Positions 1 through 64,000 of a DNA stretch of 64,000 nucleotides are shown in pieces. The notes beneath the pieces were generated by a model, which was not told the origin of the DNA, made no database searches, and saw only the letters and a list, made by a program, of their open reading frames with translations. Every line of letters starts with the position of its first letter. Positions within the stretch are counted from its first letter, which is position 1. Both the position numbers and the translations under genes were made by a program. Location of the stretch: the NCBI RefSeq assembly GCF_056712565.1, contig NZ_CM160072.1; one strand, given 5' to 3'.

Positions 1-181
1 CACGGTGCTGACTCTGTTTGTCATCGCGGGCGGGGCGACGGCCACCGTCAGCACGAGATTTTCCTGGACGCCCGCCCCCTTTCCCGGTACGCGGGTTGTG
101 GGTACGTTTATCAGAATCATCATCACTGCGGACATACATCACTTTGACCTTGCCGCTTTTACCTTTCATTTCATCGTTCAT
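1..181 (-). CDS. yfiF: tRNA/rRNA methyltransferase YfiF, 5' portion only (gene runs off window start)
   Basis: Reverse-complement translation from ATG at 179-181 gives [21 protein letters not shown]...; position upstream of trxC matches K-12 gene order. The listed 171..374 ORF is a different frame and judged spurious. Confidence 0.6.
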
Positions 182-387
182 GCTTTTCTCCACCAGCGCT
201 GCGCGAAGCGCGCAGATTACCCGAAGTCCGCGCGGTTCGCCATGATTTCGTTCCAAAGCCTGTGTCTATCATACCCATTGAATAAAACAGATTGTTGTCT
301 GGAACAATGTCCCCGATAATATGTAACATATTAGAAACATACCGGCGTCGTTGCCGATAAGTCTCCTTACTCATCCCGAGGTTAGTT

Positions 388-807
388 ATGAATACCGTTT
401 GTACCCATTGTCAGGCCATCAATCGCATTCCCGACGATCGGATCGAAGATGCGGCAAAATGCGGACGCTGCGGTCACGACTTGTTTGACGGAGAGGTGAT
501 TAATGCGACCGGTGAAACGCTCGACAAATTGCTGAAAGATGATCTACCTGTGGTGATCGACTTCTGGGCACCGTGGTGCGGCCCCTGCCGTAATTTCGCA
601 CCAATTTTTGAAGATGTCGCGCAAGAGCGTAGCGGTAAAGTGCGCTTTGTGAAAGTGAATACCGAAGCTGAACGTGAATTGAGCAGCCGCTTTGGTATTC
701 GCAGTATTCCGACGATCATGATTTTCAAAAATGGTCAGGTTGTCGACATGCTTAATGGCGCAGTGCCGAAAGCGCCGTTCGATAGCTGGCTGAATGAATC
801 TCTTTAA
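388..807 (+). CDS. trxC: thioredoxin 2
   Basis: 139 aa; N-terminal zinc-finger CxxC pairs (CTHC, CGRC) plus WCGPC thioredoxin active site. Confidence 0.95.
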
Positions 808-875
808 TCTTACCGGGGCGCATCTTGTGCCCCGTTTTCTCCTCTGCGACAATGGCGTTTTTTCGACGCTCCCTT

Positions 876-1574
876 ATGACCGAAAACGCTGTTCTCCAGT
901 TACGCGCCGAGCGTATTGCGCGTGCAACACGTCCTTTTCTTGCCCGCGGTAATCGCGTTCGTCGCTGCCAACGCTGTCTTTTGCCAGAGAAATTATGTCT
1001 CTGTTCGACAATTACCCCAGCACAAGCAAAAAGTCGCTTCTGTTTGCTGATGTTCGACACCGAGCCAATGAAGCCCAGTAATACCGGGCGTCTGATTGCT
1101 GATATTTTGCCTGATACCGTTGCGTTTCAATGGTCGCGTACCGAACCCTCGCAAGATTTGCTGGATCTGGTGCAAAACCCGGACTATCAGCCAATGGTGG
1201 TCTTTCCCGCTTCGTATGCTGATGAGCAACGGGAAGTGATCTTCACACCACCTGCCGGTAAGCCTCCGCTATTTATCATGCTCGATGGTACCTGGCCAGA
1301 AGCTCGCAAGATGTTTCGTAAAAGTCCGTATCTGGATAATCTTCCCGTCATTTCCGTCGATCTTTCTCGGCTTTCTGCCTATCGCCTGCGTGAAGCCCAG
1401 GCTGAAGGCCAATATTGTACTGCCGAGGTAGCCATCGCACTGTTAGATATGGCCGGCGATACCAGGGCGGCGACAGGGTTAGGCGAGCATTTTACCCGCT
1501 TTAAAACACGCTATCTGGCAGGAAAAACGCAACATCCGGGAAGCATCACAGCAGAACAGTTAGAAAGCGTTTAA
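876..1574 (+). CDS. tapT: DTW-domain tRNA-uridine aminocarboxypropyltransferase (YfiP/TapT)
   Basis: ORF 825..1574; start placed at internal Met (MTENAVLQ...) to give ~232 aa; DTW-like motif region (LDGTWPEARKM). Confidence 0.8.
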   Translation: MTENAVLQLRAERIARATRPFLARGNRVRRCQRCLLPEKLCLCSTITPAQAKSRFCLLMFDTEPMKPSNTGRLIADILPDTVAFQWSRTEPSQDLLDLVQNPDYQPMVVFPASYADEQREVIFTPPAGKPPLFIMLDGTWPEARKMFRKSPYLDNLPVISVDLSRLSAYRLREAQAEGQYCTAEVAIALLDMAGDTRAATGLGEHFTRFKTRYLAGKTQHPGSITAEQLESV

Positions 1575-1605
1575 AATCATTCGGTCACTTCTGCGGGAGA
1601 CCGGT

Positions 1606-4266
1606 ATGAGTCAGCGAGGACTGGAAGCACTACTGCGACCAAAATCGATTGCGGTAATTGGCGCATCGATGAAACCCAATCGCGCAGGTTACCTGATGAT
1701 GCGTAACCTGCTGGCGGGAGGCTTTAACGGACCGGTACTCCCGGTGACGCCAGCCTGGAAAGCGGTGTTGGGTGTGTTGGCCTGGCCGGATATTGCCCGC
1801 TTGCCCTTTACACCCGACCTTGCGGTTTTATGTACCAATGCCAGCCGTAATCTTGCTCTTCTGGAAGAGCTCGGCGAGAAAGGCTGTAAAACCTGCATTA
1901 TTCTTTCCGCCCCGGCATCGCAACACGAAGATCTCCGCGCCTGCGCCCTGCGCCATAACATGCGCCTGCTAGGACCAAACAGTCTGGGCTTACTGGCTCC
2001 CTGGCAAGGTCTGAATGCCAGCTTTTCACCTGTGCCGATTAAACGCGGCAAGCTGGCGTTTATTTCGCAATCGGCTGCTGTCTCCAACACCATCCTCGAC
2101 TGGGCGCAACAGCGTGAGATGGGCTTTTCCTACTTTATTGCGCTCGGCGACAGCCTGGATATCGACGTTGATGAATTGCTCGACTATTTGGCGCGCGACA
2201 GTAAAACCAGCGCCATCCTGCTCTATCTCGAACAATTAAGTGATGCGCGACGTTTTGTTTCGGCGGCCCGTAGCGCCTCACGTAATAAACCGATTCTGGT
2301 GATTAAAAGCGGACGTAGCCCGGCGGCTCAACGTCTGTTGAACACCACGGCAGGAATGGATCCGGCGTGGGATGCAGCTATTCAGCGTGCCGGTTTGTTG
2401 CGGGTACAGGACACCCACGAACTGTTTTCGGCGGTGGAAACCCTTAGCCATATGCGCCCGCTGCGTGGCGACCGGTTGATGATTATCAGCAACGGTGCTG
2501 CGCCTGCCGCGCTGGCGCTGGATGCCTTATGGTCACGCAATGGCAAGCTGGCAACGCTAAGCGAAGAAACCTGCCAGAAACTGCGCGATGCACTGCCAGG
2601 GCATGTGGCAATCTCTAACCCGCTCGATCTGCGCGATGACGCCAGCAGCGAGCATTATGTCAAAACGCTGGACATTCTGCTCCACAGCCAGGATTTTGAT
2701 GCGCTGATGGTTATTCATTCGCCCAGCGCCGCTGCTCCCGCAACAGAAAGCGCGCAAGTATTAATTGAAGCGGTAAAGCATCATCCCCGCAGCAAATATG
2801 TCTCTTTGCTGACGAACTGGTGCGGCGAGCACTCCTCGCAAGAGGCACGACGTTTATTCAGCGAAGCCGGGCTGCCGACCTACCGTACTCCGGAAGGAAC
2901 CATCACTGCTTTTATGCATATGGTCGAGTACCGGCGTAATCAGAAGCAACTACGCGAAACGCCGGCGTTGCCCAGCAATCTGACTTCCAATACCGCAGAA
3001 GCGCATCTTCTGTTGCAACATGCGATTGCCGAAGGGGCTACGTCGCTCGATACCCATGAAGTTCAGCCCATCCTGCAAGCGTATGGTATGAATACTCTCC
3101 CTACCTGGATTGCCAGTAATAGCACCGAAGCGGTACATATTGCCAAACAGATTGGCTATCCGGTGGCACTGAAATTGCGCTCGCCGGATATTCCACATAA
3201 ATCGGAAGTTCAGGGCGTCATGCTCTACCTACGTACAGCCAATGAAGTCCAGCAAGCGGCAAACGCTATTTTCGATCGCGTAAAAATGGCCTGGCCGCAG
3301 GCGCGGGTCCACGGCCTGTTGGTGCAAAGTATGGCTAACCGTGCTGGCGCTCAGGAGTTGCGGGTTGTGGTTGAGCACGATCCGGTTTTCGGGCCGTTAA
3401 TCATGCTGGGTGAAGGCGGTGTGGAGTGGCGTCCTGAAGATCAAGCCGTCGTCGCACTGCCGCCGCTGAACATGAACCTGGCCCGCTATCTGGTTATTCA
3501 GGGGATCAAAAGTAAAAAGATTCGTGCACGCAGTGCGCTACGCCCATTGGATGTTGCAGGCTTGAGCCAGCTTCTGGTGCAGGTTTCCAACTTGATTGTC
3601 GATTGCCCGGAAATTCAGCGTCTGGATATTCATCCTTTGCTGGCTTCTGGCAGTGAATTTACCGCGCTGGATGTCACGCTGGATATCGCGCCGTTTGAAG
3701 GTGATAACGAGAGCCGGCTGGCTGTGCGCCCTTATCCGCATCAGCTGGAAGAATGGGTAGAATTGAAAAACGGTGAACGCTGCTTGTTCCGCCCGATTTT
3801 GCCAGAAGATGAGCCACAGCTTCAGCAATTCATTTCGCGAGTCACCAAAGAAGATCTTTATTACCGCTACTTTAGCGAGATCAACGAATTTACCCATGAA
3901 GATTTAGCCAACATGACGCAGATCGACTACGATCGGGAAATGGCATTTGTAGCGGTACGACGAATTGATCAAACGGAAGAGATCCTCGGCGTCACACGTG
4001 CGATCTCCGACCCTGATAACATCGATGCCGAATTTGCCGTGCTGGTTCGCTCGGATCTCAAAGGGTTAGGCTTAGGTCGACGCTTAATGGAAAAGTTGAT
4101 TACCTATACGCGAGATCACGGACTACAACGTCTGAATGGTATTACGATGCCAAACAATCGTGGCATGGTGGCGCTGGCCCGCAAGCTCGGGTTTAACGTT
4201 GATATCCAGCTCGAAGAGGGGATCGTTGGGCTTACGCTAAATCTTGCCCAGCGCGAGGAATCATGA
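1606..4266 (+). CDS. patZ: protein lysine acetyltransferase (NDP-forming acyl-CoA synthetase-like + GNAT)
   Basis: 886 aa ORF; CoA-binding N-terminus, C-terminal GNAT-like region; synteny trxC-yfiP-yfiQ-pssA. Confidence 0.9.
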   Translation: MSQRGLEALLRPKSIAVIGASMKPNRAGYLMMRNLLAGGFNGPVLPVTPAWKAVLGVLAWPDIARLPFTPDLAVLCTNASRNLALLEELGEKGCKTCIILSAPASQHEDLRACALRHNMRLLGPNSLGLLAPWQGLNASFSPVPIKRGKLAFISQSAAVSNTILDWAQQREMGFSYFIALGDSLDIDVDELLDYLARDSKTSAILLYLEQLSDARRFVSAARSASRNKPILVIKSGRSPAAQRLLNTTAGMDPAWDAAIQRAGLLRVQDTHELFSAVETLSHMRPLRGDRLMIISNGAAPAALALDALWSRNGKLATLSEETCQKLRDALPGHVAISNPLDLRDDASSEHYVKTLDILLHSQDFDALMVIHSPSAAAPATESAQVLIEAVKHHPRSKYVSLLTNWCGEHSSQEARRLFSEAGLPTYRTPEGTITAFMHMVEYRRNQKQLRETPALPSNLTSNTAEAHLLLQHAIAEGATSLDTHEVQPILQAYGMNTLPTWIASNSTEAVHIAKQIGYPVALKLRSPDIPHKSEVQGVMLYLRTANEVQQAANAIFDRVKMAWPQARVHGLLVQSMANRAGAQELRVVVEHDPVFGPLIMLGEGGVEWRPEDQAVVALPPLNMNLARYLVIQGIKSKKIRARSALRPLDVAGLSQLLVQVSNLIVDCPEIQRLDIHPLLASGSEFTALDVTLDIAPFEGDNESRLAVRPYPHQLEEWVELKNGERCLFRPILPEDEPQLQQFISRVTKEDLYYRYFSEINEFTHEDLANMTQIDYDREMAFVAVRRIDQTEEILGVTRAISDPDNIDAEFAVLVRSDLKGLGLGRRLMEKLITYTRDHGLQRLNGITMPNNRGMVALARKLGFNVDIQLEEGIVGLTLNLAQREES

Positions 4267-4379
4267 GTAAGGTACTGGAAATGTTGACCACTTAATCGGG
4301 ACTGGTGTTATTATTGCCCGCTTATGTCGTCTGCATTGCACAGAGGACCCTTCAATGAACAGAGAAGAAATGCACTGTG

Positions 4380-5735
4380 ATGTTGTCAAAATTTAAGCGT
4401 AATAAACATCAACAACACCTTGCCCAACTACCCAAGATTTCTCAATCAGTTGATGATGTCGATTTCTTTTACGCTCCCGCCGACTTCCGGGAGACGCTGC
4501 TGGAAAAAATAGCCAGCGCGAAGCAGCGCATTTGCATTGTCGCCCTGTATCTCGAACAGGATGACGGTGGCAAAGGCATTCTGAACGCGTTGTATGAGGC
4601 TAAAAGGCAGCGTCCGGAACTGGATGTGCGGGTGCTGGTCGACTGGCATCGTGCACAACGTGGACGCATTGGCGCTGCGGCATCTAACACTAACGCTGAC
4701 TGGTACTGCCGCATGGCGCAGGAAAATCCGGGCGTAGATGTTCCGGTTTATGGCGTTCCAATCAATACCCGTGAAGCCCTTGGTGTTCTGCACTTTAAAG
4801 GCTTTATCATCGACGATAGCGTACTTTATAGCGGTGCCAGCCTGAACGATGTTTACCTGCATCAGCACGATAAATATCGCTACGACCGTTATCATCTGAT
4901 CCGTAACCGTAAGATGTCAGACATTATGTTTGAATGGGTTACACAGAATATTATGAATGGCCGCGGCGTTAATCGTCTGGATGATGTTAATCGGCCAAAA
5001 AGCCCGGAAATCAAGAACGATATTCGTCTGTTCCGCCAGGAGCTGCGTGATGCCGCTTATCATTTCCAGGGCGATGCCGACAACGATCAGCTTTCCGTAA
5101 CGCCGCTAGTGGGGCTGGGGAAATCGAGTCTGTTGAACAAGACCATTTTCCATCTTATGCCTTGTGCCGAGCAGAAACTAACCATCTGTACGCCATACTT
5201 CAACCTGCCAGCAATCCTTGTGCGCAATATTATCCAGTTGCTGCGCGAAGGGAAAAAGGTCGAAATTATTGTTGGTGATAAAACCGCGAATGACTTCTAC
5301 ATTCCGGAAGATGAACCTTTCAAGATAATTGGCGCATTGCCTTATCTCTATGAGATCAATCTGCGTCGTTTCCTGAGCCGTTTGCAGTATTACGTCAATA
5401 CTGACCAGCTAGTGGTTCGGTTATGGAAAGATGACGACAACACCTATCACCTGAAAGGGATGTGGGTTGATGATAAGTGGATGTTGATCACCGGTAATAA
5501 CCTGAACCCACGCGCCTGGCGTCTGGATCTGGAAAACGCCATTTTGATCCACGATCCACAACTGGAGCTTGCGCCGCAGCGAGAGAAAGAACTGGAGCTG
5601 ATCCGCGAGCATACCACCATCGTTAAGCACTATCGCGATCTGCAAAGTATTGCCGATTATCCGGTGAAGGTTCGTAAACTCATCCGCCGTTTGCGCCGTA
5701 TCCGCATCGACCGATTAATTAGCCGCATCCTGTAA
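4380..5735 (+). CDS. pssA: CDP-diacylglycerol--serine O-phosphatidyltransferase
   Basis: 451 aa from MLSKFKRNK...; two PLD-like HxK motifs (LHFKGFIIDD, YHLKGMWVDD). Confidence 0.95.
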   Translation: MLSKFKRNKHQQHLAQLPKISQSVDDVDFFYAPADFRETLLEKIASAKQRICIVALYLEQDDGGKGILNALYEAKRQRPELDVRVLVDWHRAQRGRIGAAASNTNADWYCRMAQENPGVDVPVYGVPINTREALGVLHFKGFIIDDSVLYSGASLNDVYLHQHDKYRYDRYHLIRNRKMSDIMFEWVTQNIMNGRGVNRLDDVNRPKSPEIKNDIRLFRQELRDAAYHFQGDADNDQLSVTPLVGLGKSSLLNKTIFHLMPCAEQKLTICTPYFNLPAILVRNIIQLLREGKKVEIIVGDKTANDFYIPEDEPFKIIGALPYLYEINLRRFLSRLQYYVNTDQLVVRLWKDDDNTYHLKGMWVDDKWMLITGNNLNPRAWRLDLENAILIHDPQLELAPQREKELELIREHTTIVKHYRDLQSIADYPVKVRKLIRRLRRIRIDRLISRIL

Positions 5736-5780
5736 TCACAACCCCGTCCTGTACGGGGTTTGTTTTTTGGAGGCCACGTT

Positions 5781-6104
5781 TTGCGTATTCTTTTTGTCTG
5801 TTCGCTATTGTTACTTTCTGGATGCAGCCATATGGCTAACGATAGCTGGAGCGGGCAGGATAAAGCTCAACACTTTATCGCCTCGGCGATGCTTTCCGCC
5901 GCCGGAAATGAATATTCACAGCATCAGGGGATGAGCCGGGATCGCAGTGCCATGTTTGGATTGATGTTCTCTGTCAGTCTGGGGGCGTCAAAAGAGCTTT
6001 GGGATAGCCGCCCTGAGGGGAGCGGCTGGAGCTGGAAGGATTTTGCCTGGGATATCGCCGGTGCAAGCACCGGCTATACCGTCTGGCAACTGACCCGTCA
6101 CTAA
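5781..6104 (+). CDS. yfiM: small lipoprotein YfiM
   Basis: Probable TTG start after GGAGG; lipobox LLLSGC; ~107 aa. Confidence 0.7.
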
Positions 6105-7399
6105 AGCCGCATCCCTTTTCCTTTACGGTGCAATGTTAGTGAAACCAGAAACGCCACCACGGCCATCAAGGTCACATACCAGAAGAAGGCTGTTTCCATT
6201 CCTATTGATTTCAGCGACAACGCTACGTACTCCGCCGAACCACCAAATATAGCATTGGCGACCGCATATGACAGACCAACGCCTAATGCGCGAACCTGTG
6301 CCGGGAACATCTCAGCCTTCAGTATTCCACTGATTGAAGTATAAAAACTCACTATCAGCAGGGCGCACATCACCAGACCAAAAGCGGCATAAGGCGAGGA
6401 AACGTTCTGCAATGCTGAGAGAATAGGAACGGTAAAAATGGTTGCCAGAGAACCGAAACATAACATTGAGGTACGGCGACCAATCTTATCCGACAGCGCG
6501 CCAATAAGTGGTTGAATAAGCATGAATACAAACAATGCGGCAGTCATAATGCCACTCGCCACGTTGGCATGCATTCCCGCAGTATTTACCAGATACTTCT
6601 GCATATAAGTGGTGAAGGTATAGAAACAAAGGGAGGCCGCAGCGGTAAAACCGAGAACCATGATGAATGCACGGCGATTGCGCCATAATCCTTTCAGAGA
6701 TCCAGCTTCTTTTAAAGCGCGTGTTTCTTGTTGTGAAGTTTCATCTAACTGACGACGTAACCACAACGCCACAACAGCTAACACAGCCCCTAACGCGAAA
6801 GGAATACGCCATCCCCACTCTCTGAGTACAGCGTCTTCCATGGTGTGTTGTAAAACCACGACAACCAGTAGAGCTAGCAGTTGCCCGCCGATCAACGTCA
6901 CATACTGAAATGATGCGTAAAAACCTTTGCGCCCTTCAACGGCAACTTCACTCATATAGGTGGCGCTGGTGCCATATTCTCCGCCAACGGATAATCCCTG
7001 GAATAAACGAGCAAGAAGCAATAATGCCGGAGCCCAGGTACCGATTGTTTCGTAGCCTGGCAAACAGGCGATAACCAGTGAGCCGAAACACATCATACAC
7101 ACCGATAATAGCATCGATTTTTTGCGACCATGTTTATCGGCTATGCGGCCAAATAGCCAACCGCCTATTGGGCGCATCAGAAATCCCGCAGCAAAAACAC
7201 CTGCTGTTTGCAGTAGTTGAGTCGTCGTGTTCCCGGAAGGGAAGAAGATGTGGGCGAAGTAGAGTGAACAGAACGAGTAGACATAGAAATCGAACCACTC
7301 GATCAGATTACCTGAAGAGGCCCCAACAATTGCCCAAATACGGCGACGAGTATCACTACTTGTCAGTTTGCTGTCTGCCGTTACAGTACTTTCAGCCAT
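6101..7399 (-). CDS. kgtP: alpha-ketoglutarate:H+ symporter (MFS)
   Basis: ORF 6101..7492; start trimmed to [11 protein letters not shown]... (432 aa); multi-TM MFS-type sequence. Confidence 0.9.
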
Positions 7400-7741
7400 G
7401 CCATTATGTCTCCTGCCGTAATCCGATGCTTTTGTCGGTCGCTTTTGTTTATTTTTTGGTAAGAAAAATGTTATACATTTGTTGCATATCATTATGCAAC
7501 CTTAACCATGAATTTAGTTAGCAGGAAAATGGTTATTAAGGAGCTTAAGGATAGATTTCTGGTAAGGAGGAAGTATGGAAGTGGGCAATTTGGGGAAGAC
7601 GTATTCGCTGTTGAATCTGGCTTATGTGGGAGCGTAGATACTGTTACGGCCAGCAAGTTTTTTCCTGGTCCAGTCTCCCGGATTGCAGGCATGCCAGACA
7701 CAGCGCCGTCAGGCGCTGTTGTTTCATCCCTTCCGCGATTT

Positions 7742-9674
<1,933 letters not shown>

Positions 9675-9778
9675 ATCAGCATACTTGTCCTTAGCCTTCT
9701 GCAGTGACAGCTGGTAGTACAGCGTGCTTCTGGCCAGCCCTGCGGCCTTTAACAGGTCAGACTGGCAGTGTCCGTACC

Positions 9779-10308
9779 TCAGGCTCTGGATGACTTTCGT
9801 TTTTTCTCCAGCTCCTGGCGCTTTTTTTCCAGAAGATGCTCCTGCATGGCTTTCAGATATGCATTTTCTGCGCGAAGATAACGCAGCTCATTCTTCATCT
9901 CTTCCGGCGTCATGTTTGCCTCGTTTTCATGGGTATCATCAGAACGGGTCATGCTTTTCTCCTTCCTGCGCCTGATAAAGGCCTCATTACCAGATTTGCG
10001 GTAGCCTTTTATCCAGTTTTTAACCGTGTTGTGGCTGGGAATGTTAAACCGGGCAGCTACCCGGGGTAGAGACTCAGAATGCCCGAGAGCATAAAGAACC
10101 ACGCAAAGTTTATCTTCAGGAGAATAGCTACGCTTGTGTCTGCAATCCAGTGCCGAGGACCGTGAAGAAGAAAAAGATTAATCCAGTGTGAGAGGCTGGT
10201 GTGAGAAAGTTGAAAGAGTTTTGCCGTAGAAATGATGCCTGCATGACCAGCCAGGTAATGATTTACAGCGGCAAGTTTTATTTCAAATGAATGTTTCATA
10301 AACTGCAC
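9779..10308 (-). pseudogene. IS3-family OrfA (two HTH modules) apparently frameshifted
   Basis: First HTH (MKHSFEIKLAAVNHYLAGHAGIISTAKLFQLSHTSLSHWINLF) in frame of 10057..10308; second part (VVLYALGHSESLPRVAARFNIPSHNTVKNWIKGYRKSG) in frame of 9779..10102. Confidence 0.5.
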
Positions 10309-10386
10309 CTTCAGATGTCAGATTATGTCCAACATTTGGGGTGCAGTTCAGCAGCGTCGCATCCGGCATTTATTCCGCACCAACGC

Positions 10387-10412
10387 AAAAAAGCCCAGTC
10401 TTCCGACTGGGC
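10387..10412 (-). terminator. rrn operon terminator hairpin
   Basis: GCCCAGTC-TTCC-GACTGGGC stem-loop followed (on minus strand) by a T-run, just downstream of 5S. Confidence 0.6.
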
Positions 10413-10427
10413 TCTTCGCTTAATTTG

Positions 10428-10547
10428 ATGCCTGGCAGTTCCCTACTCTCGCATGGGGAGACCCCACACTACCATCGGCGCTACGGCGTTTCACTTCTGA
10501 GTTCGGCATGGGGTCAGGTGGGACCACCGCGCTAAGGCCGCCAGGCA
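10428..10547 (-). rRNA. rrfG: 5S ribosomal RNA
   Basis: Reverse complement matches E. coli 5S (TGCCTGGCGGCC...CTGCCAGGCAT), 120 nt. Confidence 0.95.
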
Positions 10548-10640
10548 AATTCTGTTTCATTAACCCGCTTGTCGCCGGTTAATCTAATCTGTATCAGGCT
10601 GAAAATCTTCTCTCATCCGCCAAAACATCTTCGGCGTTGT

Positions 10641-13544
<2,904 letters not shown>

Positions 13545-13737
13545 TCACAACCCGAAGATGTTTCTTGCGATTCATCATCGTGTTGCGAAAATTTGAGAGA
13601 CTCACGAACAACTCTCGTTGTTCAGTGTTTCAATTTTCAGCTTGATCCAGATTTTTAAAGAGCAAATATCTCAAACATCACCCGAAGATGAGTTTTGAGA
13701 TATTAAGGCAGGTGACTTTCACTCACAAACCAGCAAG

Positions 13738-13813
13738 TGGCGTCCCCTAGGGGATTCGAACCCCTGTTACCGCCGTGAAAGGGCGGTGTCCTGGGCCTCT
13801 AGACGAAGGGGAC
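13738..13813 (-). tRNA. gltW: tRNA-Glu (spacer tRNA)
   Basis: Reverse complement GTCCCCTTCGTCTAGAGGCCCAGGACACCGCCCTTTCACGGCGGTAACAGGGGTTCGAATCCCCTAGGGGACGCCA. Confidence 0.95.
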
Positions 13814-13898
13814 GTATCAGTCTGCTTCGCAAGACGCCTTGCTTTTCACTTTCTATCAGACAATCTGTGTGAGCACTGCAAAGTACGCTTCTTTAAGG

Positions 13899-15440
<1,542 letters not shown>

Positions 15441-15599
15441 AAAAGTTTGATGCTCAAAGAATTAAACTTCGTAATGAATTACGTGTTCACTCTTGAGACT
15501 TGGTATTCATTTTTCGTCTTGCGACGTTAAGAATCCGTATCTTCGAGTGCCCACACAGATTGTCTGATAAATTGTTAAAGAGCAGTGCCGCTTCGCTTT

Positions 15600-15790
15600 T
15601 TCTCAGCGGCGCGGGGTGTGCATGATACGCTTTCCCGCTACAGAGTCAAGCATTTATTTTTGCTTTCTCTGCCGAAGTTCTCAGGAGAACCCCGCTGACC
15701 CGGCGGCGTGTTTGCCGTTGTTCCGTGTCAGTGGTGGCGCATTATAGGGAGTTATTCCGGCCTGACAAGCAAAAAATATAAAAACTTTAT
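15600..15790 (-). promoter_or_regulatory. rrn tandem promoters P1/P2 with upstream AT-rich region
   Basis: Minus-strand TTGTCAGGCCGGAATAACTCCCTATAATGCGCCACC (P1) and TTGACTCTGTAGCGGGAAAGCGTATCATGCACACC (P2). Confidence 0.8.
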
Positions 15791-15881
15791 TGTTCGCTCA
15801 TTTTTCAGGCAAAACATCTTTAATATAGTCTTTTCCGTCTAACTTATAGACAAAAACGAGCCCCGAAGGCTCGTTTTATCA

Positions 15882-18455
15882 TTACTGGACGGCGACGATC
15901 CGGTCTTCATTAACTTCCAGGCGAATAACTTTACCCGGAACCAATTCACCAGACAGTATTTGCTGTGCCAGCGGGTTTTCGATCTGCTGCTGGATAGCAC
16001 GCTTCAGAGGACGTGCACCATAGACCGGATCGTAACCGTTCTCGCTCAGCAGTTTCAGCACCTCGTCAGAAATGTGGATTTCATAACCACGTTCTTCCAG
16101 ACGTTTGTACAGACGTTTCAACTGAATCTGCGCAATCGACGCAATGTGTTGTTCACCCAGCGGATGGAAGACGACGACTTCATCGATACGGTTAATGAAT
16201 TCCGGACGGAAGTTATGGCTTACCACACCGAGCACCAGCTCTTTCATGTGCGCATAATCCAGTTCACCAAAACGTTCCTGAATCAGATCAGAACCGAGGT
16301 TAGAGGTCATAATGACGACCGTATTACGGAAGTCGACCGTTCTCCCCTGCCCGTCAGTCAGACGCCCATCATCCAGTACCTGCAACAGAATGTTGAAGAC
16401 ATCCGGATGCGCTTTTTCCACTTCATCCAGCAGGATGACGGAATACGGACGACGACGCACCGCTTCGGTCAGATAGCCACCTTCTTCATAACCAACATAT
16501 CCCGGAGGCGCACCAACCAGACGAGACACCGAGTGTTTCTCCATAAACTCGGACATATCAATACGGACCATCGCCTCGTCGCTATCAAACATAAAGTTCG
16601 CCAGCGCCTTACAAAGCTCTGTTTTCCCCACACCCGTTGGGCCGAGGAACAGGAATGAACCAATCGGGCGATTTGGATCCGCCAGCCCCGCACGGCTACG
16701 ACGAATAGCGTTAGATACCGCATCAACCGCTTCGTTCTGACCAATAACGCGATGATGCAGTTCTTGCTCCATACGCAGCAGTTTTTCGCGCTCGCTTTCC
16801 ATCATGCGAGAAACCGGAATTCCCGTCCAACGCGCCAGCACTTCAGCAATTTCGGCATCGGTCACTTTATTACGCAACAGACGCATAGTTTTGCCTTCGA
16901 GCTGCGTTGCGGCTTCCAGTTGCTTTTCCAGTTCCGGGATTTTGCCGTATTGCAGTTCAGACATCCGCGCCAGGTCACCCACACGGCGAGCCTGTTCAAT
17001 AGCGATTTTCGCCTGTTCCAGTTCCGCTTTAATGGTCTGCGTACCAGAAAGCGAGGCTTTCTCTGCTTTCCACTCTTCTTCTAACTCGGAGTACTGACGT
17101 TCTTTGTCGCTCAGTTCTTCGTTGAGCATATCCAGGCGTTTTTTACTGGCTTCATCAGACTCTTTCATTAACGCCTGTTGTTCCAGTTTGAGCTGGATGA
17201 TACGACGATCGAGTCGGTCGAGTTCTTCTGGTTTTGAGTCAATCTGCATACGAATGCTGGATGCTGCTTCATCGATCAGGTCGATGGCTTTATCCGGCAG
17301 CTGACGGTCAGCAATGTAGCGATGAGACAACGTCGCCGCTGCAACAATTGCCGGGTCAGTAATTTGCACATGGTGGTGCAGCTCGTAACGTTCTTTCAGG
17401 CCACGCAGAATCGCAATGGTATCTTCAACAGAAGGCTCGGCAACAAACACTTTCTGGAAACGACGTTCCAGCGCAGCATCTTTTTCGATGTACTGGCGAT
17501 ATTCGTCAAGCGTCGTGGCACCTACGCAGTGCAATTCACCACGCGCCAGCGCCGGTTTCAGCATGTTTCCGGCGTCCATTGCGCCATCGGCTTTACCCGC
17601 GCCGACCATGGTATGTAATTCGTCGATAAACAGGATGACGTTGCCTTCCTGTTTGGCAAGATCGTTAAGTACGCCTTTTAAACGTTCTTCAAACTCACCG
17701 CGATATTTCGCCCCAGCCACCAGCGCGCCCATATCCAGCGCCAGTACGCGGCGGCCTTTCAACCCTTCGGGCACTTCGCCGTTGATAATACGCTGCGCCA
17801 GACCTTCAACGATGGCAGTCTTACCGACGCCTGGTTCACCAATCAGTACCGGGTTATTTTTAGTACGACGTTGCAGCACCTGAATGGTACGGCGAATTTC
17901 TTCATCACGACCAATCACCGGATCGAGTTTACCCTGTTCGGCTCGTTCGGTAAGGTCGATGGTATATTTTTTCAAAGCCTGACGTTGGTCTTCAGCACCT
18001 TGATCGTTCACGCTTTCACCTCCACGCATTTGTTCAATCGCTTGAGTAATGTTGGCGGTGGTCGCCCCTGCTGCTTTCAGGATGTCGGCCAGCGTGCCGC
18101 GAGACTCAAGTGCCGCCAGAACGAACAGTTCTGACGAGATAAAGTTATCACCACGTTTTTGCGCCAGCTTGTCGCAAAGATTAAGAACGCGCACCAGATC
18201 CTGTGATGGCTGGACATCACCACCAGTACCTTCAACCTGCGGTAAACGATTTAATGCCTGATTGATATCTGTGCGCAACTGGCCAGCATTTATGCCAGCG
18301 GATGTTAATAAAGGACTAACCGAACCCCCTTCCTGATTCAGCAGGGCGCTCATTAAATGAAGTGGTTCGATGAATTGGTTGTCGTGCCCGAGTGCAAGTG
18401 ATTGGGCATCGGCAAGAGCAAGCTGGAATTTATTAGTAAGACGATCCAGACGCAT
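15882..18455 (-). CDS. clpB: ClpB disaggregase (AAA+ chaperone)
   Basis: ORF 15882..18467; start trimmed to [11 protein letters not shown]...; two Walker A motifs ([16 protein letters not shown]). Confidence 0.95.
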
Positions 18456-18489
18456 AACTCCTCCCATAACGGATCAAAGTTGCTACTGG

Positions 18490-18525
18490 AGATTAAATGA
18501 GGTCATCCCTCAATTATTCAAGGTT
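18490..18525 (-). promoter_or_regulatory. candidate sigma-32 heat-shock promoter of clpB
   Basis: Minus-strand CTTGAA ... CCTCATTTA upstream of clpB. Confidence 0.45.
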
Positions 18526-18584
18526 ATTGACCAGATTAATGTGAAAAGAAAATCACGCGTACCGGATCGTCTTGATTCTTTAGG

Positions 18585-19316
18585 TTATATCAGCCAAATG
18601 AAACTTGCCATACGACCGGTGGTCTTGTCGCGACGATAAGAGAAGAAAGTCTCATTTTCCGTATATGTACAACGGTCGCCGCCGAAAATTTGTTCAACAC
18701 CAACGCTCGCCAGACGCTGCCGGGCAAGCTGATAAATATCCGCCAGATACTTATCACCATGCTGAATGAAAGCTGTACTCGCTTCGGCGTCTACTGCCAT
18801 AAACGCCTCGCGAACCTCCGCCCCCACTTCAAACGCGCGTGGACCAATTGCCGGCCCTAACCAGGCGAGAATATTTTCTGGATTATCAGCAAAACAGGAA
18901 ACTGTCTCTTCCAGCACGCCTGCGCACAGTCCACGCCAGCCAGCATGAGCGGCGGCGACTTCCGTTCCCGCACGATTGCAAAACAGCACGGGCAGGCAGT
19001 CGGCAGTCATCACAGCGCAAACCGTGCCAGGCGTATTGCTATAAGAGGCATCTGCTCGTTTTGAGGCATAAGGTTCGCCAATAAGCTTAAGCACGTCTTT
19101 GCCGTGTACCTGCTCAAGCCAGACCGGTTTAGAAGGCAAATTGCCCGCAGCAAAAAGTCGCTTGCGATTCTCCTCAACGTGATCCGGGTTATCGCCACAA
19201 TGGGCACCGAGGTTGAGCGAGTCATACGGGGGTAAGCTCACGCCGCCGATACGGGTAGAGCTACAGGCCGCAACACCTTTTGGCAGCGGCCACTGCGGGA
19301 CAATCAGCTTACTCAT
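18585..19316 (-). CDS. pgeF: purine nucleoside phosphorylase / polyphenol oxidase family YfiH (PgeF)
   Basis: 243 aa; synteny between clpB and rluD. Confidence 0.85.
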   Translation of the reverse strand: MSKLIVPQWPLPKGVAACSSTRIGGVSLPPYDSLNLGAHCGDNPDHVEENRKRLFAAGNLPSKPVWLEQVHGKDVLKLIGEPYASKRADASYSNTPGTVCAVMTADCLPVLFCNRAGTEVAAAHAGWRGLCAGVLEETVSCFADNPENILAWLGPAIGPRAFEVGAEVREAFMAVDAEASTAFIQHGDKYLADIYQLARQRLASVGVEQIFGGDRCTYTENETFFSYRRDKTTGRMASFIWLI

Positions 19317-20293
19317 AACCAGTCCACTTCATCCTTATGCTCTTCGAAATCGGCGCGCATCACCTCAATCAGCTCCACCATATCTTGTGGAATAGGCGCA
19401 TGCCATTCCATTTCGATACCGGAGATCGGGTGATAAAGACGCAGCATGGTTGCATGAAGCGACTGGCGGTCAAACTTACGCAGCGTGGAGATAAACGCTT
19501 CCGAAGCACCTTTTGGCGGACGCGGACGGCCACCATAAACCGGATCGCCCACCAGCGGATGAGTGATATGGGCCATATGCACGCGGATCTGGTGCGTACG
19601 TCCAGTTTCCAGACGCAACCGCAGACGCGTGTGCACACGGAAGTGTTCCATGATGCGATAGTGAGTGACCGCCGGTTTACCCATCGGATGCACCGCCATG
19701 TGAGTACGTTTGGTCGGGTGGCGGCTGATTGGTTCATCTACTGTACCGCCAGCGGTCATATGACCAATTGCCACCGCTTCATACTCACGAGTAATTTCAC
19801 GCCGTTGCAAAGATTCGACTAAACGCGTCTGAGCCGGAACGGTTTTTGCCACAACCATCAGGCCGGTGGTGTCTTTATCCAGACGATGGACGATGCCCGC
19901 ACGCGGTACATCGGCAATGGGCGGATAGTAATGAAGCAACGCATTCAGTACCGTACCATCCGGGTTACCCGCGCCAGGATGTACCACCAGGTCGCGTGGT
20001 TTATTAATGACGATGATATCTTCATCTTCATAGACGATATCCAGCGGGATATCCTGCGGTTCAAAACGCGCTTCTTCTTCAATCTCAGCGTTGATGGCCA
20101 TCTGCTCGCCACCCAATACTTTTTCTTTCGGCTTATCACAAACTTTGCCGTTAACCAGCACGCGCTGGTCGAGGATCCATTCTTTTATTCGCGAACGTGA
20201 ATAATCCGGGAACATTTCGGCCAAAGCCTGATCTAAGCGTTGACCGAGTTGGTTTTCGGACACCGTTGCAGTGAGCTGTACTCGTTGTGCCAT
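19313..20293 (-). CDS. rluD: 23S rRNA pseudouridine synthase D
   Basis: 326 aa; S4-like N-terminus and RluA-family catalytic motif region (HRLDKDTTGL). Confidence 0.95.
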   Translation of the reverse strand: MAQRVQLTATVSENQLGQRLDQALAEMFPDYSRSRIKEWILDQRVLVNGKVCDKPKEKVLGGEQMAINAEIEEEARFEPQDIPLDIVYEDEDIIVINKPRDLVVHPGAGNPDGTVLNALLHYYPPIADVPRAGIVHRLDKDTTGLMVVAKTVPAQTRLVESLQRREITREYEAVAIGHMTAGGTVDEPISRHPTKRTHMAVHPMGKPAVTHYRIMEHFRVHTRLRLRLETGRTHQIRVHMAHITHPLVGDPVYGGRPRPPKGASEAFISTLRKFDRQSLHATMLRLYHPISGIEMEWHAPIPQDMVELIEVMRADFEEHKDEVDWL

Positions 20294-20427
20294 ATATACT
20301 GCTTCTTCGTTTATCGTTGGGGTTTTACGGCTTTGCCGTTTAATATAGTGTGCTATTGTAGCTGGTCTTAACCGGGAGCAGGAACAGAGAATCTCCCGTA
20401 TTACATTTTGAGGAAAGTCAAAACGTC

Positions 20428-21165
20428 ATGACGCGCATGAAATATCTGGTGGCAGCCGCCACACTAAGCCTGTTTTTGGCGGGTTGCTCGGGGTCAAAGG
20501 AAGAAGTACCTGATAATCCGCCAAATGAAATTTACGCGACTGCACAACAAAAGCTGCAGGACGGTAACTGGAGACAGGCAATAACGCAACTGGAAGCGTT
20601 AGATAATCGCTATCCGTTTGGTCCGTATTCGCAGCAGGTGCAGCTGGATCTCATCTACGCCTACTATAAAAACGCCGATTTGCCGTTAGCACAGGCTGCC
20701 ATCGATCGTTTTATTCGCCTTAACCCGACCCATCCGAATATCGATTATGTCATGTACATGCGTGGCCTGACCAATATGGCGCTGGATGACAGTGCGCTGC
20801 AAGGGTTCTTTGGCGTTGACCGTAGCGATCGCGATCCTCAACATGCACGAGCTGCGTTTAGTGACTTTTCCAAACTGGTGCGCGGCTATCCGAACAGTCA
20901 GTACACCACCGATGCCACCAAACGTCTGGTATTCCTGAAAGATCGTCTGGCGAAATATGAATACTCCGTTGCCGAGTATTATACAGAACGTGGTGCATGG
21001 GTTGCTGTCGTTAACCGCGTAGAAGGCATGTTGCGCGACTATCCGGATACCCAGGCTACGCGTGATGCGCTGCCGCTGATGGAAAATGCATACCGTCAGA
21101 TGCAGATGAATGCGCAAGCTGAAAAAGTAGCGAAAATCATCGCCGCAAACAGCAGCAATACATAA
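20428..21165 (+). CDS. bamD: outer-membrane assembly lipoprotein BamD
   Basis: 245 aa; lipobox LFLAGC; TPR-like repeats. Confidence 0.95.
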
Positions 21166-21201
21166 CAGAAACCTGAAACACAAAACGGCAGCCTTGAGCT
21201 G

Positions 21202-22627
21202 TAATGCCGATCAGTTAAGGATCAGTTGACCGATCCAGTGGCTGTGTAAGAATCCGGAAACGCTCACTTGTTTCCGGATTTTTTTATGCACATTGGACAG
21301 GCTCTTGATCTGGTATCCCGTTACGATTCTCTGCGTAACCCACTGACTTCTCTGGGGGATTACCTCGACCCCGAACTCATCTCTCGTTGCCTTGCCGAAT
21401 CAGGTACTGTAACGCTACGCAAGCGCCGTCTTCCCCTCGAAATGATGGTCTGGTGTATTGTTGGCATGGCGCTTGAGCGTAAAGAACCTCTTCACCAGAT
21501 TGTGAATCGCCTGGACATCATGCTGCCGGGCAATCGCCCCTTCGTTGCCCCCAGTGCCGTTATTCAGGCCCGCCAGCGCCTGGGAAGTGAGGCTGTCCGC
21601 CGCGTGTTCACGAAAACAGCGCAGCTCTGGCATAACGCCACGCCGCATCCGCACTGGTGCGGCCTGACCCTGCTGGCCATCGATGGTGTGTTCTGGCGCA
21701 CACCGGATACACCAGAGAACGATGCAGCCTTCCCCCGCCAGACACATGCCGGGAACCCGGCGCTCTACCCGCAGGTCAAAATGGTCTGCCAGATGGAACT
21801 GACCAGCCATCTGCTGACGGCTGCAGCCTTCGGCACGATGAAGAACAGCGAAAATGAGCTTGCTGAGCAACTTATAGAACAAACCGGCGATAACACTCTG
21901 ACGTTAATGGATAAAGGTTATTACTCACTGGGACTGTTAAATGCCTGGAGCCTGGCGGGAGAACACCGCCACTGGATGATACCTCTCAGAAAGGGAGCGC
22001 AATATGAAGAGATCAGAAAACTGGGTAAAGGCGATCATCTGGTGAAGCTGAAAACCAGCCCGCAGGCACGAAAAAAGTGGCCGGGACTGGGAAATGAAGT
22101 GACTGCCCGCCTGCTGACCGTGACGCGCAAAGGAAAAGTCTGCCATCTGCTGACGTCGATGACGGACGCCATGCGCTTCCCCGGAGGAGAAATGGGGGAT
22201 CTGTACAGTCATCGCTGGGAAATCGAACTGGGATACAGGGAGATAAAACAGACGATGCAACGGAGCAGGCTGACGCTGAGAAGTAAAAAGCCGGAGCTTG
22301 TGGAGCAAGAGCTGTGGGGTGTCTTACTGGCTTATAATCTGGTGAGATATCAGATGATTAAAATGGCGGAACATCTGAAAGGTTACTGGCCGAATCAACT
22401 GAGTTTCTCAGAATCATGCGGAATGGTGATGAGAATGCTGATAACATTGCAGGGCGCTTCACCGGGACGTATACCGGAGCTGATGCGCGATCTTGCAAGT
22501 ATGGGACAACTTGTGAAATTACCGACAAGAAGGGAAAGGGCCTTCCCGAGAGTGGTAAAGGAGAGGCCCTGGAAATACCCCACAGCCCCGAAAAAGAGCC
22601 AGTCAGTTGCTTAACTGACTGGCATTA
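21202..22627 (+). mobile_element. IS4 insertion sequence (1426 bp) with 13-bp target-site duplication
   Basis: Terminal inverted repeats TAATGCCGATCAGTTAAG / CTTAACTGACTGGCATTA; direct repeat CAGCCTTGAGCTG at 21189-21201 and 22628-22640; inserted inside the hairpin AAAACGGCAGC...GCTGCCGTTTT. Confidence 0.9.
21286..22614 (+). CDS. insG: IS4 transposase
   Basis: ORF 21268..22614; start placed at [16 protein letters not shown]... (442 aa). Confidence 0.85.
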
Positions 22628-22819
22628 CAGCCTTGAGCTGCCGTTTTTTTATTCTGTTAGTTGTGAAACTGAAGCGATTTAGTCACTATCGATCTCATCA
22701 AATATGGCTCGCTTTGAGATATTCCTCAAGTAAAAAAACACCTCTTCCTGCGATTTCTCACAAAAAAGATTCGTTGACAAAAAGTGACAAAATTATGAGA
22801 TTTCCATCACACATTTTGA

Positions 22820-23215
<396 letters not shown>

Positions 23216-23318
23216 TCCTTTATATTGAGTGTATCGCCAACGCGCCTTCGGGCGCGTTTTTTGTTGACAGCGTGAAAACAGTACGGGTACTGTACTAAAG
23301 TCACTTAAGGAAACAAAC

Positions 23319-23366
23319 ATGAAACACACACCGTTTTTCTTCGCATTCTTTTTTACCTTCCCCTGA
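23319..23366 (+). CDS. pheL: pheA leader peptide
   Basis: 15-codon ORF MKH(T)PFFFAFFFTFP with seven Phe codons immediately upstream of the attenuator. Confidence 0.9.
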   Translation: MKHTPFFFAFFFTFP

Positions 23367-23413
23367 ATGGGAGGCGTTTCGTCGTGTGAAACAGAATGCG
23401 AAGACGAACAATA

Positions 23414-23442
23414 AGGCCTCCCAAATCGGGGGGCCTTTTTTA
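23414..23442 (+). terminator. pheA attenuator terminator
   Basis: AGGCCTCCC-AAATC-GGGGGGCCT hairpin followed by TTTTTTATT. Confidence 0.85.
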
Positions 23443-23464
23443 TTGATAACAAAAAGGCAACACT

Positions 23465-24625
23465 ATGACATCGGAAAACCCGTTACTGGCGCTGCGAGAG
23501 AAAATCAGCGCGCTGGATGAAAAATTATTAGCATTACTGGCAGAGCGACGCGAACTGGCCGTCGAGGTGGGAAAAGCCAAACTGCTCTCGCATCGCCCGG
23601 TACGTGATATTGATCGTGAACGCGATTTGCTGGAAAGATTAATTACGCTCGGTAAAGCGCACCATCTGGACGCCCATTACATTACTCGCCTGTTCCAGCT
23701 CATCATTGAAGATTCCGTATTAACTCAGCAGGCTTTGCTCCAGCAACATCTCAATAAAATTAATCCGCACTCAGCACGCATCGCTTTTCTCGGCCCCAAA
23801 GGTTCTTATTCCCATCTTGCGGCGCGCCAGTATGCTGCCCGTCACTTTGAGCAATTCATTGAAAGTGGCTGCGCCAAATTTGCCGATATTTTTAATCAGG
23901 TGGAAACCGGCCAGGCCGACTATGCCGTCGTACCGATTGAAAATACCAGCTCCGGTGCCATAAACGACGTTTACGATCTGCTGCAACATACCAGTTTGTC
24001 GATTGTTGGCGAGATGACGTTAACTATCGATCATTGTTTGTTGGTCTCCGGCACTACTGATTTATCCGCCATCAATACGGTCTACAGCCATCCGCAGCCA
24101 TTCCAGCAATGCAGCAAATTCCTTAATCGTTATCCGCACTGGAAGATTGAATATACCGAAAGTACGTCTGCGGCAATGGAAAAGGTTGCACAGGCAAAAT
24201 CACCGCATGTTGCTGCGTTGGGAAGCGAAGCTGGCGGCACTTTGTACGGTTTGCAGGTACTGGAGCGTATTGAAGCGAATCAGCGACAAAACTTCACCCG
24301 ATTTGTGGTGTTGGCACGTAAAGCCATTAACGTTTCTGACCAGGTTCCGGCGAAAACGACGTTGTTAATGGCGACCGGACAACAAGCTGGTGCACTGGTT
24401 GAAGCGTTGCTGGTACTGCGCAATCACAGTCTGATTATGACCCGTCTGGAATCACGTCCGATTCACGGTAATCCGTGGGAAGAGATGTTTTATCTGGATA
24501 TTCAGGCCAATCTTGAATCAGCGGAAATGCAAAAAGCATTGAAAGAGTTAGGGGAAATCACCCGTTCGATGAAGGTATTGGGCTGTTACCCAAGTGAGAA
24601 CGTAGTGCCTGTTGATCCAACCTGA
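23465..24625 (+). CDS. pheA: chorismate mutase / prephenate dehydratase
   Basis: 386 aa; N-terminal chorismate mutase, C-terminal ACT-like region. Confidence 0.95.
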
Positions 24626-24667
24626 TGAAAAAGTGCCGGATGATGTGAATCATCCGGCACTGGATTA

Positions 24668-25789
24668 TTACTGGCGATTGTCATTCGCCTGACGCAATAA
24701 CACGCGGCTTTCACTCTGAAAACGCTGTGCGTAATCGCCGAACCAGTGCTCCACCTTGCGGAAACTGTCAATAAACGCCTGCTTATCGCCCTGCTCCAGC
24801 AGCTCAATCGCCTCGCCGAAACGCTTATAGTAACGTTTGATTAACGCCAGATTACGCTCTGACGACATAATAATGTCGGCATAAAGCTGCGGATCCTGAG
24901 CAAACAGTCGCCCGACCATCGCCAGCTCAAGGCGGTAAATCGGCGAAGAGAGCGCCAGTAGTTGCTCAAGCTGAACATTTTCTTCTGCCAGGTGCAGCCC
25001 ATAAGCAAAAGTAGCAAAGTGGCGCAGAGCCTGAATAAACGCCATATTCTGATCGTGCTCGACAGCGCTAATACGATGCAACCGAGCGCCCCAGACCTGA
25101 ATTTGCTCCAGAAACCATTGGTATGCTTCCGGCTTACGTCCATCACACCAGACCACAACTTGCTTTGCCAGGCTACCGCTGTCCGGGCCGAACATCGGGT
25201 GTAACCCCAGCACCGGGCCATCGTGCGCCGCCAGCATGGCCTGTAATGGTCCATTTTTCACCGATGCCAGATCAACCAGAATACAATCTTTCGGTAAAGG
25301 CGGTAATTTGCCGATAACTTGCTCAGTAACGTGGATGGGCACACTAACAATCACCATTCCGGCATCGGAAACAATATCAGCCGCTCGATCCCAGTCATGT
25401 TGCTCCAGAATCCGCACCTGATAACCCGAGAGTGTCAGCATCTTCTCGAACAGACGTCCCATCTGACCGCCACCACCGACGATAACCACCGGGCGCAGTG
25501 ACGGACAAAGCGTTTTAAATCCTTTGTCGTTTTCACTGGAGTAAGATTCACGCATCACCCGACGCAAAACATCCTCAATCAGATCTGGCGGTACACCCAG
25601 AGCTTCCGCCTCTGCACGACGCGAGGCCAACATAGATGCCTCGCGCTCCGGAACATAAATAGGCAGTCCAAAGCGGCTTTTCACCTCGCCCACTTCAGCA
25701 ACCAGTTCCAGACGCTTCGCTAATAAATTCAGCAGCGCTTTATCGACTTCATCAATTTGATCGCGTAATGCGGTCAATTCAGCAACCAT
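24668..25789 (-). CDS. tyrA: chorismate mutase / prephenate dehydrogenase
   Basis: 373 aa; [20 protein letters not shown]...; Rossmann GGGGQMG. Confidence 0.95.
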
Positions 25790-25799
25790 AATAAACCTC

Positions 25800-26870
25800 T
25801 TAAGCCACGCGAGCCGTCAGCTGCCCGTTCAGATCCTGATGAATTTCACGCAGCAAGGCATCGGTCATTTCCCAGCTAATGCAGGCATCGGTTACGGATA
25901 CACCGTATTTCATTTCACTGCGCGGTTGCTCGGAAGACTGATTGCCCTCGTGGATATTACTTTCGATCATCAGACCAATAATTGAGCGATTGCCATCTTT
26001 GATTTGAGCAACCACGGATTCTGCCACCGCAGGCTGACGGCGATAATCTTTATTGGAATTACCGTGGCTGCAATCTACCATCAGAGACGGGCGCAGTCCC
26101 GCCTGTTCCATCTCTTTTTCACATTGCGCAACATCCGCAGGGCTATAGTTTGGCGCTTTACCACCGCGCAGGATCACATGCCCGTCCGGATTCCCCTGAG
26201 TTTGTAGCAACGCAACCTGCCCTGCCTGGTTAATGCCAACAAAACGGTGCGGCTGGGCGGCGGCACGCATAGCGTTAATTGCCGTTGCCAGACTGCCATC
26301 GGTGCCGTTTTTAAAACCAACCGGCATGGAAAGCCCGGAGGCCATTTCACGGTGAGTTTGCGATTCCGTTGTACGAGCACCAATTGCTGACCAGCTAAAC
26401 AGATCGCCCAGGTATTGCGGGCTATTCGGATCTAACGCTTCCGTCGCCAGTGGCAGTCCCATATTCACCAGCTCAAGCAGCAATTTACGCGCGATCTGCA
26501 GCCCGGCTTCTACATCAAAAGAGCCATCCATATGGGGATCGTTAATTAACCCTTTCCAGCCGACAGTGGTACGGGGTTTTTCAAAATAGACGCGCATTAC
26601 CAGATAGAGGCTATCGCTGACCTCTGCGGCAAGGGCTTTAAATCGACGAGCATATTCCAGAGCAGTTTCCGGATCATGAATGGAACAAGGACCACATACT
26701 ACCAGCAGACGAGGATCGCGCCCGGCGATAATATCTGAAATGGTTTTACGCGAGTCAGCAATCTGGGCTTCTTGTTGCAGGCTTAATGGAAAAGCGGCCT
26801 TCAGTTGTTCCGGAGTCATTAAAACCTGTTCGGCGGTAATATGTACGTTATTCAGCGCGTCTTTCTGCAT
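25800..26870 (-). CDS. aroF: DAHP synthase, Tyr-sensitive
   Basis: ORF 25800..26939; start trimmed to [12 protein letters not shown]... (356 aa). Confidence 0.9.
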
Positions 26871-26989
26871 GATGGCGATCCTGTTTATGCTCGTTTGCGA
26901 TAGTTGATCCTCAGCGAGGATGACGTAACGATAACACATAAAGTAAAGTTTTCAATCCATATTTCGTACACATTTCTTTACATAAGCAA

Positions 26990-27040
26990 TTTATTCGCGC
27001 TTTTTCCCCTTATTTCTGTATAAATAAATTTACACCAGCT
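26990..27040 (-). promoter_or_regulatory. aroF promoter region with TyrR box
   Basis: Minus-strand TGTAAATTTATTTATACA matches the TyrR box pattern TGTAAA-N6-TTTACA. Confidence 0.55.
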
Positions 27041-27079
27041 TTAAAAACAATCCGCTATGCTTTGAAAAAGGAGAAAGAA

Positions 27080-27445
27080 ATGATGAAAAAATTTATCGCC
27101 CCCTTGTTGGCTTTACTGGTTAGCGGATGTCAGATTGATCCTTATACTCACGCGCCAACCTTGACCAGCACCGACTGGTATGATGTTGGTATGGAAGATG
27201 CGATATCGGGCAGCGCCATTAAAGATGACGATGCATTTAGCGATTCACAGGCGGATCGCGGTCTATACCTTAAAGGATATGCCGAAGGGCAAAAGAAAAC
27301 TTGCCAGACCGATTTTACTTATGCCCGGGGACTTTCTGGTAAAAGCTTTCCTGCCAGCTGCAATAATGTTGAAAATGCCAGCCAACTGCATGAAGTATGG
27401 CGAAAAGGGGCTGATGAAAATGCCAGCACAATACGATTAAATTAA
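27080..27445 (+). CDS. yfiL: lipoprotein YfiL
   Basis: Start at MMKKFIAPLLALLVSGC (lipobox). Confidence 0.7.
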   Translation: MMKKFIAPLLALLVSGCQIDPYTHAPTLTSTDWYDVGMEDAISGSAIKDDDAFSDSQADRGLYLKGYAEGQKKTCQTDFTYARGLSGKSFPASCNNVENASQLHEVWRKGADENASTIRLN

Positions 27446-27593
27446 TTACCCCCCCAAAATCAATTAAGCATGAGATTTTACTCATTATGTTTTATTTTTC
27501 ACATTGATGACGACCGCATGAAAGGATGATATTTTAATGAGCATTCTGAAAAAATATCGATGCATTTCGAGCGAAGATGGTGAGGATCCCTGA

Positions 27594-28112
27594 ATGCGTT
27601 TTTCTCACCGACTGTTCTTACTGCTGATTCTCCTGCTGACGGGAGCACCAATACTCGCTCAGGAACCTTCTGACGTTGCGAAAAACGTGCGTATGATGGT
27701 TTCCGGTATTGTCAGTTACACCCGCTGGCCTGGGCTATCAGGGCCACCAAAGTTATGTATCTTTTCATCTTCACGTTTTAGTACCGCCTTACAAGAAAAT
27801 GCTGCTACATCTTTGCCTTATCTGCCTGTCATCATTCATACTCAACAAGAGGCGATAATTTCAGGCTGCAATGGTTTTTATTTTGGCAACGAGTCACCGA
27901 CATTCCAGATGGAATTAACCGAACAATATCCGTCAAAGGCGTTATTATTAATTGCCGAACAAAATACCGAGTGCATTATTGGTAGCGCCTTTTGTCTGAT
28001 CATCCACAATAATGACGTCAGATTTGCCGTAAACCTGGATGCTTTATCTCGTAGCGGTGTAAAAGTCAACCCGGATGTCTTAATGCTCGCACGGAAGAAA
28101 AATGATGGATAA
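27594..28112 (+). CDS. yfiR: periplasmic repressor of DgcN, YfiR
   Basis: 172 aa with signal peptide; operon with yfiN-yfiB. Confidence 0.9.
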
Positions 28113-29328
28113 CGATAATTCTCTTAATAAGCGCCCCACGTTTAAAAGAGCATTACGCAACATCAGTATGACCAGCATATTTATCACTATGATGCTGATC
28201 TGGCTGCTGCTTTCCGTGACGTCAGTGCTGACCCTGAAACAGTACGCGCAAAAAAACCTGGCACTGACAGCAGCAACAATGACTTACAGTCTGGAAGCAG
28301 CTGTCGTTTTTGCCGATGGCCCTGCAGCAACTGAAACACTGGCAGCGCTGGGCCAGCAAGGCCAATTTTCAACTGCAGAAGTGCGTGATAAGCAGCAAAA
28401 TATTCTGGCATCCTGGCATTACACCCATAAGGAACCAGGCGATACTTTCAGCAATTTCATAAGCCACTGGCTCTTCCCTGCCCCCATCATTCAGCCGATT
28501 CGCCACAATGGTGAAACTATTGGCGAAGTACGCTTAACTGCTCGCGACAGTTCAATCAGCCATTTTATCTGGTTTTCGCTCGCTGTCCTGACCGGTTGTA
28601 TTCTGCTGGCATCAGGCATCGCAATTACCCTCACCCGCCATTTGCACAATGGCCTGGTGGAAGCGCTGAAAAATATCACCGATGTCGTACATGATGTGCG
28701 TTCTAACCGCAATTTTTCCCGACGAGTTTCGGAAGAACGTATCGCTGAGTTTCACCGCTTCGCTCTCGACTTCAACAGTCTGCTGGATGAAATGGAAGAG
28801 TGGCAGCTTCGTTTACAGGCCAAAAATGCGCAGCTTCTACGTACCGCGCTACATGACCCATTAACCGGGCTGGCTAACCGCGCAGCGTTTCGTAGCGGCA
28901 TCAACACGTTGATGAACAATTCCGATGCCCGAAAAACGTCGGCGTTACTATTTCTTGATGGCGATAATTTCAAATATATCAATGATACCTGGGGTCATGC
29001 GACGGGCGATAGAGTCTTGATTGAAATAGCAAAACGGTTAGCTGAATTTGGCGGGCTGCGACATAAAGCATACCGCCTGGGCGGCGATGAATTCGCTATG
29101 GTGCTCTATGATGTACAGTCGGAATCTGAAGTGCAGCAGATATGCTCAGCACTGACACAAATTTTTAATCTCCCGTTTGATCTTCATAATGGCCATCAAA
29201 CTACCATGACATTAAGCATTGGTTACGCGATGACTATTGAGCACGCCTCTGCGGAAAATTTACAAGAGCTTGCCGATCACAATATGTATCAGGCCAAACA
29301 CCAGCGTGCCGAAAAGCTGGTGAGATAA
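28102..29328 (+). CDS. dgcN: diguanylate cyclase DgcN (YfiN)
   Basis: 408 aa; TM-HAMP-GGDEF architecture (RLGGDEF present). Confidence 0.9.
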
Positions 29329-29343
29329 CAAGGATATATCGAT

Positions 29344-29826
29344 ATGATAAAGCACCTGCTAGCACCCCTGATTTTCACCTCGCTAATACTTACTGGCTGC
29401 CAGTCCCCTCAGGGAAAGTTTACTCCTGAGCAAGTCGCCGCTATGCAATCTTATGGATTTACTGAATCCGCCGGCGACTGGTCGCTGGGCTTATCAGATG
29501 CCATTCTGTTTGCAAAAAATGACTACAAATTGCTCCCGGAAAGCCAGCAACAGATCCAAACCATGGCAGCCAAATTGGCCTCGACAGGGCTAACACATGC
29601 CCGTATGGATGGACACACCGACAACTATGGTGAAGACAGTTACAACGAAGTCTTATCATTGAAACGGGCGAATGTCGTGGCCGATGCATGGGCTATGGGT
29701 GGACAAATTCCGCGCAGCAATCTCACCACACAGGGTTTAGGAAAAAAATATCCCATAGCCAGTAACAAGACCGCCCAGGGCCGCGCCGAGAACCGCCGCG
29801 TCGCAGTGGTGATTACAACCCCTTAA
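29344..29826 (+). CDS. yfiB: OmpA-family lipoprotein YfiB
   Basis: 160 aa; lipobox LTGC; OmpA-like C-terminus. Confidence 0.9.
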   Translation: MIKHLLAPLIFTSLILTGCQSPQGKFTPEQVAAMQSYGFTESAGDWSLGLSDAILFAKNDYKLLPESQQQIQTMAAKLASTGLTHARMDGHTDNYGEDSYNEVLSLKRANVVADAWAMGGQIPRSNLTTQGLGKKYPIASNKTAQGRAENRRVAVVITTP

Positions 29827-29850
29827 AACACGAGCAAACAGACAAAAAAA

Positions 29851-29872
29851 GGGCCAGCCAATTGGCCAGCCC
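29851..29872. terminator. hairpin downstream of yfiB
   Basis: GGGCCAGCC-AATT-GGCCAGCCC perfect palindrome with flanking A/T runs. Confidence 0.6.
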
Positions 29873-29904
29873 TTCTTAACAGGATGTCGCTTAAGCGAAA
29901 TCTT

Positions 29905-29917
29905 AGTTAAGACGCTC
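29905..29917. repeat. attL core
   Basis: Identical 13-mer at 61266-61278; flanking bases partially similar. Confidence 0.7.
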
Positions 29918-29998
29918 CTATTAACACCCCGCAACAAACAAACGCTTACCATATAAAACAATTAGTTAAAGTAATTTTTAATGCAATGAATTGCAGTG

Positions 29999-31048
29999 TT
30001 ATGCAACCTCTGCCGCCATATTGTCGCCAACATACAGCGATAACGGATTAAGGGTTACAGCTTGTTCAAGGTGGTCAGGAGCAAAGTGTGCATACTTCAT
30101 TGTTTCTCGAATATTGGCATGCCCGAGAATTTTCTGCAGTACCAGTATATTCCCGCCGTTCATCATAAAATGCGCACCAAAAGTATGACGCAAAACGTGC
30201 GTCTTCTGCCCTTCCGTCAATTCAATATTCGTTAGTTTGAGCATCTTCTTAAACTCCTGATAGCAGGGTTTAAACATTCTGCCTTGACGTACGGACAACT
30301 CGTCGTACAGCCATTTAGGAATAGGAACTGTGCGATTCTTCTTACCTTTGGTTTTGGTGAACGTCAGTTTATATGGAGAAAGTTGAGGGCGGGTCAATCT
30401 CTCCGCTTCCCCCCATCGAGCGCCGGTTGCAAGGCACACCTTAACAATCATGGTGAGGTCTTCTTTGCCGTATTGCTCGCAGGCTCGAAACAGCTCCGGG
30501 AGCTGAGACAAAGTTAGCCAGGACATTTCTTTCTCAGCCTCTTTGAATACTCGGATCCCATCAAGTGGATTGGGTAGGCTCCACTCCCCTAACCGGCGGA
30601 GCTCATTAAACACTGCTTCTAGGTATTGTTGTTCGCGATTGACGGTTATAGGTTTGGCGATCCATTTCGAGGGGTCTTTATGATAACCGTTGTCTATTTC
30701 ACCACGTAATCGACGGTCACGATAATGAGCCCAGTCTTTCGCGGTAAGGCGAGATGCAATCGGGTCACCAAGCCCATTACATACGATTTGAAGCTTTGCT
30801 AACCTCGACTTACTGGCGACTAACGCTTGACCGTGCAAATTGTGCCAAAGCTGAATAATCTCGCTTAAGCGTCGGCGGTCTTCTTTCTTGCCAAGCCACG
30901 GCTTATCTTCACTCTCGCTTTTGGTAAATGCTTCGAATGCCTCGGCCTCACCTTTGGTATTGAATTGCCGACGTATACGCCGCCCTTCTCGACCATTTGG
31001 ATAGAGCTCGCATAACCATTTGCCATTTTTTTGCTTACTTACAGTCAT
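29999..31048 (-). CDS. int: phage integrase (tyrosine recombinase, 186/P2 Int family)
   Basis: 349 aa; MTVSKQKNGKWLCELYPNG...; catalytic region HVLRHTF...LGHANIRETMKYAHF. Confidence 0.9.
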   Translation of the reverse strand: MTVSKQKNGKWLCELYPNGREGRRIRRQFNTKGEAEAFEAFTKSESEDKPWLGKKEDRRRLSEIIQLWHNLHGQALVASKSRLAKLQIVCNGLGDPIASRLTAKDWAHYRDRRLRGEIDNGYHKDPSKWIAKPITVNREQQYLEAVFNELRRLGEWSLPNPLDGIRVFKEAEKEMSWLTLSQLPELFRACEQYGKEDLTMIVKVCLATGARWGEAERLTRPQLSPYKLTFTKTKGKKNRTVPIPKWLYDELSVRQGRMFKPCYQEFKKMLKLTNIELTEGQKTHVLRHTFGAHFMMNGGNILVLQKILGHANIRETMKYAHFAPDHLEQAVTLNPLSLYVGDNMAAEVA

Positions 31049-31070
31049 AATGTCACCGAGGCAACTCTAA

Positions 31071-31409
31071 TTATTCGCAAAGTGCTGTTGCGGCATCCAT
31101 TACAGGATCCAAAGGAATTTTTACACCTGCATACTCTGGACTGTCTTTCCAAACAGCATCAATATTGCTCCCCTCAAGCTTTCCAGACTTTACTCCATCA
31201 ATAGCAAAACCATTTAATGGGTATCGGTCATCAGTTGCTTTGTCGTATACAAAGGCATACTTACCGTTAACGCAAGACACCGTAGCTTTTTCAAAAGTTA
31301 ACGGCCAATCCTCACCAAACTTAGCGCCATCTAAATCCTGTGTTTTTTCAGCGGCTAAGGAGCCAAAAGAAAAGGTAAGAAGCATAGCTAAAAAGAGTTT
31401 ACGTTTCAT
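31071..31409 (-). CDS. small secreted protein of unknown function (cargo gene between int and repressor)
   Basis: Start at MKRKLFLAMLLTFSFGSLAA (signal peptide); two Cys in mature part; overlaps the repressor gene's 3' end by ~10 bp. Confidence 0.6.
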   Translation of the reverse strand: MKRKLFLAMLLTFSFGSLAAEKTQDLDGAKFGEDWPLTFEKATVSCVNGKYAFVYDKATDDRYPLNGFAIDGVKSGKLEGSNIDAVWKDSPEYAGVKIPLDPVMDAATALCE

Positions 31410-31417
31410 AATTTCCC

Positions 31418-32278
31418 TTATACGTGTTTTTCCAATGTGAAAACTACAACCCCGGCAGGCGTAATGTCGGTAATGTTGCATTCAAACTCAGCAGACTTAT
31501 TTGACAACCTGACTTTTCCACCAGGTAAACGAATTACATCAAAAACATCAAGAGCGCCGTCGATATCAATTAACCAGCGACCATTACTTATATTCGAAGC
31601 AGAACAGTCGACAAGCCAAGAGGCAGCTACACCGTCAACAAAAATCAATTCCCCTGAGTTAGAAGGAATCATTGAGGGGTCAGGATGCCACGTTCCTGCA
31701 TCCTTAAGCTCACCAGATTCAAGACGAGATTTTTTAATAGAAAAACCAGATGTGACATCTTCCCTGTTAGCTCGCATTTGCCCCTTGCCTGTTGCTAACC
31801 ATTCCAGTGACGTATCGGTATCAAGAGCGCATGTAACAACAACATCACCAGGGAAAAAATCTCGCCTTACCCATGTGCTAATTGTGCCAGAGGAAATGCC
31901 GAGCAAATCACCGAGCTCCTTTTGCATGGTAAAGCCATACGCATCAAGAATCCTACGCAAAACGGTTTTACCACCATTCGTCATAATCTCGTCATAAAGC
32001 TCTTTGCCTTTTAACTTGCAACTGGCTCGCTCGTGATTTGCATTTGCAAGCTCTCCATTTACAAGCCAATTGATATCAGCTCCCGTGTCAAGACAACACC
32101 TAACTATGACATTGCCAGGTATTGCATCACGCTGAACCCAGCCGCTAACGCTGTGTTTAGCGATACCTAGCAGGTCAGCCAAATCCTTTTGCATCTTGAC
32201 CCCATAGGCTGACATTAAGCGTTCCAATACGCCGTTCGTTGCACTAACACGCCACTGTACATCAAGCTCAGAACTCAT
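31418..32278 (-). CDS. 186 CI-like immunity repressor with tandemly duplicated N-terminal DNA-binding domain
   Basis: 286 aa; two homologous ~60-aa segments (LERLMSAYGVKMQKDLADLLGIAKHSVSGWVQRD... and LRRILDAYGFTMQKELGDLLGISSGTISTWVRRD...); C-terminus resembles 186 CI (GRWLIDIDGA...LPGGKVRL...FEC). Confidence 0.8.
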   Translation of the reverse strand: MSSELDVQWRVSATNGVLERLMSAYGVKMQKDLADLLGIAKHSVSGWVQRDAIPGNVIVRCCLDTGADINWLVNGELANANHERASCKLKGKELYDEIMTNGGKTVLRRILDAYGFTMQKELGDLLGISSGTISTWVRRDFFPGDVVVTCALDTDTSLEWLATGKGQMRANREDVTSGFSIKKSRLESGELKDAGTWHPDPSMIPSNSGELIFVDGVAASWLVDCSASNISNGRWLIDIDGALDVFDVIRLPGGKVRLSNKSAEFECNITDITPAGVVVFTLEKHV

Positions 32279-32546
32279 AAAAACCCCTACAGATAATTTT
32301 ATGGGTGTTTACAGAAAACTTTTTACGATCTATAGTGGCATTCATCGACCAAGATGCACACCACTGCACTACATTTCAAACAACAGGAGATAATGCGATA
32401 TGTCAGATGCAAAATCAATCTCGACGCACGACTCGCAAAACTCACAAAATCAAACTGTGCTGCTAGATCCAACACAGTTTGATGCCATCGTTACCGCCAT
32501 GCTGCCAGCTCTACAGACAATGATTCGCTCCGCTATGTCAGACACG

Positions 32547-32771
32547 ATGACTGTGAAAGACTTCGCCGCTACTCGCGGTGTTAGCGAGCGTCTGGTCTGG
32601 CAATGGCTCGATGAGGGAGTTCTTCTCAAAGCTCCGACCAAAGACTTTTCCAACAAAGAGGAAGCTGCTAAACGAAGCCGAACCCTCGTAAACGTAAAAG
32701 CATGGCGCGATAAGCTGACTCAACAAGCGATTGATTGTCGCTACATCGACCAGCGCACCGCTCTTAACTGA
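32547..32771 (+). CDS. Apl/Cox-like excisionase / switch regulator
   Basis: Divergent from repressor; HTH segment MTVKDFAATRGVSERLVWQWLDEGVLLKAP; start uncertain (ORF opens at 32400). Confidence 0.6.
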   Translation: MTVKDFAATRGVSERLVWQWLDEGVLLKAPTKDFSNKEEAAKRSRTLVNVKAWRDKLTQQAIDCRYIDQRTALN

Positions 32772-32803
32772 ATTTGATTATGCAAGTTAGAGGGAATTTA
32801 ACC

Positions 32804-33313
32804 ATGTTTGATTTTCAGGTTTCCAAACATCCCCACTATGACGAAGCATGCCGCATTTTCGCACAGCGTCACAACATGGCGAAGCTGGCCGAGCGTGCAG
32901 GTATGAACGTTCAAACGTTACGTAACAAGCTCAACCCGGAACAGCCTCACCAGTTCACGCCGTCTGAATTGTGGCTGCTGACTGACCTGACCGAAGACTC
33001 AACCCTCATTGATGGTTTTTTAGCGCAGATTCACTGCCTACCATGCGTGCCGGTTAATGAGTTGGCTAAAGACAAATTGCAGTCTTATGTCATGCGCGCA
33101 ATGCGTGAACTCGGCGAACTGGCGAGCGGCGCGGTATCTGATGAACGTCTGACCATTGCCCGTAAGCACAACATGATTGAAAGCGTTAACTCCGGCATTC
33201 GCATGTTGTCATTGTCGGCTCTGGCGCTGCATGCACGTCTGCAGACTAATCCAGCTATGTCGAGCGTGGTCGATACCATGAGCGGTATTGGCGCATCGTT
33301 TGGTCTGATTTGA
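32804..33313 (+). CDS. CII-like lysogeny-establishment regulator
   Basis: ~169 aa from MFDFQVSKHPHYDEACRIFAQRHNMAKLAERAGMNVQTLRNKL (HTH); position after apl as in 186. Confidence 0.65.
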   Translation: MFDFQVSKHPHYDEACRIFAQRHNMAKLAERAGMNVQTLRNKLNPEQPHQFTPSELWLLTDLTEDSTLIDGFLAQIHCLPCVPVNELAKDKLQSYVMRAMRELGELASGAVSDERLTIARKHNMIESVNSGIRMLSLSALALHARLQTNPAMSSVVDTMSGIGASFGLI

Positions 33314-33314
33314 G

Positions 33315-33521
33315 GTGCGTATGCTGAAAAGTGAACCGTCATTCGCATCTCTGCTCGTTAAGCAAAGCCCCGGCATGCACTACGGCCACGGCTGGATCGC
33401 AGGTAAGGACGGCAAGCGCTGGCACCCGAGCCACTCGCAGGCTGATTTACTGGCTGGCCTCTCTACTCAAAAGCGGGGGGGATCATGGCTATCGAAGCTG
33501 TTTCCGCGACTGTTCCGCTAA
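33315..33521 (+). CDS. hypothetical early-region protein
   Basis: 68-aa ORF in early operon; no recognisable motif. Confidence 0.4.
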   Translation: MRMLKSEPSFASLLVKQSPGMHYGHGWIAGKDGKRWHPSHSQADLLAGLSTQKRGGSWLSKLFPRLFR

Positions 33522-33823
33522 AAGCGGGTGAACGTCTGGCCGGTCTCAATCATGTTGCCGAATTGCGCGCGAGATATTGGGGCGATAGCTGGAAAGAGGT
33601 TGAACGTTTTGTCGATGATATGCGCGATAAACGTGACCCACAATTTGAAGAAAATAATCGGGCGCTGGCCGCTATTTTCTTTCTGGCAAAAATACCGGCG
33701 GCTCGTCATGAACTCGAATTAAGTGAGCTGACTACTGACGAGAAAAAGGCGCTTATTACAGCGATGAATCATTTTCGTGCAGTAGTGAGCTTATTTCCCA
33801 AACGGCTAACCATGCCGAATTAA
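33485..33823 (+). CDS. hypothetical early-region protein
   Basis: 112-aa ORF; G-rich SD-like sequence before ATG. Confidence 0.45.
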   Translation: MAIEAVSATVPLKAGERLAGLNHVAELRARYWGDSWKEVERFVDDMRDKRDPQFEENNRALAAIFFLAKIPAARHELELSELTTDEKKALITAMNHFRAVVSLFPKRLTMPN

Positions 33824-33890
33824 TCCAAACAGAAATTTAATGGCGTAAACCCGCCGGGCATCTTATTGCCCGAAATCAGGAGAGTTAATT

Positions 33891-34118
33891 ATGCGTAATA
33901 CCGAAATCCGTAGTTTTAACACTGATAGCGATGCGCTGGCCGTATTGCTGACCGATGCAAAAAAAGAAGAGCGTAAAGACCGCGCGCTCGCTGTTTCCAT
34001 CCGCCTTGAGGCGCTGGCTATCCATATTACCAGAGAGGGAATGAGCGGCACCGAAGCTGCCGAACTGCTGCGCCGTGAAGCAACCCGCTTTGAGAATGAA
34101 TCACAGGAGCTGCACTAA
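33891..34118 (+). CDS. hypothetical early-region protein
   Basis: 75-aa ORF preceded by GGAGAG; stop overlaps the next start. Confidence 0.5.
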   Translation: MRNTEIRSFNTDSDALAVLLTDAKKEERKDRALAVSIRLEALAIHITREGMSGTEAAELLRREATRFENESQELH

Positions 34119-34339
34119 TGGCCGACGCAATGGATTTAGCACAACTGCGCGAGCAGGAAGACCGCGAACGCCACATCAGCAACGCACGCACCCGTATCGC
34201 TGCACCTTCCCGTTTTCTTTGCGAGGAATGTGACGCACCAATCCCGGAAGCTCGCCGCATTGCGATTCCGGGCGTGGCTTTTTGCGTAACCTGCCAGCAA
34301 ATCGCAGAGCTAAAAAACAAACACTATCGGGGGGTATAA
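34118..34339 (+). CDS. TraR/DksA-type C4 zinc-finger protein
   Basis: 73 aa; CEECDAPIPEARR...AFCVTCQ zinc-finger pattern. Confidence 0.7.
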   Translation: MADAMDLAQLREQEDRERHISNARTRIAAPSRFLCEECDAPIPEARRIAIPGVAFCVTCQQIAELKNKHYRGV

Positions 34340-34340
34340 A

Positions 34341-36563
34341 TTGGCTGTTCAATTCGCTTATCCGTGGAACGTCCCACGGTCGGCAATCTCCAGCCCATAC
34401 CTTACTTATGAGCAACAGCATCGCCGCGACCGTATGTTCGCGGCTTTGCTGCATGCAAAAAAGGTGCTTTCTCTCCAGCCCGACTGCGTGCGGTTAGATG
34501 TTTATCGCACTGCTGCGGTGCTGGAGCAAAATCAGGGTAGTCAACGAGCCAATGCATTTTTAATCAGCTTCTGCAAAAAGGCATTGCCGCGTCTTGAACT
34601 GGTCGCAAAAAAATACGAATGCGCTGGTATCAACAGCAAGGTATCAACCGCTGTTTTTGGAAGTCATTTTGATACTCAGCAAATGCAATATCTGTCGTCA
34701 CGCATGGTTAATATGGTCGCCCGATATAACCGTCTCCCGGACATGTCGCGCGCTGATGTTGACCTGTTGGCCGCTGATATTGCTAATTTCATTCGTGGTG
34801 AACTTGCCAACATTAATGACCACGGATTCGGCGAGCTTAAAACGCTGTACACCTGGTATATTCGTGCTGGCTTTATTTCCCTCCAATTCAACGTTATCCC
34901 ACCACATTGGGAGCGGGTTGAAAAAAAATATGTCGGTGCGGATGAAATCGCACCGGCTATCGCCAAAATGTTTAACGATGGGTGGTGGCGCGGTCGTTTG
35001 CGCCGTGTAGCAGCTACGTGGCGCGAACACCTGCAAATTGCAGTCGGCAACGTCAGTAAGAAAAAAAACACTTACGCGAGTAAAAACTGCGTGACTGACT
35101 GGCGTGAACAAAAGCGCCGCACTCGTGAATTTCTCAAAGGTCTGGATCTCGAAGACGAAGACGGCAACCGTATCAGCCTAATTGAAAAATATGATGGCTC
35201 AGTTGCTAACCCTGCGATTCGCCGCTGTGAGCTCATGACCCGCATTCGTGGGTTTGAAAACATCTGTAATGAGCTCGGTTATGTCGGTGAGTTTTACACT
35301 CTAACCGCGCCGTCAAAATATCACGCCACGACTAAAGCCGGTTACCGTAACAGCAAATGGAGCGGTGCCAGCCCGGCTGACACGCAAAACTATCTAACCG
35401 GTATCTGGGCGCGTATCCGTGCCAAACTACATCGGGAAGATGTCCGTATTTTCGGTATTCGTGTCGCCGAGCCCCATCACGACGGCACTCCACACTGGCA
35501 CATGCTGATGTTCATGCTGCCGGAAGATGTTGAATATGTTCGCTCCATCGTCCGTAAATACGCATGGAAAGAAGACCGCCACGAACTGAAAAGCGATAAA
35601 TCCAAAAAAGCACGTTTCCACGCGGAGTCCATTGACCCGGAGAAAGGCAGCGCAACCGGCTATGTTGCTAAATACATTTCAAAAAATATCGACGGTTATG
35701 CTCTCGATGGTGAAACCGATGATGAAAGCGGTGAGCTGCTGAAAGAGACAGCCCCCGCCGTTTCAGCATGGGCTGCGCGCTGGCACATCCGTCAGTTTCA
35801 GTTTATTGGTGGTGCGCCGGTGACGGTTTACCGTGAGTTGCGTCGCCTCGCTGATACCGAAACCGCGCACGGTCTGAGCGTTGAGTTTGCCGCCGTCCAT
35901 GATGCCGCCGACGCTGGTGACTGGGCTGGTTATGTTAATGCTCAGGGTGGGCCGTTTGTCCGTCGCGATGATTTACAGGTGCGCACACTGTATGAACCGC
36001 GTACCGAGCTTAATCAGTACGGTGAGGAAACGGTATGTATTAAGGGGGTCTACGATTCCTCCATAGGTGCAGGAAGCCCGATTTTAACCCGGCTCACTCA
36101 GTGGAAGATTGTTCCGAAGCGTGCTGTTGATTTGCCCGTTGACCTTCAGGACGGCAAAGCCGTCCCTCGGAGTTCTGTCAATAACTGTACGGGAAGCGAA
36201 AGCGATCCACCGATACTGGATTTAACAAAACCACTGAGTCGGCGTGAAAGACGAGAATTGACCAACCGACTCAGGAAGCAAAAGCCAGCAGCACGGCGAA
36301 AATTCATCCACGGAACGGATGAGCAAAACGCAGCTATAGCTAAAACTATCGATGAGATACATCTGACAACCGGCATTAATATCAGCCGGGGCGAAGCCCT
36401 GCACCTGATGGCCGGTGGTAAAAGTTGTTTTGATGGTAAATGGCTACGCGGAACGGCCAAAGGAGAAATATTTTCCGCAGCACCATCGCATGAGGCTAAA
36501 GCTCGGAAAATCCTTAATCGTGTTGCGGCGATGGCTGAAGCATTAAAACCAATACATGAGTAA
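34341..36563 (+). CDS. replication initiation endonuclease (P2 gpA / 186 RepA family)
   Basis: 740 aa; position and size; HUH-like region (TPHWHMLMFM) and tandem tyrosines (YVAKYISKNIDGYAL). Confidence 0.8.
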   Translation: MAVQFAYPWNVPRSAISSPYLTYEQQHRRDRMFAALLHAKKVLSLQPDCVRLDVYRTAAVLEQNQGSQRANAFLISFCKKALPRLELVAKKYECAGINSKVSTAVFGSHFDTQQMQYLSSRMVNMVARYNRLPDMSRADVDLLAADIANFIRGELANINDHGFGELKTLYTWYIRAGFISLQFNVIPPHWERVEKKYVGADEIAPAIAKMFNDGWWRGRLRRVAATWREHLQIAVGNVSKKKNTYASKNCVTDWREQKRRTREFLKGLDLEDEDGNRISLIEKYDGSVANPAIRRCELMTRIRGFENICNELGYVGEFYTLTAPSKYHATTKAGYRNSKWSGASPADTQNYLTGIWARIRAKLHREDVRIFGIRVAEPHHDGTPHWHMLMFMLPEDVEYVRSIVRKYAWKEDRHELKSDKSKKARFHAESIDPEKGSATGYVAKYISKNIDGYALDGETDDESGELLKETAPAVSAWAARWHIRQFQFIGGAPVTVYRELRRLADTETAHGLSVEFAAVHDAADAGDWAGYVNAQGGPFVRRDDLQVRTLYEPRTELNQYGEETVCIKGVYDSSIGAGSPILTRLTQWKIVPKRAVDLPVDLQDGKAVPRSSVNNCTGSESDPPILDLTKPLSRRERRELTNRLRKQKPAARRKFIHGTDEQNAAIAKTIDEIHLTTGINISRGEALHLMAGGKSCFDGKWLRGTAKGEIFSAAPSHEAKARKILNRVAAMAEALKPIHE

Positions 36564-36637
36564 TTCATATCCATATCATGCACATACAGCAATCGCTCTA
36601 TTCGTTTTTTTTCTTCCCATCTTTTGCCAATACGTGC

Positions 36638-36657
36638 TACTGTATAAATATACAGTA
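36638..36657. promoter_or_regulatory. LexA box (SOS operator)
   Basis: TACTGTATAAATATACAGTA = CTGT-N8-ACAG consensus, ~20 bp upstream of the 36677 ORF. Confidence 0.8.
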
Positions 36658-36676
36658 ACCCTATGGGAGGGATTTC

Positions 36677-36859
36677 ATGGTTGGCGAACATTTCAGCCGA
36701 ACGCAGCAAAAGTGGGCTTGTGTGCAATTTATTGCCGAGGTATCTCTGATTGCAAACTGCAAGCCATCAGACTTAAAGCTCGCGCTCACTCTCATTGCAG
36801 ACCTAGCAAACAGCGAAAATAACGAAACCGAAGATGATAATTTTTATAAGGCTGATTAG
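36677..36859 (+). CDS. small SOS-controlled protein, possible Tum-like antirepressor
   Basis: 60 aa; GGAGGG RBS; directly downstream of the LexA box; position equivalent to 186 tum. Confidence 0.4.
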   Translation: MVGEHFSRTQQKWACVQFIAEVSLIANCKPSDLKLALTLIADLANSENNETEDDNFYKAD

Positions 36860-36862
36860 ATT

Positions 36863-37093
36863 ATGAGAATCAATATCACGTTGGATAAAGAGCAAAAATT
36901 AGGGCAACAGATCATTGATGCTTTTCAGAATGAAATAACACATCGAGTACAATGCGTTTTTCCTGCAACAAAAGTTAACGTTAAGAAAGGGTCAATGACT
37001 GGTGTAGAGGCTATCGGATTCGATAAAGAGGCGGACAGAGAAACATTAGGCAGCATATTACAAGAGATTTGGGAAGACGATAGCTGGCGTTAA
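36863..37093 (+). CDS. DinI-family protein
   Basis: 76 aa; MRINITLDK...QEIWEDDSW resembles E. coli DinI (MRIEVTIAK...QETWESADDW). Confidence 0.8.
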   Translation: MRINITLDKEQKLGQQIIDAFQNEITHRVQCVFPATKVNVKKGSMTGVEAIGFDKEADRETLGSILQEIWEDDSWR

Positions 37094-37292
37094 ACATAAT
37101 AACCGTGCTGGCGCAAAAACTAGCTTTTTGCGTCGGCGGGGTTGAGTAACGAGCCCACGAGGCTTAAGTCCTGCCTTTCAAAATTTCTCAATGTGCTATT
37201 GATGACACGCCCATGATTAATGAGGCATGACCTGAGATGGTTTTATAGTGGCGTTTTGACGGCACTGATTAAAATTCATTGAGGGTGATAAT

Positions 37293-37502
37293 ATGCATCG
37301 ACTACCAGGTGAAATACCGCAGCACAAAACTAAAAGCATCAAACTGATGGCCATCGTTCATCGTTTGCAGCAGATAATGGTCAATGAGAATTTGACACCC
37401 GCAGAGCTGGTCGGGTGTGCCGAAATAGTCAGGGATAATTACGGCAAGCTGGATAGCATCAGCAGGTCGAAACAATACGCACCACCACCACGTCGACGAT
37501 AG
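37293..37502 (+). CDS. hypothetical protein
   Basis: 69 aa; GAGGG RBS; flanked by two copies of a ~30-bp repeat. Confidence 0.4.
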   Translation: MHRLPGEIPQHKTKSIKLMAIVHRLQQIMVNENLTPAELVGCAEIVRDNYGKLDSISRSKQYAPPPRRR

Positions 37503-37576
37503 CAAACGCCGCCGGTTCTGAAACTCGCTTTCAGTACTGGCGGGGGTTGAACAACGAGCACCGCGAGGCGTTAGCA

Positions 37577-38518
37577 TTAATTTATTTTTAATGAATGGTA
37601 ATCTCGTGAGTTGACCGAAGATTTGAGATAACTGCAATCATTAACCGACAGTATTGCCGCTAATAGGCGACATACCAGTGCCTGCATTTGCAGCAATATA
37701 TCGTTACCATATTGACTGTTGTTAACACTTGAGAAACCAAGCGGTTGACCAAAAAAAATAGCCTCATGAAAATTATCATTGCGGATGCCAGAAATGTTTT
37801 TTTTACCTGACACCCATGTGGGGATTGATAACCCATAAATTTTGCACATCCACTTTAATCGCTTGTAATGATTTGGCGGTTTTTTATCAGGAGCCTTGTC
37901 ATGCTCAGCCCACGACAAAGCAAAGCACCCATCAAGTGCCATGTAAAGATACTGGAATTTTTCAAAAGAAAGGTATTGTGGGTTTTGAGATAAGAATAGT
38001 GCATGCACCACTGCCGCAATTCTTTTGGGGGAGTGCGCATCCTTATGTTTGCCATTTATATAATTAAGAGCCAGTTCTATGACTTCTTTTTCAGAGCATC
38101 CAACGAGAATAAAGTCGGTTAACTTAGTGGGCTTGATAGTGGTTGCATCTAAAAAACCAGCGTCAGTGGTTGTCAATCTTATTCCCTTGAAAAAAGAAAG
38201 GCACCACACAATAAAGTTGAGAGTTTCTAACGAGGATGTATTTTTTAATTTTAGTGTGTGCGTTTTGGGCATACTGAATACTCGGTGACTATAAGGCATT
38301 GTGGATATGCCACCATTAAGGTTATATACATCTTGGTTTCCAGGGTATATCCAACCTTTCACAACGTTTTTATCATTATTAACACGCTCCACTTTCTCAT
38401 TGAGACCAGGTAAAGTAAGCAAAGAAAATTGTTCAGTCTCAATGTTAACTTCTACTGGATAGTATCCAAACTCCGACATAATCTCATTGGGTTGCTGTTC
38501 GTCAACTTCACCTTGCAT
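37577..38518 (-). CDS. hypothetical 313-aa protein at the cos-proximal old/tin position
   Basis: Long AT-rich ORF; GGAG RBS; 16-bp perfect palindrome CTCGATAATTATCGAG at 38541-38556 upstream; no motif recognised. Confidence 0.7.
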   Translation of the reverse strand: MQGEVDEQQPNEIMSEFGYYPVEVNIETEQFSLLTLPGLNEKVERVNNDKNVVKGWIYPGNQDVYNLNGGISTMPYSHRVFSMPKTHTLKLKNTSSLETLNFIVWCLSFFKGIRLTTTDAGFLDATTIKPTKLTDFILVGCSEKEVIELALNYINGKHKDAHSPKRIAAVVHALFLSQNPQYLSFEKFQYLYMALDGCFALSWAEHDKAPDKKPPNHYKRLKWMCKIYGLSIPTWVSGKKNISGIRNDNFHEAIFFGQPLGFSSVNNSQYGNDILLQMQALVCRLLAAILSVNDCSYLKSSVNSRDYHSLKIN

Positions 38519-38755
38519 ATCTTTCTCCGTTCAAAAATAGGCTCGATAATTATCGAGAGGCTATCATGTTTGGAAAGAACCAATGTCCGTAATTTTTGTA
38601 AATTTAAGGTGATTTATCAATAAATAAGCTGTGCATGCAACAGGTGCATGGTTCTGCATGCGCCGGGGTTACCCGTTTTGTACGTGCGCCGCAAGAGCTG
38701 GCGGGGATCCAGAGTGGTCATGCAACTGCATTAAAACCGCCCCATAAAGCGGGCA

Positions 38756-38774
38756 GGCGTGGCGGGGAAAGCAT
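38756..38774. other. cos (cohesive-end site), 186-type
   Basis: GGCGTGGCGGGGAAAGCAT, 17/19 identical to P2 cohesive end GGCGAGGCGGGGAAAGCAC as recalled; sits between replication/accessory region and portal gene. Confidence 0.65.
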
Positions 38775-38993
38775 TGCGCGTCAGCAGTGATGCGTAATAA
38801 TAAAAATTATCCTCTGAGCGCGTCGTGATGGCGCTGTCGTGGTCGCTGCTGGTTCGTTGGTGGTCGGGTGTGTTCGTGCGCGTGAGACGCATCTGATGCG
38901 TGATGGTGGTGTGCATGGAAAAGCCACCAGGAGCAGCGGCTTTACAGGAGTGGCAGGATTCAAACTGCTAATTATGTTTCTACTATGATTAAA

Positions 38994-39998
38994 CTAATTT
39001 ACATGTATGTAGAGTTCACCGTCGCCAGACCAATCGGGACACTCTAAAACAAGCCCAAACTGCTTGAATATTTCATCAATGATTATTGTTATCTCCCGAA
39101 AATCACCAAAACCTGTAATGTGCTGGTCATTAAACTTCCCATAAAGATTCTGAAAAGCAATGCCTAATTCTGATAATTGATATCTTATCTTTGAGTTGGA
39201 TAGTGTAAGGGATAGCTTTGGATCGTATTCTTTAATATTGATGTTTAGAGAATGGACATAACCCATCGCATAAGCATAAGAGTTGATGATTAGCCTGATA
39301 CGTTTTTTTACTTCGAGATACATGTCATTCAGAGAAATATTACCGTACTTATAACCCCAGATGAGTTTTTCAATCTCGTCAGATACTTCATTTACAACAG
39401 TGTCAAGATTCTCTAAAAATAAATCGATAGTTTCTTGAGGGGCAGACCCCGAAGACATGTAATTAGCGAGATATTCAGACCATGCACGCGTGGCTGAGAT
39501 AAGAAGCGCGCTACCATACTCGTTGACTGTAAAGTTTTGGGCTAAGCATGTTAGTAAGTTTTTTTCATGTACGTGCACTAATTCATGGTGAATGCGATGG
39601 ATGACTGCGAGGTATCCTTCTTCTTTCAGTTTTAAGAAGCTACCATCATTGAAAAGCTCAACAAAAAAATCAATCGATAGCACAAGGGTATATTCTTCAC
39701 ATAGCCCATCATTGCCAATTTTTGTTACTAACTGCCCGACGGCTGCGCCCTGTTTACTATTGGTAAATGAACTAGGGGATTTGTGTTGGTAAGAGGATGT
39801 TACCTTTTGAAGAGCTTCACTGAAGTTATAGGAAACAATCACGCATTTTAATTTGGAGATATCAAGATTGAGATTTTTTGTTAAAGCTCGGATAGCTTCT
39901 AGTGTGAAATTACCGATATTATTTGCTTCTTGCTCAGTAGCGAAACCTTCGAGGGTTATTTTAAAATCAGTTTCCAAAATATTAATCTCCGCGCCCAT
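38994..39998 (-). CDS. hypothetical 334-aa protein with HExxH zinc-metallopeptidase-like motif (cargo between cos and portal)
   Basis: AT-rich ORF; motif VIHRIHHELVHVHEKN; own sigma70-like promoter upstream. Confidence 0.7.
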   Translation of the reverse strand: MGAEINILETDFKITLEGFATEQEANNIGNFTLEAIRALTKNLNLDISKLKCVIVSYNFSEALQKVTSSYQHKSPSSFTNSKQGAAVGQLVTKIGNDGLCEEYTLVLSIDFFVELFNDGSFLKLKEEGYLAVIHRIHHELVHVHEKNLLTCLAQNFTVNEYGSALLISATRAWSEYLANYMSSGSAPQETIDLFLENLDTVVNEVSDEIEKLIWGYKYGNISLNDMYLEVKKRIRLIINSYAYAMGYVHSLNINIKEYDPKLSLTLSNSKIRYQLSELGIAFQNLYGKFNDQHITGFGDFREITIIIDEIFKQFGLVLECPDWSGDGELYIHVN

Positions 39999-40016
39999 TG
40001 TTTTGATATTCGATGC

Positions 40017-40045
40017 ACTATAGCTTTCGCAGATTGCATCTTCAA
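40017..40045 (-). promoter_or_regulatory. sigma70-like promoter for the 334-aa gene
   Basis: Minus-strand TTGAAG-17 bp-TATAGT, ~20-50 bp upstream of the ATG. Confidence 0.55.
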
Positions 40046-40075
40046 TAATGAGCGCAGAGATTGTGGCGGCCTAAG

Positions 40076-41122
40076 TTATTCTGGGTTGTCGAGGGTGTAC
40101 TCTTTGAATCTGATGACCTCCATGCCGAGCCAGTCATTTACCTCCCTGAACCTGTCCTGTAGCGGCGACAGCTCGTTGCGCACAAATACCTTTGCCACCT
40201 TCTCAACATCACCGAGTGAACCGATATTCTCGGGCTTGCCGCCCATGAGCTGGAACGGTACGCGGTGCGCGTCCATCAGATCGGCGGCACTGGCCTTCTT
40301 GATGTTGAAAAAGTCATCCTTTGTGGCGACCTCGCTCAGTGGCACGATTTTGATGCCGTCCGGTTTTCCGCCGGGAGCGTAGAAAAACAGGTTCTTAAAG
40401 TTGCCGAGCCCTTTTGAGTTGCGCATCGCCTCGCGCAGCGATTCGACGTCGGTCGCGCTCTGCGCCGGGTCAGTCACATACATGATGTAACCCGCGTGCG
40501 CGCCGTTCTGATAATACTTGCGGCGGAACAGCGTCGCGGATTCATTCAGCCAGGCGGAATTTAGCGCGCTGAGATATTCGGGCAGGCCGTAAATCTCCTG
40601 ATTAATGTCGGGCTCCAGCAGGTGAAACACGGTATCAGGCGCGAACTCGTGCGGCTGGGTGAAGTTTTCCACAAACCAGAAAATCGAATCGTCGACTCCG
40701 CGTCGGGTGTATTTGGCTGGCGAGGCCAGCAGTTTGATTAACTGGCCGGTGACGCTGTGGCGCTGCTCAAGAAAGGCGTTACCGAACACCAGATAATCGA
40801 GCGCAAAGCGGCTGAAATCCTGACGGGATAACAACGGGTGCGGAATGTAGGTGCTCGCGAGCACGTTACGCTTAACATAAATTGGCGAGCTGTGATGCAC
40901 GGCAGAGCGCAGGCTCTTTGCCAGCCCTGAGAAGCTGACCGGCGGCTCGTACCATTTGCCGTTACTGATGCACTCGACGTAATCCAGAATGTCGCGCTTA
41001 TCGAGTACCGGCACCGGCTCGCCGAAGGTGAACGCTGTCGTTTTTGGCGGTGCGCTGGCGGTCAGTTGTTGTGGTTTGCTGGCCTTTTGTGCGTTGGCTT
41101 TACGGGATTTTTGTTTACCCAT
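40076..41122 (-). CDS. portal protein (P2 gpQ family)
   Basis: 348 aa; size and position adjacent to terminase ATPase. Confidence 0.85.
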   Translation of the reverse strand: MGKQKSRKANAQKASKPQQLTASAPPKTTAFTFGEPVPVLDKRDILDYVECISNGKWYEPPVSFSGLAKSLRSAVHHSSPIYVKRNVLASTYIPHPLLSRQDFSRFALDYLVFGNAFLEQRHSVTGQLIKLLASPAKYTRRGVDDSIFWFVENFTQPHEFAPDTVFHLLEPDINQEIYGLPEYLSALNSAWLNESATLFRRKYYQNGAHAGYIMYVTDPAQSATDVESLREAMRNSKGLGNFKNLFFYAPGGKPDGIKIVPLSEVATKDDFFNIKKASAADLMDAHRVPFQLMGGKPENIGSLGDVEKVAKVFVRNELSPLQDRFREVNDWLGMEVIRFKEYTLDNPE

Positions 41123-41123
41123 T

Positions 41124-42893
41124 TTAGTTGAACTCCAGAATAGATTTAGGCTGCATGCCGCTACCGGCAGAAAGCGGTTCGTTTAACAGGGCGTGCATGG
41201 TCGCCCATGCGATATCGGCGTGGCTGGCTTCCTCGGTGCGGCTGGCCTCATAGGTGGCGCTGCGCCCGCTGCTGGTCATGGTTTTGCGGATGGACATAAA
41301 CGACTGCGTGACGTCGGTTGCTCCGGCGTCGTACTCCAGACAGCCACGGCGAATGGTGTCTTTCGCCTTGAGTACCATTGCGGTTTTCATTTCAGGTGTG
41401 TAACGGATGCCGCGTGCCGCCGGGTAAAATGAGCGCACCAGCTGGAACACGCCGAGACCGAGGCCGGTTGCGTCAATGCCGATGTATTCGACGTTGTATT
41501 TCTCGGTCAGCTTGCGGATGCCCTCTGCCTGTGCTGCAAAATCCATGCCCTTCCACTGGTGGCGCTCCAGCATGCGGAACTTGCCACCAGAGACCACCGG
41601 CGGCGCGAGCACGACGCACCCGGCACTGTCGCCGGTGTGTGACGGGTCGTAGCCAATCCAGACAGGACGAGAGCCGAACGGATGGTCGGCGAACGGGGCA
41701 AAGTCCTCCCATTCCTCCATCACATCGACCATGCAGCGCTGCAGCTCCTCGAACGGGAATACCGACGCTTTATCGTCGACAAACTCGCACATAAACAGGT
41801 TCTTAAAGTCCTCATCACTGTTTTCGCGTTTGAGCTGGTCGAGGTCGAACAGGGTGCAGCCACCCGCAAGGGCGTCCTCAATGGTGACAATCTGCCGCCA
41901 CTGGCCATCGTCGCAGAGCTGGCCACCGGCGAGCGCGCTGTGACTGATGTCGATTTCGATGCGGTCGGCAATCCGGCTGCGCCCCTTGTTGAACAGCTCG
42001 CCAGACCAGAAGGGGTAAGCGCCGTGCGCCAGCGTGGAAGGTGTCGAAAAATAGGTCGAGCGCAGGTGCTTTTGCGAGGCCATGCCCGAGGCGACTTTGC
42101 GCAGTTTCTGAAAATTCGGGATCCAGAATATTTCATCGACATACAGATCGCCGTTATGGCTCTGCGCGGTGTTGGAATTGGTACCGAGAAAAATCAGTTT
42201 TGCGCCGTTGTTACCGATGACAATCGGGTCGCCAGTCAGGTCAACGTCGACCAGTCGCGCAAACTGGATGATGTATTCGCGGAACACGTAAGCCTGCGTT
42301 TTACTGGCTGATAAAAATATCTGGTTATGGCCGGTTTTGAGTACGCGCAGCAGTGCCTCGCGGGAGAAATAGAATGTCGCGCCAATCTGGCGGGATTTGA
42401 GAATGTCACGAATACGGTGCTCCAGTCCTGCGCGGTACCACTGCAACTGGTACTCGAAAGACTGGTCGAAAAATAATTCCTCTAGTTTATCGATAGCCTC
42501 GTCGCTGAAAAAATTCTTTTTCGGCTTTTTGCGCTCCCCTTTGTTGCGGTTGGCGACGTTGGGGTTAAGGTCGGCTTCGTTGCCGGTCTGGCTGTAGCGG
42601 TTGACTCGCGCCAACCGTTCAATCTGCCGTCCGAGCAGGTCAATCTCTTTGAAATCACCCCCTGTCTTTTGCGGCTTGGCGATGAGCTGAATCAGCCTAG
42701 CCTCAAGGCTGCTTTCAACGCGGGAAATCGGCGCGATGCCGTCCCAGCCGTCGCGCTGCTTCCAGCTCTGCACGGTCGGGCGCTTGACCTGCAGCATTTC
42801 GGCAATCTGTGGCACGGAAAAACCCTGCCAGTAAAGCAGCGATGCCTGCCGTCGCGGGTCATGCAACAAGGTTGTATCGGTGGAAATGGTCAT
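41124..42893 (-). CDS. terminase large subunit / ATPase (P2 gpP family)
   Basis: 589 aa, divergent from scaffold/capsid operon. Confidence 0.85.
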   Translation of the reverse strand: MTISTDTTLLHDPRRQASLLYWQGFSVPQIAEMLQVKRPTVQSWKQRDGWDGIAPISRVESSLEARLIQLIAKPQKTGGDFKEIDLLGRQIERLARVNRYSQTGNEADLNPNVANRNKGERKKPKKNFFSDEAIDKLEELFFDQSFEYQLQWYRAGLEHRIRDILKSRQIGATFYFSREALLRVLKTGHNQIFLSASKTQAYVFREYIIQFARLVDVDLTGDPIVIGNNGAKLIFLGTNSNTAQSHNGDLYVDEIFWIPNFQKLRKVASGMASQKHLRSTYFSTPSTLAHGAYPFWSGELFNKGRSRIADRIEIDISHSALAGGQLCDDGQWRQIVTIEDALAGGCTLFDLDQLKRENSDEDFKNLFMCEFVDDKASVFPFEELQRCMVDVMEEWEDFAPFADHPFGSRPVWIGYDPSHTGDSAGCVVLAPPVVSGGKFRMLERHQWKGMDFAAQAEGIRKLTEKYNVEYIGIDATGLGLGVFQLVRSFYPAARGIRYTPEMKTAMVLKAKDTIRRGCLEYDAGATDVTQSFMSIRKTMTSSGRSATYEASRTEEASHADIAWATMHALLNEPLSAGSGMQPKSILEFN

Positions 42894-43058
42894 TGATGCC
42901 TCGCCGTAGTGGATTCAGGGCAAGGCTACTTAATGGCCGTCAGTGATTCGCTAAGGTGCTGTTGTGTGGGCGGTTGTCCAGTCGTCATTGGTGGTCTGGC
43001 GTGTCCTGAGTCTGGAAACTGGCGGTGACCAGTAACCTCAACCTCAGGACTCCTGACA

Positions 43059-43913
43059 ATGGCAAAAAAAGTCTCAAAATTCTTTCGCATCGGCGTCGAG
43101 GGTGACACCTGCGACGGCCGCATTATCAGCGGCAACGATATTCAGGAAATGGCCGAATCGTTTGACCCTCGCGTCTACGGTTGCCGCATTAACCTTGAGC
43201 ATATTCGCGGTCTCTTTCCTGATGGCGACTTCAAACGCTTAGGCGATGTGGTTGAACTGAAAGCTGAAATAATTGACGACGATTCTGCGCTTAACGGCAA
43301 ATGGGCGTTGTTCGCCAGAATCACCCCAACCGACGACCTGATTGCGATGAATAAAAAATTGCAGAAGGTCTACACCTCAATGGAAATTCAGCCGAATTTT
43401 GCCAATACCGGCAAATGCTACCTCGTCGGCCTTGCTGTCACCGATGACCCGGCGAGCCTCGGCACTGAATACCTCGAATTCTGCCGCAACGCGAAGCACA
43501 ACCCTCTGCAGCGCTTTAAGGCCAACCCTGAAAACGTCTTTTCCGCTGCCACGCTGGCCGAACTGGAATTTGAAGACGTTCCCGATACGGTGCTAAACAG
43601 CCTGGCAGATAAGGTTAAAGCCATTTTCAGCCGTAAGCAGGTCAGCGACGATGCGCGCCTGAATGATGTGCATGAAGCGGTGACCACCGTCAGCGAGCAT
43701 GTGCAGACCAACCTCACTGCGCAGGATAAGCGTCTTTCCGCTATGGAAGCCGCGCTTACCACCTTTAAACAGGAACTGACCGGCAAGATTGAAGAAACCA
43801 GCCAGGCATTTTCCGCCCTGAAAGCCACCCTCGACAAAACCGAAAGTTTCAGCCAGCCGCGACGCACGAAAGCCAGCGGCGGTGGTGGCGATGAGCTGCT
43901 GACCGACTGCTGA
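43059..43913 (+). CDS. capsid scaffolding protein (gpO family)
   Basis: 284 aa; position before major capsid. Confidence 0.8.
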   Translation: MAKKVSKFFRIGVEGDTCDGRIISGNDIQEMAESFDPRVYGCRINLEHIRGLFPDGDFKRLGDVVELKAEIIDDDSALNGKWALFARITPTDDLIAMNKKLQKVYTSMEIQPNFANTGKCYLVGLAVTDDPASLGTEYLEFCRNAKHNPLQRFKANPENVFSAATLAELEFEDVPDTVLNSLADKVKAIFSRKQVSDDARLNDVHEAVTTVSEHVQTNLTAQDKRLSAMEAALTTFKQELTGKIEETSQAFSALKATLDKTESFSQPRRTKASGGGGDELLTDC

Positions 43914-43989
43914 TAAACCGCAGACCAGAAACCGGGCGGTAACTCCGCCCGATGCAGTGACTAACCGATAAATTCAAACAGGAAATACT

Positions 43990-45057
43990 ATGCGCCCGGA
44001 AACCCGTTTTAAGTTCAATGCCTATCTGACCCGCGTCGCTGAGCTGAACGGCATCAGCACTGATGACGTCAGTAAAAAATTCACCGTCGAGCCGTCCGTC
44101 ACGCAAACGCTGATGAACAAAGTGCAGGAGTCATCCGCGTTTCTGCAGACGATTAACATTCTGCCGGTCGCAGAAATGAAGGGTGAGAAAATCGGCGTCG
44201 CTGTGACCGGTACTATCGCCAGCACGACCGACACCTCGGGCGATGATGAGCGTAAGACCGCAGACTTCACCGCGCTTGAGTCCAACAAGTACGAGTGCGA
44301 CCAGATTAACTTTGACTTCCATCTGAAATATAAAACCCTCGACCTGTGGGCGCGTTTTCAGGACTTTCAGCGCCGCATCCGTGACGCCATTGTTAAGCGT
44401 CAGGCGCTCGATTTCATCATGGCCGGTTTTAACGGTACCACCCGCGCCGCCACCTCTGACCGCACCAAAAATCCGATGCTGCAGGATGTAGCCGTCGGCT
44501 GGCTGCAGAAATACCGCAACGAAGCCCCGACGCGTGTGATGAGCAATATCACCGATGCTGACGGTAAGGTCGTTTCGGCAGTGATTCGCGTCGGTAAAAA
44601 CGGCGACTATGAGAACCTCGACGCGCTGGTGATGGATGCTACCAACAACCTGATTGACGAGGTTTATCAGGATGACCCGAAACTCGTTGCCATCGTTGGC
44701 CGTAAGCTGCTGGCCGACAAATATTTCCCGCTGGTGAACAAGCCGCAAGAAAACAGCGAAGCGCTCGCGGCAGATATCATCATCAGCCAGAAGCGAATCG
44801 GCAACCTGCCTGCTGTGCGTGTGCCGTACTTCCCGGCGAATGCCGTGTTAGTGACAACGCTGGAAAACCTCTCTATCTATTTCATGGATGAGAGCCACCG
44901 CCGCAGCATTGATGAAAACCCGAAAAAAGACCGCGTGGAAAACTACGAGTCAATGAATATCGACTATGTGGTCGAGGCGTATGCCGCCGGGTGTCTGCTG
45001 GAAAACATCACCCTAGGCGATTTCACCGCACCTGCAGCACCGGAAAGCGGAGAGTAA
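43990..45057 (+). CDS. major capsid protein (gpN family)
   Basis: 355 aa; position/size. Confidence 0.85.
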   Translation: MRPETRFKFNAYLTRVAELNGISTDDVSKKFTVEPSVTQTLMNKVQESSAFLQTINILPVAEMKGEKIGVAVTGTIASTTDTSGDDERKTADFTALESNKYECDQINFDFHLKYKTLDLWARFQDFQRRIRDAIVKRQALDFIMAGFNGTTRAATSDRTKNPMLQDVAVGWLQKYRNEAPTRVMSNITDADGKVVSAVIRVGKNGDYENLDALVMDATNNLIDEVYQDDPKLVAIVGRKLLADKYFPLVNKPQENSEALAADIIISQKRIGNLPAVRVPYFPANAVLVTTLENLSIYFMDESHRRSIDENPKKDRVENYESMNIDYVVEAYAAGCLLENITLGDFTAPAAPESGE

Positions 45058-45061
45058 GCCC

Positions 45062-45811
45062 ATGACGAGCCCCGCACAGCGTCACATGATGCGGGTCTCG
45101 GCCTCTCAAGCCGCGCAGCGGGAACAAGCCCCGCTGCGCCATGCAACCGCCTACGAGCAGATGCTGGTAAAGCTGGCCGATGACCGCCGCACGTTGAAAA
45201 CCATCCGTTCAAACGAACTGAAAGCCGCGAAAAAGCGTGAGCTGCTGCCGTTCTATGCGCCGTGGGTCGCCGGTGTGCTGGCTGATGGCCGTGGTGCGCA
45301 GGATGACATTCTGATGACAGTCATGCTGTGGCGTCTCGATGCCGGTGATATCGCTGGCGCGCTGGAAATTGCGCCATACGCGCTGAAGTACGGCCTCACC
45401 TCTGACTATCGCCGCACGACACCTTACATGCTGGTTGAGGAGGTGGCGCTTGCCGCGCTGCGCCTGCGCGATGCCGGTGAGCCTGTCGACCTCGCATTAC
45501 TGCTGACCACCCTTAGCCTGACCGACGGCGCAGACGTTCCCGATATGGTGCGCGCTCGACTGCATAAGGTGACCGGTCTAACCCTGCGCGATGCCGGTCA
45601 GAGCGCCGAAGCACTGGCACAGTTTCAGCGCGCGATGCAGCTCGACCGCAATGCCGGTGTGCGCAAAGAGATTGAGCGACTGGAGCGGGCATTGAAGCCT
45701 AAGCCCGATGCCGCGCCCCGTAAAACGACTAAACCGCGCACGCGCAAACCTGCCACCAAACCGGCGGCAAAGCGCGGGCGTCCACCAAAGGCGGTAAAAA
45801 CCGCCGGTTAA
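45062..45811 (+). CDS. terminase small/endonuclease subunit (gpM family)
   Basis: 249 aa; basic C-terminus. Confidence 0.8.
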   Translation: MTSPAQRHMMRVSASQAAQREQAPLRHATAYEQMLVKLADDRRTLKTIRSNELKAAKKRELLPFYAPWVAGVLADGRGAQDDILMTVMLWRLDAGDIAGALEIAPYALKYGLTSDYRRTTPYMLVEEVALAALRLRDAGEPVDLALLLTTLSLTDGADVPDMVRARLHKVTGLTLRDAGQSAEALAQFQRAMQLDRNAGVRKEIERLERALKPKPDAAPRKTTKPRTRKPATKPAAKRGRPPKAVKTAG

Positions 45812-45904
45812 CTGAACGCTCCCCGAGCCGGGCGGCACGCCGGTCAAAGCGGGTTTTGACCCTGACGGCGACCGGCGTCCACCGCCCAACCTAATGAGGT
45901 TGTC

Positions 45905-46414
45905 ATGACGACAGTAATACTGAATCAGCCCGACGAACCGCAGGACGTACCGGGCGTGGTGATTCCCGCACCGGAGACGGGCGACGCAGTGATTAAAAAC
46001 ACGTTCTTTTTCCCTGATGTGGATCCGAAGCGGGTGCGCGAGCTGATGCGCCTTGAGCAGACGGTTTCCGATGCGCGCCTGCGCAACGCCATCAAGACCG
46101 GCATGGCGGAAACCAATGCGGAGCTTTACGACTACCGGCTGCGCCAGATTGCCGCAGGGTTTAAGACACTGGCCGACGTGCCTGACGCCGAGGAAATCGA
46201 CGGCGAGAATGTGCGCATTTTCCACTACCTCAGCGCCGTGACGGCGATGGCGACCGCCACCCTGTATGAGCGTTATCGCGGGGTTGAGGCCACCGGCAAG
46301 GGTGACAAAAAAGCCGACAGCGTCGAAACCACCATTGATGACCTGTGGCGGGATATGCGCTGGTCGGTCTCGCGCCTGCAGGATAAGCCGCGCTGCATCG
46401 TGGGTCAGCTCTGA
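45905..46414 (+). CDS. head completion protein (gpL family)
   Basis: 169 aa; position. Confidence 0.75.
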   Translation: MTTVILNQPDEPQDVPGVVIPAPETGDAVIKNTFFFPDVDPKRVRELMRLEQTVSDARLRNAIKTGMAETNAELYDYRLRQIAAGFKTLADVPDAEEIDGENVRIFHYLSAVTAMATATLYERYRGVEATGKGDKKADSVETTIDDLWRDMRWSVSRLQDKPRCIVGQL

Positions 46415-46617
46415 TGAAAGTCTACGCGATGCAGGGCGACACCATCGACGCGCTTTGCGCCCGGTATTACGGGCGCACTGAGGGCGTGGTCGAGGCGGTG
46501 CTGCAGGCTAATCCCGGTCTGTCTGAGCTGGGCGTCATTCTGCCGCATGGCACGGCAATTGACCTGCCCGACATGGCATCGTCACCCGTAACAGAAACTA
46601 TCAACCTTTGGGAGTAA
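46414..46617 (+). CDS. tail protein X (gpX family)
   Basis: 67 aa; position. Confidence 0.7.
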   Translation: MKVYAMQGDTIDALCARYYGRTEGVVEAVLQANPGLSELGVILPHGTAIDLPDMASSPVTETINLWE

Positions 46618-46620
46618 ACC

Positions 46621-46917
46621 ATGACAGAAGGGGAAAAAGGCGTCCTGTCACTGTTTGTGATTGGCGTGATGATTGTTGTCGGAAAAGTGCTGGCGGGTGG
46701 TGAGCCCATTACCCCGCGCCTGTTTATCGGCCGCATGCTGCTCGGCGGTTTTGTTTCAATGGTCGCCGGTGTTGTTCTGGTGCAGTTTCCAGATATGTCA
46801 CTGCCTGCCGTTTGTGGGATTGGATCCATGCTCGGCATTGCAGGTTATCAGGTGGTGGAAATCGCCATTCAGCGCCGCTTTAAGTCACAACAGGGGGATA
46901 GCGATGCCGGTCATTAA
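46621..46917 (+). CDS. holin (gpY-like)
   Basis: 98 aa with hydrophobic helices, directly before endolysin. Confidence 0.75.
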   Translation: MTEGEKGVLSLFVIGVMIVVGKVLAGGEPITPRLFIGRMLLGGFVSMVAGVVLVQFPDMSLPAVCGIGSMLGIAGYQVVEIAIQRRFKSQQGDSDAGH

Positions 46918-47401
46918 TACTCACCAGAATATCGCCGCGTTTCTGGACATGCTGGCCTATTCCGAAGGGACGGCGATGCATCCGCTGACGAAAAATCGTG
47001 GTTACGACGTCATTGTCACTGGCATTGATGGCAAGCCGGAAATTTTCACCGACTACACCGACCACCCTTTCGCACATGGCAGACCAGCGAAAGTGTTTAA
47101 TCAACGCGGCGAAAAATCCACGGCATCAGGGCGTTACCAGCAGCTTTATCTCTACTGGCCGCACTATCAGAAACAGCTCGCATTGCCTGATTTCAGCCCG
47201 TTGTCGCAGGACAAACTTGCGATTCAGTTAATCCGGGAGCGCGGTGCCATTGAGGATATTAAAGCGGGGCGTATTGAGCGAGCAATTTCACGTTGCCGCA
47301 ATATATGGGCGTCGCTGCCGGGTGCAGGTTACGGCCAGCGTGAGCACAGCCTCGACAAACTGGTCACTGTGTGGCGCACGGCTGGCGGGGTGATGGCATG
47401 A
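46904..47401 (+). CDS. endolysin, lambda R-like lytic transglycosylase (gpK)
   Basis: MPVINTHQNIAAFLDMLAYSEGT...GYDVIV...FTDY...NIWASLPGAGYGQ(R)EH aligns with lambda R motifs. Confidence 0.85.
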   Translation: MPVINTHQNIAAFLDMLAYSEGTAMHPLTKNRGYDVIVTGIDGKPEIFTDYTDHPFAHGRPAKVFNQRGEKSTASGRYQQLYLYWPHYQKQLALPDFSPLSQDKLAIQLIRERGAIEDIKAGRIERAISRCRNIWASLPGAGYGQREHSLDKLVTVWRTAGGVMA

Positions 47402-47811
47402 AAATCCTGATAACGCTGCTGGTGCTGGCCGTGCTCGGGCTGCTGTGGTTGCGCCATGAGAACGGCAATTTATCCCGCTCCTTTGAGACGGCAAACCGCG
47501 TCGCAAGCGAACAAAAGACGACGATTGGCATGCTGAAAAATCAGCTCAGTGTTGCCGGTCAGCTTGCCCGACGTAATGAATCCGCGCAGGTGGAACTGCG
47601 CGAACAGCTCGCAAAGGCCAGCGCAGAGGCCAGCCGCCGTGAGCAGACGATAACGAGGTTACTTAATGAAAATGAAGCCTTTCGCCGCTGGTATAACGCT
47701 GCTTTGCCTGATGTTGTGCGTCGGCTGCACACCCGCACCGCCTGCGCCAGTGCCGGTGATTGTGGTCAGCGGATGCCCGAGGGTGAGCCTTTGTCCGATG
47801 CCGGGAAGTGA
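47398..47811 (+). CDS. i-spanin (Rz/LysB-like)
   Basis: MKILITLLVLAVLGLLW TM anchor then coiled-coil-like region; start overlaps endolysin stop (ATGA). Confidence 0.65.
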   Translation: MKILITLLVLAVLGLLWLRHENGNLSRSFETANRVASEQKTTIGMLKNQLSVAGQLARRNESAQVELREQLAKASAEASRREQTITRLLNENEAFRRWYNAALPDVVRRLHTRTACASAGDCGQRMPEGEPLSDAGK

Positions 47812-47956
47812 CCCGAAAACCAATGGTGACCTGAGCGCAGATATCCGCCGTCTTGAGGGCGCGCTGACCGCCTGCGCGCTGCAGGTTAAAACCGTCAAAC
47901 ACTGTCAGGATGAACTCGATGCAGAAGCACAAAAGCCTGCGCAAAGCGCTGATTAA
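47666..47956 (+). CDS. o-spanin lipoprotein (Rz1/LysC-like), partly embedded in i-spanin gene
   Basis: LCLMLCVGC lipobox, Pro-rich mature part; +1 frame overlap with preceding gene. Confidence 0.6.
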   Translation: MKMKPFAAGITLLCLMLCVGCTPAPPAPVPVIVVSGCPRVSLCPMPGSDPKTNGDLSADIRRLEGALTACALQVKTVKHCQDELDAEAQKPAQSAD

Positions 47957-48386
47957 CGCCGTGCCGCAGCTCCGAAATAATCCCGATATGCTGCGCCTTT
48001 TTGCCGACAACGGCCATACCGATTCCCGACTGGCGAGCTCGCTGTCGTTTGAAAAGGTGTACGTGCTTAACGTGGTGGTGACTGACTTCACCGGTGACCT
48101 TGATTTGATATTCGTGCCGGTGCAGGCGTGGCTGCGTGAACATCAGCCGGACATTATGACCACCGACGACGGGCGGGAAAAAGGATTCACCTGGATTATT
48201 GATATCAATAACGACGATTCGCTCGATATCAGTATCAGCCTGAGGCTCACCGAGCGCACACTCGTCAAAGAGGTCGACGGCGCGCTGCACGTCAGCTATG
48301 CCCCTGAGCCGCCACTGCCTGAGCCGGTGACGCGCCCGGTCGAGCTGTACGTTAACGGCGAACTGGTGAGTAAGTGGGATGAGTGA
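47910..48386 (+). CDS. tail completion protein (gpR family)
   Basis: 158 aa; position. Confidence 0.75.
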   Translation: MNSMQKHKSLRKALINAVPQLRNNPDMLRLFADNGHTDSRLASSLSFEKVYVLNVVVTDFTGDLDLIFVPVQAWLREHQPDIMTTDDGREKGFTWIIDINNDDSLDISISLRLTERTLVKEVDGALHVSYAPEPPLPEPVTRPVELYVNGELVSKWDE

Positions 48387-48825
48387 ATTAACCGCGCTGC
48401 AGGAACGCCTTGCCGGTCTGATTGCCAGCCTGTCACCGGCGGCACGTCGGCAAATGGCGGCTGAGATTGCGAAAAAGCTGCGTACCAGTCAGCAACAGCG
48501 TATCAAGCGCCAGCAGGCACCCGACGGCACCCCGTATGCGGCACGAAAGCGCCAGCCGGTGCGGAGCAAGAAAGGTCGGATTAAACGTGAAATGTTCGCC
48601 AAACTGCGCACCAGTCGCTTTATGAAAGCCAAAGGCAGCGACAGTGCGGCGGTGGTGGAGTTTACCGGCAAGGTGCAGCGCATGGCGCGGGTTCATCAGT
48701 ACGGCCTCAAAGACCGGCCAAACCGTAACAGCCGGGATGTGCAGTACGAGGCGCGCCCGTTGCTCGGTTTCAATAGTATAGATATGAGAATTATTGAGCG
48801 GTTAATAATTGGGGCTTTGGATTAA
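48379..48825 (+). CDS. tail completion protein (gpS family); 3' end runs into AT-rich cargo
   Basis: 148 aa; last ~15 codons (NSIDMRIIERLIIGALD) are AT-rich unlike the rest. Confidence 0.75.
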   Translation: MSELTALQERLAGLIASLSPAARRQMAAEIAKKLRTSQQQRIKRQQAPDGTPYAARKRQPVRSKKGRIKREMFAKLRTSRFMKAKGSDSAAVVEFTGKVQRMARVHQYGLKDRPNRNSRDVQYEARPLLGFNSIDMRIIERLIIGALD

Positions 48826-48854
48826 TTATGATCTAATATATTATTTTGTGATGA

Positions 48855-48875
48855 GGCTGGATAAACACCAGCCTT
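48855..48875. terminator. hairpin at the S / cargo boundary
   Basis: AGGCTGG-ATAAACA-CCAGCCT followed by TTGATTTT. Confidence 0.5.
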
Positions 48876-48879
48876 GATT

Positions 48880-49524
48880 TTATAGTTTGAAATCTGCGTA
48901 ATTATCAATAACCTCTAGAACACCGCTGATGTTGTTATCTCTGCGCCAATTCCAATTGCCATGTATCAAATTTGCATTAGAATAAAGATATCTAAGGAAC
49001 TGAGATGGTAAGAGTGGTTTGTTGCATAAAAATTCATCATAACTATTACTCATATACCACACATATCCATTTTTAATGTCAAAACTTAAATTCTCACCTT
49101 CAATTTTCTTAAAGTTAATTTCTTTATTTAGAGCATTTTCAAACTCTTGTGTATAATAAACACAGTGTATATGAGCGTGAGAAATGCACCCTCCTGAACG
49201 ATCTATATTTTCACCTGCTCCGCTTTCAAAGAAAATTAGAGATCTACCAGATTGGTGGATTATAAATTCATTAAGTTCTCGCAGAATCTCCTTGCCATTA
49301 CTCCGGGTATCTCGATCAAGAGCAGCAAAGGAGTTGATATGCCGCTTAGGAATCAGCATCACATGCGAATTATTTAGCGGGCCAATACTAGGTACAATTA
49401 GAAAATCATTTGTTTCTGCAATGATATTTTTCTTGTCATTTACGATTTCATCGTATCCTTTGATAAGGCTAATGCCATTTATTTCATCGCATATTCCACA
49501 GAACGAATTACAAGAATTATTCAC
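48880..49524 (-). CDS. HIT (histidine triad)-motif protein, cargo gene
   Basis: 214 aa; HIT signature SHAHIHCVY and upstream HVMLIPKRHI; N-terminal CxxC (CNSFCGIC); AT-rich. Confidence 0.75.
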   Translation of the reverse strand: MNNSCNSFCGICDEINGISLIKGYDEIVNDKKNIIAETNDFLIVPSIGPLNNSHVMLIPKRHINSFAALDRDTRSNGKEILRELNEFIIHQSGRSLIFFESGAGENIDRSGGCISHAHIHCVYYTQEFENALNKEINFKKIEGENLSFDIKNGYVWYMSNSYDEFLCNKPLLPSQFLRYLYSNANLIHGNWNWRRDNNISGVLEVIDNYADFKL

Positions 49525-50089
49525 GTTTATTGTCTCCTGGTTTTTTAGGGAGCAATTTTTCAGCCCAAGATGCGAGTCGGCTTAGAACTAAGTCTGAAAA
49601 ATATCCTAATATAAAACAAATCGAGAATGCAATTTTGGTCTTACCATGCCCTTTAATGGAGGATACAAACGTATCCGGAGATAATATCGTATAAGAACAA
49701 AAAGCCACTAAAGCAGCTAAGAACGGAATAAAAATCCTCCAGTAGAACTTATGGGATTCCCAAGGGAAATTATACTGATTGTTTTTCCCTCTAGCAGTTA
49801 CTCTATAAAACCATTTTGCATTATACACCCACCCTCCAAAAAAACCACCAAGAATAGAAAACAAAGATATTTTATTATTATATGACAGCTCAAAAACAAA
49901 TTGAAAAAGAAAGGCGAGAATGCAACCTATTACAAAAAGAACTATTAAATAAGCAAATTCGAATTTTATTTGTTCACAATCGTTATTAAAATAAGGCACA
50001 ACCTCATCATCGCCTAAGGTTTTTTTTCTTTCAGTCATTTGCCAAACACCTTCATTTTTTACTGTGAGCCAGGGTAATTGCATATTCAA
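49517..50089 (-). CDS. small membrane protein (~4 TM helices), cargo gene upstream of HIT gene
   Basis: 190 aa; hydrophobic segments AYLIVLFVIGCILAFLFQFVF, ISLFSILGGFFGGWVY, FYWRIFIPFLAALVAFCSY, IAFSICFILGYF; 8-bp overlap with HIT gene; start codon uncertain. Confidence 0.65.
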   Translation of the reverse strand: MNMQLPWLTVKNEGVWQMTERKKTLGDDEVVPYFNNDCEQIKFEFAYLIVLFVIGCILAFLFQFVFELSYNNKISLFSILGGFFGGWVYNAKWFYRVTARGKNNQYNFPWESHKFYWRIFIPFLAALVAFCSYTILSPDTFVSSIKGHGKTKIAFSICFILGYFSDLVLSRLASWAEKLLPKKPGDNKRE

Positions 50090-50214
50090 CTTGGCTATTC
50101 TAATTAATTCTCACAAGATTTCATAGATGTTGAGTAGACCTCTCAGAAGTTGTTTCATTCCTCACAGAATCCATCTCGATTGCCACTAATCTTGCCGGGC
50201 GTCATCCTTCCCAT

Positions 50215-50850
50215 ATGAAAAATCTAAATTCTTTGCAAGAAATCGCACGCGCGATCCGAAATCTCATCCGTACCGGCATCGTTAGCGACGTAGACCTCAA
50301 GGAGGGGCTATGTCGTATCCAGACCGGGGGGATGCAAACCACTTGGCTGAACTGGCTGACCACCCGAGCCGGTCGTTCGCGGACGTGGTGGGCTCCCTCG
50401 GTCGGTGAGCAGGTTCTGCTGCTGGCAATCGGTGGCGAGCTTGATACCGCTTTCGTGCTGCCGGGTATTTTCTCCGACGATAACCCCGCCCCGTCTGCCT
50501 CGGCGGATGCGTGGCATGTGGCTTTCCCTGATGGTGCGGTCATTGAGTACGAGCCCGAAACCGGCGCGCTGACGGTCAGCGGCATAAAAACGGCCGACGT
50601 GACGGCATCGGAGTCCATCACCGCAACCGTACCGCTGGTACTGGTGAAAGCCTCGACCAGTATCACCCTCGACACCCCGGAGGTGATTTGCACCAATAAG
50701 CTAACGACGGCGACGCTTGAGGTGCAGAAAGGCGGCAAGATGAGCGGCAATCTCGAACATACCGGCGGGTCACTGTCGTCTAATGGCAAGGTACTCCACA
50801 CCCATAAACACCCGGGCGACAGCGGCGGGCAAACGGGGGCACCGTTATGA
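50215..50850 (+). CDS. baseplate spike (gpV family)
   Basis: 211 aa; position. Confidence 0.8.
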   Translation: MKNLNSLQEIARAIRNLIRTGIVSDVDLKEGLCRIQTGGMQTTWLNWLTTRAGRSRTWWAPSVGEQVLLLAIGGELDTAFVLPGIFSDDNPAPSASADAWHVAFPDGAVIEYEPETGALTVSGIKTADVTASESITATVPLVLVKASTSITLDTPEVICTNKLTTATLEVQKGGKMSGNLEHTGGSLSSNGKVLHTHKHPGDSGGQTGAPL

Positions 50851-51194
50851 CGGCGCGCTATCAGGGGATGAACCGAAATACCGGCCTTGGCATCAGCGAT
50901 ACCGAGCATATCAGCCAGAGCATGCGCGATATTCTGCTGACGCCGGTCGGCTCGCGGGTGATGCGTCGTGAATATGGCTCGCTTCTGTCGGCGCTGATTG
51001 ATATGCCGCAAAACCCGGCGCTCAGGCTGCAAATTATGGTGGCGTGCTATTCGGCTATCCAGAAGTGGGAGCCGCGCATCAGGCTTACATCCATCAGCTT
51101 TGAGGCCGGCGACGCTGGCGAGATGTATGTCGATATTACCGGGATGCGTACCGATACCGGTGCGTCAGTTTCAACCACTGTTTCACTGAGTTAA
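50847..51194 (+). CDS. baseplate wedge protein (gpW family)
   Basis: 115 aa; overlapping start. Confidence 0.8.
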   Translation: MTARYQGMNRNTGLGISDTEHISQSMRDILLTPVGSRVMRREYGSLLSALIDMPQNPALRLQIMVACYSAIQKWEPRIRLTSISFEAGDAGEMYVDITGMRTDTGASVSTTVSLS

Positions 51195-51200
51195 ATAACT

Positions 51201-52109
51201 ATGGCAACCGTTGACCTGAGTCAGTTACCCGTTCCCGATGTGGTTGAGGAACTGGACTATGAAACCATCCTTGCGGAACGCAAAGCGACGCTGATATCGC
51301 TCTATCCAGAAGACCAGCAGGAGGCCATTGCCCGGACGCTCACACTTGAGTCAGAGCCGGTTGTTAAGCTGCTGCAGGAAAACGCCTACCGTGAAGTTAT
51401 CTGGCGTCAGCGGGTGAACGAAGCCGCGCAGGCGGTGACGCTGGCCTACTCCGCCGGTAACGACCTCGACGTCGTAGCCGGGAACAATAATACCGAACGC
51501 CTGACCATCACCCCGGCGGATGATACCACCATCCCGCCGACACCTGCCGTTATGGAATCTGATACCGACCTGCGACTGCGCACGCAACAGGCGTTTGAGG
51601 GATTGAGCGTGGCGGGTCCGGTCGGTGCATATGAGTATCACGGTCGCAGCGCCGACGGGCGGGTCGCTGACGTTTCGGTCGCCAGCCCGTCGCCAGCCTG
51701 CGTGACGATTACCGTGCTATCGCGTGAGGGTGACGGCACTGCCAGCCCTGAGCTACTGGCGATTGTTGATAAAGCGCTGAACGCCGAAGATGTGCGCCCG
51801 GTGGCTGACCGGGTGACCGTCCAGTCAGCCGAGATTGTACCGTACCAGATTGACGCGACGATCTACGTTTACCCCGGCCCCGAATCTGAACCCATCAGGC
51901 AGGCGTCAGAGCAGAAGCTGCAGAGCTACATCAGCGCGCAGCACCGCCTCGGGCGTGATATCCGTCTGTCAGCCATTTATGCGGCGCTGCATGTTGAGGG
52001 GGTGCAGCGTGTCGAGCTGACATCACCGCAGGCCGACATAGTGCTGAGTAAGTCGCAGGCGTCGAACTGTACCGAGTACCAGATAACTATCGGGGGCTCG
52101 GATGAATGA
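51201..52109 (+). CDS. baseplate protein (gpJ family)
   Basis: 302 aa. Confidence 0.8.
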   Translation: MATVDLSQLPVPDVVEELDYETILAERKATLISLYPEDQQEAIARTLTLESEPVVKLLQENAYREVIWRQRVNEAAQAVTLAYSAGNDLDVVAGNNNTERLTITPADDTTIPPTPAVMESDTDLRLRTQQAFEGLSVAGPVGAYEYHGRSADGRVADVSVASPSPACVTITVLSREGDGTASPELLAIVDKALNAEDVRPVADRVTVQSAEIVPYQIDATIYVYPGPESEPIRQASEQKLQSYISAQHRLGRDIRLSAIYAALHVEGVQRVELTSPQADIVLSKSQASNCTEYQITIGGSDE

Positions 52110-52710
52110 CCGGCTATTACCCGTTGGCTCGTCGCCGCTGGAGGTCGCCGCCGCCGCTGCGTTCTCTGAGATTCAGCGCGTGCCGGTACCGCTGCGCACC
52201 CTGTGGAACTGGCGCACCTGCCCGGTAAAGCTGCTGCCGTATCTGGCGTGGGCGCTGTCGGTCGACAGGTGGGATGAGAAATGGCCGGAGGCGACAAAGC
52301 GCAGCGTCTGCGCGTCCTCGTTTTTCGTCCATCAGCACAAAGGCACCATCAGCGCATTGCGTCGGGTCGTCGAGCCGCTCGGCTTTCTGATTGAGGTGCG
52401 CGAGTGGTGGCAACTCGACGAGGAGCCAGGCACATTCCGCCTCGTTGTTGGCGTCCTCGACAGCGGCATCACTGACGAAATGTATCAGGAGCTTGAGCGC
52501 CTGATTGAAGACGCCAAACCGGCAAGTCGCCACCTGACGGGGCTGGCTATCAGCCTGAGTGCAACCGGCGAGCTGTATGTCGGCGCGGGATGCTACGCCG
52601 GCGACGCGCTGACCGTTTACCCCTACACCCCCGAGGAAATTGTCGTCGGCGGTGAATATTACCCGGCCTCGGCCATCCATTTGATTGATAACCTGAGAGT
52701 GAACGCATGA
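52102..52710 (+). CDS. baseplate protein (gpI family)
   Basis: 202 aa; overlapping start. Confidence 0.75.
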   Translation: MNDRLLPVGSSPLEVAAAAAFSEIQRVPVPLRTLWNWRTCPVKLLPYLAWALSVDRWDEKWPEATKRSVCASSFFVHQHKGTISALRRVVEPLGFLIEVREWWQLDEEPGTFRLVVGVLDSGITDEMYQELERLIEDAKPASRHLTGLAISLSATGELYVGAGCYAGDALTVYPYTPEEIVVGGEYYPASAIHLIDNLRVNA

Positions 52711-53732
52711 CCGCAAAATATTTTGCCATTCTGACCAATCAGGGCGCGGCGCGGCTGGCGAACGCGGCGACACTCGGTACCAAGCTCAACCTGACGCAGA
52801 TGGCGGTCGGTGATGCGAATGGTACGCTGCCGACCCCTGACCCGACGCAGACGAAGCTCATTAACCAGAAGCGCATCGCGCCGCTGAACCTGCTGACCGT
52901 TGACCCGGCCAATACCAGCCAGATTATCGCGGAACAGATTATTCCCGAGAATGAGGGCGGTTTCTGGATCCGTGAGATTGGTCTCTATGATGATGCCGGT
53001 GTGCTTATTGCCGTGGCGAACTGCCCGGAAACCTACAAACCACAACTGCAGGAGGGAAGCGGCCGCACGCAGACCATTCGCATGATTCTGATTGTGTCGA
53101 GCACGTCGGCTATTACTCTGAAAATCGACCCGTCGGTCGTGCTGGCAACGCGCCAGTATGTCGACGATAAGGTTATTGAGGTGAAAGCCTATGCCGATAA
53201 TCTGCTGGCCGCACACCTCGCCGCCGCGAATCCTCATCCGCAGTACCTGCAAGTCGCCGACATAGCGAAATATACGCCAGTAGGTGTGCCACTTCCTTTC
53301 CCGTCAGCAACGCCGCCGACAGGCTGGCTGAAATGCAACGGCGCGGCATTTGATAAGGCGAAATATCCGGGGCTGGCTGCAGTTTTTCCGTCTGGTTATT
53401 TGCCTGATTTACGCGGTGAGTTTATTCGCTGCTGGGATGATGGGCGCGGTATTGATTCAGGCCGCATGTTACTGAGCGCGCAGACGGGAATGCTGGAAAG
53501 GCACCGACACTTCATCGTCGCGAATACTGCATATGAGGAAACCGATGAATGGGATATTGGTGTCATTTATCGTTCTACATACGTGCAGGGACGCGGGCTT
53601 GATGCATCTTCGACTGGAGGTAGCTTGATTCCTACCCCGACCCTTCACTCTAAAGGTCGTGTAGGTAATACCGGCGGAGCTGAAACACGACCGCGTAACA
53701 TCGCATTTAATTACATCGTGAGGGCGGCATAA
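52707..53732 (+). CDS. tail fibre protein (gpH-like, short, with C-terminal tail-collar-like domain)
   Basis: 341 aa; conserved N-terminus MTAKYFAILTNQGAARLANA; C-terminal GWLKCNGAAFDKAKYPGLAAVFP...LPDLRGEF. Confidence 0.8.
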   Translation: MTAKYFAILTNQGAARLANAATLGTKLNLTQMAVGDANGTLPTPDPTQTKLINQKRIAPLNLLTVDPANTSQIIAEQIIPENEGGFWIREIGLYDDAGVLIAVANCPETYKPQLQEGSGRTQTIRMILIVSSTSAITLKIDPSVVLATRQYVDDKVIEVKAYADNLLAAHLAAANPHPQYLQVADIAKYTPVGVPLPFPSATPPTGWLKCNGAAFDKAKYPGLAAVFPSGYLPDLRGEFIRCWDDGRGIDSGRMLLSAQTGMLERHRHFIVANTAYEETDEWDIGVIYRSTYVQGRGLDASSTGGSLIPTPTLHSKGRVGNTGGAETRPRNIAFNYIVRAA

Positions 53733-54328
53733 TGGCGAAAGCAACATTGAATAAAATCGGTATTGCCACAAAAGCCGGTGATATGACTGTTTATAACTAC
53801 GACGGGGAAACGCGCGAGTTTCTGTCGACTTCCACCGAGTTTCTAGCGGTGGGCGTGGGGATTCCAGCCAACTCGTGTACTGATGCGCCGGTCGATGAGA
53901 AAGAAGGTTTTGCCATTTGCCGCACGGCCAGCCTTGATGGGTGGGATTATGTTGTCGACCACCGGGGCGAGACCGTGTATGACACCGAAACCGGTCAGCC
54001 TGTCGAGATTACCGGGCTTGGTGATTATCCTGATAATGTGACCACCATCGAACCGATGACGCCTTACGACCGCTGGAACGGTAGCGAATGGATTATGGAT
54101 GCGGATGCACAGAAAGGCGGTCAGGTTGCGACAGCAGAACAGAATAAAGCCTCATTGCTGGCCGAAGCGCAAAGCACAATCAGCCTGTGGCAGACTGAGC
54201 TGCAGCTCGACATCATCAGCGACGATGACAAAGCCAACCTGATTGCATGGATGAAATACATTCAGGCACTGAACGCGGTCGACACCTCAACAGCACCGGA
54301 TATCGAGTGGCCGGTAAAACCGGAATAA
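53732..54328 (+). CDS. tail fibre assembly chaperone (gpG/Tfa family)
   Basis: 198 aa; C-terminal Tfa-like region (YDRWNGSEWIMDADAQKGGQVA...). Confidence 0.75.
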   Translation: MAKATLNKIGIATKAGDMTVYNYDGETREFLSTSTEFLAVGVGIPANSCTDAPVDEKEGFAICRTASLDGWDYVVDHRGETVYDTETGQPVEITGLGDYPDNVTTIEPMTPYDRWNGSEWIMDADAQKGGQVATAEQNKASLLAEAQSTISLWQTELQLDIISDDDKANLIAWMKYIQALNAVDTSTAPDIEWPVKPE

Positions 54329-54459
54329 CGCAAGGCGGGCTGATGCCCGTCTTTTTTATGATTTGTTTATGTGCCATCCCCTACCCATCGCCGATAAATA
54401 GCCCCTCAACAGACCAGCCAGGACAATAACACTTGCCCACTAACCACGGAGTTAACCGG

Positions 54460-55638
54460 ATGAGTGATTTTCACCACGGCGTGCAGGTGCTTGAGATTAA
54501 CGACGGCACCCGCGTCATTTCCACTGTTGCAACCGCAATCGTCGGCATGGTCTGTACAGCCAGCGATGCGGATGCGGCAACCTTTCCCCTCAACGAGCCG
54601 GTACTGATTACCAATGTGCAAAGCGCCATTGCGAAAGCCGGTAAAAAAGGCACTCTGGCCGCGTCCCTGCAGGCCATCGCCGACCAGTCAAAACCTGTCA
54701 CAGTTGTCGTGCGTGTTGCCGAAGGTACCGGAGAAGACGCCGAAGCGCAGACCATTTCCAATATCATCGGCGGCACGGATGAGAACGGTAAATATACCGG
54801 CATCAAGGCGCTATTGACTGCCGAAGCAGTCACCGGCGTTAAGCCGCGCATTCTCGGCGTGCCGGGTCTCGATACCAAAGAGGTCGCAGTCGCACTTGCT
54901 TCGGTCTGTATCAGCCTGCGCGCGTTTGGTTATGTCAGCGCATGGGGTTGTAAAACCATTTCCGAGTCGATGGCCTATCGCGAGAATTTCAGCCAGCGCG
55001 AGCTGATGGTCATCTGGCCTGATTTCCTTGCATGGGATACCACCACAAACGCCACCGCACCGGCATACGCAACTGCGCGCGCACTCGGCCTGCGTGCCTA
55101 TATCGACCAGACCGTCGGCTGGCACAAAACCCTGTCTAACGTCGGCGTGCAGGGTGTTACCGGCATCAGTGCGTCAGTGTTTTGGGATTTGCAGGCATCC
55201 GGCACCGATGCTGATCTGCTCAACGAGGCCGGGGTCACGACACTGGTGCGTAAGGATGGCTTCCGCTTTTGGGGTAACCGCACCTGCTCTGATGACCCGC
55301 TTTTCCTGTTTGAGAACTACACCCGCACCGCGCAGGTGCTGGCCGACACGATGGCCGAGGCGCACATGTGGGCGGTCGATAAGCCCATCACCGCATCACT
55401 TATCCGTGACATTGTCGACGGCATTAACGCCAAATTCCGCGAGCTGAAATCAAACGGCTACATCGTGGACGGTGAATGCTGGTTCGACGAGGAATCGAAC
55501 GATAAGGAAACCCTCAAGGCCGGGAAACTGTATATCGACTACGACTATACACCGGTTCCACCACTGGAAAGCCTAACCCTGCGCCAGCGTATCACCGATA
55601 AATATCTGGTGGATCTGGCCGAATCGGTCAACAGCTAA
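54460..55638 (+). CDS. tail sheath protein (gpFI family)
   Basis: Start taken at MSDFHHGVQVLEINDG (ORF opens at 54433). Confidence 0.85.
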   Translation: MSDFHHGVQVLEINDGTRVISTVATAIVGMVCTASDADAATFPLNEPVLITNVQSAIAKAGKKGTLAASLQAIADQSKPVTVVVRVAEGTGEDAEAQTISNIIGGTDENGKYTGIKALLTAEAVTGVKPRILGVPGLDTKEVAVALASVCISLRAFGYVSAWGCKTISESMAYRENFSQRELMVIWPDFLAWDTTTNATAPAYATARALGLRAYIDQTVGWHKTLSNVGVQGVTGISASVFWDLQASGTDADLLNEAGVTTLVRKDGFRFWGNRTCSDDPLFLFENYTRTAQVLADTMAEAHMWAVDKPITASLIRDIVDGINAKFRELKSNGYIVDGECWFDEESNDKETLKAGKLYIDYDYTPVPPLESLTLRQRITDKYLVDLAESVNS

Positions 55639-55653
55639 GGAGCCTGAAACAAC

Positions 55654-56172
55654 ATGGCACTACCCCGCAAACTTAAATATCTGAACATGTTCAATGACGG
55701 CCTTAGCTACATGGGCGTTGTGGAATCCGTGACGCTGCCGAAGCTGACCCGCAAGCTCGAAAACTATCGCGGCGGCGGCATGAATGGCGCGGCGGCGATT
55801 GACCTTGGTCTCGACGATGATGCGCTCACCGTCGAATGGTCTGTCGGTGGCCTGCCTGATGTGGCGCTGTGGGCGCAGTACGCCGCGCCGGGTGCTGACG
55901 CTGTGCCGTTGCGTTTTGCTGGCTCTTACCAACGTGACGACACTGGCGAAATCGTGGCGGTCGAGGTGGTCATGCGTGGCCGTCATAAAGAAATCGACGG
56001 CGGCGAGAATAAGCAGGGTGAAAACACCTCGACCAAACTGTCGACCGTATGCACCTATTACCGCCTCACGATTGATGGTAGCGACGTCATCGAAATCGAC
56101 ACCGTCAACATGGTTGAGAAGGTGAACGGCGTCGACCGTCTGGAACAGCACCGCCGCGCAATCGGGCTGTAA
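55654..56172 (+). CDS. tail tube protein (gpFII family)
   Basis: 172 aa. Confidence 0.85.
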   Translation: MALPRKLKYLNMFNDGLSYMGVVESVTLPKLTRKLENYRGGGMNGAAAIDLGLDDDALTVEWSVGGLPDVALWAQYAAPGADAVPLRFAGSYQRDDTGEIVAVEVVMRGRHKEIDGGENKQGENTSTKLSTVCTYYRLTIDGSDVIEIDTVNMVEKVNGVDRLEQHRRAIGL

Positions 56173-56235
56173 TTCCCTGACCGGTCAGCACTGCTGGCCG
56201 GTTATTAATCCCCATTCAGAGCAGAGAAAAACATC

Positions 56236-56571
56236 ATGGCAAAAGCACCACGTAAAACCGCTGAATTTGTTGATATGGCTGGCAATGAAATTGACACCGT
56301 AAACCCGAACGTCGTGACCCTCGACAAGCCGATTAAGCGCGCCGGTCAGACGATTGATAAAGTCACACTGATTGAGCCGAACGCCGGTACCCTGCGCGGT
56401 GTCAGTCTGGCAGCGGTGGCGCAGTCCGAAGTCGATGCGCTGATTAAGGTATTGCCACGCATGACCTACCCCGCGCTTACGGCGCAGGAGCTTACCGCAA
56501 TGAACCTGCCCGATATGCTGTCGCTGGCCGCTAAGGTGATTGGTTTTTTGTCACCGGCTTCGGCGGAGTAG
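56236..56571 (+). CDS. tail assembly chaperone E (0-frame product)
   Basis: 111 aa; precedes tape measure; contains slippery heptamer. Confidence 0.75.
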   Translation: MAKAPRKTAEFVDMAGNEIDTVNPNVVTLDKPIKRAGQTIDKVTLIEPNAGTLRGVSLAAVAQSEVDALIKVLPRMTYPALTAQELTAMNLPDMLSLAAKVIGFLSPASAE

Positions 56572-56723
56572 ATTTCCCGCCCGACCTGTCGACCGATGAC
56601 CTGATGGCGGATATCGCGGTGATATTCCACTGGCCGCTATCAGATCTCTATTCCCTGAGCCTGACCGAGCTCATCACATGGCGCGAAAAGGCGCTGCAGC
56701 GTAGCGGACACCACAATGAGTAA
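56236..56723 (+). CDS. tail assembly chaperone E+E' (predicted -1 programmed frameshift product)
   Basis: Slippery T-TTT-TTG at 56544-56550; -1 frame stays open to TAA at 56721-56723 and overlaps tape-measure start. Confidence 0.6.
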
Positions 56724-59160
56724 TAACCTGAGACTTGAGGTTTTGCTGAAAGCGGTCGACCAGGCGACCCGACCGCTTAAATCCATCCAGACCGCGAGTA
56801 AAACCCTGTCGGGCGATATTCGCGACACACAAAAAGGGCTGCGTGACCTGAACGGGCAGGCCGCGAAAATCGACGGCTTTCGCAAAACCAGCGCTCAACT
56901 GGCCGTAACCGGCCAGTCGCTGGAGAAGGCAAAGCGCGAGGCTGAAGCGCTTGCCACGCAATTCAAAAATACTGAGCGCCCGACGCGAGCGCAGGCACAG
57001 GTGCTCGAATCCGCAAAACGTGCCGCCGAGGGGCTGCAGGTTAAATACAACAGCCTCACCGAGTCGGTTAAACGCCAGCAACGCGAGCTGGGTGCCGCCG
57101 GTATCAATACCCGCAATCTGGCAAACGATGAGCGGGGGCTTAAAACACGTATCAGCGAGACGACGGCGCAGCTCAACCGGCAGCGTGAAGCATTGGCGAA
57201 GGTCAGCGCACAGCAGGCGCACCTAAACCGAGTGAAAGAGCGATATAAATCGGGTAAGGAGCTTGCCGGTAACATGGCCGCTGCAGGTGCTGCCGGGGTC
57301 GGTATTGCGACAGCGGGAACGATGGCCGGGGTTAAATTGCTGATGCCCGGTTATGACTTTGCGCAAAAAAACTCCGAGCTGCAGGCTGTGCTCGGGGTCG
57401 ATAAGCAGTCGCCAGAAATGCAGGCGTTACGCAAACAGGCGCGCCAGCTCGGTGACAATACAGCCGCTTCTGCTGATGATGCAGCCAGTGCGCAGATTAT
57501 CATTGCAAAAGGTGGTGGTGATGCGGCGGCTATAGCGGCCATGACACCTGTGACTCTCAACCTGTCGCTTGCAAACAAAAAAACAATGGAGGAAAACGCG
57601 CAACTGTTGATGGGGACAAAAGCCGCCTTTCAACTTTCTAATGACGCGGCTGCGCATATCGGTGATGTTCTTTCAACCACGATGAACAAAACCACCGCTG
57701 ATTTTCAGGGACTAAGTGACTCATTAAGTTACCTTGCCCCTGTTGCGAAAAATGCTGGGGTGAGTCTTGAACAGGCGGCGGCGATTACCGGCACACTTCA
57801 TGATAATAACATCAGGGGGTCAATGGCTGGGACTGGCGGCGCTGCTGTTATAACGAGACTACAGGCACCCACAGGCAAAGCATACGATGCTCTCAAAGAG
57901 CTGGGAGTTAAAACCTCAGACAGCAAAGGCAATACGCGCCCGCTATTTACCATCCTGAAAGAAATGCAGGCCAGTTTTAAGCGCAACAATCTTGGTACCT
58001 CACAAAAGGCCGAGTACGTGAAAACGATATTCGGCGAGGAGGCTATGAAGTCTGCAAGTGTCCTTATGGCGGCAGCGGCAAGCGGAAAACTCGATAAGCT
58101 AACTGCCACGATAAAGGATTCAGACGGTAAAACAGAGGAGCTGGTCAAGGTTATGCAGGATAACCTCGGCGGCGACTTCAAGGAGTTCCAGTCAGCATAT
58201 GAGGCGGTCGGCACTGACCTCTATGACCAGCAAGATAGCTCATTGCGTCAGCTAACTCAGACAGCAACACGGTATGTGCTAAAGCTTGATGACTGGATCA
58301 AAGACAACAAGGAGTTAGCGGAAACTATCGGCATCATCGCCGGTGGTGCGCTGGCGCTGATTGGTATCATCGGCGGCATTGGTCTCGTTGCGTGGCCGGT
58401 TGTCATGGGGATTAATGCAATTATCGCCGCTGCTGGCGTGCTGGGTACGGTCTTTACTGTCGTCGGTAGTGCCATTGCGACAGCGCTCGGTGCGATTACC
58501 TGGCCGATAGTGGCCGTCGGTGCGGCGATTGTGGCGGGGGCGCTACTCATCCGTAAATATTGGGAGCCCATCAGCGCATTTTTCTCGGGAGTGATTGAAG
58601 GCATCATGAGTGCCTTTGCCCCAGTCGGGGAAATGTTAGCTCCACTGGCTCCCATTTTTGATGGTCTCGGCGAGAAACTGCGCGGCGTCTGGCAGTGGTT
58701 TAAAGACCTGATAGCACCGGTTAAGGCCACGCAGGAAACGCTTGATAGCTGCAAAAATGTCGGCGTCATATTTGGTCAGGCACTGGCCTCTGCCTTGATG
58801 GCTCCGCTCAATGTTTTTAACAAGCTGCGCAGCGGTGTCGACTGGCTTCTCGAAAAGCTCGGCATCATCAACAAAGAGTCGGACAGCCTCGACCAGACCG
58901 CCGCCAAAACCAATGCCGCCACACAGGGTAATTCCTACATCCCGGCAACCAGCACATATGGCGGCTATCAGGCTTATCAGCCAGTTACCGCACCGGCGGG
59001 GCGCTCTTACATTGACCAGAGCAAAAGCGAATACAACATCAATCTGCCGGGAGGTGTTGCGCCGGGGCATCAGCTTGACAGACAACTACGCGACACGCTC
59101 GAACAGATTGAGCGCGATAAACGCGCCCGCCAGCGTGCCAACATGACCCACGACTATTGA
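56716..59160 (+). CDS. tail tape measure protein (gpT family)
   Basis: 814 aa; coiled-coil/Ala-Gly-rich. Confidence 0.85.
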   Translation: MSNNLRLEVLLKAVDQATRPLKSIQTASKTLSGDIRDTQKGLRDLNGQAAKIDGFRKTSAQLAVTGQSLEKAKREAEALATQFKNTERPTRAQAQVLESAKRAAEGLQVKYNSLTESVKRQQRELGAAGINTRNLANDERGLKTRISETTAQLNRQREALAKVSAQQAHLNRVKERYKSGKELAGNMAAAGAAGVGIATAGTMAGVKLLMPGYDFAQKNSELQAVLGVDKQSPEMQALRKQARQLGDNTAASADDAASAQIIIAKGGGDAAAIAAMTPVTLNLSLANKKTMEENAQLLMGTKAAFQLSNDAAAHIGDVLSTTMNKTTADFQGLSDSLSYLAPVAKNAGVSLEQAAAITGTLHDNNIRGSMAGTGGAAVITRLQAPTGKAYDALKELGVKTSDSKGNTRPLFTILKEMQASFKRNNLGTSQKAEYVKTIFGEEAMKSASVLMAAAASGKLDKLTATIKDSDGKTEELVKVMQDNLGGDFKEFQSAYEAVGTDLYDQQDSSLRQLTQTATRYVLKLDDWIKDNKELAETIGIIAGGALALIGIIGGIGLVAWPVVMGINAIIAAAGVLGTVFTVVGSAIATALGAITWPIVAVGAAIVAGALLIRKYWEPISAFFSGVIEGIMSAFAPVGEMLAPLAPIFDGLGEKLRGVWQWFKDLIAPVKATQETLDSCKNVGVIFGQALASALMAPLNVFNKLRSGVDWLLEKLGIINKESDSLDQTAAKTNAATQGNSYIPATSTYGGYQAYQPVTAPAGRSYIDQSKSEYNINLPGGVAPGHQLDRQLRDTLEQIERDKRARQRANMTHDY

Positions 59161-59173
59161 GGGGGATTAAACG

Positions 59174-59659
59174 ATGATGCTTGCTCTCGGAATGTTTGTG
59201 TTTGAACTTCGCACCCTGCCTTACCAGTCGATGCAGCATTCGAAAGATTATCGCTGGGTGTCCAATGACCGGGTGGGTAAACCACCTGCCTATCAGTTTC
59301 TTGGCGAGGGGGAAACCTCTATACAGCTTGCTGGTACGCTATACCCCGCTATCACTGGCGGTTGGATCTCACTAAAGGCTGTAGAGGTGATGGCCAATGA
59401 AGGCAGAGCGTGGCCGTTGATAGAGGGAACCGGAAATATCCTCGGGATGTATATCGTCGATAAAGTATCGACTACACGCACCGAGTTTTTCAGTGATGGT
59501 GCGGCCAGAAAGATTGATTTCACGCTTTCGCTAAAACGGGTTGATGAATCGCTGACAGAGATGTTTGGTGACCTGAATAAACAGGCCAGTGAGCTTCTCG
59601 GCTCTGCCGGTAATTTGACAGATAAACTGCAGGGTATGCCCGGAGGTTTCACTGCATGA
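59174..59659 (+). CDS. tail protein (gpU family)
   Basis: 161 aa. Confidence 0.8.
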   Translation: MMLALGMFVFELRTLPYQSMQHSKDYRWVSNDRVGKPPAYQFLGEGETSIQLAGTLYPAITGGWISLKAVEVMANEGRAWPLIEGTGNILGMYIVDKVSTTRTEFFSDGAARKIDFTLSLKRVDESLTEMFGDLNKQASELLGSAGNLTDKLQGMPGGFTA

Positions 59660-60825
59660 TAACGGGGATGGCAATTGACGCCGGTGCCAGCCTTGCACCG
59701 GCATTTATGTTGACGCTGAACAGCCAGGACATTACCAGCAATTTTAGTGACCGATTGATTTCTCTCACCATGACCGATAACCGGGGTTTTGAGGCTGACC
59801 AGCTCGATATTGAGCTTGATGATACCGACGGGAAAGTTGAGTTACCCCTGCGCGGGGCAGTGCTGACGCTGTGGCTTGGCTGGCAGGGCTCGGCGTTGCT
59901 GAATAAGGGGGATTTTACGGTCGATGAGATTGAGCACCGGGGAGCGCCTGACACCCTGACCATCCGGGCGCGCAGCGCGGACTTTCGCGGCACGCTAAAT
60001 TCCAGGCGTGAAGAGTCATGGCATGACACCACCATCGGAGAACTGGTCAGCACCATCGCAAAACGCAATAAACTGACGGCCAGTGTCGCTGATTCACTGA
60101 AAAAAATCCCGGTACCGCATATCGACCAGTCGCAGGAGTCCGACGCGGTGTTTCTGACCCGGCTAGCTGACCGAAACGGAGCTGCGGTGTCAGTGAAAGC
60201 GGGGAAATTGCTGTTTCTGAAAGCCGGTAGTGCGATGACGGCCAGCGGCAGACCCATCCCGCAAATGACGCTGACCCGTAGCAATGGTGACCGTCATCAA
60301 TTTGCTATTGCCGACCGTGGGGCTTATACCGGCGTAACGGCAAAATGGTTGCACACCAAAGACCCGAAGCCGCAAAAGCAAAAAGTGACGCTGAAACGCC
60401 AGCCAAAAGAGAAACACCTACGCGCACTGGAGCACCCGAAAGCAAAGCCTGTCAGCAAAAAGACAAAGGCCAAAAAAGAGCAGGAGGCTCGCGAGGGTGA
60501 GTATATGGCCGGTGAAGCCGATAACGTGCTGGCGCTGACAACGGTCTACGCATCAAAGGCGCAGGCGATGCGTGCCGCTCAGGCTAAGTGGGATAAACTG
60601 CAGCGAGGCGTTGCGGAGTTTTCAATCACACTGGCGCTAGGGCGAGCGGATTTATTTCCTGAGACGCCTGTACGTGTGTCGGGCTTTAAGCGCGTAATAG
60701 ACGAACAGGTATGGTTAATCAGTAAAGTAACTCACATTCTGAATAATAGTGGCTTCACGACGGGGTTAGAGCTTGAGGTTAAGCTATCTGATATAGAGTA
60801 CAGCTCAGAGGAAAGCGAAATATAA
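59656..60825 (+). CDS. late control / tail protein D (gpD family)
   Basis: 389 aa; overlapping start with U. Confidence 0.8.
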   Translation: MITGMAIDAGASLAPAFMLTLNSQDITSNFSDRLISLTMTDNRGFEADQLDIELDDTDGKVELPLRGAVLTLWLGWQGSALLNKGDFTVDEIEHRGAPDTLTIRARSADFRGTLNSRREESWHDTTIGELVSTIAKRNKLTASVADSLKKIPVPHIDQSQESDAVFLTRLADRNGAAVSVKAGKLLFLKAGSAMTASGRPIPQMTLTRSNGDRHQFAIADRGAYTGVTAKWLHTKDPKPQKQKVTLKRQPKEKHLRALEHPKAKPVSKKTKAKKEQEAREGEYMAGEADNVLALTTVYASKAQAMRAAQAKWDKLQRGVAEFSITLALGRADLFPETPVRVSGFKRVIDEQVWLISKVTHILNNSGFTTGLELEVKLSDIEYSSEESEI

Positions 60826-60900
60826 AAAAGCAAATCATAACTTGCAAATGCAATTTTAGAGTTTATTATTCCCTCAAACGCGCCAGCAGGGGGAAAAATT

Positions 60901-61119
60901 ATGATGCACTGCCCGTTATGCCAAAACGCCGCACATGCTCGTACTAGCCGGTACCTTAGCACCGAAACGAAAGAACGTTATCACCAATGCCAGAACATAA
61001 ATTGCGGATGTACATTTATCACTTTTGAGACGCTATCAAGATTCATTGTGAAACCGGGCACTGTTGATCCTGCTCCGCCACATCCCATCAGAAACCAACA
61101 ACAGCAACTTTGGCTTTGA
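60901..61119 (+). CDS. ogr: Ogr/Delta-type zinc-finger late transcription activator
   Basis: 72 aa; CPLCQ...-22 aa-...CQNINC zinc finger; terminator hairpin CCTGCTTCGGCAGG+T-run follows. Confidence 0.85.
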   Translation: MMHCPLCQNAAHARTSRYLSTETKERYHQCQNINCGCTFITFETLSRFIVKPGTVDPAPPHPIRNQQQQLWL

Positions 61120-61263
61120 ACCTGCTTCGGCAGGTTTTTTTATATCTGTCGCCATCGCGCCAATCTCTGCCGCCAATTTGCCGCCACCACCAATGAAAAA
61201 GGGGTTAGCAATTCGCTAACCCCTTGTTTCATAACACGCTTTGGATGTAGCGCGAAGACGTTA

Positions 61264-61614
<351 letters not shown>

Positions 61615-61652
61615 TTAATCTCTTATCCTGGGTAAACTGATATCTCGGGGGC

Positions 61653-62420
61653 TTACGCCATCCCATCATGTTTATGTTGCTGTTGTGCGTGTTCCGTTTT
61701 GAACTCCGCCAGCAACCTTGCTTGCTCTTCAGTCAGAGCCAGGTTTTCCAGAAGTTCAGGTCTTCTAAGCCAGGTACGGCCCAGCGACTGTTTCAAACGC
61801 CAGCGACGTATCTCGGCATGGTTACCCGACAGTAACACTGGCGGAACTTCCATCCCTTCTAACACCTCAGGCCGCGTATAGTGCGGGCAATCCAGCAATC
61901 CTTCAGCAAAGGAATCTTCCGTTGCCGAGGCTTCATGTCCCAGTACTCCCGGAATAAACCGGGAAACGGAGTCAATCAGCGTCATTGCTGGTAACTCACC
62001 ACCACTGAGAACGTAATCGCCGATTGACCATTCTTCGTCAATTTCGGTTTGGATCACGCGCTCATCTATACCTTCGTAGCGACCACACACCAGAATCAAT
62101 TTTTGATTCGTTGCCAGTTCGCTGACGCCCGCTTGATCAAGCTTGCGTCCCTGTGGTGACAGATAAATCACCTTTGCGCCTTCACCCGCCGCGGCTTTTG
62201 CTGCATGAATGGCGTCCCGCAAGGGTTGCACCATCATTAACATCCCCGGTCCGCCGCCGTAAGGACGATCGTCCACGGTACGGTGCCGGTCATGCGTGAA
62301 GTCGCGAGGACTCCAGCTCTGGATGCTCAGCAGGCCATTTTTAACTGCCCGGCCAGTTACCCCGTAATCGGTAATTGCGCGGAACATTTCAGGAAACAGG
62401 CTAATTATGCCAATCCACAT
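61653..62420 (-). CDS. trmD: tRNA (m1G37) methyltransferase
   Basis: 255 aa; [13 protein letters not shown]... Confidence 0.95.
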
Positions 62421-62450
62421 AGCGCCGTCTTTTACCGTTTATCCGGTGGT

Positions 62451-62999
62451 TTAAAAACCAGGATCCCAATCTACTTCGATTGAACGTGTAGTGAGATCGA
62501 CTTTCTTGATAACCTGCCCATCGAGGAACGGTACGAGACGTTCCTTGATACCAAACGCATCTTTCAGGTTTGCCTTAATGACGAGAACGTCATTAGATCC
62601 GGTTTCCATCATATCTACGACTTTACCGAGATCGTAGCCTTCAGTGGTTACTACCTGGCAGCCCATCAGGTCTTTCCAGTAGTAGTCCCCCTCTTCAAGC
62701 TGAGGCAACTGCGATGAATCCACGACAATTTCACAATTCGTCAGCAGGTTCGCCGCATCACGATCGTCAACGCCTTTCAGCTTGATGATCATGTCCTGAT
62801 TGTGGTGCTTCCAGCTTTCCAGCTGGACTTGCTGCCACTGACCCGCCTTCTGGATAAACCAGGGCTGATAGTCAAAAATGCTTTCGGCGTCTTCGGTGGA
62901 AGAAAACACTCTGAGCCACCCACGAATACCGTAAGACGACCCCATTTTTCCCAAAACGATGGGATCAACAGGTGCTTGCGCGGTGAGTTGTTTGCTCAT
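62451..62999 (-). CDS. rimM: 16S rRNA processing protein RimM
   Basis: Start trimmed to [20 protein letters not shown]... Confidence 0.9.
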
Positions 63000-63017
63000 C
63001 ATGACCACCGTGACAGA

Positions 63018-63344
<327 letters not shown>

Positions 63345-63402
63345 TTACTGATTTCTGGAGAAAATGCAATCAGCAGTTAATAACTCTATCGCATAAGGTC
63401 AT

Positions 63403-64000
63403 TTAGCGACCAGGAAATCCCGGCGGCATCATCCCTTTCATGCTTCTCATCATCTTCGCCATCCCGCCCTTTTTCATTTTCTTCATCATGCGCTGCATGT
63501 CGTCGAACTGTTTCAGAAGACGGTTAACGTCCTGCACCTGCATACCGCAACCGGCAGCGATACGACGCTTACGCGAACCTTTGATGATTTCTGGCTTAGC
63601 GCGCTCTTTCATCGTCATCGAGTTGATGATGGCTTCCATACGCACCAGCACTTTATCGTCCATCTGTGACTTGACGTTATCCGGGATCTGCCCCATGCCC
63701 GGCAGCTTGCCCATCAGGCTAGCCATGCCGCCCATATTTTTCATCTGGCGCAGCTGCTCAAGAAAGTCGTTGAGATCGAAGCCGTCGCCTTTTTTCAGCT
63801 TGCTGGCTAATTTCTCTGCCTGCGCGCGGTCAACCTTGCTTTCGATATCTTCGATCAGTGACAGTACGTCGCCCATGCCGAGAATACGGGAGGCAATACG
63901 GTCCGGATGGAATGGCTCCAGCGCCTCGGTTTTCTCGCCAACACCGAGGAACTTGATCGGTTTGCCAGTGATGTGACGAATAGAGAGCGCCGCACCGCCG
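63403..64000 (-). CDS. ffh: signal recognition particle protein Ffh, 3' portion (gene runs off window end)
   Basis: Met-rich M-domain (MGGMASLMGKLPGMG..., MKKMKKGGMAKMMRSMKGMMPPGFPGR); reading frame open to window edge. Confidence 0.9.
   Translation of the reverse strand, partial: GGAALSIRHITGKPIKFLGVGEKTEALEPFHPDRIASRILGMGDVLSLIEDIESKVDRAQAEKLASKLKKGDGFDLNDFLEQLRQMKNMGGMASLMGKLPGMGQIPDNVKSQMDDKVLVRMEAIINSMTMKERAKPEIIKGSRKRRIAAGCGMQVQDVNRLLKQFDDMQRMMKKMKKGGMAKMMRSMKGMMPPGFPGR

Follow-up and report, generated by a model that had tools for sequence, protein, structure and literature searches.

IS1397, ISKpn1, IS621 and ISRm22 insert into REP elements (PMC1525189). In these elements, as in IS4, a short extragenic palindrome directs target choice and insertion recurs at equivalent positions, but the targets of IS4 are single-copy terminator-like hairpins with A and T tracts rather than REP repeats, and its duplications of 11-14 bp span the hairpin loop. 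The published range of IS4 target duplications is 11-13 bp, about one helical turn. Mayaux and colleagues (Gene, 1984) reportedly found IS4 inserted at the pheS,T attenuator, in its terminator, and proposed AAA-N20-TTT as its target consensus. In IS10 and IS50, a transposase-proximal structure forms only in transcripts that come from outside the element, and limits its activation by neighbouring genes.

Here we describe an IS4 copy in a 64,000-nucleotide stretch of Escherichia coli DNA (NCBI RefSeq assembly GCF_056712565.1, contig NZ_CM160072.1), the whole of which is referred to below as the window. A reading of this sequence alone had placed the element in the bamD terminator hairpin upstream of raiA, and the 1426-bp length of the element, an exact 13-bp duplication and a matching empty site all confirm that placement. 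We consider it very probable that this is a simple and recent transposition of canonical IS4 into the bamD Rho-independent terminator, that target choice sets its location, and that the consequences are small. The insertion reported at pheS,T likewise lies in an intrinsic-terminator hairpin between A and T runs, although the gene is a different one, and the bamD insertion is a polymorphism of natural populations, not a mutation obtained in the laboratory.

IS4 between bamD and raiA

The element in the window is a canonical IS4 (IS4 family, IS4 subgroup). It is identical at 1425/1426 nt to the annotated IS4 of K-12 MG1655, while several further E. coli genomes contain 100% identical copies annotated as IS4. 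The terminal inverted repeats of the window copy are imperfect, 18 bp long, start with TAATGCC and agree at 16/18 positions, and its single ORF encodes a DDE transposase, InsG, that matches the Pfam domains Nterm_IS4 (3.1e-33) and DDE_Tnp_1 (2.8e-31); the RefSeq annotation starts this gene at an upstream TTG at 21268. The K-12 copy (insG, NC_000913.3 4502090-4503515) has the same 1426 bp length and the same inverted repeats, and its InsG also counts 442 aa, with one substitution relative to the transposase of the window (I386M). It is likewise bordered by AAA and TTT arms and has a 12-bp duplication, but occupies a different chromosomal site with a poor hairpin (-4.7 kcal/mol), as against the perfect terminator palindrome at bamD.

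Table 1. Features of the bamD-raiA region, in window coordinates; the last row refers to the sequences of the two loci named there.
Feature	Position	Strand	Basis
bamD CDS, 245 aa, stop codon 21163-21165	20428-21165	+	ORF; Pfam YfiO 5.8e-88; bamD annotation in matching genomes
Left outer stem half AAAACGG, equal to the left target arm	21182-21188	+	sequence; IS4 target-arm consensus
Left 13-bp target-site duplication CAGCCTTGAGCTG (inner stem and loop of the predicted terminator)	21189-21201	+	
IS4, complete, 1426 bp, transposase co-directional with bamD and raiA	21202-22627	+	
IS4 left terminal inverted repeat TAATGCCGATCAGTTAAG(G)	21202-21219	+	end-to-end alignment
Candidate transposase promoter TTGACC-16-AAGAAT with TG extension	21226-21253	+	consensus match only
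IS4-internal hairpin, arms 21248-21261 / 21270-21283, T7 to 21285	21248-21285	+	inverted-repeat search and folding
IS4 transposase gene InsG, 442 aa from ATG	21286-22614	+	ORF and Pfam
11-bp hairpin overlapping the right inverted repeat	22598-22623	.	inverted-repeat and terminator scans, folding
IS4 right terminal inverted repeat, reverse complement TAATGCCAGTCAGTTAAG	22610-22627	+	end-to-end alignment
Right 13-bp target-site duplication CAGCCTTGAGCTG	22628-22640	+	
Right outer half of the predicted terminator, CCG + T7, equal to the right target arm	22641-22650	+	
Putative raiA promoter: CRP-like TGAGATTTCCATCACA 22796-22811, -10-like TATGCT 22832-22837	22796-22837	+	read from sequence
raiA CDS, 113 aa	22874-23215	+	ORF; Pfam Ribosomal_S30AE 7.5e-23
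IS4 junctions at the bamD site in L001/L002, 14-bp duplication	locus ~1937-1951 and 3377-3390		

The 13-bp duplication claimed by the sequence-only reading is exact: the two copies of CAGCCTTGAGCTG are identical, abut both ends of IS4 and form the sole exact 13-mer pair in the region, the probability of finding an exact 13-mer at both ends by chance being about 4^-13. The palindrome arms flanking the element are AAAACGGCAGC (21182-21192) and GCTGCCGTTTT (22637-22647). The element thus stands within the palindrome, as had been claimed, although the start coordinate given for it was off by 1 nt, since the left arm starts at 21182. The description of a terminator split into two halves holds for the T-run and the outer part of the stem (AAAACGG / CCGTTTT), which are indeed separated; the innermost 4 bp of the stem, together with the loop, are instead present at both junctions through the duplication.

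When IS4 and one repeat are taken out, the window reads ...ACACAAAACGGCAGCCTTGAGCTGCCGTTTTTTTATT..., and the resulting 400-bp reconstruction is 100% identical to B2-type strains, for example ATCC 11775 and Nissle 1917; this empty site is found at >=80% coverage in 5009 of the 5426 complete E. coli genomes. Over a longer span, the window without IS4 and one duplication copy is identical at 5001/5001 positions to the empty site of E. coli O2:K1:H7 APEC E18055, a strain in which the neighbouring prophage is 100% identical to that of the window and the bamD-raiA spacer is empty. Because of this perfect match, the insertion is a simple and evolutionarily recent one with no accompanying change.

The restored site, AAAACGGCAGC-CTTGA-GCTGCCGTTTTTTT, begins 17 nt 3' of the bamD stop codon and forms an 11-bp stem (AAAACGGCAGC/GCUGCCGUUUU) with 7 G-C pairs and a 5-nt loop, followed by U7, with a fold of -17.7 kcal/mol (z -5.3 relative to shuffles). 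By sequence this is a textbook Rho-independent terminator, and termination at this point is predicted. The palindrome had been taken for the bamD terminator of strains that lack the element, and it does stand 17 nt past the stop in the 5009 genomes with the empty site, among them the isogenic O2:K1:H7 strain and K-12; a comparison with the K-12 bamD-raiA spacer, which had been proposed as a check, finds the same hairpin there with a loop of 6 nt. Should the palindrome instead be a REP-like element or a protein-binding site, and a target of IS4 for that reason, the case would resemble that of the other IS families that target REP palindromes (PMC1525189), and no experimental 3' end of the bamD transcript was retrieved, either as an entry in the one Term-seq supplement searched or as a paper in the literature search. 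We nevertheless regard that explanation as extremely improbable. The hairpin is present in a single copy, follows a stop codon by 17 nt and has an 11-bp stem, a loop of 5-6 nt and T7; Rfam shows no known RNA family in IS4 or between bamD and raiA; and many other IS4 sites likewise consist of a hairpin and a T-run, located at the 3' ends of various unrelated genes.

Target preference and recurrence

Copies of IS4 were collected from public assemblies by exact transposase sequence, and 21 distinct empty sites were reconstructed from them. Over these 21 sites the target reads AAA-N3, a duplication of 11-14 bp, then N3-TTTTT, and the duplication measures 11 bp at one site, 12 bp at nine, 13 bp at seven and 14 bp at four. 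Upstream of the duplication, A is found at position -6 in 21/21 sites, at -5 in 20/21 and at -4 in 15/21; positions -3 to -1 and +1 to +3 are mostly G or C, and T occupies positions +4 to +8 in 18-19 of the 21. The bamD site (AAAACGG, 13 bp, CCGTTTTTTT) fits this consensus perfectly, and the consensus itself (AAA-N17-20-TTT) agrees with the one reportedly proposed by Mayaux and colleagues. Perfect hairpins made of an A-tract, a GC stem, a loop and a T-tract, with folds of -16 to -20 kcal/mol, are found at about 13-14 of the 21 sites, where they lie beside gene ends. The genes called next to IS4 sites encode an adhE-like dehydrogenase and thymidine kinase, enolase, sigma-70, a DegS-like protease and malate dehydrogenase, BipA, SSB and YjcB, and an RraA-like protein.

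A second site, in a TonB-dependent receptor gene, also carries IS4 in both orientations in different genomes (L006, L011, L036). It lies inside the coding sequence (Plug/TonB_dep_Rec) and reads AAAAAACGCA, 12 bp, ACGTTTTT; the target rule of IS4 therefore extends to DNA that is not a terminator. Duplications of 14 bp, one more than in the published range, occur at the bamD site of other strains (see below) and at three further IS4 sites (L022, L025, L031). The spacing of the tracts varies, but the cuts always lie 3 nt inside them; duplication length therefore appears to follow target geometry.

We propose that IS4 inserts where an A-tract and a T-tract stand about 17-20 bp apart, as is typical of a bidirectional intrinsic terminator, and cuts 3 nt inside each tract, so duplicating the 11-14 bp between the cuts. 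The location at the bamD terminator is then accounted for by the fit between this preference and the arrangement of A-tract and T-tract in a terminator. A general statement on target-arm specificity stands in PMC2266710, and De Palmenaer et al. count as literature in favour of target choice as the explanation.

The insertion is not the singular event that it had been taken for. IS4 stands at the bamD-raiA junction in the orientation of the window in 336 of the 5426 complete genomes of E. coli (300-bp left-junction probe, full coverage required), and is inverted at the identical junction in another 70, including CE10, IAI39 and an O25:H4 strain (synthetic junction probe, full coverage, with 100% identity in the best matches listed). 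These counts, together with the fitting target preference, make the bamD terminator a species-wide hotspot for IS4. This one site holds about 406 of the 5496 matches to IS4 found in complete genomes and is thus occupied in about 7.5% of E. coli genomes.

A 70-bp junction probe separates the same-orientation genomes into about 27 that belong to the 13-bp class of the window and about 309 whose duplication is one base longer. In the longer class (L001 and L002, from strain 2452 and an O121 strain), both duplication copies at the bamD site read CAGCCCTTGAGCTG, and the 14 bp match the K-12-type allele of the empty site with its 6-nt loop. The two classes are best regarded as independent insertions, because an identical indel in both copies is implausible. 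Strain AR_0077 falls in the same 13-bp class as the window, with an IS4 that differs at 7 nt and a backbone that is about 98.5% identical, and IS4 alleles vary among the occupied bamD sites. Judged from these sequences, the bamD site was hit independently at least three times, and probably more. Clonal inheritance or selection could account in part for the 336:70 orientation ratio and for the high frequency.

A recurrence of this extent could also be put down to positive selection for a change in the expression of bamD or raiA rather than to target preference: the site was filled independently three or more times, is occupied in about 7.5% of the complete E. coli genomes and takes in about 406 of 5496 IS4 matches. 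We find this adaptive explanation very improbable. The same architecture of A-tract, N3, duplication, N3 and T-tract is found at 20 other, unrelated IS4 sites, so that target preference is enough to account for the location; moreover, both orientations occur at bamD, and near relatives differ in occupancy while being otherwise unchanged.

The arrangement bamD, IS4, raiA is already annotated in hundreds of RefSeq genomes, and the kind of event is known, while in the literature searched we found nothing specific on IS4 at bamD/raiA (yfiO/yfiA). What the locus adds for specialists of insertion sequences is small, namely the hotspot statistics, the 14-bp duplication and the idea of terminator replacement discussed below. 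It is a clean natural example of the preference of IS4 for terminator-shaped targets, and, as it comes with an empty site in an isogenic strain, the element in either orientation and two loop alleles (giving 13- and 14-bp duplications), it could serve to study the way a DDE transposase gauges its target. The IS4 site between bamD and raiA is also a possible marker for strain typing.

Predicted fate of bamD and raiA transcription

At the left junction the native hairpin is lost and no U-run follows (fold -9 kcal/mol, z -0.2). The claim that the insertion could change the termination of bamD transcripts therefore stands as far as the destruction of the native terminator is concerned, but not in its further implication, since IS4 carries a hairpin with U7 that is predicted to stop these transcripts. 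This internal hairpin (AAGAAUCCGGAAAC-GCUCACUU-GUUUCCGGAUUUUU, 21248-21283), with a 14-bp stem, lies 47 nt inside the left end of IS4, and its U7 directly abuts the transposase ATG. It folds at -23.5 kcal/mol (z -5.8) and is retained in a 131-nt fold of the whole junction. A simple terminator scan did not list it, because the maximal stem absorbs part of the T-run, and the hairpin was folded directly instead. It probably serves as a substitute terminator, and bamD transcripts in strains bearing IS4 would be expected to end about 85 nt later instead of reading on, because the hairpin is strong and U7 follows it. Folding argues against another possibility that we considered, bulged terminators rebuilt by pairing of the IS4 termini TAATGCCG and CTGGCATTA with the outer stem halves: the left junction yields the -9 kcal/mol and z of -0.2 given above, and at the right junction the hairpin of the right repeat prevails.

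The same structure is predicted to act as an insulator that would shield the transposase gene from transcription arriving from outside. Transcription from the candidate promoter at 21226-21253 would start at about the 3' end of the left arm of the hairpin, so that only transcripts from outside would form it. That promoter candidate is weak, with three sites of its type found against 2.7 expected by chance. The hairpin would thus be placed for read-through protection of the kind known from IS10 and IS50, but it looks like a complete terminator, with hairpin and U7, whereas the structure of IS10 and IS50 only sequesters the start codon.

The hairpin that overlaps the right inverted repeat is followed on the minus strand by TCTTTTT, which makes it terminator-like (11 pairs) for transcripts coming from the right, while on the plus strand it lacks a U-run. 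In a synthetic junction with the element inverted, it folds stably right after the bamD-side flank, and IS4 is predicted to offer an inward-facing terminator-like structure in either orientation. These features invite a more far-reaching idea, which we put forward tentatively and with more doubt than conviction: IS4 would seek out terminators and supply a replacement for each one it destroys, combining separate recognition of two arms with terminator-like hairpins at both ends. It may cut 3 nt inside each A/T arm whatever their spacing, so that the hairpin, and not a fixed stagger, sets the length of the duplication, and the upstream gene may regain a terminator within about 25-85 nt in either orientation. 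If true, terminator replacement would explain the tolerance of IS4 behind bamD, an essential gene, in about 7.5% of E. coli genomes. The locus could also test whether terminators borne by insertion sequences buffer the cost of such insertions.

On the plus strand, the right junction holds a 4-bp remnant mini-hairpin, 3 nt before U7. Because only this remnant stands in the way, with no good plus-strand terminator in between, read-through from the transposase gene towards raiA appears structurally possible, though weak. The region upstream of raiA is unaltered by the insertion from 22641 on, and the putative raiA promoter, more than 165 bp downstream of the insertion, is unchanged. Its CRP-like half-palindrome TGAGA-N6-TCACA (22796-22811) has its centre some 41 nt ahead of the start implied by TATGCT, an arrangement which suggests that the raiA promoter is class II CRP-dependent.

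It might be supposed that the split terminator lets transcription from bamD, from the transposase gene or from both enter raiA, and measurably changes the expression of this gene (ribosome hibernation). The loss of hairpin and U-run at the left junction, the lack of a good plus-strand terminator from the transposase stop (22614) to raiA and the common direction of IS4, bamD and raiA are in keeping with this supposition. We judge it unlikely all the same, since the internal hairpin and its U7 (-23.5 kcal/mol) separate bamD from the transposase gene and should halt read-through from bamD, the sole candidate for a transposase promoter is a weak consensus match, and the putative raiA promoter is downstream and unchanged. 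In addition, the site is filled in the opposite orientation in 70 genomes, and the persistence of the insertion therefore needs no orientation-specific effect. The regulatory part of the sequence-only reading was thus partly right, but overstated.

We favour, then, a simple transposition guided by target choice, with a nearly neutral predicted effect on bamD and raiA. The native terminator would be lost at the left junction and bamD transcripts would stop about 85 nt further on at the IS4 hairpin and U7, which would also keep outside transcription from the transposase gene; the putative raiA promoter stays as it was, and weak transposase read-through towards raiA would be possible. Little effect on the neighbouring genes is to be expected because IS4 brings its own terminator-like hairpin. 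The practical importance of the insertion is small, as it is already in RefSeq and leaves the neighbouring genes and the putative raiA promoter unchanged.

Other features of the window

A P2-family prophage of about 31 kb lies between yfiB and rplS (window ~29918-61265), with genes annotated under the match as integrase, portal, terminase ATPase, P2-family major capsid protein and replication endonuclease. It is missing from AR_0077 and 100% identical in O2:K1:H7 APEC E18055 and SF-468, and a probe for it was covered at >=80% in only 37 of the 5426 genomes. Colinearity of the window with AR_0077 was considered and ruled out, the backbone being about 98.5% identical and interrupted by two large insertions.

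About 2.7 kb of further DNA relative to AR_0077 separates kgtP from the 5S gene of the rRNA operon (window ~7632-10351). It contains an IS3-family element, with orfA at 9779-10102 (HTH_28) and orfB at 8952-9674 (rve), and a split IS110-family transposase at 8304-8708 (DEDD_Tnp_IS110) with a second fragment at 8056-8388, and looks like nested or decayed insertion sequences. Three RNA features are those expected for the region: the rRNA operon on the minus strand with tRNA-Glu in its spacer (10430-15440), the RyfD sRNA between clpB and yfiH (18436-18574), and the Phe leader upstream of pheA (23318-23443).

What the first reader, a model, noticed from the sequence alone, without database searches (positions are those of the whole stretch)
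31071..31409. Secreted small protein gene positioned to be co-expressed with the repressor in lysogens
A signal-peptide-bearing ~112-aa protein with two cysteines is encoded between int and the repressor. Its start overlaps the repressor gene's 3' end, so it would be expressed from the lysogenic transcript. That is typical of lysogenic-conversion or superinfection-exclusion genes that act in the envelope.
Basis: partly seen in the sequence, partly recalled or inferred. Interest (0 to 1): 0.45.

Follow-up and report, generated by a model that had tools for sequence, protein, structure and literature searches.

The report
Prophage periplasmic YebY-like protein gene
The small gene between the repressor and integrase of this E. 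coli P2/186-like prophage is real and encodes an exported YebY-family (DUF2511) protein, made with the repressor in lysogens; it is already annotated and its location has been noted in print, but its function is untested.

Summary
The ORF at 31071-31409 (minus strand, 112 aa) is a real gene. It is PSP3 gp28/orf28, a YebY/DUF2511 protein: Pfam E 2.7e-17, and the AF2 model matches E. coli YebY (7N0J) at TM 0.88-0.90. It has a Sec-type signal peptide and the family's two cysteines.

It does not overlap cI. An 8-nt spacer follows the cI stop, and 22 nt precede int. No terminator or convincing promoter lies between them. The pL hexamers sit at the same offsets as in phage 186. The gene is therefore embedded in the cI-int lysogenic operon.

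Phage 186 has nothing in this slot. Some relatives carry a different secreted two-cysteine protein there, or extra genes. All 41 IMG/VR relatives show cI-yebY-int. More distant YebY homologues also follow phage repressors.

The gene is AT-rich. Its alleles shuffle independently of int and cI, under purifying selection.

Function is untested. The best positional analogue is the periplasmic exclusion protein Glo of vibriophage K139, which is not homologous. Modulation of copper import, as reported for host YebY, is the main rival.

Novelty is modest: the gene is annotated and its location was noted in 2021.

The parts
31071..31409 (-). yebY-like gene (PSP3 gp28/orf28 homologue). 112-aa precursor; predicted 93-aa, 10.1-kDa, pI 4.4 mature periplasmic protein with a C46-C111 pair.
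   Evidence: ORF. Pfam PF10709 E 2.7e-17. phrog_2950. 7N0J E 3.7e-7. AF2 pLDDT 88 with Foldseek TM 0.88-0.90 to 7N0J. dN/dS 0.08-0.27. Mature-protein properties.
31353..31409 (-). Codons 1-19: predicted Sec/SPase I signal peptide (MKRKLFLAMLLTFSFGSLA | AEK).
   Evidence: Hydropathy and charge. Conserved A/S-X-A/S site and variable h-region in homologues. Low pLDDT for residues 1-20. No SignalP run.
31410..31420 (-). cI stop codon (TAA, 31420-31418) plus the 8-nt spacer. An AAGGGA Shine-Dalgarno-like sequence (31419-31414) lies in front of the yebY-like ATG.
   Evidence: Sequence read directly. The same tight spacing occurs in 36 of 41 IMG/VR relatives.
31418..32278 (-). CI immunity repressor, PSP3 type: two N-terminal Phage_CI_repr HTH domains plus the CI C-terminal domain. 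First gene of the lysogenic operon.
   Evidence: phrog_4 E 2e-59. Pfam domains of close relatives. 98% identical to PSP3 CI.
29999..31048 (-). Tyrosine integrase, last gene of the lysogenic operon. It starts 22 nt after the yebY-like stop.
   Evidence: phrog_1 E 2e-74. Junction sequence.
32390..32418 (-). Candidate pL (lysogenic promoter): -35 TTGATT (32418-32413), 17-nt spacer, -10 CATTAT (32395-32390).
   Evidence: 8/12 consensus match. Same offsets from the apl/cox-like ATG (+13..+18 and -10..-5) as the annotated pL of phage 186. Inferred, not shown experimentally.
32308..32336 (+). pR-like lytic promoter (TTTACA-17-TATAGT), facing pL.
   Evidence: Promoter scan, 10/12.
32400..32771 (+). 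Apl/Cox-like first gene of the lytic operon.
   Evidence: phrog_3554, with a weak match to phrog_575 (Cox-like). Annotated as Cox in phage Midge.
32804..33313 (+). CII-like activator. In 186, CII activates pE, which also drives the cI-int operon. The mechanical ORF begins at TTG 32774; the homologues' ATG is at 32804.
   Evidence: phrog_101 E 2.8e-57. 169-aa annotation in relatives. 186 annotation of pE.
29905..29917 (.). Candidate attL core (AGTTAAGACGCTC), repeated at 61266-61278.
   Evidence: Longest shared word between the two prophage ends. Only 13 bp, so this is tentative.
61266..61278 (.). Candidate attR core. It overlaps the stop codon of the downstream host ORF at 61264-61611 (minus strand), which is rplS by my recollection of the E. 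coli gene order.
29846..29877 (-). Strong hairpin plus T-run just beyond attL (the yfiB terminator, bidirectional). It is the likely end of the lysogenic transcript in the integrated state.
   Evidence: Terminator scan: 14-bp stem, 7 GC pairs.

Best explanation
The gene encodes a Sec-exported, disulfide-stabilised periplasmic protein of about 10 kDa with the YebY/DUF2511 fold. It is carried as accessory cargo inside the lysogenic (pL/pE) operon of a PSP3-like (186-type, Eganvirus) prophage, in the order cI, yebY-like, int.

Its start lies 8 nt after the cI stop, with no promoter or terminator of its own. It is therefore made whenever CI and Int are made, that is, constitutively in lysogens and during establishment of lysogeny.

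It belongs to a deep, phage-borne branch of the YebY family that is repeatedly found immediately downstream of P2-like phage repressors. This branch is separate from the chromosomal yobA-yebZ-yebY (AZY) copper branch.

Most likely mechanism (inferred, about 35-40%): it acts in the periplasm of the lysogen as a binding or blocking protein that protects the lysogen against incoming phages. This would be superinfection exclusion at an early, envelope step. The analogue is the unrelated periplasmic protein Glo, which occupies the same cI-int slot in vibriophage K139. A possible mode of action is binding the periplasmic face of an inner-membrane component, in the way host YebY damps the importer YebZ.

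Shown here: identity, fold, operon position, slot variability and allele shuffling.
Inferred: export, expression in lysogens, and function.
For: Family and fold:
- Pfam PF10709, E 2.7e-17.
- 7N0J hit; both cysteines align with YebY's disulfide pair, Cys48 and Cys113 (disulfide shown in PMC8689200).
- AF2 model pLDDT 88. Foldseek top hits are 7N0J (TM 0.88-0.90 normalised by target, rmsd 1.5 A), then MlbQ.

Export:
- Signal-peptide features.
- E. coli YebY is experimentally periplasmic, and most family members have signal peptides (PMC8689200).

Operon position:
- Gaps of 8 nt and 22 nt, with no minus-strand terminator between cI and int.
- pL hexamers at the same offsets as 186 pL.
- The 186 and K139 records annotate cI...int as the lysogenic operon.

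Cargo behaviour:
- In 186, cI and int abut with nothing between them.
- E. coli E21 has a 98%-identical int but carries a different 134-aa protein, with a signal peptide and two Cys, in the slot.
- Other relatives add that gene, or a bPH/SHOCT gene, next to yebY.
- GC is 41% (GC3 31%), against 52% for the prophage.

Conservation of the linkage:
- 41 of 41 IMG/VR loci are cI-yebY-int.
- Homologues at about 34-58% identity (P0019, P0020, P0022, P0031) sit directly after a CI-type repressor. P0028, P0034 and P0037 (pairwise identity not computed) sit directly after a phage-type HTH repressor.

Allele shuffling:
- Window versus L014: int 100%, apl 99%, cI 75%, yebY 49%.
- Midge versus L014: cI 93%, yebY 47%.

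Analogy:
- K139 Glo is a periplasmic phage-exclusion protein lying between cI and int (PMC3952083).
- The cI-int interval of K139-like phages is a described defence hotspot (PMC9122126).
Against: - No functional test exists for any phage-borne YebY homologue.
- There is no hit to PADLOC defence models, and none in NCBIfam.
- Glo is not homologous (hhalign probability 5%). The exclusion argument is therefore positional analogy only.
- The family-wide motifs (W35, YPLN, SGK, D-x-P, the two Cys) are shared with host YebY. [quoted passage not shown]
- dN/dS is below 1 everywhere measured. There is no direct signature of positive selection. Allele diversity could simply reflect different host genera.
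- Expression from pL is inferred by homology to 186 and has not been measured.
- The signal peptide was not scored with a trained predictor.
Confidence: 0.6

Rival explanations
1. Lysogenic conversion of copper handling. The prophage protein acts as host YebY does. It damps copper uptake through the inner-membrane importer YebZ (with YobA), so it changes copper stress and copper-dependent mar activation in the lysogen.
For: Same family and fold as E. coli YebY. Family-wide motifs are retained. YebY co-expression lowers YebZ-dependent copper accumulation (PMC11923076). E. coli hosts carry the AZY operon, so the partner proteins would be present (established knowledge).
Against: - Only 32% identical to E. 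coli YebY, and in a clade separate from the AZY-type YebYs.
- Never linked to copC/copD in the phage contexts seen.
- In L017/L018 the host AZY yebY and the prophage copy coexist at 32% identity.
- The mature protein has 0 His, 1 Met and only the two disulfide Cys. YebY itself binds copper only weakly, and only after reduction (PMC8689200).
- Strong allele diversity between phages with identical int is unexpected for a protein that docks on a conserved host transporter.
Confidence: 0.17
2. Periplasmic sequestration of an antimicrobial peptide or toxin (bacteriocin, microcin, host cationic peptide). This would resemble the proposed role of the family member MlbQ in lantibiotic self-resistance, and would give the lysogen a competitive advantage.
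For: The model also matches MlbQ (2MVO/6QFP; E 3e-4, TM 0.49-0.70). MlbQ is proposed to bind the lantibiotic NAI-107 (PMC8689200). The mature protein is acidic (pI 4.4), as are most phage-borne homologues, which would suit cationic ligands. The variable positions fall mostly in turns and loops.
Against: MlbQ is a distant actinobacterial lipoprotein encoded with ABC transporters, and no such partners are present here. No bacteriocin genes lie nearby. Acidity is weak evidence.
Confidence: 0.1
3. The gene has a phage-intrinsic role and is not a host-benefit gene. For example, it may tune Int translation or expression through its position between cI and int, or act during lysis or infection.
For: The tight spacing to both neighbours is conserved. 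The gene is retained in all PSP3-like loci sampled.
Against: 186 and the E21 prophage manage without it. An exported, disulfide-bonded protein under purifying selection on its whole mature domain is not needed as a mere spacer. The gene is transcribed with the repressor, not with the lytic genes.
Confidence: 0.08

Closest known systems
E. coli YebY (PDB 7N0J), the DUF2511/PF10709 protein of the yobA-yebZ-yebY (AZY) operon
   Same: Homologous: phmmer E 3.7e-7, 32% identity. Same length, signal peptide, aligned cysteine pair and fold (TM 0.88-0.90).
   Different: The phage gene is not in a copC/copD operon and falls in a separate clade. It lies in a prophage lysogenic operon. The role of YebY itself is only partly known: it diminishes YebZ copper import (PMC11923076).
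PSP3 gp28/orf28 and the RefSeq 'DUF2511 domain-containing protein' of PSP3-like phages (SEN1, Midge 'putative periplasmic protein', SW9, vB_EcoM-613R3)
   Same: Orthologues, 72-100% identical, at the identical position between cI and int. Hadley et al. 2021 already noted yebY 'between XerD recombinase and phage CI repressor' in Enterobacteriaceae.
   Different: Nothing differs. This is the same gene, and none of these copies has been studied functionally.
Glo of Vibrio cholerae phage K139
   Same: A small (137-aa) exported protein with two cysteines. It is encoded between cI and int of a P2-related phage, on the PL lysogenic transcript, and is annotated or cited as a soluble periplasmic phage-exclusion protein.
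   Different: No sequence or profile similarity beyond the signal peptide. K139 has an additional orf2 between cI and glo.
MlbQ (PDB 2MVO/6QFP), lantibiotic self-resistance lipoprotein of Microbispora
   Same: Same Pfam family and fold, with the disulfide in the same place (PMC8689200).
   Different: It is a lipoprotein with a long linker, Gram-positive, and encoded with ABC transporters in a lantibiotic cluster.
Classical prophage morons and exclusion genes (lambda rexAB, bor and lom; P2 old, tin and fun; phi80 cor; T5 llp)
   Same: Accessory genes expressed from the prophage, of atypical composition and variably present among relatives. Many act in the envelope (established knowledge).
   Different: This gene has no promoter or terminator of its own; it is embedded between cI and int. 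It is also not at the known E. coli P2 hotspot, gpA-gpQ (PMC9122126).

Membership tests
YebY / DUF2511 (Pfam PF10709) | Significant match to the family profile | tested here: met
   PF10709 i-Evalue 2.7e-17, 63.4 bits, model positions 5-87 of 87. phmmer to 7N0J, E 3.7e-7.
YebY / DUF2511 (Pfam PF10709) | Two strictly conserved cysteines that form the Cys48-Cys113 disulfide of YebY | tested here: met
   C46 and C111 align with the YebY cysteines. They are conserved in 40 of 41 unique subfamily sequences. Disulfide formation itself was not tested.
YebY / DUF2511 (Pfam PF10709) | Fold: four-stranded antiparallel sheet packed with helices | tested here: met
   AF2 pLDDT 88. Foldseek to 7N0J: TM 0.88-0.90 (normalised by target), rmsd 1.5 A. 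MlbQ is the next hit.
YebY / DUF2511 (Pfam PF10709) | Extracytoplasmic location (signal peptide) | tested here: met
   The n/h/c regions and the -3/-1 rule are conserved across homologues. This is a heuristic only; no SignalP run and no experiment.
AZY-operon YebY (copper import module) | Encoded with copC (yobA) and copD (yebZ) | tested here: not met
   The neighbours are cI and int. The same holds in all phage-type loci. The protein lies in a clade separate from EcYebY.
AZY-operon YebY (copper import module) | Modulates YebZ-dependent copper uptake | not testable with these tools
   Needs reporter or ICP-MS assays. The mature protein has no His and one Met.
Moron (Hendrix-type autonomous accessory gene) | Present or absent among otherwise similar phages; atypical base composition | tested here: met
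   The slot is empty in 186 and holds a different gene in E21. GC 41% and GC3 31%, against 52% for the prophage.
Moron (Hendrix-type autonomous accessory gene) | Own promoter and terminator | tested here: not met
   Intergenic gaps are 8 nt and 22 nt. There is no terminator, and only weak 8/12 promoter-like matches, none usefully placed.
Superinfection-exclusion protein of the K139 Glo type | Exported protein encoded between cI and int on the lysogenic transcript | tested here: met
Superinfection-exclusion protein of the K139 Glo type | Homology to Glo | tested here: not met
   hhalign probability 5%, with only the signal peptide aligned. Glo has no DUF2511 hit.
Superinfection-exclusion protein of the K139 Glo type | Blocks infection by other phages at an early step | not testable with these tools
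   Needs efficiency-of-plating, adsorption and injection assays.
Catalogued anti-phage defence systems (PADLOC-DB 2.0) | Match to a defence-protein model | tested here: not met
   No family at E <= 0.01.

The most novel reading that the evidence does not exclude
The YebY/DUF2511 fold may be, to a large extent, a phage-borne, repressor-linked periplasmic 'plug'. On this reading, P2-like prophages make it with CI to block an inner-membrane or periplasmic component that incoming phages need for DNA entry. The chromosomal AZY YebY, which damps the importer YebZ, would be a related or domesticated use of the same blocking mechanism. If so, this gene family would be a widespread, unrecognised class of soluble periplasmic superinfection-exclusion proteins. 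It would also give a functional handle on an orphan domain.
Probability: 0.15. Interest if true: 0.65.

Novelty: new member of a known kind. Interest (0 to 1): 0.33.

Why it matters
If the protein excludes phages or changes envelope or copper physiology, it would be a lysogeny-linked fitness factor. It is carried by about 1% of complete E. coli genomes (67 of 5426) and by many Salmonella: the index lists P0011 in 1924 blocks of the collection.

It would also give a first phage-side function for the orphan DUF2511 domain.

The cI-int junction of enterobacterial 186-type phages would then join the gpA-gpQ hotspot as a second cargo site worth mining. As it stands, this is an annotated gene of unknown function in a predictable place, so the immediate significance is modest.

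Tried and rejected
- The 136-aa ORF from ATG 31481, which would overlap cI. Rejected: all homologues and annotations start at the downstream Met, and the upstream part is cI coding sequence.
- Antisense ORFs at 31165-31440 and 31031-31204 on the plus strand. No support.
- NCBIfam: no hit for the protein.
- PADLOC: no hit for this protein or for the alternative slot genes.
- Foldseek against BFVD viral structures: nothing with E below 0.25.
- Glo homology: none.
- Rfam: no RNA family in the region.
- An own promoter or terminator for the gene: none convincing.
- att repeats of 18 nt or more: none. Only a 13-bp shared word was found.
- Nilsson et al. 2011, on P2-like regulatory regions: no passage about a gene between cI and int among those shown.
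- The primary K139 paper (PMC93736) is not held in the library. Glo's function is therefore cited from the GenBank record and a secondary paper.
- The proteomics paper PMC9927464 lists a 'DUF2511 domain-containing protein' as 2.19-fold up. It cannot be assigned to the prophage copy or the host copy.
- Mapping variable residues onto the 3D model was not possible, because no coordinates are returned.

Full report
**Setting.** The window is E. coli chromosome; the region tested, 29999-32278, is 100% identical to strain SF-468 and several others. It carries an rrn operon, the pheA leader and yfiR-dgcN-yfiB. A prophage of about 31 kb follows yfiB. The prophage's int-cI-apl region (29999-32800) is 99.9% identical to Escherichia phage vB_EcoM-613R3 and 87-90% identical to Salmonella phages PSP3 and SEN1, which are Peduoviridae of the genus Eganvirus, the 186 type. 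The gene order is:
- int, 29999-31048, minus strand;
- the small ORF, 31071-31409, minus strand;
- cI, 31418-32278, minus strand;
- then, diverging on the plus strand, an apl/cox-like gene, cII, fil, a TraR/DksA-like gene and replication gene A.
A 13-bp word, AGTTAAGACGCTC, occurs at both prophage ends (29905 and 61266). It is a tentative att core.

**The observation.** The ORF exists at the stated coordinates and encodes 112 aa with two cysteines. Its N-terminus has three positive charges, a 14-residue hydrophobic stretch and a small-X-small site (S-L-A|A). It has no lipobox. Across homologues the first 19 residues are about twice as variable as the rest, yet stay hydrophobic. The -3/-1 positions stay small in the 15 aligned homologues. 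The AF2 model is disordered up to residue 20 and confident from residue 21. I could not run SignalP.

The claimed overlap with cI is wrong. The cI stop is at 31420-31418 and the ATG is at 31409, so there is an 8-nt spacer, with an AAGGGA Shine-Dalgarno-like sequence across the stop codon. Only an unsupported upstream ATG at 31481 would create an overlap.

**What it is.** The protein matches Pfam DUF2511/YebY (E 2.7e-17), PHROG 2950 and the crystal-structure sequence of E. coli YebY, 7N0J (E 3.7e-7). Both cysteines align with YebY Cys48 and Cys113. An AF2 model (pLDDT 88) superimposes on 7N0J with TM 0.88-0.90 and rmsd 1.5 A. The only other real PDB hit is the lantibiotic-immunity lipoprotein MlbQ. 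Its residues 33-113 agree with the 7N0J chain residues printed, and its numbering agrees with Trp37, Cys48 and Cys113 in PMC8689200.

The gene is PSP3 orf28/gp28. It is annotated 'DUF2511 domain-containing protein' in RefSeq and 'putative periplasmic protein' in phage Midge. Pairwise dN/dS between alleles is 0.08-0.27, so it is a functional coding gene.

**What is already in the literature.**
- Hadley et al. 2021 (PMC8689200) solved the YebY structure. They showed that it is periplasmic with a Cys48-Cys113 disulfide, and that it binds copper only weakly and only after reduction. [quoted passage not shown] That is this very arrangement.
- The 2025 follow-up (PMC11923076) reports that YebY diminishes copper import by YebZ.
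- I found no functional work on the phage copies. Only five papers in the library contain 'DUF2511'.

**Operon position.**
- No terminator-like site lies on the minus strand between cI and int. One lies inside int, which I judged spurious. No promoter of at least 9/12 lies on the minus strand in the scanned region. The 8/12 matches are few and badly placed.
- The best minus-strand candidate has -35 TTGATT (32418-32413) and -10 CATTAT (32395-32390).
- These hexamers lie at exactly the offsets from the apl ATG (+13..+18 and -10..-5) at which the 186 record annotates pL. They face a 10/12 pR-like promoter.
- In 186 the lysogenic operon is cI-int-orf69, driven by pL in lysogens and by the CII-activated pE during establishment.
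I therefore infer, but have not shown, that the small gene is co-transcribed with cI and int in lysogens.

**The slot is a cargo site.**
- In 186, cI and int abut with a 1-nt overlap and nothing between them.
- E. coli E21 has an integrase 98% identical to the window's. Its slot holds a different 134-aa protein (phrog_3807), which also has a signal peptide and two cysteines.
- Other relatives carry that gene plus yebY, or yebY plus a 166-aa bPH/SHOCT protein.
- The yebY-like gene is AT-rich: GC 41% and GC3 31%, against 52% for the prophage.
- It lacks a promoter and terminator of its own, so it is not a textbook autonomous moron.

**Breadth of the linkage.**
- All 41 IMG/VR loci recovered with subfamily motifs have cI upstream and int downstream. 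In 36 of them the spacing is the same tight one.
- 67 of 5426 complete E. coli genomes carry this int region. Every listed row that covers both cI and int has the DUF2511 gene.
- A profile search of 1.84 billion representatives found 1171 family clusters.
- The nearest non-subfamily relatives are P0019, P0020, P0022 and P0031, which are 34-58% identical, together with P0028, P0034 and P0037.
- Each of these seven lies immediately downstream of a phage-type repressor. The repressors seen are long CI, the short 194-aa 186-type CI, a 149-aa HTH_3 protein and a 118-aa HTH protein. Where enough flank is held, the context is that of a P2-like prophage.
- In a rough NJ tree these phage-linked proteins lie apart from the AZY-type YebYs.
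- One member sampled from the large remaining cluster of that tree (P0048) is chromosomal, next to frr and uppS.

**Allele shuffling.** Identity of the four neighbouring proteins is uncoupled:

| Comparison | int | apl | cI | yebY |
|---|---|---|---|---|
| Window vs L014 | 100% | 99% | 75% | 49% |
| Window vs PSP3 | 91% | 76% | 98% | 97% |
| Midge vs L014 | 96% | 97% | 93% | 47% |
| L004 vs L010 | 96% | 96% | 68% | 83% |

Synonymous sites between alleles are saturated. Old, diverged alleles are therefore being exchanged by recombination on both sides of the gene. Within the mature domain, variation concentrates at a dozen positions that fall mostly in turns. A core of about 28 residues is invariant.

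**Mechanism.** Nothing here tests function. I rank the candidates as follows.

1. Periplasmic protection of the lysogen against incoming phages (about 35-40%).
   - It rests on the position in the lysogenic operon and on the independent recruitment of other small secreted proteins to the same slot.
   - It also rests on the allele diversity in otherwise identical backbones.
   - The direct precedent is K139 Glo, a soluble periplasmic exclusion protein encoded between cI and int. Glo is not homologous.
   - Rousset et al. describe the cI-int interval of K139-like phages as a defence hotspot.
2. Modulation of host copper import (about 17%).
   - It is supported by homology to YebY and by the shared motifs.
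   - It is weakened by the separate clade and by the absence of copC/copD linkage.
   - The mature protein has no His or Met ligands.
   - Allele diversity also argues against it.
   - The host copy and the prophage copy coexist at 32% identity in L017/L018.
3. Sequestration of a peptide toxin, by analogy with MlbQ (about 10%).
4. A phage-intrinsic role (about 8%).
The remainder is unknown.

**Verdict.** It is an already annotated member of a known family, and its genomic arrangement is already on record. The modestly new points from this analysis are:
- the slot is empty in 186 and holds different secreted proteins in relatives;
- the repressor-YebY linkage extends deep into the family;
- the alleles shuffle independently of their neighbours.
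Interest is moderate to low unless the exclusion (or 'periplasmic plug') reading is confirmed experimentally.

Noticed in passing
window 37577-38518 (-) and 38994-39998 (-): Two AT-rich ORFs (GC 0.34-0.41; 313 and 334 aa; phrog_5937 and phrog_11743). They lie between replication gene A and portal gene Q, the documented P2 defence hotspot (PMC9122126). Neither has a significant Pfam hit or any PADLOC hit. They are a candidate uncharacterised anti-phage cargo.
   Followed up: partly
window 36863-37093 (+): A 76-aa DinI-like protein (phrog_189, RecA-filament binding) just downstream of gene A in the prophage.
   Followed up: no
L013 4580-4984 (E. coli E21, NZ_CM143892); also L010-L012 4570-4974 and L053 2570-2971: The same cI-int slot holds a different 134-aa protein (phrog_3807, no Pfam hit). 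It has a signal peptide (MKRSIFALALLASFTVAA|QP) and two cysteines. This is a second, unrelated small secreted protein recruited to the slot.
   Followed up: partly
L009 5168-5668; L017-L019; L066-L069 about 3361-3859: A 166-aa bPH_3/GRAM plus SHOCT protein (phrog_2700), with no signal peptide, is inserted between yebY and int in some relatives.
   Followed up: no
L017 and L018 (CP134152.1, GCA_032164335.1) 1-5000: A degraded prophage remnant (int fragment, cI, phage-type yebY, bPH/SHOCT) lies directly next to the host copD-yebY genes. Two yebY paralogues, only 32% identical, therefore sit 3.5 kb apart. This may bear on how phages and hosts exchange this gene, or it may be coincidence.
   Followed up: partly
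window 31418-32278 (-): The PSP3-type CI is 286 aa with a duplicated N-terminal Phage_CI_repr HTH domain. The 186-type CI is 192-194 aa. Both types are followed by a yebY homologue in different prophages.
   Followed up: no
P0001 (cluster representative; 101 member sequences, E. coli): This otherwise 94%-identical homologue ends ...ALWE instead of ...ALCE, so it lacks the second conserved cysteine. In YebY, loss of either Cys abolished expression (PMC8689200). It may therefore be a null allele.
   Followed up: no
window 29905-29917 and 61266-61278: A 13-bp direct repeat at the prophage ends. The right copy overlaps the stop codon of the host ORF at 61264-61611 (rplS by my recollection of the gene order), so the phage appears to integrate at the 3' end of that gene, between it and yfiB.
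   Followed up: partly
L026 195-1142: A distant YebY homologue (P0029) follows a 198-aa protein with weak WYL/BRCT hits. K139 also has a BRCT-domain orf2 between cI and glo. This is a possible recurring partner in the slot.
   Followed up: no
window 18436-18574 (-), 23318-23443 (+), 10430-15440 (-): Ordinary host features: the RyfD sRNA, the Phe leader, and an rrn operon with an internal tRNA and StyR-44.
   Followed up: no

What the first reader, a model, noticed from the sequence alone, without database searches (positions are those of the whole stretch)
31418..32278. Immunity repressor with an internally duplicated DNA-binding domain
The 286-aa CI-like repressor has two homologous ~60-aa N-terminal segments in tandem, followed by a 186 CI-like C-terminal domain. 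A covalently linked double HTH could change operator specificity and immunity class compared with single-domain 186 CI.
Basis: seen in the sequence. Interest (0 to 1): 0.5.

Follow-up and report, generated by a model that had tools for sequence, protein, structure and literature searches.

The report
Two-headed PSP3-type phage immunity repressor
This is the immunity repressor of a PSP3-like prophage in E. coli, a relative of the phage 186 CI protein that carries two DNA-binding heads instead of one; comparison of about 80 related phages suggests that one head sets which phages are shut out and the other, almost invariant, reads three conserved control sites.

Summary
The ORF at 31418-32278 (-) encodes a 286-aa protein with two Phage_CI_repr HTH domains, D1 at residues 16-76 and D2 at 106-169. 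They are 50% identical to each other (E 4e-25) and are followed by a 186-type CI C-terminal domain.

It is not an artefact and not a new protein. It is 98% identical to Salmonella phage PSP3 CI, and the architecture occurs in more than 110 protein clusters across Enterobacterales. The one paper found that discusses PSP3 CI's extra length calls it a longer C-terminal domain.

What is new is comparative:
- D2 is the counterpart of the single 186 head. It is nearly invariant (dN/dS 0.04 at saturated dS).
- D1 is the added copy. It is functional (dN/dS 0.15) but comes in at least six helix types, each travelling with its own version of the early lytic promoter (pR) operator block.
- A conserved palindrome, CTTGCA-WW-TGCAAG, sits at the three positions where 186 has its FL, FR and pB repressor sites, whatever the D1 type. 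It is also the pR operator of single-headed relatives with a D2-like head.

Best reading (inferred, not shown): D1 reads the immunity-specific pR operators, and D2 reads the conserved sites and may be the target of the invariant TumA antirepressor. This is a new variant of a known kind, of moderate interest.

The parts
31418..32278 (-). cI: 286-aa PSP3-type immunity repressor (D1 - linker - D2 - linker - C-terminal domain); the stop codon is 31418-31420
   Evidence: ORF; Pfam architecture; 98.3% identical to PSP3 cI and 100% to vB_EcoM-613R3 cI
32051..32233 (-). D1 (residues 16-76): the added N-terminal HTH domain, with recognition helix IAKHSVSGWVQRD (type A); variable between immunity types
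   Evidence: PF07022 E 4.5e-22. D1s form their own clade. Helix types are listed. dN/dS 0.15
31964..32050 (-). D1-D2 linker (residues 77-105): disordered at 78-86, then a helix at 92-100 that leads into D2. Met99 aligns with the start codon of single-headed relatives
   Evidence: AF2 model; L008 and P0133/P0135 starts
31772..31963 (-). D2 (residues 106-169): the counterpart of the single 186 N-terminal domain, with recognition helix ISSGTISTWVRR; nearly invariant across the family
   Evidence: PF07022 E 2.1e-27. 2FJR aligns from residue 105. 79% identical to the single head of P0133. Mean identity 0.90 and dN/dS 0.036 at dS 1.75
31421..31741 (-). 186-type CI C-terminal (oligomerisation) domain, residues 180-286
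   Evidence: PF16452 E 3e-20; Foldseek hit to 2fkd_A with TM 0.89 and rmsd 1.6 A
32037..32050 (.). FL-like palindrome TTTGCATTTGCAAG inside cI, in the DNA that encodes the D1-D2 linker (229 nt after the ATG)
   Evidence: One of only two matches with <=1 mismatch in 64 kb, against 0.08 expected. Present in 67 of 74 non-redundant loci whatever the D1 type. Codons L77-A78-N79-A80 are fixed at CTT/GCA/AAT/GCA in 100/98/100/90% of sequences, against a gene mean of 63%. The motif is kept in another reading frame where the amino acids differ. 186 has its FL site at the corresponding position
32288..32302 (+). Candidate pR operator O2: TACAGATAATTTTAT, upstream of the pR -35
   Evidence: Direct repeat D4. 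11/14 match at 22-bp spacing, reached by 4 of 300 shuffles. Lies in the block that varies with D1 type
32310..32324 (+). Candidate pR operator O1: TACAGAAAACTTTTT, overlapping the pR -35 and spacer
   Evidence: Conserved in the diverged Pantoea-like lineage that keeps the same D1 helix
32308..32336 (+). Putative early lytic promoter pR (TTTACA - 17 nt - TATAGT), reading into the apl analogue and cII
   Evidence: The only promoter-like match in 31000-33400. The promoter hexamers are recognisable at this position in the related loci
32400..32771 (+). apl/cox analogue (123 aa), first gene of the lytic operon; does not vary with D1 type (near-identical between the window, Midge and the type C locus; diverged in PSP3 and SW9)
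   Evidence: phrog_3554, with a weak Cox-like hit; conservation; called a singleton in PMC3448106
32772..32787 (.). FR-like site ATTTGATTATGCAAGT (ACTTG-N6-CAAAT on the other strand) between the apl analogue's stop and the cII ribosome-binding site
   Evidence: Present in 59 of 74 non-redundant loci. Same position as 186 FR
32804..33313 (+). cII-like activator of lysogeny establishment
   Evidence: phrog_101; PSP3 annotation
60841..60854 (.). pB-like palindrome CTTGCAAATGCAAT overlapping the -35 of the late-activator (pag/ogr) promoter
   Evidence: Promoter-like site TTGCAA-16-TATTAT at 60842-60869. The same site lies upstream of pag/ogr in PSP3, Midge and SW9. 186 CI represses pB through sites at the same position
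60901..61119 (+). pag/ogr-type zinc-finger late-gene activator
   Evidence: ORF; phrog_603
36638..36657 (.). Perfect LexA box TACTGTATATTTATACAGTA
   Evidence: 0 mismatches; 0.22 expected at <=3 mismatches
36677..36859 (+). tumA: 60-aa SOS-controlled antirepressor candidate, followed by a dinI homologue at 36863-37093
   Evidence: Annotated TumA in PSP3. At least 98.3% identical in exactly the 10 phage records that carry a PSP3-type CI, whatever the D1 type. PSP3's split tum is described in PMC3121763
29999..31048 (-). Integrase, last gene of the lysogenic operon (cI - DUF2511 lipoprotein gene, listed ORF 31071-31481 - int)

Best explanation
The ORF is the functional immunity repressor of a PSP3-like (Eganvirus) prophage. 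It is a phage 186-type CI, with an HTH head and a wheel-type C-terminal domain, that has gained a second, paralogous HTH head at its N-terminus. Both heads are in use. Inferred mechanism: D1, the added head, reads the immunity-specific operators that overlap the -35 and spacer of the early lytic promoter pR. It is exchanged between phages together with those operators as one ~350-bp cassette. D2, the ancestral head, is nearly invariant. It reads a conserved palindrome (CTTGCA-WW-TGCAAG) at three sites that match the 186 FL, FR and pB sites: inside cI, at the apl/cII junction, and on the late-activator promoter. D2, or D2 plus the C-terminal domain, is also the likely target of the invariant LexA-controlled antirepressor TumA. 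Phage 186 recognises two operator classes with one HTH; here the two classes appear to be divided between two HTH domains. Shown by computation: the architecture, selection on both domains, linkage of D1 type to the pR block, and conservation and positions of the palindrome. Inferred: which head binds which site, wheel formation, and the TumA target.
For: Architecture and identity. D2 is the counterpart of the 186 head: single-headed family members align to residues ~100-283, D2 clusters with single heads while the D1s form their own clade, and D2 is 79% identical to the P0133 head. Both heads are constrained: dN/dS is 0.15 for D1 and 0.036 for D2, with dS about 1.7 in both, so the invariance of D2 is not recent shared ancestry. 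D1 and pR linkage: nine D1 helix variants in 74 non-redundant loci, each with its own pR spacer, -35 and upstream block, and no discordant combination in the table. The variable block runs from about -57 to +286 relative to the ATG. The A and A' lineages, 64% identical overall, keep both the D1 helix and operator O1. F-like D1 helices in two separate lineages (L087, L096) both sit next to TCGCA-A(2-3)-TGCGA palindromes. Repeats 18-22 bp apart occur at pR in types A to D (2-5 of 300 shuffles reach each score), matching the two-turn spacing of 186 operators (PMC3675496). Conserved palindrome: 2 matches against 0.08 expected in the window. In PSP3 and SW9 the only matches with <=2 mismatches are at the FL, FR and pB positions; Midge has these three plus one further 2-mismatch match near the cI start. 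There is synonymous-codon fixation, and the motif is preserved out of frame. 186 has annotated sites at the same three positions. There are none in a Fels-2-type locus and only one unrelated 2-mismatch match in the 186 locus. D2 and the palindrome: single-headed CIs from three lineages with the helix SSGTISTW(V/I)RR carry CTTGCATTTGCAAG, or a one-arm variant, in the spacer of their pR-like promoter. TumA: LexA box plus tumA/dinI, invariant across D1 types and co-occurring 10 of 10 with PSP3-type CI.
Against: No binding experiment exists for any PSP3-type CI, so the assignment of heads to sites rests on correlation. The pR repeats have modest statistical support in an AT-rich promoter. They are weak in types A', D', E and F, and their symmetry is not uniform: apparently direct repeats in type A, palindromes in C, E and F. 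The FR-like site is degenerate in its inner positions. More distant single-headed relatives with a similar helix (P0139, P0141) lack the palindrome. The invariance of D2 could be explained by TumA or protein contacts alone. AF2 gives no information on inter-domain geometry (pTM 0.40).
Confidence: 0.55

Rival explanations
1. Tandem reader: D1 and D2 of one chain bind side by side on every operator, each reading one half-site. Operators would then be asymmetric composites of a conserved D2 half and a type-specific D1 half.
For: The type A and type D pR repeats look like direct, asymmetric units. A short element (ATCG) in the pR spacer is conserved across D1 types, next to the variable part. The ~25-residue linker could span adjacent half-sites.
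Against: The conserved FL and pB sites are symmetric palindromes with no type-specific half. The pR operators of types C, E and F and of P0126 are themselves palindromic with two equivalent arms. Single-headed relatives use the same palindrome with a D2-like head alone. No D2-type half-site (TTGCA) recurs in the type A repeats.
Confidence: 0.2
2. D2 no longer reads specific DNA. It is conserved because it is the docking surface for the TumA antirepressor, or a structural hub for the wheel. D1 would be the only sequence reader, and the conserved palindromes would be bound by another factor or serve another role such as a recombination joint.
For: TumA is invariant across D1 types and occurs only with PSP3-type CI. 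A dN/dS of 0.036 is lower than usual for a repressor head. The FL-like site lies exactly at the right-hand boundary of the exchangeable cassette.
Against: The D2 recognition helix is the same as in single-headed CIs, whose only HTH must bind DNA and whose pR carries the palindrome. The palindromes sit at exactly the three places where 186 CI is known to bind. A variable D1 cannot explain invariant sites.
Confidence: 0.15
3. The duplication is an artefact or a decaying relic: a misassembled repeat, or a D1 that is a neutral passenger on its way to loss.
For: One metagenomic contig (L008) has the gene split by two in-frame stops into a 69-aa D1 ORF and a 189-aa D2-plus-C-terminal-domain ORF. A single-headed lineage (Rahnella, Yersinia) is closely related to the D2-plus-C-terminal part.
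Against: The copies are only 50% identical. The full-length gene is intact in more than 110 protein clusters from many genera and in cultured phages. D1 has dN/dS 0.15, with invariant HTH positions R20, Y25, W47 and R50.
Confidence: 0.03

Closest known systems
Salmonella phage PSP3 CI (NP_958086; AY135486 / NC_005340), also SEN1 and vB_EcoM-613R3 cI
   Same: Essentially the same protein at 98.3%, 97.6% and 100% identity, with the same gene order (int - DUF2511 gene - cI / apl analogue - cII) and the same tumA.
   Different: Nothing of substance. The protein is annotated only as 'CI' or 'transcriptional repressor'. The one paper found that discusses its length (PMC3448106) says PsP3 has 'a longer C-terminal domain' than 186 CI and does not mention a second HTH.
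Coliphage 186 CI (PDB 2FJR, 2FKD): a 14-mer wheel repressor with pR, FL, FR and pB sites
   Same: Same Pfam families, and the same C-terminal fold (TM 0.89). The switch layout is the same, with pR operators about two helical turns apart and flanking sites inside cI, at apl/cII and at the late-activator promoter. Induction is also through a LexA-controlled antirepressor rather than self-cleavage.
   Different: 186 CI has one HTH, which recognises two distinct operator classes (Shearwin et al. 2002, cited in PMC3675496). This protein has two HTH domains. Identity is only ~30%. The flanking-site consensus is CTTGCA-WW-TGCAAG instead of ATTCAC-N5-GTGAAT. Only two clear pR repeats are seen, not three. 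The Apl and Tum N-terminal sequences are unrelated.
Fels-2-type CI with two heads (for example Klebsiella phage ST437-OXA245phi4.2 CI, 311 aa) and remote double-head groups (P0184/P0196/P0198, P0227, P0236, P0238)
   Same: Two PF07022 domains in tandem before a Phage_CI_C domain.
   Different: These are separate duplications. Their D1 and D2 are closer to each other (56-64%) than to either PSP3-type head (29-48%). The two recognition helices are nearly identical to each other, the linker is about 45 residues, and the locus has no CTTGCA palindromes.
Lambda-186 hybrid repressor (PDB 7JVT)
   Same: Shows that a foreign DNA-binding head can be combined with the 186 C-terminal domain in one chain. 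This is the same modular logic as a swappable D1.
   Different: It is an engineered replacement of the head, not a natural addition of a second one.
Single-headed CIs of Rahnella, Yersinia and Chimaeribacter prophages (P0133, P0349, P0318)
   Same: The head is 79% identical to D2 with the same recognition helix. The same palindrome is used, here in the pR spacer. The C-terminal domain is ~50% identical.
   Different: There is no D1, and the palindrome is the pR operator itself rather than a flanking site.

Membership tests
Phage 186-type CI immunity repressor | N-terminal HTH domain of the Phage_CI_repr family (PF07022) | tested here: met
   Two hits, E 4.5e-22 and 2.1e-27; 2FJR aligns to residues 105-279 with E 1e-21
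Phage 186-type CI immunity repressor | C-terminal domain of the Phage_CI_C family (PF16452) with the 2FKD beta fold | tested here: met
   PF16452 E 3e-20; AF2 C-terminal domain pLDDT above 90, and Foldseek to 2fkd_A gives TM 0.89 and rmsd 1.6 A
Phage 186-type CI immunity repressor | One DNA-binding domain per chain (the ~190-aa architecture) | tested here: not met
   286 aa with two heads. Most family representatives are ~190 aa and align to residues 100-283 only
Phage 186-type CI immunity repressor | [quoted passage not shown] | tested here: met
   Gene order in the window and in PSP3
Phage 186-type CI immunity repressor | Operators about two helical turns apart at pR, plus distal sites inside cI, at apl/cII and at the late-activator promoter | tested here: inconclusive
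   There are two repeats 22 bp apart over the pR -35. Conserved palindromes lie at the three corresponding positions. All of this is sequence inference with no binding data, and no third pR repeat was found
Phage 186-type CI immunity repressor | Assembly into a wheel of seven dimers | not testable with these tools
   Only a monomer model was possible. The C-terminal fold is conserved, but the interface was not assessed
Phage 186-type CI immunity repressor | Induction by a LexA-controlled antirepressor (Tum) rather than RecA-stimulated self-cleavage | tested here: inconclusive
   A perfect LexA box lies in front of tumA-dinI. PSP3 TumA is reported as the antirepressor only through a personal communication cited in PMC3121763. 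Its interaction with this CI was not tested
Covalently linked tandem HTH reader (one chain reads both half-sites of one operator) | Operators made of two different adjacent half-sites, one for each head, at a fixed short spacing | tested here: not met
   The conserved sites are symmetric palindromes with no type-specific half, and several pR operators are symmetric in themselves. Only the type A and D repeats look asymmetric
Covalently linked tandem HTH reader (one chain reads both half-sites of one operator) | A fixed packing of the two heads that places the recognition helices about 34 A apart | tested here: inconclusive
   The AF2 monomer has pTM 0.40 and a disordered linker at 78-86, so there is no confident inter-domain geometry

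The most novel reading that the evidence does not exclude
A wheel-forming phage repressor has split the two DNA-recognition jobs that 186 CI does with one HTH between two paralogous heads. The outer head (D1), together with about 60 bp of pR operators, forms a small exchangeable immunity cassette. Its right-hand joint is itself a conserved operator inside the gene. The inner head (D2) is frozen, because it serves the shared FL, FR and late-promoter sites and the shared SOS antirepressor. This would let immunity diversify without touching looping, late-gene control or induction. The repeated independent duplications of this head in other CI lineages suggest that the solution recurs.
Probability: 0.4. 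Interest if true: 0.65.

Novelty: new variant of a known kind. Interest (0 to 1): 0.5.

Why it matters
Phage 186 CI is one of the best-studied alternative genetic switches. How a single HTH recognises two unrelated operator classes, and how wheel positions are shared between pR, pL, FL and FR, are still discussed. A natural relative that appears to give each operator class its own head offers a direct way to separate those functions genetically.

It would also explain how heteroimmune P2/186-like phages can arise by swapping a ~350-bp cassette while keeping the same antirepressor, late-gene control and oligomerisation. The cassette could serve as a source of orthogonal repressor-operator pairs for synthetic circuits.

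In practical terms, PSP3-type cI genes are currently annotated without any note of the second head. The one published comparison found here misread the extra length.

Tried and rejected
1. Assembly or duplication artefact: rejected. The copies are 50% identical, the gene is intact in hundreds of genomes, and both heads are under purifying selection.

2. D2 conserved only because of recent recombination: rejected. Synonymous divergence in D2 (dS 1.75) is as high as in D1.

3. D2-type palindromes in more distant single-headed relatives (P0139, P0141): none found, so these loci neither support nor refute the assignment.

4. Composite operators (a conserved ATCG or GCAAA-like half plus a type-specific half): the pattern is too weak, and the element sits at a fixed place in the promoter spacer. 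I kept it only as part of the tandem-reader rival.

5. A third pR operator one or two turns further on, as in 186: no convincing copy at 32266-32280 or 32332-32346 (read).

6. The FL-like site as an internal promoter for a short D2-plus-C-terminal-domain isoform starting at Met99: there is a TTGCAA -35-like hexamer but no -10 at the right distance, and no clear Shine-Dalgarno sequence. Not excluded, not supported.

7. AF2 inter-domain geometry: uninformative (pTM 0.40).

8. Literature: searches on PSP3, 186, repressor and PF07022 found no description of the tandem head. Subscription-only papers, such as the original PSP3 and 186 CI papers, could not be read.

9. PADLOC on neighbouring cargo ORFs: no hits.
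Full report
**1.

The ORF at 31418..32278 on the minus strand encodes 286 aa. BLASTP of the first 87 residues against the next 96 gives 50% identity over 74 columns, E = 4e-25. Pfam finds Phage_CI_repr (PF07022) twice: residues 16-76 (E 4.5e-22) and 106-169 (E 2.1e-27). Phage_CI_C (PF16452) follows at 180-274 (E 3e-20). I call the two heads D1 and D2.

The solved phage 186 CI (2FJR) aligns only to residues 105-279, that is D2 plus the C-terminal domain. An AlphaFold2 model built on 46 homologues has mean pLDDT 80.5. It shows three folded units (D1 17-74; a helix at 92-100 running into D2 102-163; a beta domain 181-283) joined by disordered stretches at 78-86 and 171-177. Its pTM of 0.40 means the relative position of the units is not predicted. 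The C-terminal domain superposes on the 186 CI C-terminal domain 2FKD with TM 0.89 and rmsd 1.6 A.

**2. It is a known, common protein and not an artefact**

The protein is 100% identical to cI of Escherichia phage vB_EcoM-613R3, 98.3% to Salmonella phage PSP3 cI and 97.6% to SEN1 cI. It is 73-77% identical to the cI of Midge, RCIP0057, SW9 and SI22.

- A 983-base query (the gene plus the cI-apl intergenic region) matches 67 of 5426 complete E. coli chromosomes.
- More than 110 clusters at 90% identity carry the same 276-290-aa architecture. They come from Klebsiella, Enterobacter, Salmonella, Citrobacter, Cronobacter, Pantoea, Brenneria and others.
- At 50% clustering there are about ten PSP3-type two-headed clusters. 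Most family members are ~190 aa and align to residues 100-283.

The neighbourhood is that of PSP3: int, a DUF2511 lipoprotein gene, cI, then divergently an apl/cox analogue, cII, fil and the replication gene.

In the literature I could search, the only comment on the extra length of PSP3 CI is that it has 'a longer C-terminal domain' than 186 CI (PMC3448106). No paper mentioning a second HTH was found.

**3. Which head is the original**

In a neighbour-joining tree of 97 head domains, the PSP3-type D2s cluster with the heads of single-headed CIs. The D1s form their own clade. D2 is 79% identical to the head of the single-headed CI P0133, 66% to the D2 of the most distant two-headed member, and 50% to its own D1. 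D1 is therefore the added copy.

Two-headed CIs of the Fels-2 type and several remote groups have D1 and D2 closer to each other than to any PSP3-type head (for example 56-64% against 29-48%). The head has thus been duplicated independently at least three times in this family. The tree is based on ~62 residues and is only indicative; the identity matrix supports the same conclusion.

**4. The two heads evolve very differently**

In an alignment of 46 PSP3-type proteins (40-90% identical to the query), the D2 recognition helix region ISSGTISTWVRRDFFPGDVVV is almost invariant. The corresponding D1 region comes in distinct types:

| Type | D1 recognition helix | Example |
|---|---|---|
| A | IAKHSVSGWVQRD | this window, PSP3 |
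| B | IHANNVSSWLARN | SW9 |
| C | IYANNISSWLARD | L034 |
| D | VPSNSVSTWVQRN | Midge |
| E | IAKSNVAGWLQRD | L084 |
| F | VPANNISSWIQRD | L087 |

Values over 71 unique coding sequences:

| Region | Mean aa identity | dN/dS |
|---|---|---|
| D1 | 0.63 | 0.15 |
| D2 | 0.90 | 0.036 |
| C-terminal domain | 0.68 | 0.12 |

dS is about 1.7 in all three regions. Both heads are therefore functional. The constancy of D2 reflects protein-level constraint, not recent common descent.

**5. D1 travels with the pR operators**

I fetched 80 related viral contigs and compared the DNA upstream of cI. The apl analogue gene does not track D1 type. It is near-identical between the window, Midge and a type C locus, but diverged in PSP3, which shares the window's D1 type, and in SW9. 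The stretch from the apl start to the pR -10 region is shared by most of the loci.

The block that changes with D1 type runs from the pR spacer through the -35 and upstream DNA into the D1 coding region. That is about -57 to +286 relative to the cI ATG. Across 74 non-redundant loci and nine D1 helix variants, every helix type has its own version of this block, with no mixed combination in the table.

Two further observations support the link:

- The Pantoea-like lineage is only 64% identical overall, but it has kept the type A helix and also the promoter-proximal repeat (AAAARTTWYCTGTAAA).
- F-like helices in two separate lineages (L087, L096) both sit next to TCGCA-A(2-3)-TGCGA palindromes.

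In this window the candidate operators are TACAGATAATTTTAT (32288-32302) and TACAGAAAACTTTTT (32310-32324). They lie 22 bp apart and overlap the -35 of the only promoter-like site in the region, TTTACA-17-TATAGT at 32308-32336.

Comparable repeat pairs 18-22 bp apart occur in types B, C and D. For each of types A to D, 2-5 of 300 shuffles reach the observed score; support is weak in the other types. Two-turn spacing is what 186 CI uses at pR (PMC3675496).

**6. A conserved palindrome at the three places where 186 CI has its other sites**

The motif CTTGCA-WW-TGCAAG with at most one mismatch occurs twice in the 64-kb window, against 0.08 expected; 0 of 100 shuffles give two matches.

*Site 1, FL-like (32037-32050).* It lies inside cI, in the DNA that encodes the D1-D2 linker, 229 nt after the ATG.

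- It is present in 67 of 74 non-redundant loci, whatever the D1 type.
- The four codons that spell it (L77 A78 N79 A80) are CTT/GCA/AAT/GCA in 100%, 98%, 100% and 90% of sequences that have those residues. The gene-wide mean for the commonest codon is 63%, and other conserved leucines use five or six codons.
- In type D phages the peptide is different (SLHLQ), but the DNA motif is kept in another register.

This is a constraint on the DNA, not on the protein.

*Site 2, pB-like (60841-60854).* It overlaps the -35 of a promoter-like site (TTGCAA-16-TATTAT) just upstream of the pag/ogr late activator at 60901-61119.

*Site 3, FR-like (32772-32787).* This weaker version, ACTTG-N6-CAAAT, lies between the apl analogue's stop and the cII ribosome-binding site. 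It is found in 59 of 74 loci.

In PSP3 and SW9 these three are the only matches with up to two mismatches in 5.8-8.9 kb; Midge has one further 2-mismatch match near the cI start. These phages represent three different D1 types.

The 186 GenBank record annotates CI sites at exactly these positions: FL inside cI, FR at apl/cII, and two sites on pB. All are of the ATTCAC-N5-GTGAAT kind and differ from the pR sites. A Fels-2-type locus has no match to the PSP3-type motif. The 186 locus has only one 2-mismatch match, at an unrelated place.

**7. Linking the palindrome to D2**

- The palindrome is invariant across D1 types, as D2 is.
- Single-headed CIs carry the D2-type helix (SSGTISTWVRR or SSGTISTWIRR): P0133 from a Rahnella-type prophage, P0349 from Yersinia and P0318 from Chimaeribacter. 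Their only HTH must be the operator reader. Each has AACTTGCATTTGCAAGTT, or a version with one degenerate arm, about 53 nt upstream of cI. There it fills the 17-bp spacer of a TTGACA...TAGATT promoter that points away from cI.

This is correlation from three lineages, not proof. More distant single-headed relatives (P0139, P0141) do not show the motif.

**8. Induction**

A perfect LexA box (36638-36657) precedes a 60-aa ORF and a dinI homologue. The 60-aa protein is annotated TumA in PSP3. PSP3 is reported to have the 186 tum gene split into an antirepressor gene and a dinI gene (PMC3121763).

TumA is at least 98.3% identical in ten phage records, and these are exactly the ten that carry a PSP3-type CI. 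They cover D1 types A, B and D. If TumA is the antirepressor, it must recognise a part of CI that does not vary, meaning D2 or the C-terminal domain. This offers a second, compatible reason for the constancy of D2.

**9. Most likely mechanism**

The protein is a 186-type CI to which a second head has been added. D1 reads the immunity-specific operators over pR. D2 reads the conserved palindromes at the FL-like, FR-like and late-promoter positions, and probably also carries the TumA contact.

Phage 186 does both recognition jobs with one HTH (Shearwin, Dodd and Egan 2002, cited). Here the jobs seem to be split. A plausible history has three steps:

- A single-headed ancestor used the palindrome at pR and at the distal sites.
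- The head was duplicated.
- The outer copy and the pR operators then diversified together as an exchangeable cassette, bounded on one side by the pR -10 region and on the other by the FL-like site.

Shown by computation: the architecture, the selection, the linkage, and the conservation and placement of the sites. Inferred: who binds what, wheel formation, looping, and the TumA target.

**10. Rivals**

It does not fit the symmetric conserved sites, the symmetric pR operators of other types, or the single-headed relatives.
- *D2 as protein-docking domain only.* This fits the TumA data. It does not explain the shared helix with single-headed CIs or the placement of the palindromes.
- *Artefact or decaying D1.* This is excluded. 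One metagenomic contig (L008) does carry the gene split by two in-frame stops into a D1 ORF and a D2-plus-C-terminal-domain ORF, 286 codons in all. That shows the two parts can be separated. Whether that version works is unknown.

**11. Verdict**

The object is a known protein with an unreported architecture and a plausible, testable division of labour. I file it as a new variant of a known kind, the 186-type CI, with moderate interest.

Noticed in passing
window 36638-37093: A perfect LexA box (TACTGTATATTTATACAGTA) lies directly upstream of a 60-aa tumA and a 76-aa dinI homologue. TumA is at least 98.3% identical in exactly the ten phage records that carry a PSP3-type two-headed CI, and it has no detectable tblastn match in any other phage record, 186 included.
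   Followed up: partly
window 31071-31481 (-); L008 3593-4960; L089 3580-5891; L091 2837-4904; L092 3988-5827: The slot just downstream of cI holds a DUF2511/YebY-like lipoprotein gene here and in PSP3 (where int follows). In relatives it holds defence-like cargo instead: SIR2_2; GmrSD_N plus an SMC/AAA_15 ATPase; AAA_15 plus DUF4435; AAA_21 plus DUF4276. It looks like a cargo hotspot.
   Followed up: no
L008 2713-3570: A split version of the two-headed cI: a 69-aa D1 ORF, two in-frame stops in a degenerate linker, then a 189-aa D2-plus-C-terminal-domain ORF (P0135) that starts at the Met corresponding to Met99 of the window protein. The whole is 286 codons. It could be a pseudogene or a natural two-gene form.
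   Followed up: partly
window 32400-32771 (+): The apl/cox analogue is 123 aa (phrog_3554, with only a weak Cox-like HTH hit). It was called a singleton without recognisable domains in PMC3448106. It is near-identical in phages with different D1 types (Midge, a type C locus) yet diverged in PSP3, which has the same D1 type as the window, so its binding sites probably lie in the segment between pR and its start codon that is shared by most of the loci (GTGCA-N5-GTGCA at about 32350-32370).
   Followed up: no
window 32013-32024: A second TTGCAA-centred element (AACTTGCAACTG) lies 25 bp from the FL-like palindrome inside cI. It recalls the cryptic FL' site proposed next to FL in 186 (PMC3675496). 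In the listing it is present in type A loci only.
   Followed up: no
L004 (Klebsiella phage ST437-OXA245phi4.2 cI) and proteins P0137, P0184, P0196, P0198, P0227, P0236, P0238: These are independent duplications of the CI head in other lineages. In the Fels-2 type the two recognition helices are almost identical to each other (SQSTMANRYARD and SKSTLANRYMRD), so that double head probably works differently from the PSP3 type. A 525-aa relative (P0214) gave six matched stretches.
   Followed up: partly
window 37577-38518 (-) and 37293-37502 (+): A 313-aa ORF (phrog_5937, unknown function, no PADLOC hit) and a 69-aa ORF (phrog_11386) sit just beyond tumA-dinI. They are probably accessory cargo near the end of the early region.
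   Followed up: partly
window 29344-29826 and 61120-61260: The prophage is integrated next to a yfiB-like lipoprotein gene on the left. On the right it ends shortly after pag, near a terminator-like hairpin and a ribosomal protein L19-like gene (61264-61611). The attachment sites were not mapped.
   Followed up: no

What the first reader, a model, noticed from the sequence alone, without database searches (positions are those of the whole stretch)
36630..37100. LexA-box-controlled small ORF plus DinI homologue: SOS-inducible module of the 186 type
A near-consensus LexA box (TACTGTATAAATATACAGTA) lies ~20 bp upstream of a 60-aa ORF, followed by a DinI-like gene. This matches the 186 arrangement (LexA-controlled tum with a DinI-like orf), implying SOS induction via an antirepressor rather than repressor cleavage. 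The 60-aa protein is much shorter than 186 Tum, so its role is uncertain.
Basis: partly seen in the sequence, partly recalled or inferred. Interest (0 to 1): 0.45.

Follow-up and report, generated by a model that had tools for sequence, protein, structure and literature searches.

The report
Split tum SOS-induction operon of prophage
This is the known DNA-damage switch of a 186/PSP3-type prophage in E. coli: a LexA-repressed promoter drives a small antirepressor (TumA) and a separate DinI-like protein (TumB), an arrangement already described for phage PSP3, so it is ordinary.

Summary
A LexA box (TACTGTATAAATATACAGTA, 36638-36657) is unique in the window and lies 19 nt before a 60-aa ORF (36677-36859). 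A 76-aa DinI-family ORF (36863-37093) follows.

The interpretation, a 186-type SOS module working through an antirepressor, is supported. The 60-aa ORF is TumA, the counterpart of the N-terminal half of 186 Tum. The DinI-like ORF is TumB, the counterpart of the C-terminal half. In 186 the two are fused into one 146-aa protein. Here, as in PSP3, an in-frame TAG separates them.

- TumA is 98% identical to PSP3 TumA. The locus is 99.6% identical to phage vB_EcoM-613R3, where the ORF is annotated "UV induction of prophage".
- The promoter and operator DNA is nearly identical to the LexA-regulated p95 promoter of 186.
- The prophage repressor is a 186-family CI without a self-cleavage domain. In the phage collection, TumA at 98% identity or more occurs only with this CI type.
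- The literature already states that tum is split in PSP3 and Fels-2, and that the upstream PSP3 gene carries the antirepressor activity.

Verdict: already known, low interest. Side observations are the conserved in-frame TAG, a mosaic joint between tumA and tumB, TumA-only variants, and a CI with two helix-turn-helix domains.

The parts
36614..36619 (+). -35 hexamer TTCCCA of the p95-like promoter
   Evidence: Placed by alignment with the annotated -35 (TTCACA) of 186 p95. The match to consensus is weak, and the generic promoter scan did not call it.
36638..36643 (+). -10 hexamer TACTGT of the p95-like promoter, lying inside the LexA box
   Evidence: Identical to the annotated -10 of 186 p95. 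The 18-nt spacer differs from 186 at one base.
36638..36657 (+). LexA (SOS) box TACTGTATAAATATACAGTA
   Evidence: One mismatch to consensus, unique in the window, 0 of 100 shuffles. Same position as the annotated LexA site of 186, and identical in PSP3, Midge, RCIP0057 and 613R3.
36666..36670 (+). Shine-Dalgarno GGAGG for tumA
   Evidence: Read directly from the sequence. It lies 6 nt before the ATG.
36677..36859 (+). tumA: 60-aa antirepressor, the counterpart of the N-terminal half of 186 Tum
   Evidence: 98% identical to PSP3 TumA. Matches phrog_1993 at E 1.1e-31, the family also hit by the N-terminal half of 186 Tum. Smith-Waterman z 9.4 against 186 Tum residues 1-70. No Pfam, NCBIfam or PDB match. 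The AF2 model is a two-helix hairpin with an acidic disordered tail, pLDDT 73.
36857..36865 (+). Junction TAG-ATT-ATG: the tumA amber stop, one codon, then the tumB start, all in one reading frame
   Evidence: Read from the sequence. The junction is identical in the five split-tum relatives checked (PSP3, vB_EcoM-613R3, Midge, RCIP0057, E. coli PKF8). A tblastn alignment of whole 186 Tum runs through the stop (query 14-146, E 3e-35).
36863..37093 (+). tumB: 76-aa DinI-family protein, the counterpart of the C-terminal half of 186 Tum
   Evidence: Pfam DinI at E 2.1e-17 and phrog_189 'RecA filament binding protein DinI'. 70% identical to the C-terminal half of 186 Tum, 46% to PSP3 TumB and 32% to E. 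coli DinI. Matches PDB 1GHH/7YWA. Scores 51.4 bits, below the 111-bit NCBIfam equivalog cut-off for chromosomal DinI.
37100..37144 (+). Strong hairpin directly after tumB, a possible operon-end terminator or stabiliser
   Evidence: RNA fold gives -26.9 kcal/mol, z -5.95, with 0 of 200 shuffles as stable. It stands in the same relative place as the partial terminator t95a of 186 but has a different sequence and no clear U-tract. A related sequence also follows tumA in the tumB-less variant L008.
31418..32278 (-). cI: 286-aa immunity repressor, the inferred target of TumA
   Evidence: Two Phage_CI_repr HTH domains plus Phage_CI_C, and no S24 peptidase. Matches the 186 CI structure 2FJR at E 1e-21. 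98% identical to PSP3 CI. In the phage collection this CI type and TumA at >=98% identity occur in the same ten records (seven distinct phages).

Best explanation
The region is the SOS-induction operon of an apparently complete 186/PSP3-type (Peduoviridae) prophage. The prophage sits between a yfiB-like gene and rplS in an E. coli chromosome.

Proposed mechanism:
1. In the lysogen, host LexA binds the box at 36638-36657. The box overlaps the -10 hexamer and the start region of a p95-like promoter and keeps it shut.
2. DNA damage activates RecA, LexA cleaves itself, and the promoter fires.
3. tumA and tumB are transcribed together. TumB is probably translated by coupling, because the tumA stop and the tumB start are 3 nt apart.
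4. TumA, a small acidic two-helix protein, binds the non-cleavable 186-family CI repressor and stops it binding its operators. The lytic promoter is then derepressed and the prophage is induced.
5. TumB, a DinI-like protein, acts on RecA filaments to tune the strength or timing of the SOS signal and is probably dispensable for induction.

Shown here: the sequence features, the homologies, the synteny and the co-occurrence of TumA with this CI type. Taken from the literature on relatives: LexA control of p95 and the antirepressor activity of Tum and TumA. Inferred: that TumA binds this particular CI, the translational coupling, and the role of TumB.
For: - The LexA box is unique and near-consensus.
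- The promoter and operator are nearly identical to the annotated SOS-dependent p95 promoter and LexA site of 186, although the coding sequence diverges to 34% amino-acid identity.
- The locus is 99.6% identical to phage vB_EcoM-613R3, where the ORF is annotated 'UV induction of prophage', and 80% identical to PSP3, where the genes are annotated tumA and tumB.
- TumA is homologous to the N-terminal half of 186 Tum. TumB is a DinI-family protein, 70% identical to the C-terminal half of 186 Tum.
- CI belongs to the 186 family and has no autocleavage domain.
- TumA at >=98% identity occurs in exactly the ten phage records (seven distinct phages) that carry this 286-aa CI type. The next-closest CI (36% identical, Yersinia phage vB_YenM_31.17) comes with the next-closest TumA (42%).
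- TumA-only variants exist (E. coli RM14516, Erwinia phage ENT90), which argues that TumA works without a DinI partner.
- Literature: in 186, Tum is expressed from LexA-regulated p95 and inhibits CI (PMC7708051). Tum is split by a stop codon in PSP3 and Fels-2, and in PSP3 the upstream gene carries the antirepressor activity (PMC3121763).
- In E. coli HS, an in-frame deletion of tum, or a lexA(Ind-) allele, abolishes mitomycin C induction of the P2-like prophage (PMC11195241). The deletion primers match the stand-alone small ORF of the Fels-2 type that precedes a separate DinI gene.
Against: - No experiment was done on this prophage. LexA binding, TumA-CI binding and inducibility are all inferred.
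- The -35 and -10 hexamers are poor matches to consensus, and the generic promoter scan did not find the promoter.
- Pairwise BLASTP of TumA against 186 Tum gave no hit. The homology rests on profile and shuffle statistics.
- The PSP3 TumA activity is cited in the literature only as a personal communication.
- The E. coli HS and Fels-2 small Tum is only about 12% identical to this TumA (Smith-Waterman z 2.6), so that experiment bears on the architecture, not on this protein.
Confidence: 0.88

Rival explanations
1. The split is a defect. A nonsense mutation (TAG) inactivated a once-fused tum, so the 60-aa ORF is a dead fragment, the prophage is not SOS-inducible, and only the DinI-like product matters.
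For: tumA and tumB lie in one frame, separated only by TAG plus one codon. The pair is colinear with fused 186 Tum.
Against: - The same split, with an intact 60-aa ORF at >=98% identity, is present in ten records of isolated phages and in E. coli prophages.
- tumA keeps its own strong Shine-Dalgarno sequence.
- TumA persists where tumB is absent.
- TumA tracks the CI type.
- The literature assigns antirepressor activity to the upstream PSP3 gene.
Confidence: 0.04
2. The active antirepressor is a 138-aa TumA-TumB fusion made by readthrough of the in-frame TAG, either low-level natural readthrough or an amber suppressor. The split ORFs alone are modulators. This would mirror 186, which makes full-length Tum together with shorter C-terminal products.
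For: The in-frame TAG-ATT-ATG junction is conserved in the five split-tum relatives checked. The 186 record annotates several products from one tum frame: Tum and the truncated forms Tum95.2, 95.4 and 95.5.
Against: - All PSP3-type junctions are nearly identical DNA, so their conservation counts as one event, not independent support.
- The Fels-2 and E. coli HS type split is out of frame (TGA, 10 nt, ATG), yet deleting the small ORF alone there blocks induction.
- TumA-only variants have nothing to read into.
Confidence: 0.04
3. The module is an SOS-modulating cargo that benefits the host (DinI-like control of RecA) and has no role in prophage induction. The 60-aa ORF would be an unrelated small protein.
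For: DinI homologues under LexA boxes occur in many prophages. In the Gifsy phages, non-polar deletions of the dinI homologue did not change induction.
Against: TumA is homologous to the antirepressor half of 186 Tum. It co-occurs with the CI type. CI has no cleavage domain, so the prophage needs another route to SOS induction.
Confidence: 0.03

Closest known systems
tumA-tumB operon of Salmonella phage PSP3 (GenBank AY135486), with the same genes in phages SEN1, SW9/SI22, Midge, RCIP0057 and vB_EcoM-613R3
   Same: - Identical LexA box and promoter region.
- A 60-aa TumA with one residue different.
- The same TAG-ATT-ATG in-frame junction.
- A DinI-like TumB, the same position after gene A, and the same 286-aa CI with two HTH domains (98% identical).

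   Different: TumB here is only 46% identical to PSP3 TumB but 70% identical to the C-terminal half of 186 Tum. This operon is therefore a mosaic of a PSP3-type tumA and a 186-type DinI module. The cargo downstream of tumB also differs.
SOS operon of coliphage 186 (p95 promoter, LexA site, tum, orf97)
   Same: - Promoter and LexA box homologous almost base for base.
- Location directly after gene A.
- Tum N-terminal half homologous to TumA, and C-terminal half homologous to TumB.
- A CI repressor of the same family as target.
- An RNA hairpin after the operon's DinI-coding end.

   Different: - 186 encodes one 146-aa polypeptide with an approximately 20-residue linker, plus internal-start products. 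Here there are two ORFs.
- 186 CI has one HTH domain (192 aa). Here CI has two (286 aa).
- 186 has orf97 downstream. Here there is an unrelated 69-aa ORF.

Split tum of Fels-2 (STM2728 plus a DinI-like gene) and of the P2-like prophage of E. coli HS
   Same: A LexA-box promoter after gene A, then a stand-alone small ORF, then a separate DinI-family gene. In E. coli HS, deleting the small ORF abolishes mitomycin C induction.
   Different: The small protein is only about 12% identical to this TumA. The two genes are out of frame and 10 nt apart. Fels-2 shows two LexA-like boxes.
LexA-controlled small antirepressors of Gifsy prophages (GfoA, GftA) with an adjacent dinI homologue
   Same: The same logic: LexA box, then a small antirepressor that binds a non-cleavable repressor, with a DinI homologue in the same operon (PMC3121763).
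   Different: The gene order is reversed (dinI first). The proteins were not compared here, and the phages are of a different, lambdoid, type.

Membership tests
LexA-repressed (SOS) promoter of Enterobacteria | A 20-bp operator matching TACTG(TA)5CAGTA, with invariant CTG-N10-CAG and an AT-rich spacer | tested here: met
   19 of 20 positions match at 36638-36657. The site is unique in the window, and 0 of 100 shuffles gave a match.
LexA-repressed (SOS) promoter of Enterobacteria | The operator overlaps promoter elements, so that bound LexA blocks initiation | tested here: met
   By alignment with the annotated 186 p95 promoter, the -10 hexamer TACTGT forms the first six bases of the box. The promoter itself is inferred by homology and was not detected by the generic scan.
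LexA-repressed (SOS) promoter of Enterobacteria | LexA binding and damage-inducible transcription | not testable with these tools
   This needs EMSA or footprinting and a reporter or RNA measurement after mitomycin C or UV.
Tum/TumA antirepressor of 186-like phages | Sequence homology to the N-terminal (non-DinI) half of 186 Tum | tested here: met
   Both match phrog_1993, at E 1.1e-31 and 1.5e-23. Smith-Waterman z 9.4, with 0 of 3000 shuffles as good. 98% identical to PSP3 TumA. The BLASTP tool gave no hit.
Tum/TumA antirepressor of 186-like phages | First gene of a LexA-controlled operon directly downstream of replication gene A | tested here: met
   Gene A ends at 36563, the box is at 36638 and tumA starts at 36677. 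The synteny is the same in 186, PSP3 and Fels-2.
Tum/TumA antirepressor of 186-like phages | A cognate 186-family CI repressor that lacks RecA-stimulated self-cleavage | tested here: met
   CI carries Phage_CI_repr (twice) and Phage_CI_C, with no Peptidase_S24. It matches 186 CI structure 2FJR. Whether it is actually non-cleavable was not tested.
Tum/TumA antirepressor of 186-like phages | Binds CI, prevents operator binding, and is required for SOS induction | not testable with these tools
   Indirect support only: exact co-occurrence of TumA with this CI type, and the literature on 186, PSP3 and E. coli HS.
Full-length (fused) 186 Tum | A single polypeptide of about 146 aa carrying both the antirepressor and the DinI-like halves | tested here: not met
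   A TAG stop at 36857-36859 separates the halves. This locus is the split, PSP3-type form.
DinI family (Pfam PF06183) | A match to the DinI profile over the whole domain | tested here: met
   PF06183 at E 2.1e-17, residues 15-75. PDB 1GHH at E 4.5e-8. phrog_189.
DinI family (Pfam PF06183) | Orthology with chromosomal E. coli DinI (NCBIfam equivalog NF007893) | tested here: not met
   51.4 bits against a cut-off of 111, and 32% identity. It is a phage DinI-like paralogue, not DinI itself.
DinI family (Pfam PF06183) | Binding to RecA filaments through the acidic C-terminal helix | not testable with these tools
   The acidic C-terminal segment (LQEIWEDDSW) is conserved in the alignment. Binding was not tested.

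The most novel reading that the evidence does not exclude
The strictly in-frame TAG-ATT-ATG junction might not be a mere relic. Low-level readthrough of the amber codon, or an amber-suppressor host, would make a 138-aa TumA-TumB fusion equivalent to 186 Tum. The phage would then produce both split and fused forms, the mirror image of the full-length plus truncated Tum products of 186.

A second, more probable but less surprising reading starts from the conservation pattern. TumA is >=98% identical in phages whose CI differs mainly in its first HTH domain (56% identity, against 88-89% for the second). One antirepressor could therefore cross-induce hetero-immune PSP3-type prophages.
Probability: 0.05. 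Interest if true: 0.35.

Novelty: already known. Interest (0 to 1): 0.1.

Why it matters
The finding matters little beyond annotation. It shows that this E. coli prophage should be SOS-inducible through an antirepressor rather than by repressor cleavage. It also gives a name (TumA) and a probable function to a 60-aa ORF that RefSeq annotates as 'hypothetical protein' in the listed E. coli genomes that carry the module (80 of 5426 complete genomes match). The split, fused and TumA-only architectures found side by side illustrate gene fusion or fission in a regulatory module. None of this is a new principle.

Tried and rejected
- Pairwise BLASTP of the 60-aa ORF against 186 Tum gave no hit. I replaced it with a PHROG profile comparison and a shuffle-calibrated Smith-Waterman score.
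- The generic sigma-70 scan did not find the p95-like promoter. I placed the promoter by homology with the 186 annotation instead.
- Pfam, NCBIfam, PADLOC and PDB sequence searches found nothing for TumA.
- An Rfam scan of 36000-40100 found nothing.
- Bunny, Liu and Roth 2002, the primary source for the split tum statement, is not held in the library. I cite it only through Lemire et al. 2011.
- A whole-word 'TumA' literature search returned mostly unrelated uses of the word.
- A search for att direct repeats of 20 nt or more at the prophage ends found none.
- One alignment call and one over-length BLAST call (63) were mistakes and gave nothing.
- An AF2 model of TumA gave only a generic two-helix hairpin at moderate confidence. 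I ran no fold search, because such a fold is uninformative.
- I did not run the very large protein-database searches, because the verdict did not depend on them.
- Other ORFs overlapping the region are 36556-36822 (+, 88 aa), 36146-36727 (-, 193 aa) and 36661-36795 (-, 44 aa). I judged them spurious. The two long ones run across the end of gene A and the conserved promoter/LexA box, and all three lie in alternative frames of tumA. None is annotated in the related phage records I inspected.

Full report
**Observation.**
- The 20-mer TACTGTATAAATATACAGTA lies at 36638-36657. It differs from the LexA consensus TACTG(TA)5CAGTA at one position.
- It is the only site in the 64-kb window within three mismatches. 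None of 100 dinucleotide-preserving shuffles produced one.
- The looser pattern CTGT-N8-ACAG occurs three times, but the other two sites have GC-rich spacers.
- Nineteen bases downstream, after a GGAGG at 36666-36670, a 60-codon ORF starts (36677-36859).
- A 76-codon ORF follows at 36863-37093.

**Context.**
- The window is E. coli chromosome. The module is 100% identical to strain D3 and matches 80 of 5426 complete E. coli genomes, always on the chromosome.
- The module lies in an apparently complete P2/186-like prophage between a yfiB-like gene and rplS. The gene order runs: integrase 29999-31048 (-), cI 31418-32278 (-), an apl/cox-like gene, cII and fil (named from the annotations of the homologous PSP3, Midge and vB_EcoM-613R3 early regions; the ORFs here were not tested individually), gene A 34341-36563 (+), the module, cargo, a block of long ORFs from 40076 to 60825 laid out like the P2/186 late genes (only the portal ORF 40076-41122 is named in a related record; the rest were not searched), and an ogr-like gene 60901-61119.
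- The region 36500-37300 is 99.6% identical to Escherichia phage vB_EcoM-613R3 and 80% identical to Salmonella phage PSP3. It aligns in two pieces (73.7%) with coliphage 186.

**What the two ORFs are.**
- The PSP3 record annotates the homologous genes as tumA ('similar to 5' end 186 tum; UV induction of prophage') and tumB ('similar to dinI and 3' end of 186 tum').
- The 613R3 record calls them 'UV induction of prophage' and 'DNA-damage-inducible protein I'.
- The 60-aa protein differs from PSP3 TumA at one residue. It aligns with residues 1-52 of the 146-aa 186 Tum at 34% identity.
- The BLASTP tool found no pairwise hit between the 60-aa protein and 186 Tum. The relationship is nevertheless real:
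  - Both the 60-aa protein and the first 61 residues of 186 Tum match the same PHROG profile, phrog_1993, end to end, at E 1.1e-31 and 1.5e-23.
  - A Smith-Waterman score of 60 stands 9.4 sd above 3000 shuffles, none of which reached it. The control against the C-terminal half of Tum is at background.
- The 76-aa protein is a DinI-family protein: Pfam PF06183 at E 2.1e-17, phrog_189 and PDB 1GHH at E 4.5e-8.
- The 76-aa protein is 70% identical to the C-terminal half of 186 Tum, 46% to PSP3 TumB and 32% to E. coli DinI. It scores below the NCBIfam equivalog cut-off for chromosomal DinI.
186 Tum is a fusion of the two proteins that are encoded separately here.

**Promoter and operator.**
- The 186 record annotates p95 ('SOS-dependent transcription of SOS operon'), with -35 TTCACA, an 18-nt spacer, -10 TACTGT, and a LexA site that starts at the -10.
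- The window aligns with this almost base for base: TTCCCA at 36614-36619, a spacer with one difference, and TACTGT at 36638-36643. The adjacent coding sequence, by contrast, has diverged to 34% amino-acid identity.
- A generic sigma-70 scan does not call this promoter, because both hexamers are weak. The promoter assignment rests on homology.
- A very stable hairpin (37100-37144, -26.9 kcal/mol, z -5.95) follows tumB. It stands where 186 has the partial terminator t95a, but its sequence is different.

**The target.**
- The prophage repressor (286 aa) has two Phage_CI_repr helix-turn-helix domains, a Phage_CI_C domain, and no S24 peptidase domain.
- It matches the solved 186 CI structure 2FJR at E 1e-21. 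Like 186 CI, it is not expected to be cleaved in the SOS response.
- In the phage collection, the records that carry TumA at 98% identity or more are vB_EcoM-613R3, PSP3, SEN1, SI22, SW9, Midge and RCIP0057. These are exactly the records that carry this 286-aa CI type, at 73-100% identity.
- The next-closest CI (36%, Yersinia phage vB_YenM_31.17) comes with the next-closest TumA (42%). This co-occurrence is what an antirepressor and its cognate repressor should show.

**Literature.**
- Lemire et al. [quoted passage not shown] That last point is a personal communication from G. E. Christie, cited through Bunny, Liu and Roth 2002, which I could not read.
- In E. coli HS, an in-frame deletion of tum, or lexA(Ind-), abolishes mitomycin C induction of the P2-like prophage (PMC11195241). 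The deletion primers match the Fels-2-type arrangement, in which a stand-alone 62-aa ORF is followed after 10 nt by a separate DinI-family gene.
- A small stand-alone Tum is therefore experimentally sufficient in a related architecture. That protein, however, is only about 12% identical to the one here.

**Mechanism.**
1. LexA occludes the p95-like promoter.
2. DNA damage removes LexA, and tumA-tumB is transcribed.
3. TumA sequesters CI and derepresses the lytic promoter.
4. TumB modulates RecA filaments and is probably dispensable.

- An AF2 model of TumA shows two helices (8-25 and 30-49) and a disordered acidic tail, at moderate confidence (pLDDT 73).
- The steps involving protein binding are inferred from relatives and are not shown here.

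**Architectural variants seen along the way.**
- Fused tum: 186, PHB48, BIS20, EtG and many Yersinia phages.
- Split and in frame, with the junction TAG-ATT-ATG identical in the five split-tum relatives whose junction I read (PSP3, vB_EcoM-613R3, Midge, RCIP0057, E. coli PKF8). A tblastn alignment of whole 186 Tum runs through the stop.
- Split and out of frame: Fels-2 and E. coli HS (TGA, 10 nt, then ATG) and Yersinia phage MLG42 (12-nt gap).
- TumA only, with no DinI gene: E. coli RM14516 and Erwinia phage ENT90.
- The operon here is a mosaic of a PSP3-type tumA joined to a 186-type DinI module. In the listed E. coli hits H88-H93, about 99% identity stops roughly 40 nt into tumB, and 54 of the 80 matching genomes cover less than 80% of the query.

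**Rivals.**
- A dead nonsense-mutated tum is unlikely. TumA is conserved in isolated phages, keeps its own ribosome-binding site, survives without tumB and tracks the CI type.
- A functional readthrough fusion cannot be excluded. It has no independent support, because all in-frame junctions are one lineage and the Fels-2 type is out of frame.
- A pure host-benefit DinI cargo is contradicted by TumA's homology to the antirepressor half of Tum and by a CI without a cleavage domain.

**Verdict.** The element is the already described split tum (tumA-tumB) SOS-induction operon of PSP3-type phages. Interest is low.

Noticed in passing
window 36857-36865: tumA and tumB are in the same reading frame, separated only by TAG and one ATT codon. 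The junction is identical in the five split-tum relatives checked. Readthrough would recreate a 186-like fused Tum of 138 aa.
   Followed up: partly
window 36560-37140; L007, L008, L009, L016: The tum operon is modular. tumA here is of PSP3 type (98%) but tumB is of 186 type (70%, against 46% to PSP3 TumB). In the listed E. coli hits H88-H93 about 99% identity stops roughly 40 nt into tumB, where the DinI gene differs. Some elements (E. coli RM14516, Erwinia phage ENT90) carry tumA with no DinI gene at all.
   Followed up: partly
window 31418-32278 (-): The CI repressor has two tandem Phage_CI_repr HTH domains plus the 186-type C-terminal domain (286 aa, against 192 aa in 186). 186 CI aligns only with the second HTH and the C-terminal domain. 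Among phages sharing the same TumA, the first HTH is 56% identical, the second 88-89% and the C-terminal domain 72-84%. This suggests that the first HTH sets immunity specificity while TumA targets the conserved part.
   Followed up: partly
window 37577-38518 (-) and 38994-39998 (-): Two cargo ORFs (313 aa, phrog_5937; 334 aa, phrog_11743, which contains an HELVH motif) lie between the tum operon and the portal gene. From my own knowledge, P2-like phages carry variable anti-phage genes at this position. Neither ORF has a Pfam, NCBIfam or PADLOC match. Both are also present in phage vB_EcoM-613R3.
   Followed up: partly
window 37293-37502 (+): A 69-aa ORF homologous to PSP3 orf37 (phrog_11386, function unknown) lies downstream of the post-tumB hairpin. 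It could be a distal member of the LexA-controlled transcript, as orf97 is in 186, but it is unrelated to orf97.
   Followed up: no
window 31071-31481 (-): A 136-aa ORF with a signal-peptide-like N-terminus lies between int and cI. Its homologues are annotated DUF2511 / periplasmic protein in phages Midge and SW9. It is probably a lysogenic-conversion gene in the cI-int operon.
   Followed up: no
L014 640-690 (Fels-2): Upstream of its small tum ORF, Fels-2 has one full LexA-like CTG-N10-CAG box (TACTGTAAATATAAACAGT) followed by a second, partial LexA-like motif (ATATGTACAGTA). The PSP3 and 186 types have a single box.
   Followed up: no
window 29344-29826 and 61264-61611: The prophage lies between a yfiB-like gene and rplS. 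No direct repeat of 20 nt or more flanks it, so the att core must be shorter. 186 itself integrates elsewhere, into the 3' end of ileY according to its record.
   Followed up: partly

What the first reader, a model, noticed from the sequence alone, without database searches (positions are those of the whole stretch)
37115..37569. Two copies of a hairpin-plus-30-bp conserved box flanking a 69-aa ORF
GGCGGGGTTGAGTAACGAGCCCACGAGGC (37135-37163) and GGCGGGGGTTGAACAACGAGCACCGCGAGGC (37539-37569) are ~85% identical direct repeats. Each is preceded by a different small hairpin (GCAAAAACTAGCTTTTTGC; CTGAAACTCGCTTTCAG). They bracket the 37293-37502 ORF and sit at ends of convergent transcription units. 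They could be terminator-associated motifs, binding sites, or scars of cassette duplication or insertion.
Basis: seen in the sequence. Interest (0 to 1): 0.35.

Follow-up and report, generated by a model that had tools for sequence, protein, structure and literature searches.

The report
Conserved double-hairpin gene-end element of P2/186 phages
The two "boxes" are two copies of a roughly 70-base, strand-specific double hairpin that P2/186-type phages of enterobacteria carry directly behind the last genes of their early/SOS operon, at the edge of the region where they swap anti-phage cargo genes; it is real, conserved and apparently undescribed, but its function is only inferred.

Summary
The repeat is real, but larger than reported. 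Each "small hairpin + 30-bp box" is one ~70-nt element (E1 37101-37168, E2 37505-37574, + strand). It has a long hairpin HP1, one unpaired G and a short hairpin HP2. The "box" is HP1's 3' arm plus HP2. The window is a 186/PSP3-like prophage.

E occurs in 94 phage records (186, PSP3, Wphi and others) and in 520 of 5426 E. coli genomes. Every context inspected was a P2-like prophage. It has no Rfam match. It always follows a co-oriented stop codon, most often by 2 nt, of dinI/tumB, orf37 (the 69-aa ORF) or orf97. Variable cargo starts right after its last base.

Covariation strongly supports the fold. G·U pairs outnumber A·C 193 to 24 in HP1, so the sense strand is the folded one. There is no conserved U-tract, and in 186 the mapped terminators lie elsewhere.

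Best reading, with function inferred: a transcribed 3'-UTR module that fixes or protects the upstream mRNA end whatever cargo follows. Its conservation also supplies portable homology for module shuffling, which explains two copies around one gene.

Rivals are a factor-recognised regulatory RNA, an ssDNA replication or recombination element, an attC-like site and a terminator.

The parts
37101..37168 (+). Element copy 1 (E1), a diverged subtype. HP1 runs 37101-37143 (AAC...GUU base, top GCGCAAAAA/UUUUUGCGU). The unpaired G is at 37144. HP2 is remodelled to GAGCC-CACGA-GGCUU (37151-37165). E1 starts 7 nt after the dinI/tumB stop codon, and further in-frame stops (TAA ACA TAA TAA) run into its AAC.
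   Evidence: Sequence; fold -32.6 kcal/mol, z -2.8 on +, z +0.3 on -; CM hit 58.6 bits, E 2e-14; the same subtype follows dinI in L214-L219.
37505..37574 (+). Element copy 2 (E2), the canonical type. HP1 runs 37505-37548, the unpaired G is at 37549, and HP2 runs 37550-37572 (AAC-AA-CGAGC-ACC-GCGAG-GC-GUU), followed by AG. It begins 2 nt after the orf69 stop and ends 2 nt before the stop of the convergent ORF313.
   Evidence: Sequence; fold -31.9 kcal/mol, z -3.3; CM hit 89.2 bits, E 7e-23; 94.5% identical to phage 186 positions 30342-30413.
36863..37093 (+). dinI/tumB, the gene whose stop codon precedes E1. It is one of the three gene families that carry the element at their 3' end.
   Evidence: Pfam DinI, 1.7e-17; annotation of the 99.7% identical phage vB_EcoM-613R3 and of PSP3 tumB; 51 of 168 element contexts have this upstream family.
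36677..36859 (+). tumA-like gene (SOS-operon antirepressor part), immediately upstream of dinI/tumB.
   Evidence: Annotated 'UV induction of prophage' in ON470592 and tumA in PSP3; PHROG 1993.
37169..37292 (+). Spacer between E1 and orf69. It is 78% identical to the PSP3 spacer between its first element copy and orf37. No promoter-like site was found in it.
37293..37502 (+). orf69, the PSP3 orf37/gp37 family. It is a real protein-coding gene bracketed by E1 and E2, encoding a two-helix protein of unknown function.
   Evidence: PHROG 11386, 1.5e-47. Divergence at codon positions 1 and 2 is 0.096 against 0.34 at four-fold sites. Alignment A4 has 26 invariant residues. AF2 model: helices 10-32 and 36-59, pLDDT 77. 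The element follows the stop codon in nearly all of the 80 homologues fetched by protein similarity.
37577..38518 (-). ORF313, the cargo gene convergent on E2 and a homologue of P2-EC67 ORF313. [quoted passage not shown]
   Evidence: PHROG 5937, function unknown; no PADLOC or Pfam hit.
38757..38775 (+). 186-type cohesive-end sequence (ggcgtggcggggaaagcat). The conserved cos-proximal block starts at about 38631 (gtgcatgcaacaggtgcat) and forms the right border of the variable region whose left border is E2.
   Evidence: Sequence compared with 186 and RCIP0057.

Best explanation
Each copy is one member of a roughly 70-nt element (E) conserved in P2/186-family (Peduoviridae) phages of Enterobacterales.

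Shown:
- E is a discrete module with sharp ends (AAC...GTTAG).
- It folds, on the sense (+) strand only, into two adjacent hairpins separated by one G.
- It sits directly behind the stop codon of one of three accessory genes at the far end of the rightward early/SOS operon: dinI/tumB, orf37 or orf97.
- Unrelated cargo begins immediately after its last base.
- It is under constraint.
- It lacks a U-tract, and in phage 186 it is distinct from the annotated terminators.

Inferred:
- E acts as RNA. It is transcribed as the untranslated tail of these genes and forms a very stable 3' structure (about -31 kcal/mol).
- This structure serves as an exonuclease barrier and/or processing point. It fixes the 3' end and stability of the conserved upstream message whatever cargo, or antisense cargo, lies downstream. 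In other words it works as an mRNA 'insulator', while letting RNA polymerase read through.
- As a by-product, 70 bp of near-identical DNA behind three different genes gives portable homology. Upstream modules and cargo are recombined at it, and gene+E units become stacked. That is why the 69-aa gene here, as in PSP3, is bracketed by two copies.
For: Distribution: 94 phage records including 186, PSP3 and Wphi; more than 120 IMG/VR contigs; 520 of 5426 E. coli genomes, and every context inspected was a P2-like prophage, including those inside IncC plasmids; 23 species representatives, all but one Enterobacterales.

Structure, on copies fetched through the neighbouring proteins rather than through the motif: 89.9% of cells paired against at most 45.5% for slid controls; 16 of 26 pairs have changes on both sides; 0 of 500 shuffles reach the observed values. 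HP2's tandem G·A/A·G (66 of 92) is replaced by Watson-Crick or wobble pairs in 26 of 92, which is 22 U-A/C-G plus other standard pairs such as the CCCGC/GCGGG stem seen in L247.

Strand specificity: 193 G·U cells against 24 A·C cells in HP1. Mean fold energy is -31.0 kcal/mol on + against -22.5 on -, with + more stable in 88 of 92.

Position: the upstream gene is always co-oriented and falls in three families (65 orf37, 51 dinI, 35 orf97). The commonest stop-to-AAC spacing is 2 nt (84 of 166).

Constraint: E divergence is 0.16 against 0.34 at four-fold sites of the adjoining orf37, and it saturates at about 0.16-0.20 while synonymous divergence rises to 0.67.

Not a terminator: in 186 the order is orf97, E, 22 nt, t95b; U-tracts are rare; no promoter-like site lies between E1 and orf69, so read-through is likely.

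Shuffling: there are 66 downstream classes, and each upstream family is joined to 18-25 of them. Seven cargo classes are joined to two or more upstream families. Identical E plus the same cargo is found behind different genes, with differences only in the 1-4 nt 5' of AAC. Tandem units occur as dinI-E-orf37-E (window, PSP3) and orf37-E-orf97-E (L211).
Against: There is no transcript or 3'-end data for this element. The RNA role is inferred only from strand asymmetry, sense orientation and position.

A plain exonuclease barrier would not need the near-invariant AAC/GUU closing pairs, the unpaired G, the AA/GC internal loop or the GUUAG end. These suggest recognition by a specific factor.

Phage P2 itself lacks E, so it is dispensable for the family's basic life cycle.

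Lower divergence could partly reflect homogenisation by recombination rather than selection. At low synonymous divergence E is not more conserved than the gene.

G·T wobble is also tolerated in single-stranded DNA, so a + strand ssDNA role is not excluded.
Confidence: 0.42

Rival explanations
1. E is a regulatory RNA recognised by a specific factor, not a passive barrier. Two versions are possible. It could be an RNase III-type processing or retroregulation site, as with lambda sib or the T7 R sites. Or it could couple to translation termination: a ribosome at a stop codon 2 nt from HP1 must melt the hairpin base, as reported for REP elements within about 15 nt of stop codons. Either way it would tune expression of dinI/tum, orf37 or orf97.
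For: Closing pairs AAC/GUU of both hairpins, the junction G and the AA/GC loop are conserved without covariation, while the rest of HP1 covaries freely. HP1 is about 18 bp with conserved mismatches. The stop-to-hairpin spacing is fixed at 2 nt in the majority, and tandem in-frame stops are found elsewhere. The knowledge of sib, T7 R sites and REP-stop-codon effects is from memory, not from a paper read here.
Against: No candidate factor has been identified. The three upstream genes are unrelated, so a shared regulatory need is not obvious. No data exist on cleavage or stalling.
Confidence: 0.2
2. E acts as single-stranded DNA of the + strand during rolling-circle replication started by the A protein. 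It could be a lagging-strand initiation or primosome-loading signal, or a hairpin that promotes template switching and so recombination at the hotspot border.
For: Folding is strand-specific and tolerates G·T. E lies 0.8-1.8 kb downstream of the ori inside gene A. Two adjacent hairpins resemble the general layout of known ssDNA initiation signals (from memory). E is clearly a recombination joint.
Against: P2 replicates the same way and has no E. E shows no similarity to the P2/186 nick site. It is not established here which strand is displaced. With DNA parameters the fold is much weaker (-18 kcal/mol). The tight link to stop codons is unexplained by a DNA role.
Confidence: 0.1
3. E is a site-specific recombination site working like an integron attC. 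A folded single strand behind each cassette gene would be used by some recombinase to insert and excise gene+E cassettes and cargo.
For: Gene+E units occur in tandem. E starts right after stop codons. Both junctions are very sharp, with 66 different downstream sequences. The fold is strand-specific, with AAC...GTT at the base of each hairpin. The title of Nilsson et al. 2004 proposes site-specific recombination at this locus, but that paper could not be read.
Against: The attC core sites are not met: RYYYAAC in 0 of 92 and GTTRRRY at the 3' end in 3 of 92. The fold is two hairpins, not one R/L-box hairpin, and the whole-element closing helix is the weaker model. Only three upstream gene families carry E. 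No integron-type integrase is known in these 30-kb phages. Everything observed is also explained by homologous exchange within 70 identical base pairs.
Confidence: 0.07
4. E is a transcription terminator. It would act for the rightward operon, or bidirectionally for convergent cargo genes such as ORF313, whose stop codon is 2 nt from E2.
For: E occupies the position that the partial terminator t95a holds behind tum in 186-type phages. The next ORF is convergent in 55 of 141 downstream contexts. The reverse complement of HP1 is followed by GUUU.
Against: No conserved U-tract follows E on the + strand. 186 has a separate t95b 22 nt downstream, annotated as the p95 terminator. The - strand fold is weak and not better than shuffles for E1 (z +0.3), and only -1.8 for E2. 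orf69 downstream of E1 appears to depend on read-through.
Confidence: 0.08
5. E has no function of its own. It is a remnant that persists by hitch-hiking and is homogenised by recombination, or it is a small selfish mobile repeat.
For: P2 lacks it. At low divergence E is no more conserved than its neighbours.
Against: Fourteen of 18 HP1 pairs show compensatory double changes that keep the fold, across divergent lineages. Divergence saturates well below synonymous divergence. E occurs at one locus only, in one orientation, never elsewhere in the 64-kb window and in no context other than P2-like prophages among those inspected. A mobile repeat would not behave this way.
Confidence: 0.05

Closest known systems
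REP/BIME extragenic palindromes of E. coli (from memory)
   Same: They are transcribed, imperfect, strand-biased hairpins placed just after stop codons or between genes of an operon. They stabilise the upstream message against 3' exonucleases, can affect translation when very close to the stop codon, and are repeated, so they serve as recombination substrates.
   Different: There is no sequence similarity. E is confined to one locus of one phage family, not dispersed over the chromosome. It is a fixed pair of hairpins with an invariant junction (GUU-G-AAC). No RAYT-type transposase is involved.
Phage 186 SOS-operon terminators t95a and t95b
   Same: They lie in the same operon and neighbourhood. 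E1 of PSP3-type phages occupies the place of t95a behind tum/dinI, and in 186 E lies 22 nt upstream of t95b.
   Different: t95a and t95b are ordinary G+C hairpins followed by T-runs. E has no U-tract and carries no annotation in the 186 record.
Integron attC sites
   Same: Both have gene-plus-element units that can be stacked, start right behind the stop codon, fold strand-specifically, and have conserved AAC...GTT triplets paired at the hairpin base.
   Different: The 7-nt core sites fail (0 of 92 and 3 of 92). E has two hairpins instead of the R/L-box hairpin. No IntI is present. Only three gene families carry E, and the cargo genes downstream do not carry their own copy.
Lambda sib and T7 RNase III processing hairpins (from memory)
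   Same: These are long imperfect hairpins in phage transcripts, 3' of a gene, that decide the fate of the upstream message.
   Different: No evidence of RNase III cleavage exists here. Sequence and architecture are unrelated, and E sits at the border of a cargo hotspot.
HK022 put RNAs (from memory)
   Same: They are about 70 nt, with two stem-loops separated by a single unpaired base, and act in cis on the nascent phage transcript.
   Different: put sites are promoter-proximal and make polymerase resistant to downstream terminators. E lies at the distal end of the operon, and in 186 transcription is reported to stop at t95b just after it.

Membership tests
Integron attC site | Inverse core R'' (RYYYAAC) at the 5' end and core R' (GTTRRRY) at the 3' end, complementary to each other | tested here: not met
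   On 92 distinct copies, RYYYAAC was found in 0 of 92 and GTTRRRY at the element's 3' end in 3 of 92. Only the AAC and GTT triplets are shared.
Integron attC site | A single imperfect hairpin in which R''/R' and L''/L' pair (one folded strand) | tested here: not met
   Covariation supports two side-by-side hairpins. The helix that would close the whole element (AACGCC/GGCGUU) is broken in 25 and 17 of 92 copies at two positions, without compensation.
Integron attC site | Associated integron integrase (IntI) and attI | not tested
   The window was not scanned for integrases. Only the stretches of the 186, PSP3 and 613R3 records around the element were read, and none of them lists an integrase of any kind. 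That these phages carry only the phage Int, and no IntI, rests on memory.
Integron attC site | Arrays of many unrelated cassettes, each with its own site | tested here: not met
   There are at most two copies per phage in most cases. Only three upstream gene families carry E, and cargo genes do not.
Intrinsic (Rho-independent) terminator | G+C-rich hairpin immediately followed by a U-tract | tested here: not met
   At least 6 T in an 8-nt window after HP2 in 5 of 170 contexts, and at least 5 T in 40 of 170. HP1 is followed by GAACAAC.
Intrinsic (Rho-independent) terminator | Mapped transcript 3' end at the site | not testable with these tools
   The 186 record annotates t95a (29545-29576) and t95b (30436-30463), not E (30342-30413).
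Any Rfam RNA family | Covariance-model match | tested here: not met
   cmscan of 36400-40400 at E up to 10 gave four chance-level snoRNA/lncRNA hits, none overlapping E.
REP elements | Membership of the dispersed chromosomal REP sequence family | tested here: not met
   BLAST of E against 5426 E. coli genomes gave 592 places in 520 genomes, median one per genome. All inspected places were in P2-like prophages. No REP-like dispersal was seen.
P2/186 replication origin (A-protein nick site) | Similarity to GCGCC(T/C)..TCGGAGT(C/T)CTGTCAATAAC | tested here: not met
   The ori sequences of P2 and 186 were read. They have no resemblance to E.
Structured cis-acting RNA (generic) | Fold maintained by compensatory changes on the transcribed strand | tested here: met
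   The sense strand is that of the A/tum operon.

The most novel reading that the evidence does not exclude
E is a dedicated docking site for cargo exchange. A strand-specific folded DNA or RNA structure at the left border of the P2/186 cos-proximal defence hotspot would be recognised by a phage or host recombination or replication factor. This would actively drive the very fast, junction-precise turnover of anti-phage genes, giving an integron-like cassette system that uses a different site and enzyme.
Probability: 0.1. Interest if true: 0.8.

Novelty: new variant of a known kind. Interest (0 to 1): 0.5.

Why it matters
P2-like prophages are among the richest known reservoirs of anti-phage defence genes, and how their hotspot turns over so quickly is an open question. 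This element is the last conserved sequence before the variable cargo. It has a base-precise junction to at least 66 different downstream sequences and is demonstrably a pivot of module shuffling.

If it is an RNA insulator, it explains how a phage can accept arbitrary cargo in either orientation without disturbing its SOS/early operon, and it would be a ready-made part for synthetic biology. If it is a recombination or replication signal, it bears directly on the mechanism of hotspot turnover.

Practically, it is an unannotated, easily modelled landmark (a covariance model of 78 positions). It delimits the left edge of the hotspot more precisely than gene anchors do, and it could be proposed as a new RNA motif.

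Tried and rejected
1. Rfam: no family matches.

2. Pseudoknot between the HP1 loop (CUCGC) and the downstream GCGAG. It looked attractive in a few copies, for example CUCUC/GAGAG. Copies with other hairpin tops have no complementarity, and GCGAG is better explained as the 3' strand of HP2.

3. Three-way junction with a closing helix AACGCC/GGCGUU: weaker than the two-hairpin model.

4. Secondary nick site for the A replication protein: no similarity to ori.

5. attC membership: the core sites fail.

6. Chi-like (GCTGGCGG) and EcoKI-like (AAC-N7-GTGC) readings: these positions vary or have the wrong spacing (inspection).

7. A promoter formed by TTGAAC and TAGC..: the spacing is 19 nt and the -10 is poor; no scan hit.

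8. Occurrence outside phages: the plasmid and 'position 2636/2952' chromosome hits are all P2-like prophages in records that start at gene A.

9. A mobile miniature element: E is found at one locus, in one orientation, and is never dispersed.

10. Literature. Nilsson et al. 2004 (Mol Biol Evol 21:1), Odegrip et al. 2006 and the Christie & Calendar review are not held. Papers on P2 hotspots that I could read do not mention the element. The element's sequence occurs in no held paper. My recollection that Vibrio VCR ends resemble 'ACAAACGCC' could not be verified and is not used.

11. orf37 as a possible RNA-binding partner: it is a two-helix hairpin with no PDB match and no family annotation, and E also occurs in phages without orf37.

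Full report
**What the window is**

The finding lies in a 186/PSP3-like (Peduoviridae) prophage. Upstream are replication gene A (34341-36563), a tumA-like gene (36677-36859) and dinI/tumB (36863-37093). Downstream are a 69-aa ORF (37293-37502), a convergent 313-aa ORF (37577-38518, - strand), the 186-type cos sequence (38757-38775), a 334-aa ORF and then the portal gene.

The stretch is 99.7% identical to phage vB_EcoM-613R3. It is therefore the distal end of the rightward early/SOS operon and the cos-proximal variable region. The literature calls this region the TO region or the P2 defence hotspot (PMC9122126).

**The observation**

They are far beyond chance: 2 matches against 0.01 expected, and covariance-model E-values of 7e-23 and 2e-14 with nothing else in 64 kb.

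The description needs revising. The 5' part of each box (GGCGGGGUU) is the 3' arm of a long hairpin, and the 'small hairpin' is the top of that hairpin. The differences between the two tops are compensatory: GCGCAAAAA/UUUUUGCGU against UCUGAAA/UUUCAGU.

The repeat unit is about 70 nt: E1 at 37101-37168 and E2 at 37505-37574, 68.6% identical. E2 fills almost the whole gap between the stop codons of orf69 and ORF313, leaving 2 nt on each side. E1 lies between the co-directional dinI and orf69.

**Relatives**

- BLAST of E2 finds 94 phage records, from E. coli, Salmonella, Yersinia, Klebsiella and Erwinia phages. They include 186 (30342-30413), PSP3 (two copies) and Wphi.
- In complete E. coli genomes, 520 of 5426 carry it, with a median of one copy.
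- Hits on plasmids and at odd chromosome coordinates are P2-like prophages in records that start at gene A.
- A strict pattern finds it in 23 species representatives, all Enterobacterales except one short Acidimicrobiia MAG contig that I did not examine.
- P2 itself has no copy.
- No record I saw annotates it, Rfam has no match, and its sequence appears in no paper of the held library.

**Anatomy**

The alignment shows a module with sharp edges. Conservation begins at AAC and stops after GTTAG, and the flanks on both sides are unrelated between contexts. The consensus is:

AAC-g-CCGCCGGUGCUGAAA-CUYGY-UUUCAGUGCUGGCGG-g-GUU (HP1), then G, then AAC-AA-CGAGC-NNN-GCGAG-GC-GUU (HP2), then AG.

My first collection was selected through the box itself. 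To avoid that bias I fetched further loci through the neighbouring proteins: 80 through orf37 and 74 through DinI. I read whatever followed their stop codons and aligned 97 copies, 92 of them distinct, to a model.

On that set:
- 89.9% of cells form standard pairs, against at most 45.5% when partners are slid.
- 16 of 26 pairs show changes on both sides.
- No shuffle out of 500 reaches the observed values.
- In HP1, 14 of 18 pairs have double changes.

Divergent copies rebuild the stem completely. Examples are AACCUCAGCGGC/GCCGCUGAGGUU, AACCCUGCAGGUG/CACCUGCAGGGUU and AAUCC/GGAUU.

HP2 has tandem G·A/A·G in 66 of 92 copies. In the rest it has Watson-Crick or wobble replacements: CUCGC/GCGAG, CCCGC/GCGGG and CGAGC/GUUUG.

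An alternative helix closing the whole element (AACGCC/GGCGUU) is less well supported. A loop-to-3' pseudoknot that I first suspected does not hold in copies with other hairpin tops.

**Which strand**

In HP1, G·U cells outnumber A·C cells 193 to 24. The + strand fold averages -31.0 kcal/mol against -22.5 for the complement, and is the more stable in 88 of 92 copies. In the window the - strand folds are no better than shuffles for E1.

The tandem G·A pairs also fold on one strand only. So the selected structure belongs to a single strand with the polarity of the A/tum operon mRNA. This argues against a duplex-DNA binding site and against a terminator designed for leftward cargo transcripts.

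**Context**

The upstream gene is always co-oriented. In 151 of 168 distinct contexts it belongs to one of three unrelated families: orf37 (65), DinI/TumB (51) and 186 Orf97 (35).

The stop codon most often ends exactly 2 nt before AAC (84 of 166). Otherwise the spacing is up to about 18 nt, often with further in-frame stops running into the element.

Downstream I count 66 unrelated sequence classes. The next ORF is co-directional in 84 cases and convergent in 55.

In 186 the order is tum, t95a, orf97, E, 22 nt, t95b, cos. E is therefore neither of the annotated terminators. A cargo-free Klebsiella phage has dinI, E, a t95b-like hairpin and cos.

A U-tract after HP2 is rare. Between E1 and orf69 the promoter scan finds nothing, so orf69 is probably expressed by read-through of E1.

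**Constraint**

Among orf37-linked copies, E differs on average at 16% of positions while four-fold sites of the adjoining gene differ at 34%. E divergence saturates near 0.16-0.20 while synonymous divergence rises to 0.67.

At very low divergence E is not more conserved than the gene, which points to exchange of E between lineages. The same calculation shows that orf69/orf37 is a real gene: divergence at codon positions 1 and 2 is 0.096.

**Shuffling**

Each upstream family is joined through E to 18-25 different downstream classes, and seven downstream classes are joined to two or three upstream families.

Several pairs have an identical E and the same cargo behind different genes, differing only in the 1-4 nt just 5' of AAC. 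Examples are dinI against orf37, orf97 against orf37, and dinI against orf97.

Gene+E units also occur in tandem: dinI-E-orf37-E in the window and in PSP3, and orf37-E-orf97-E in L211. This is how one small gene comes to be bracketed by two copies. It is not a local duplication, because the two window copies are each closer to copies in other phages than to each other.

**Interpretation**

The existence, extent, fold, strand, position, constraint and role of E as a recombination joint are shown. The function is inferred.

I commit to a transcribed gene-end module: a very stable double hairpin placed immediately after the stop codon. It would define and protect the 3' end of the conserved message, or provide a processing point, independently of the arbitrary cargo that follows, without stopping the polymerase. 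Its conservation would secondarily supply portable homology for module and cargo exchange. I put this at about 0.4.

The invariant AAC/GUU closing pairs, the junction G, the AA/GC loop and the fixed 2-nt spacing from the stop codon hint at a specific partner. That could be a nuclease, the terminating ribosome or a protein, and this is my main rival (0.2).

The other rivals are:
- A + strand ssDNA role in rolling-circle replication or template switching (0.1).
- A true site-specific, attC-like site (0.07).
- A terminator (0.08).
- No function (0.05).

Their tests are listed in the corresponding fields.

**Comparison with known things**

E works most like REP/BIME elements or phage RNase III hairpins, but it is a member of neither family. 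It superficially resembles attC in several ways: stacked gene+site units, a start right behind the stop codon, single-strand folding and AAC...GTT at the hairpin base. However, it fails the defining core sites (0 of 92 and 3 of 92) and the single-hairpin architecture.

I could not read the two papers most likely to have seen it, Nilsson et al. 2004 and Odegrip et al. 2006. Prior description of 'a stem-loop at the start of the TO region' therefore cannot be excluded. The hotspot papers I could read do not mention it.

**Verdict**

This is a genuine, widespread, structurally well-supported and apparently unannotated cis element at a biologically interesting border. Its mechanism remains open. 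I rate interest at 0.5.

Noticed in passing
window 37577-38518 (-) and 38994-39998 (-): Two cargo ORFs flank the cos site: a 313-aa homologue of P2-EC67 ORF313 (PHROG 5937) and a 334-aa ORF (PHROG 11743). Both sit in the P2-type defence hotspot. Neither has a Pfam or PADLOC hit, so they are candidate uncharacterised anti-phage genes.
   Followed up: partly
window 37293-37502; L009 3151-3345 (Wphi gp92); L003/L004: The orf37 family is highly conserved over its first 50 residues, with a variable tail ending in PPPRRR, and is predicted to be a two-helix hairpin. In Wphi, P2-EC67 and 720R8 its 5' end is replaced or frameshifted while the element behind it stays intact.
   Followed up: partly
window 38631-38775: The right border of the variable region is as sharp as the left one. 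Conservation with 186 and RCIP0057 resumes at GTGCATGCAACAGGTGCAT, about 125 nt before the cohesive-end sequence. The 186 terminator t95b is absent from cargo-bearing phages such as this one.
   Followed up: no
window 37091-37103: The dinI/tumB gene ends in three in-frame stop codons (TAA ACA TAA TAA), and the last overlaps the AAC that starts HP1. Other contexts likewise have tandem in-frame stops leading into the element, for example TAA ACA TGA in 186.
   Followed up: partly
L008 1546-1577 (186 t95a) and the DinI-anchored loci L231-L245: In 186-type phages a classical terminator (ACCCCAUG...CAUGGGGUUGUUUU) sits where PSP3-type phages have E1. It shares GGGGUUG with the 3' arm of HP1. Whether it is a derived form of the element is unknown.
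   Followed up: no
L131 (NZ_CP104682.1 1-5691) and about 15 similar IncC plasmids: P2-like prophage sequence (gene A, the element, a reverse-transcriptase gene, portal) is integrated in large conjugative IncC plasmids of Klebsiella, E. coli, Citrobacter, Enterobacter and Providencia.
   Followed up: no
L302 5371-5403 (Acidimicrobiia MAG contig JAHRAM010000011.1): This was the only hit of the strict element pattern outside Enterobacterales, on a 6.6-kb contig with the longest allowed gap. It may be chance or contamination.
   Followed up: no
L211 1093-2143: A P2-type phage carries orf91-orf37-E-orf97-E followed by a co-directional 220-aa cargo gene. This is a second kind of two-copy arrangement, with a different gene between the copies.
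   Followed up: partly
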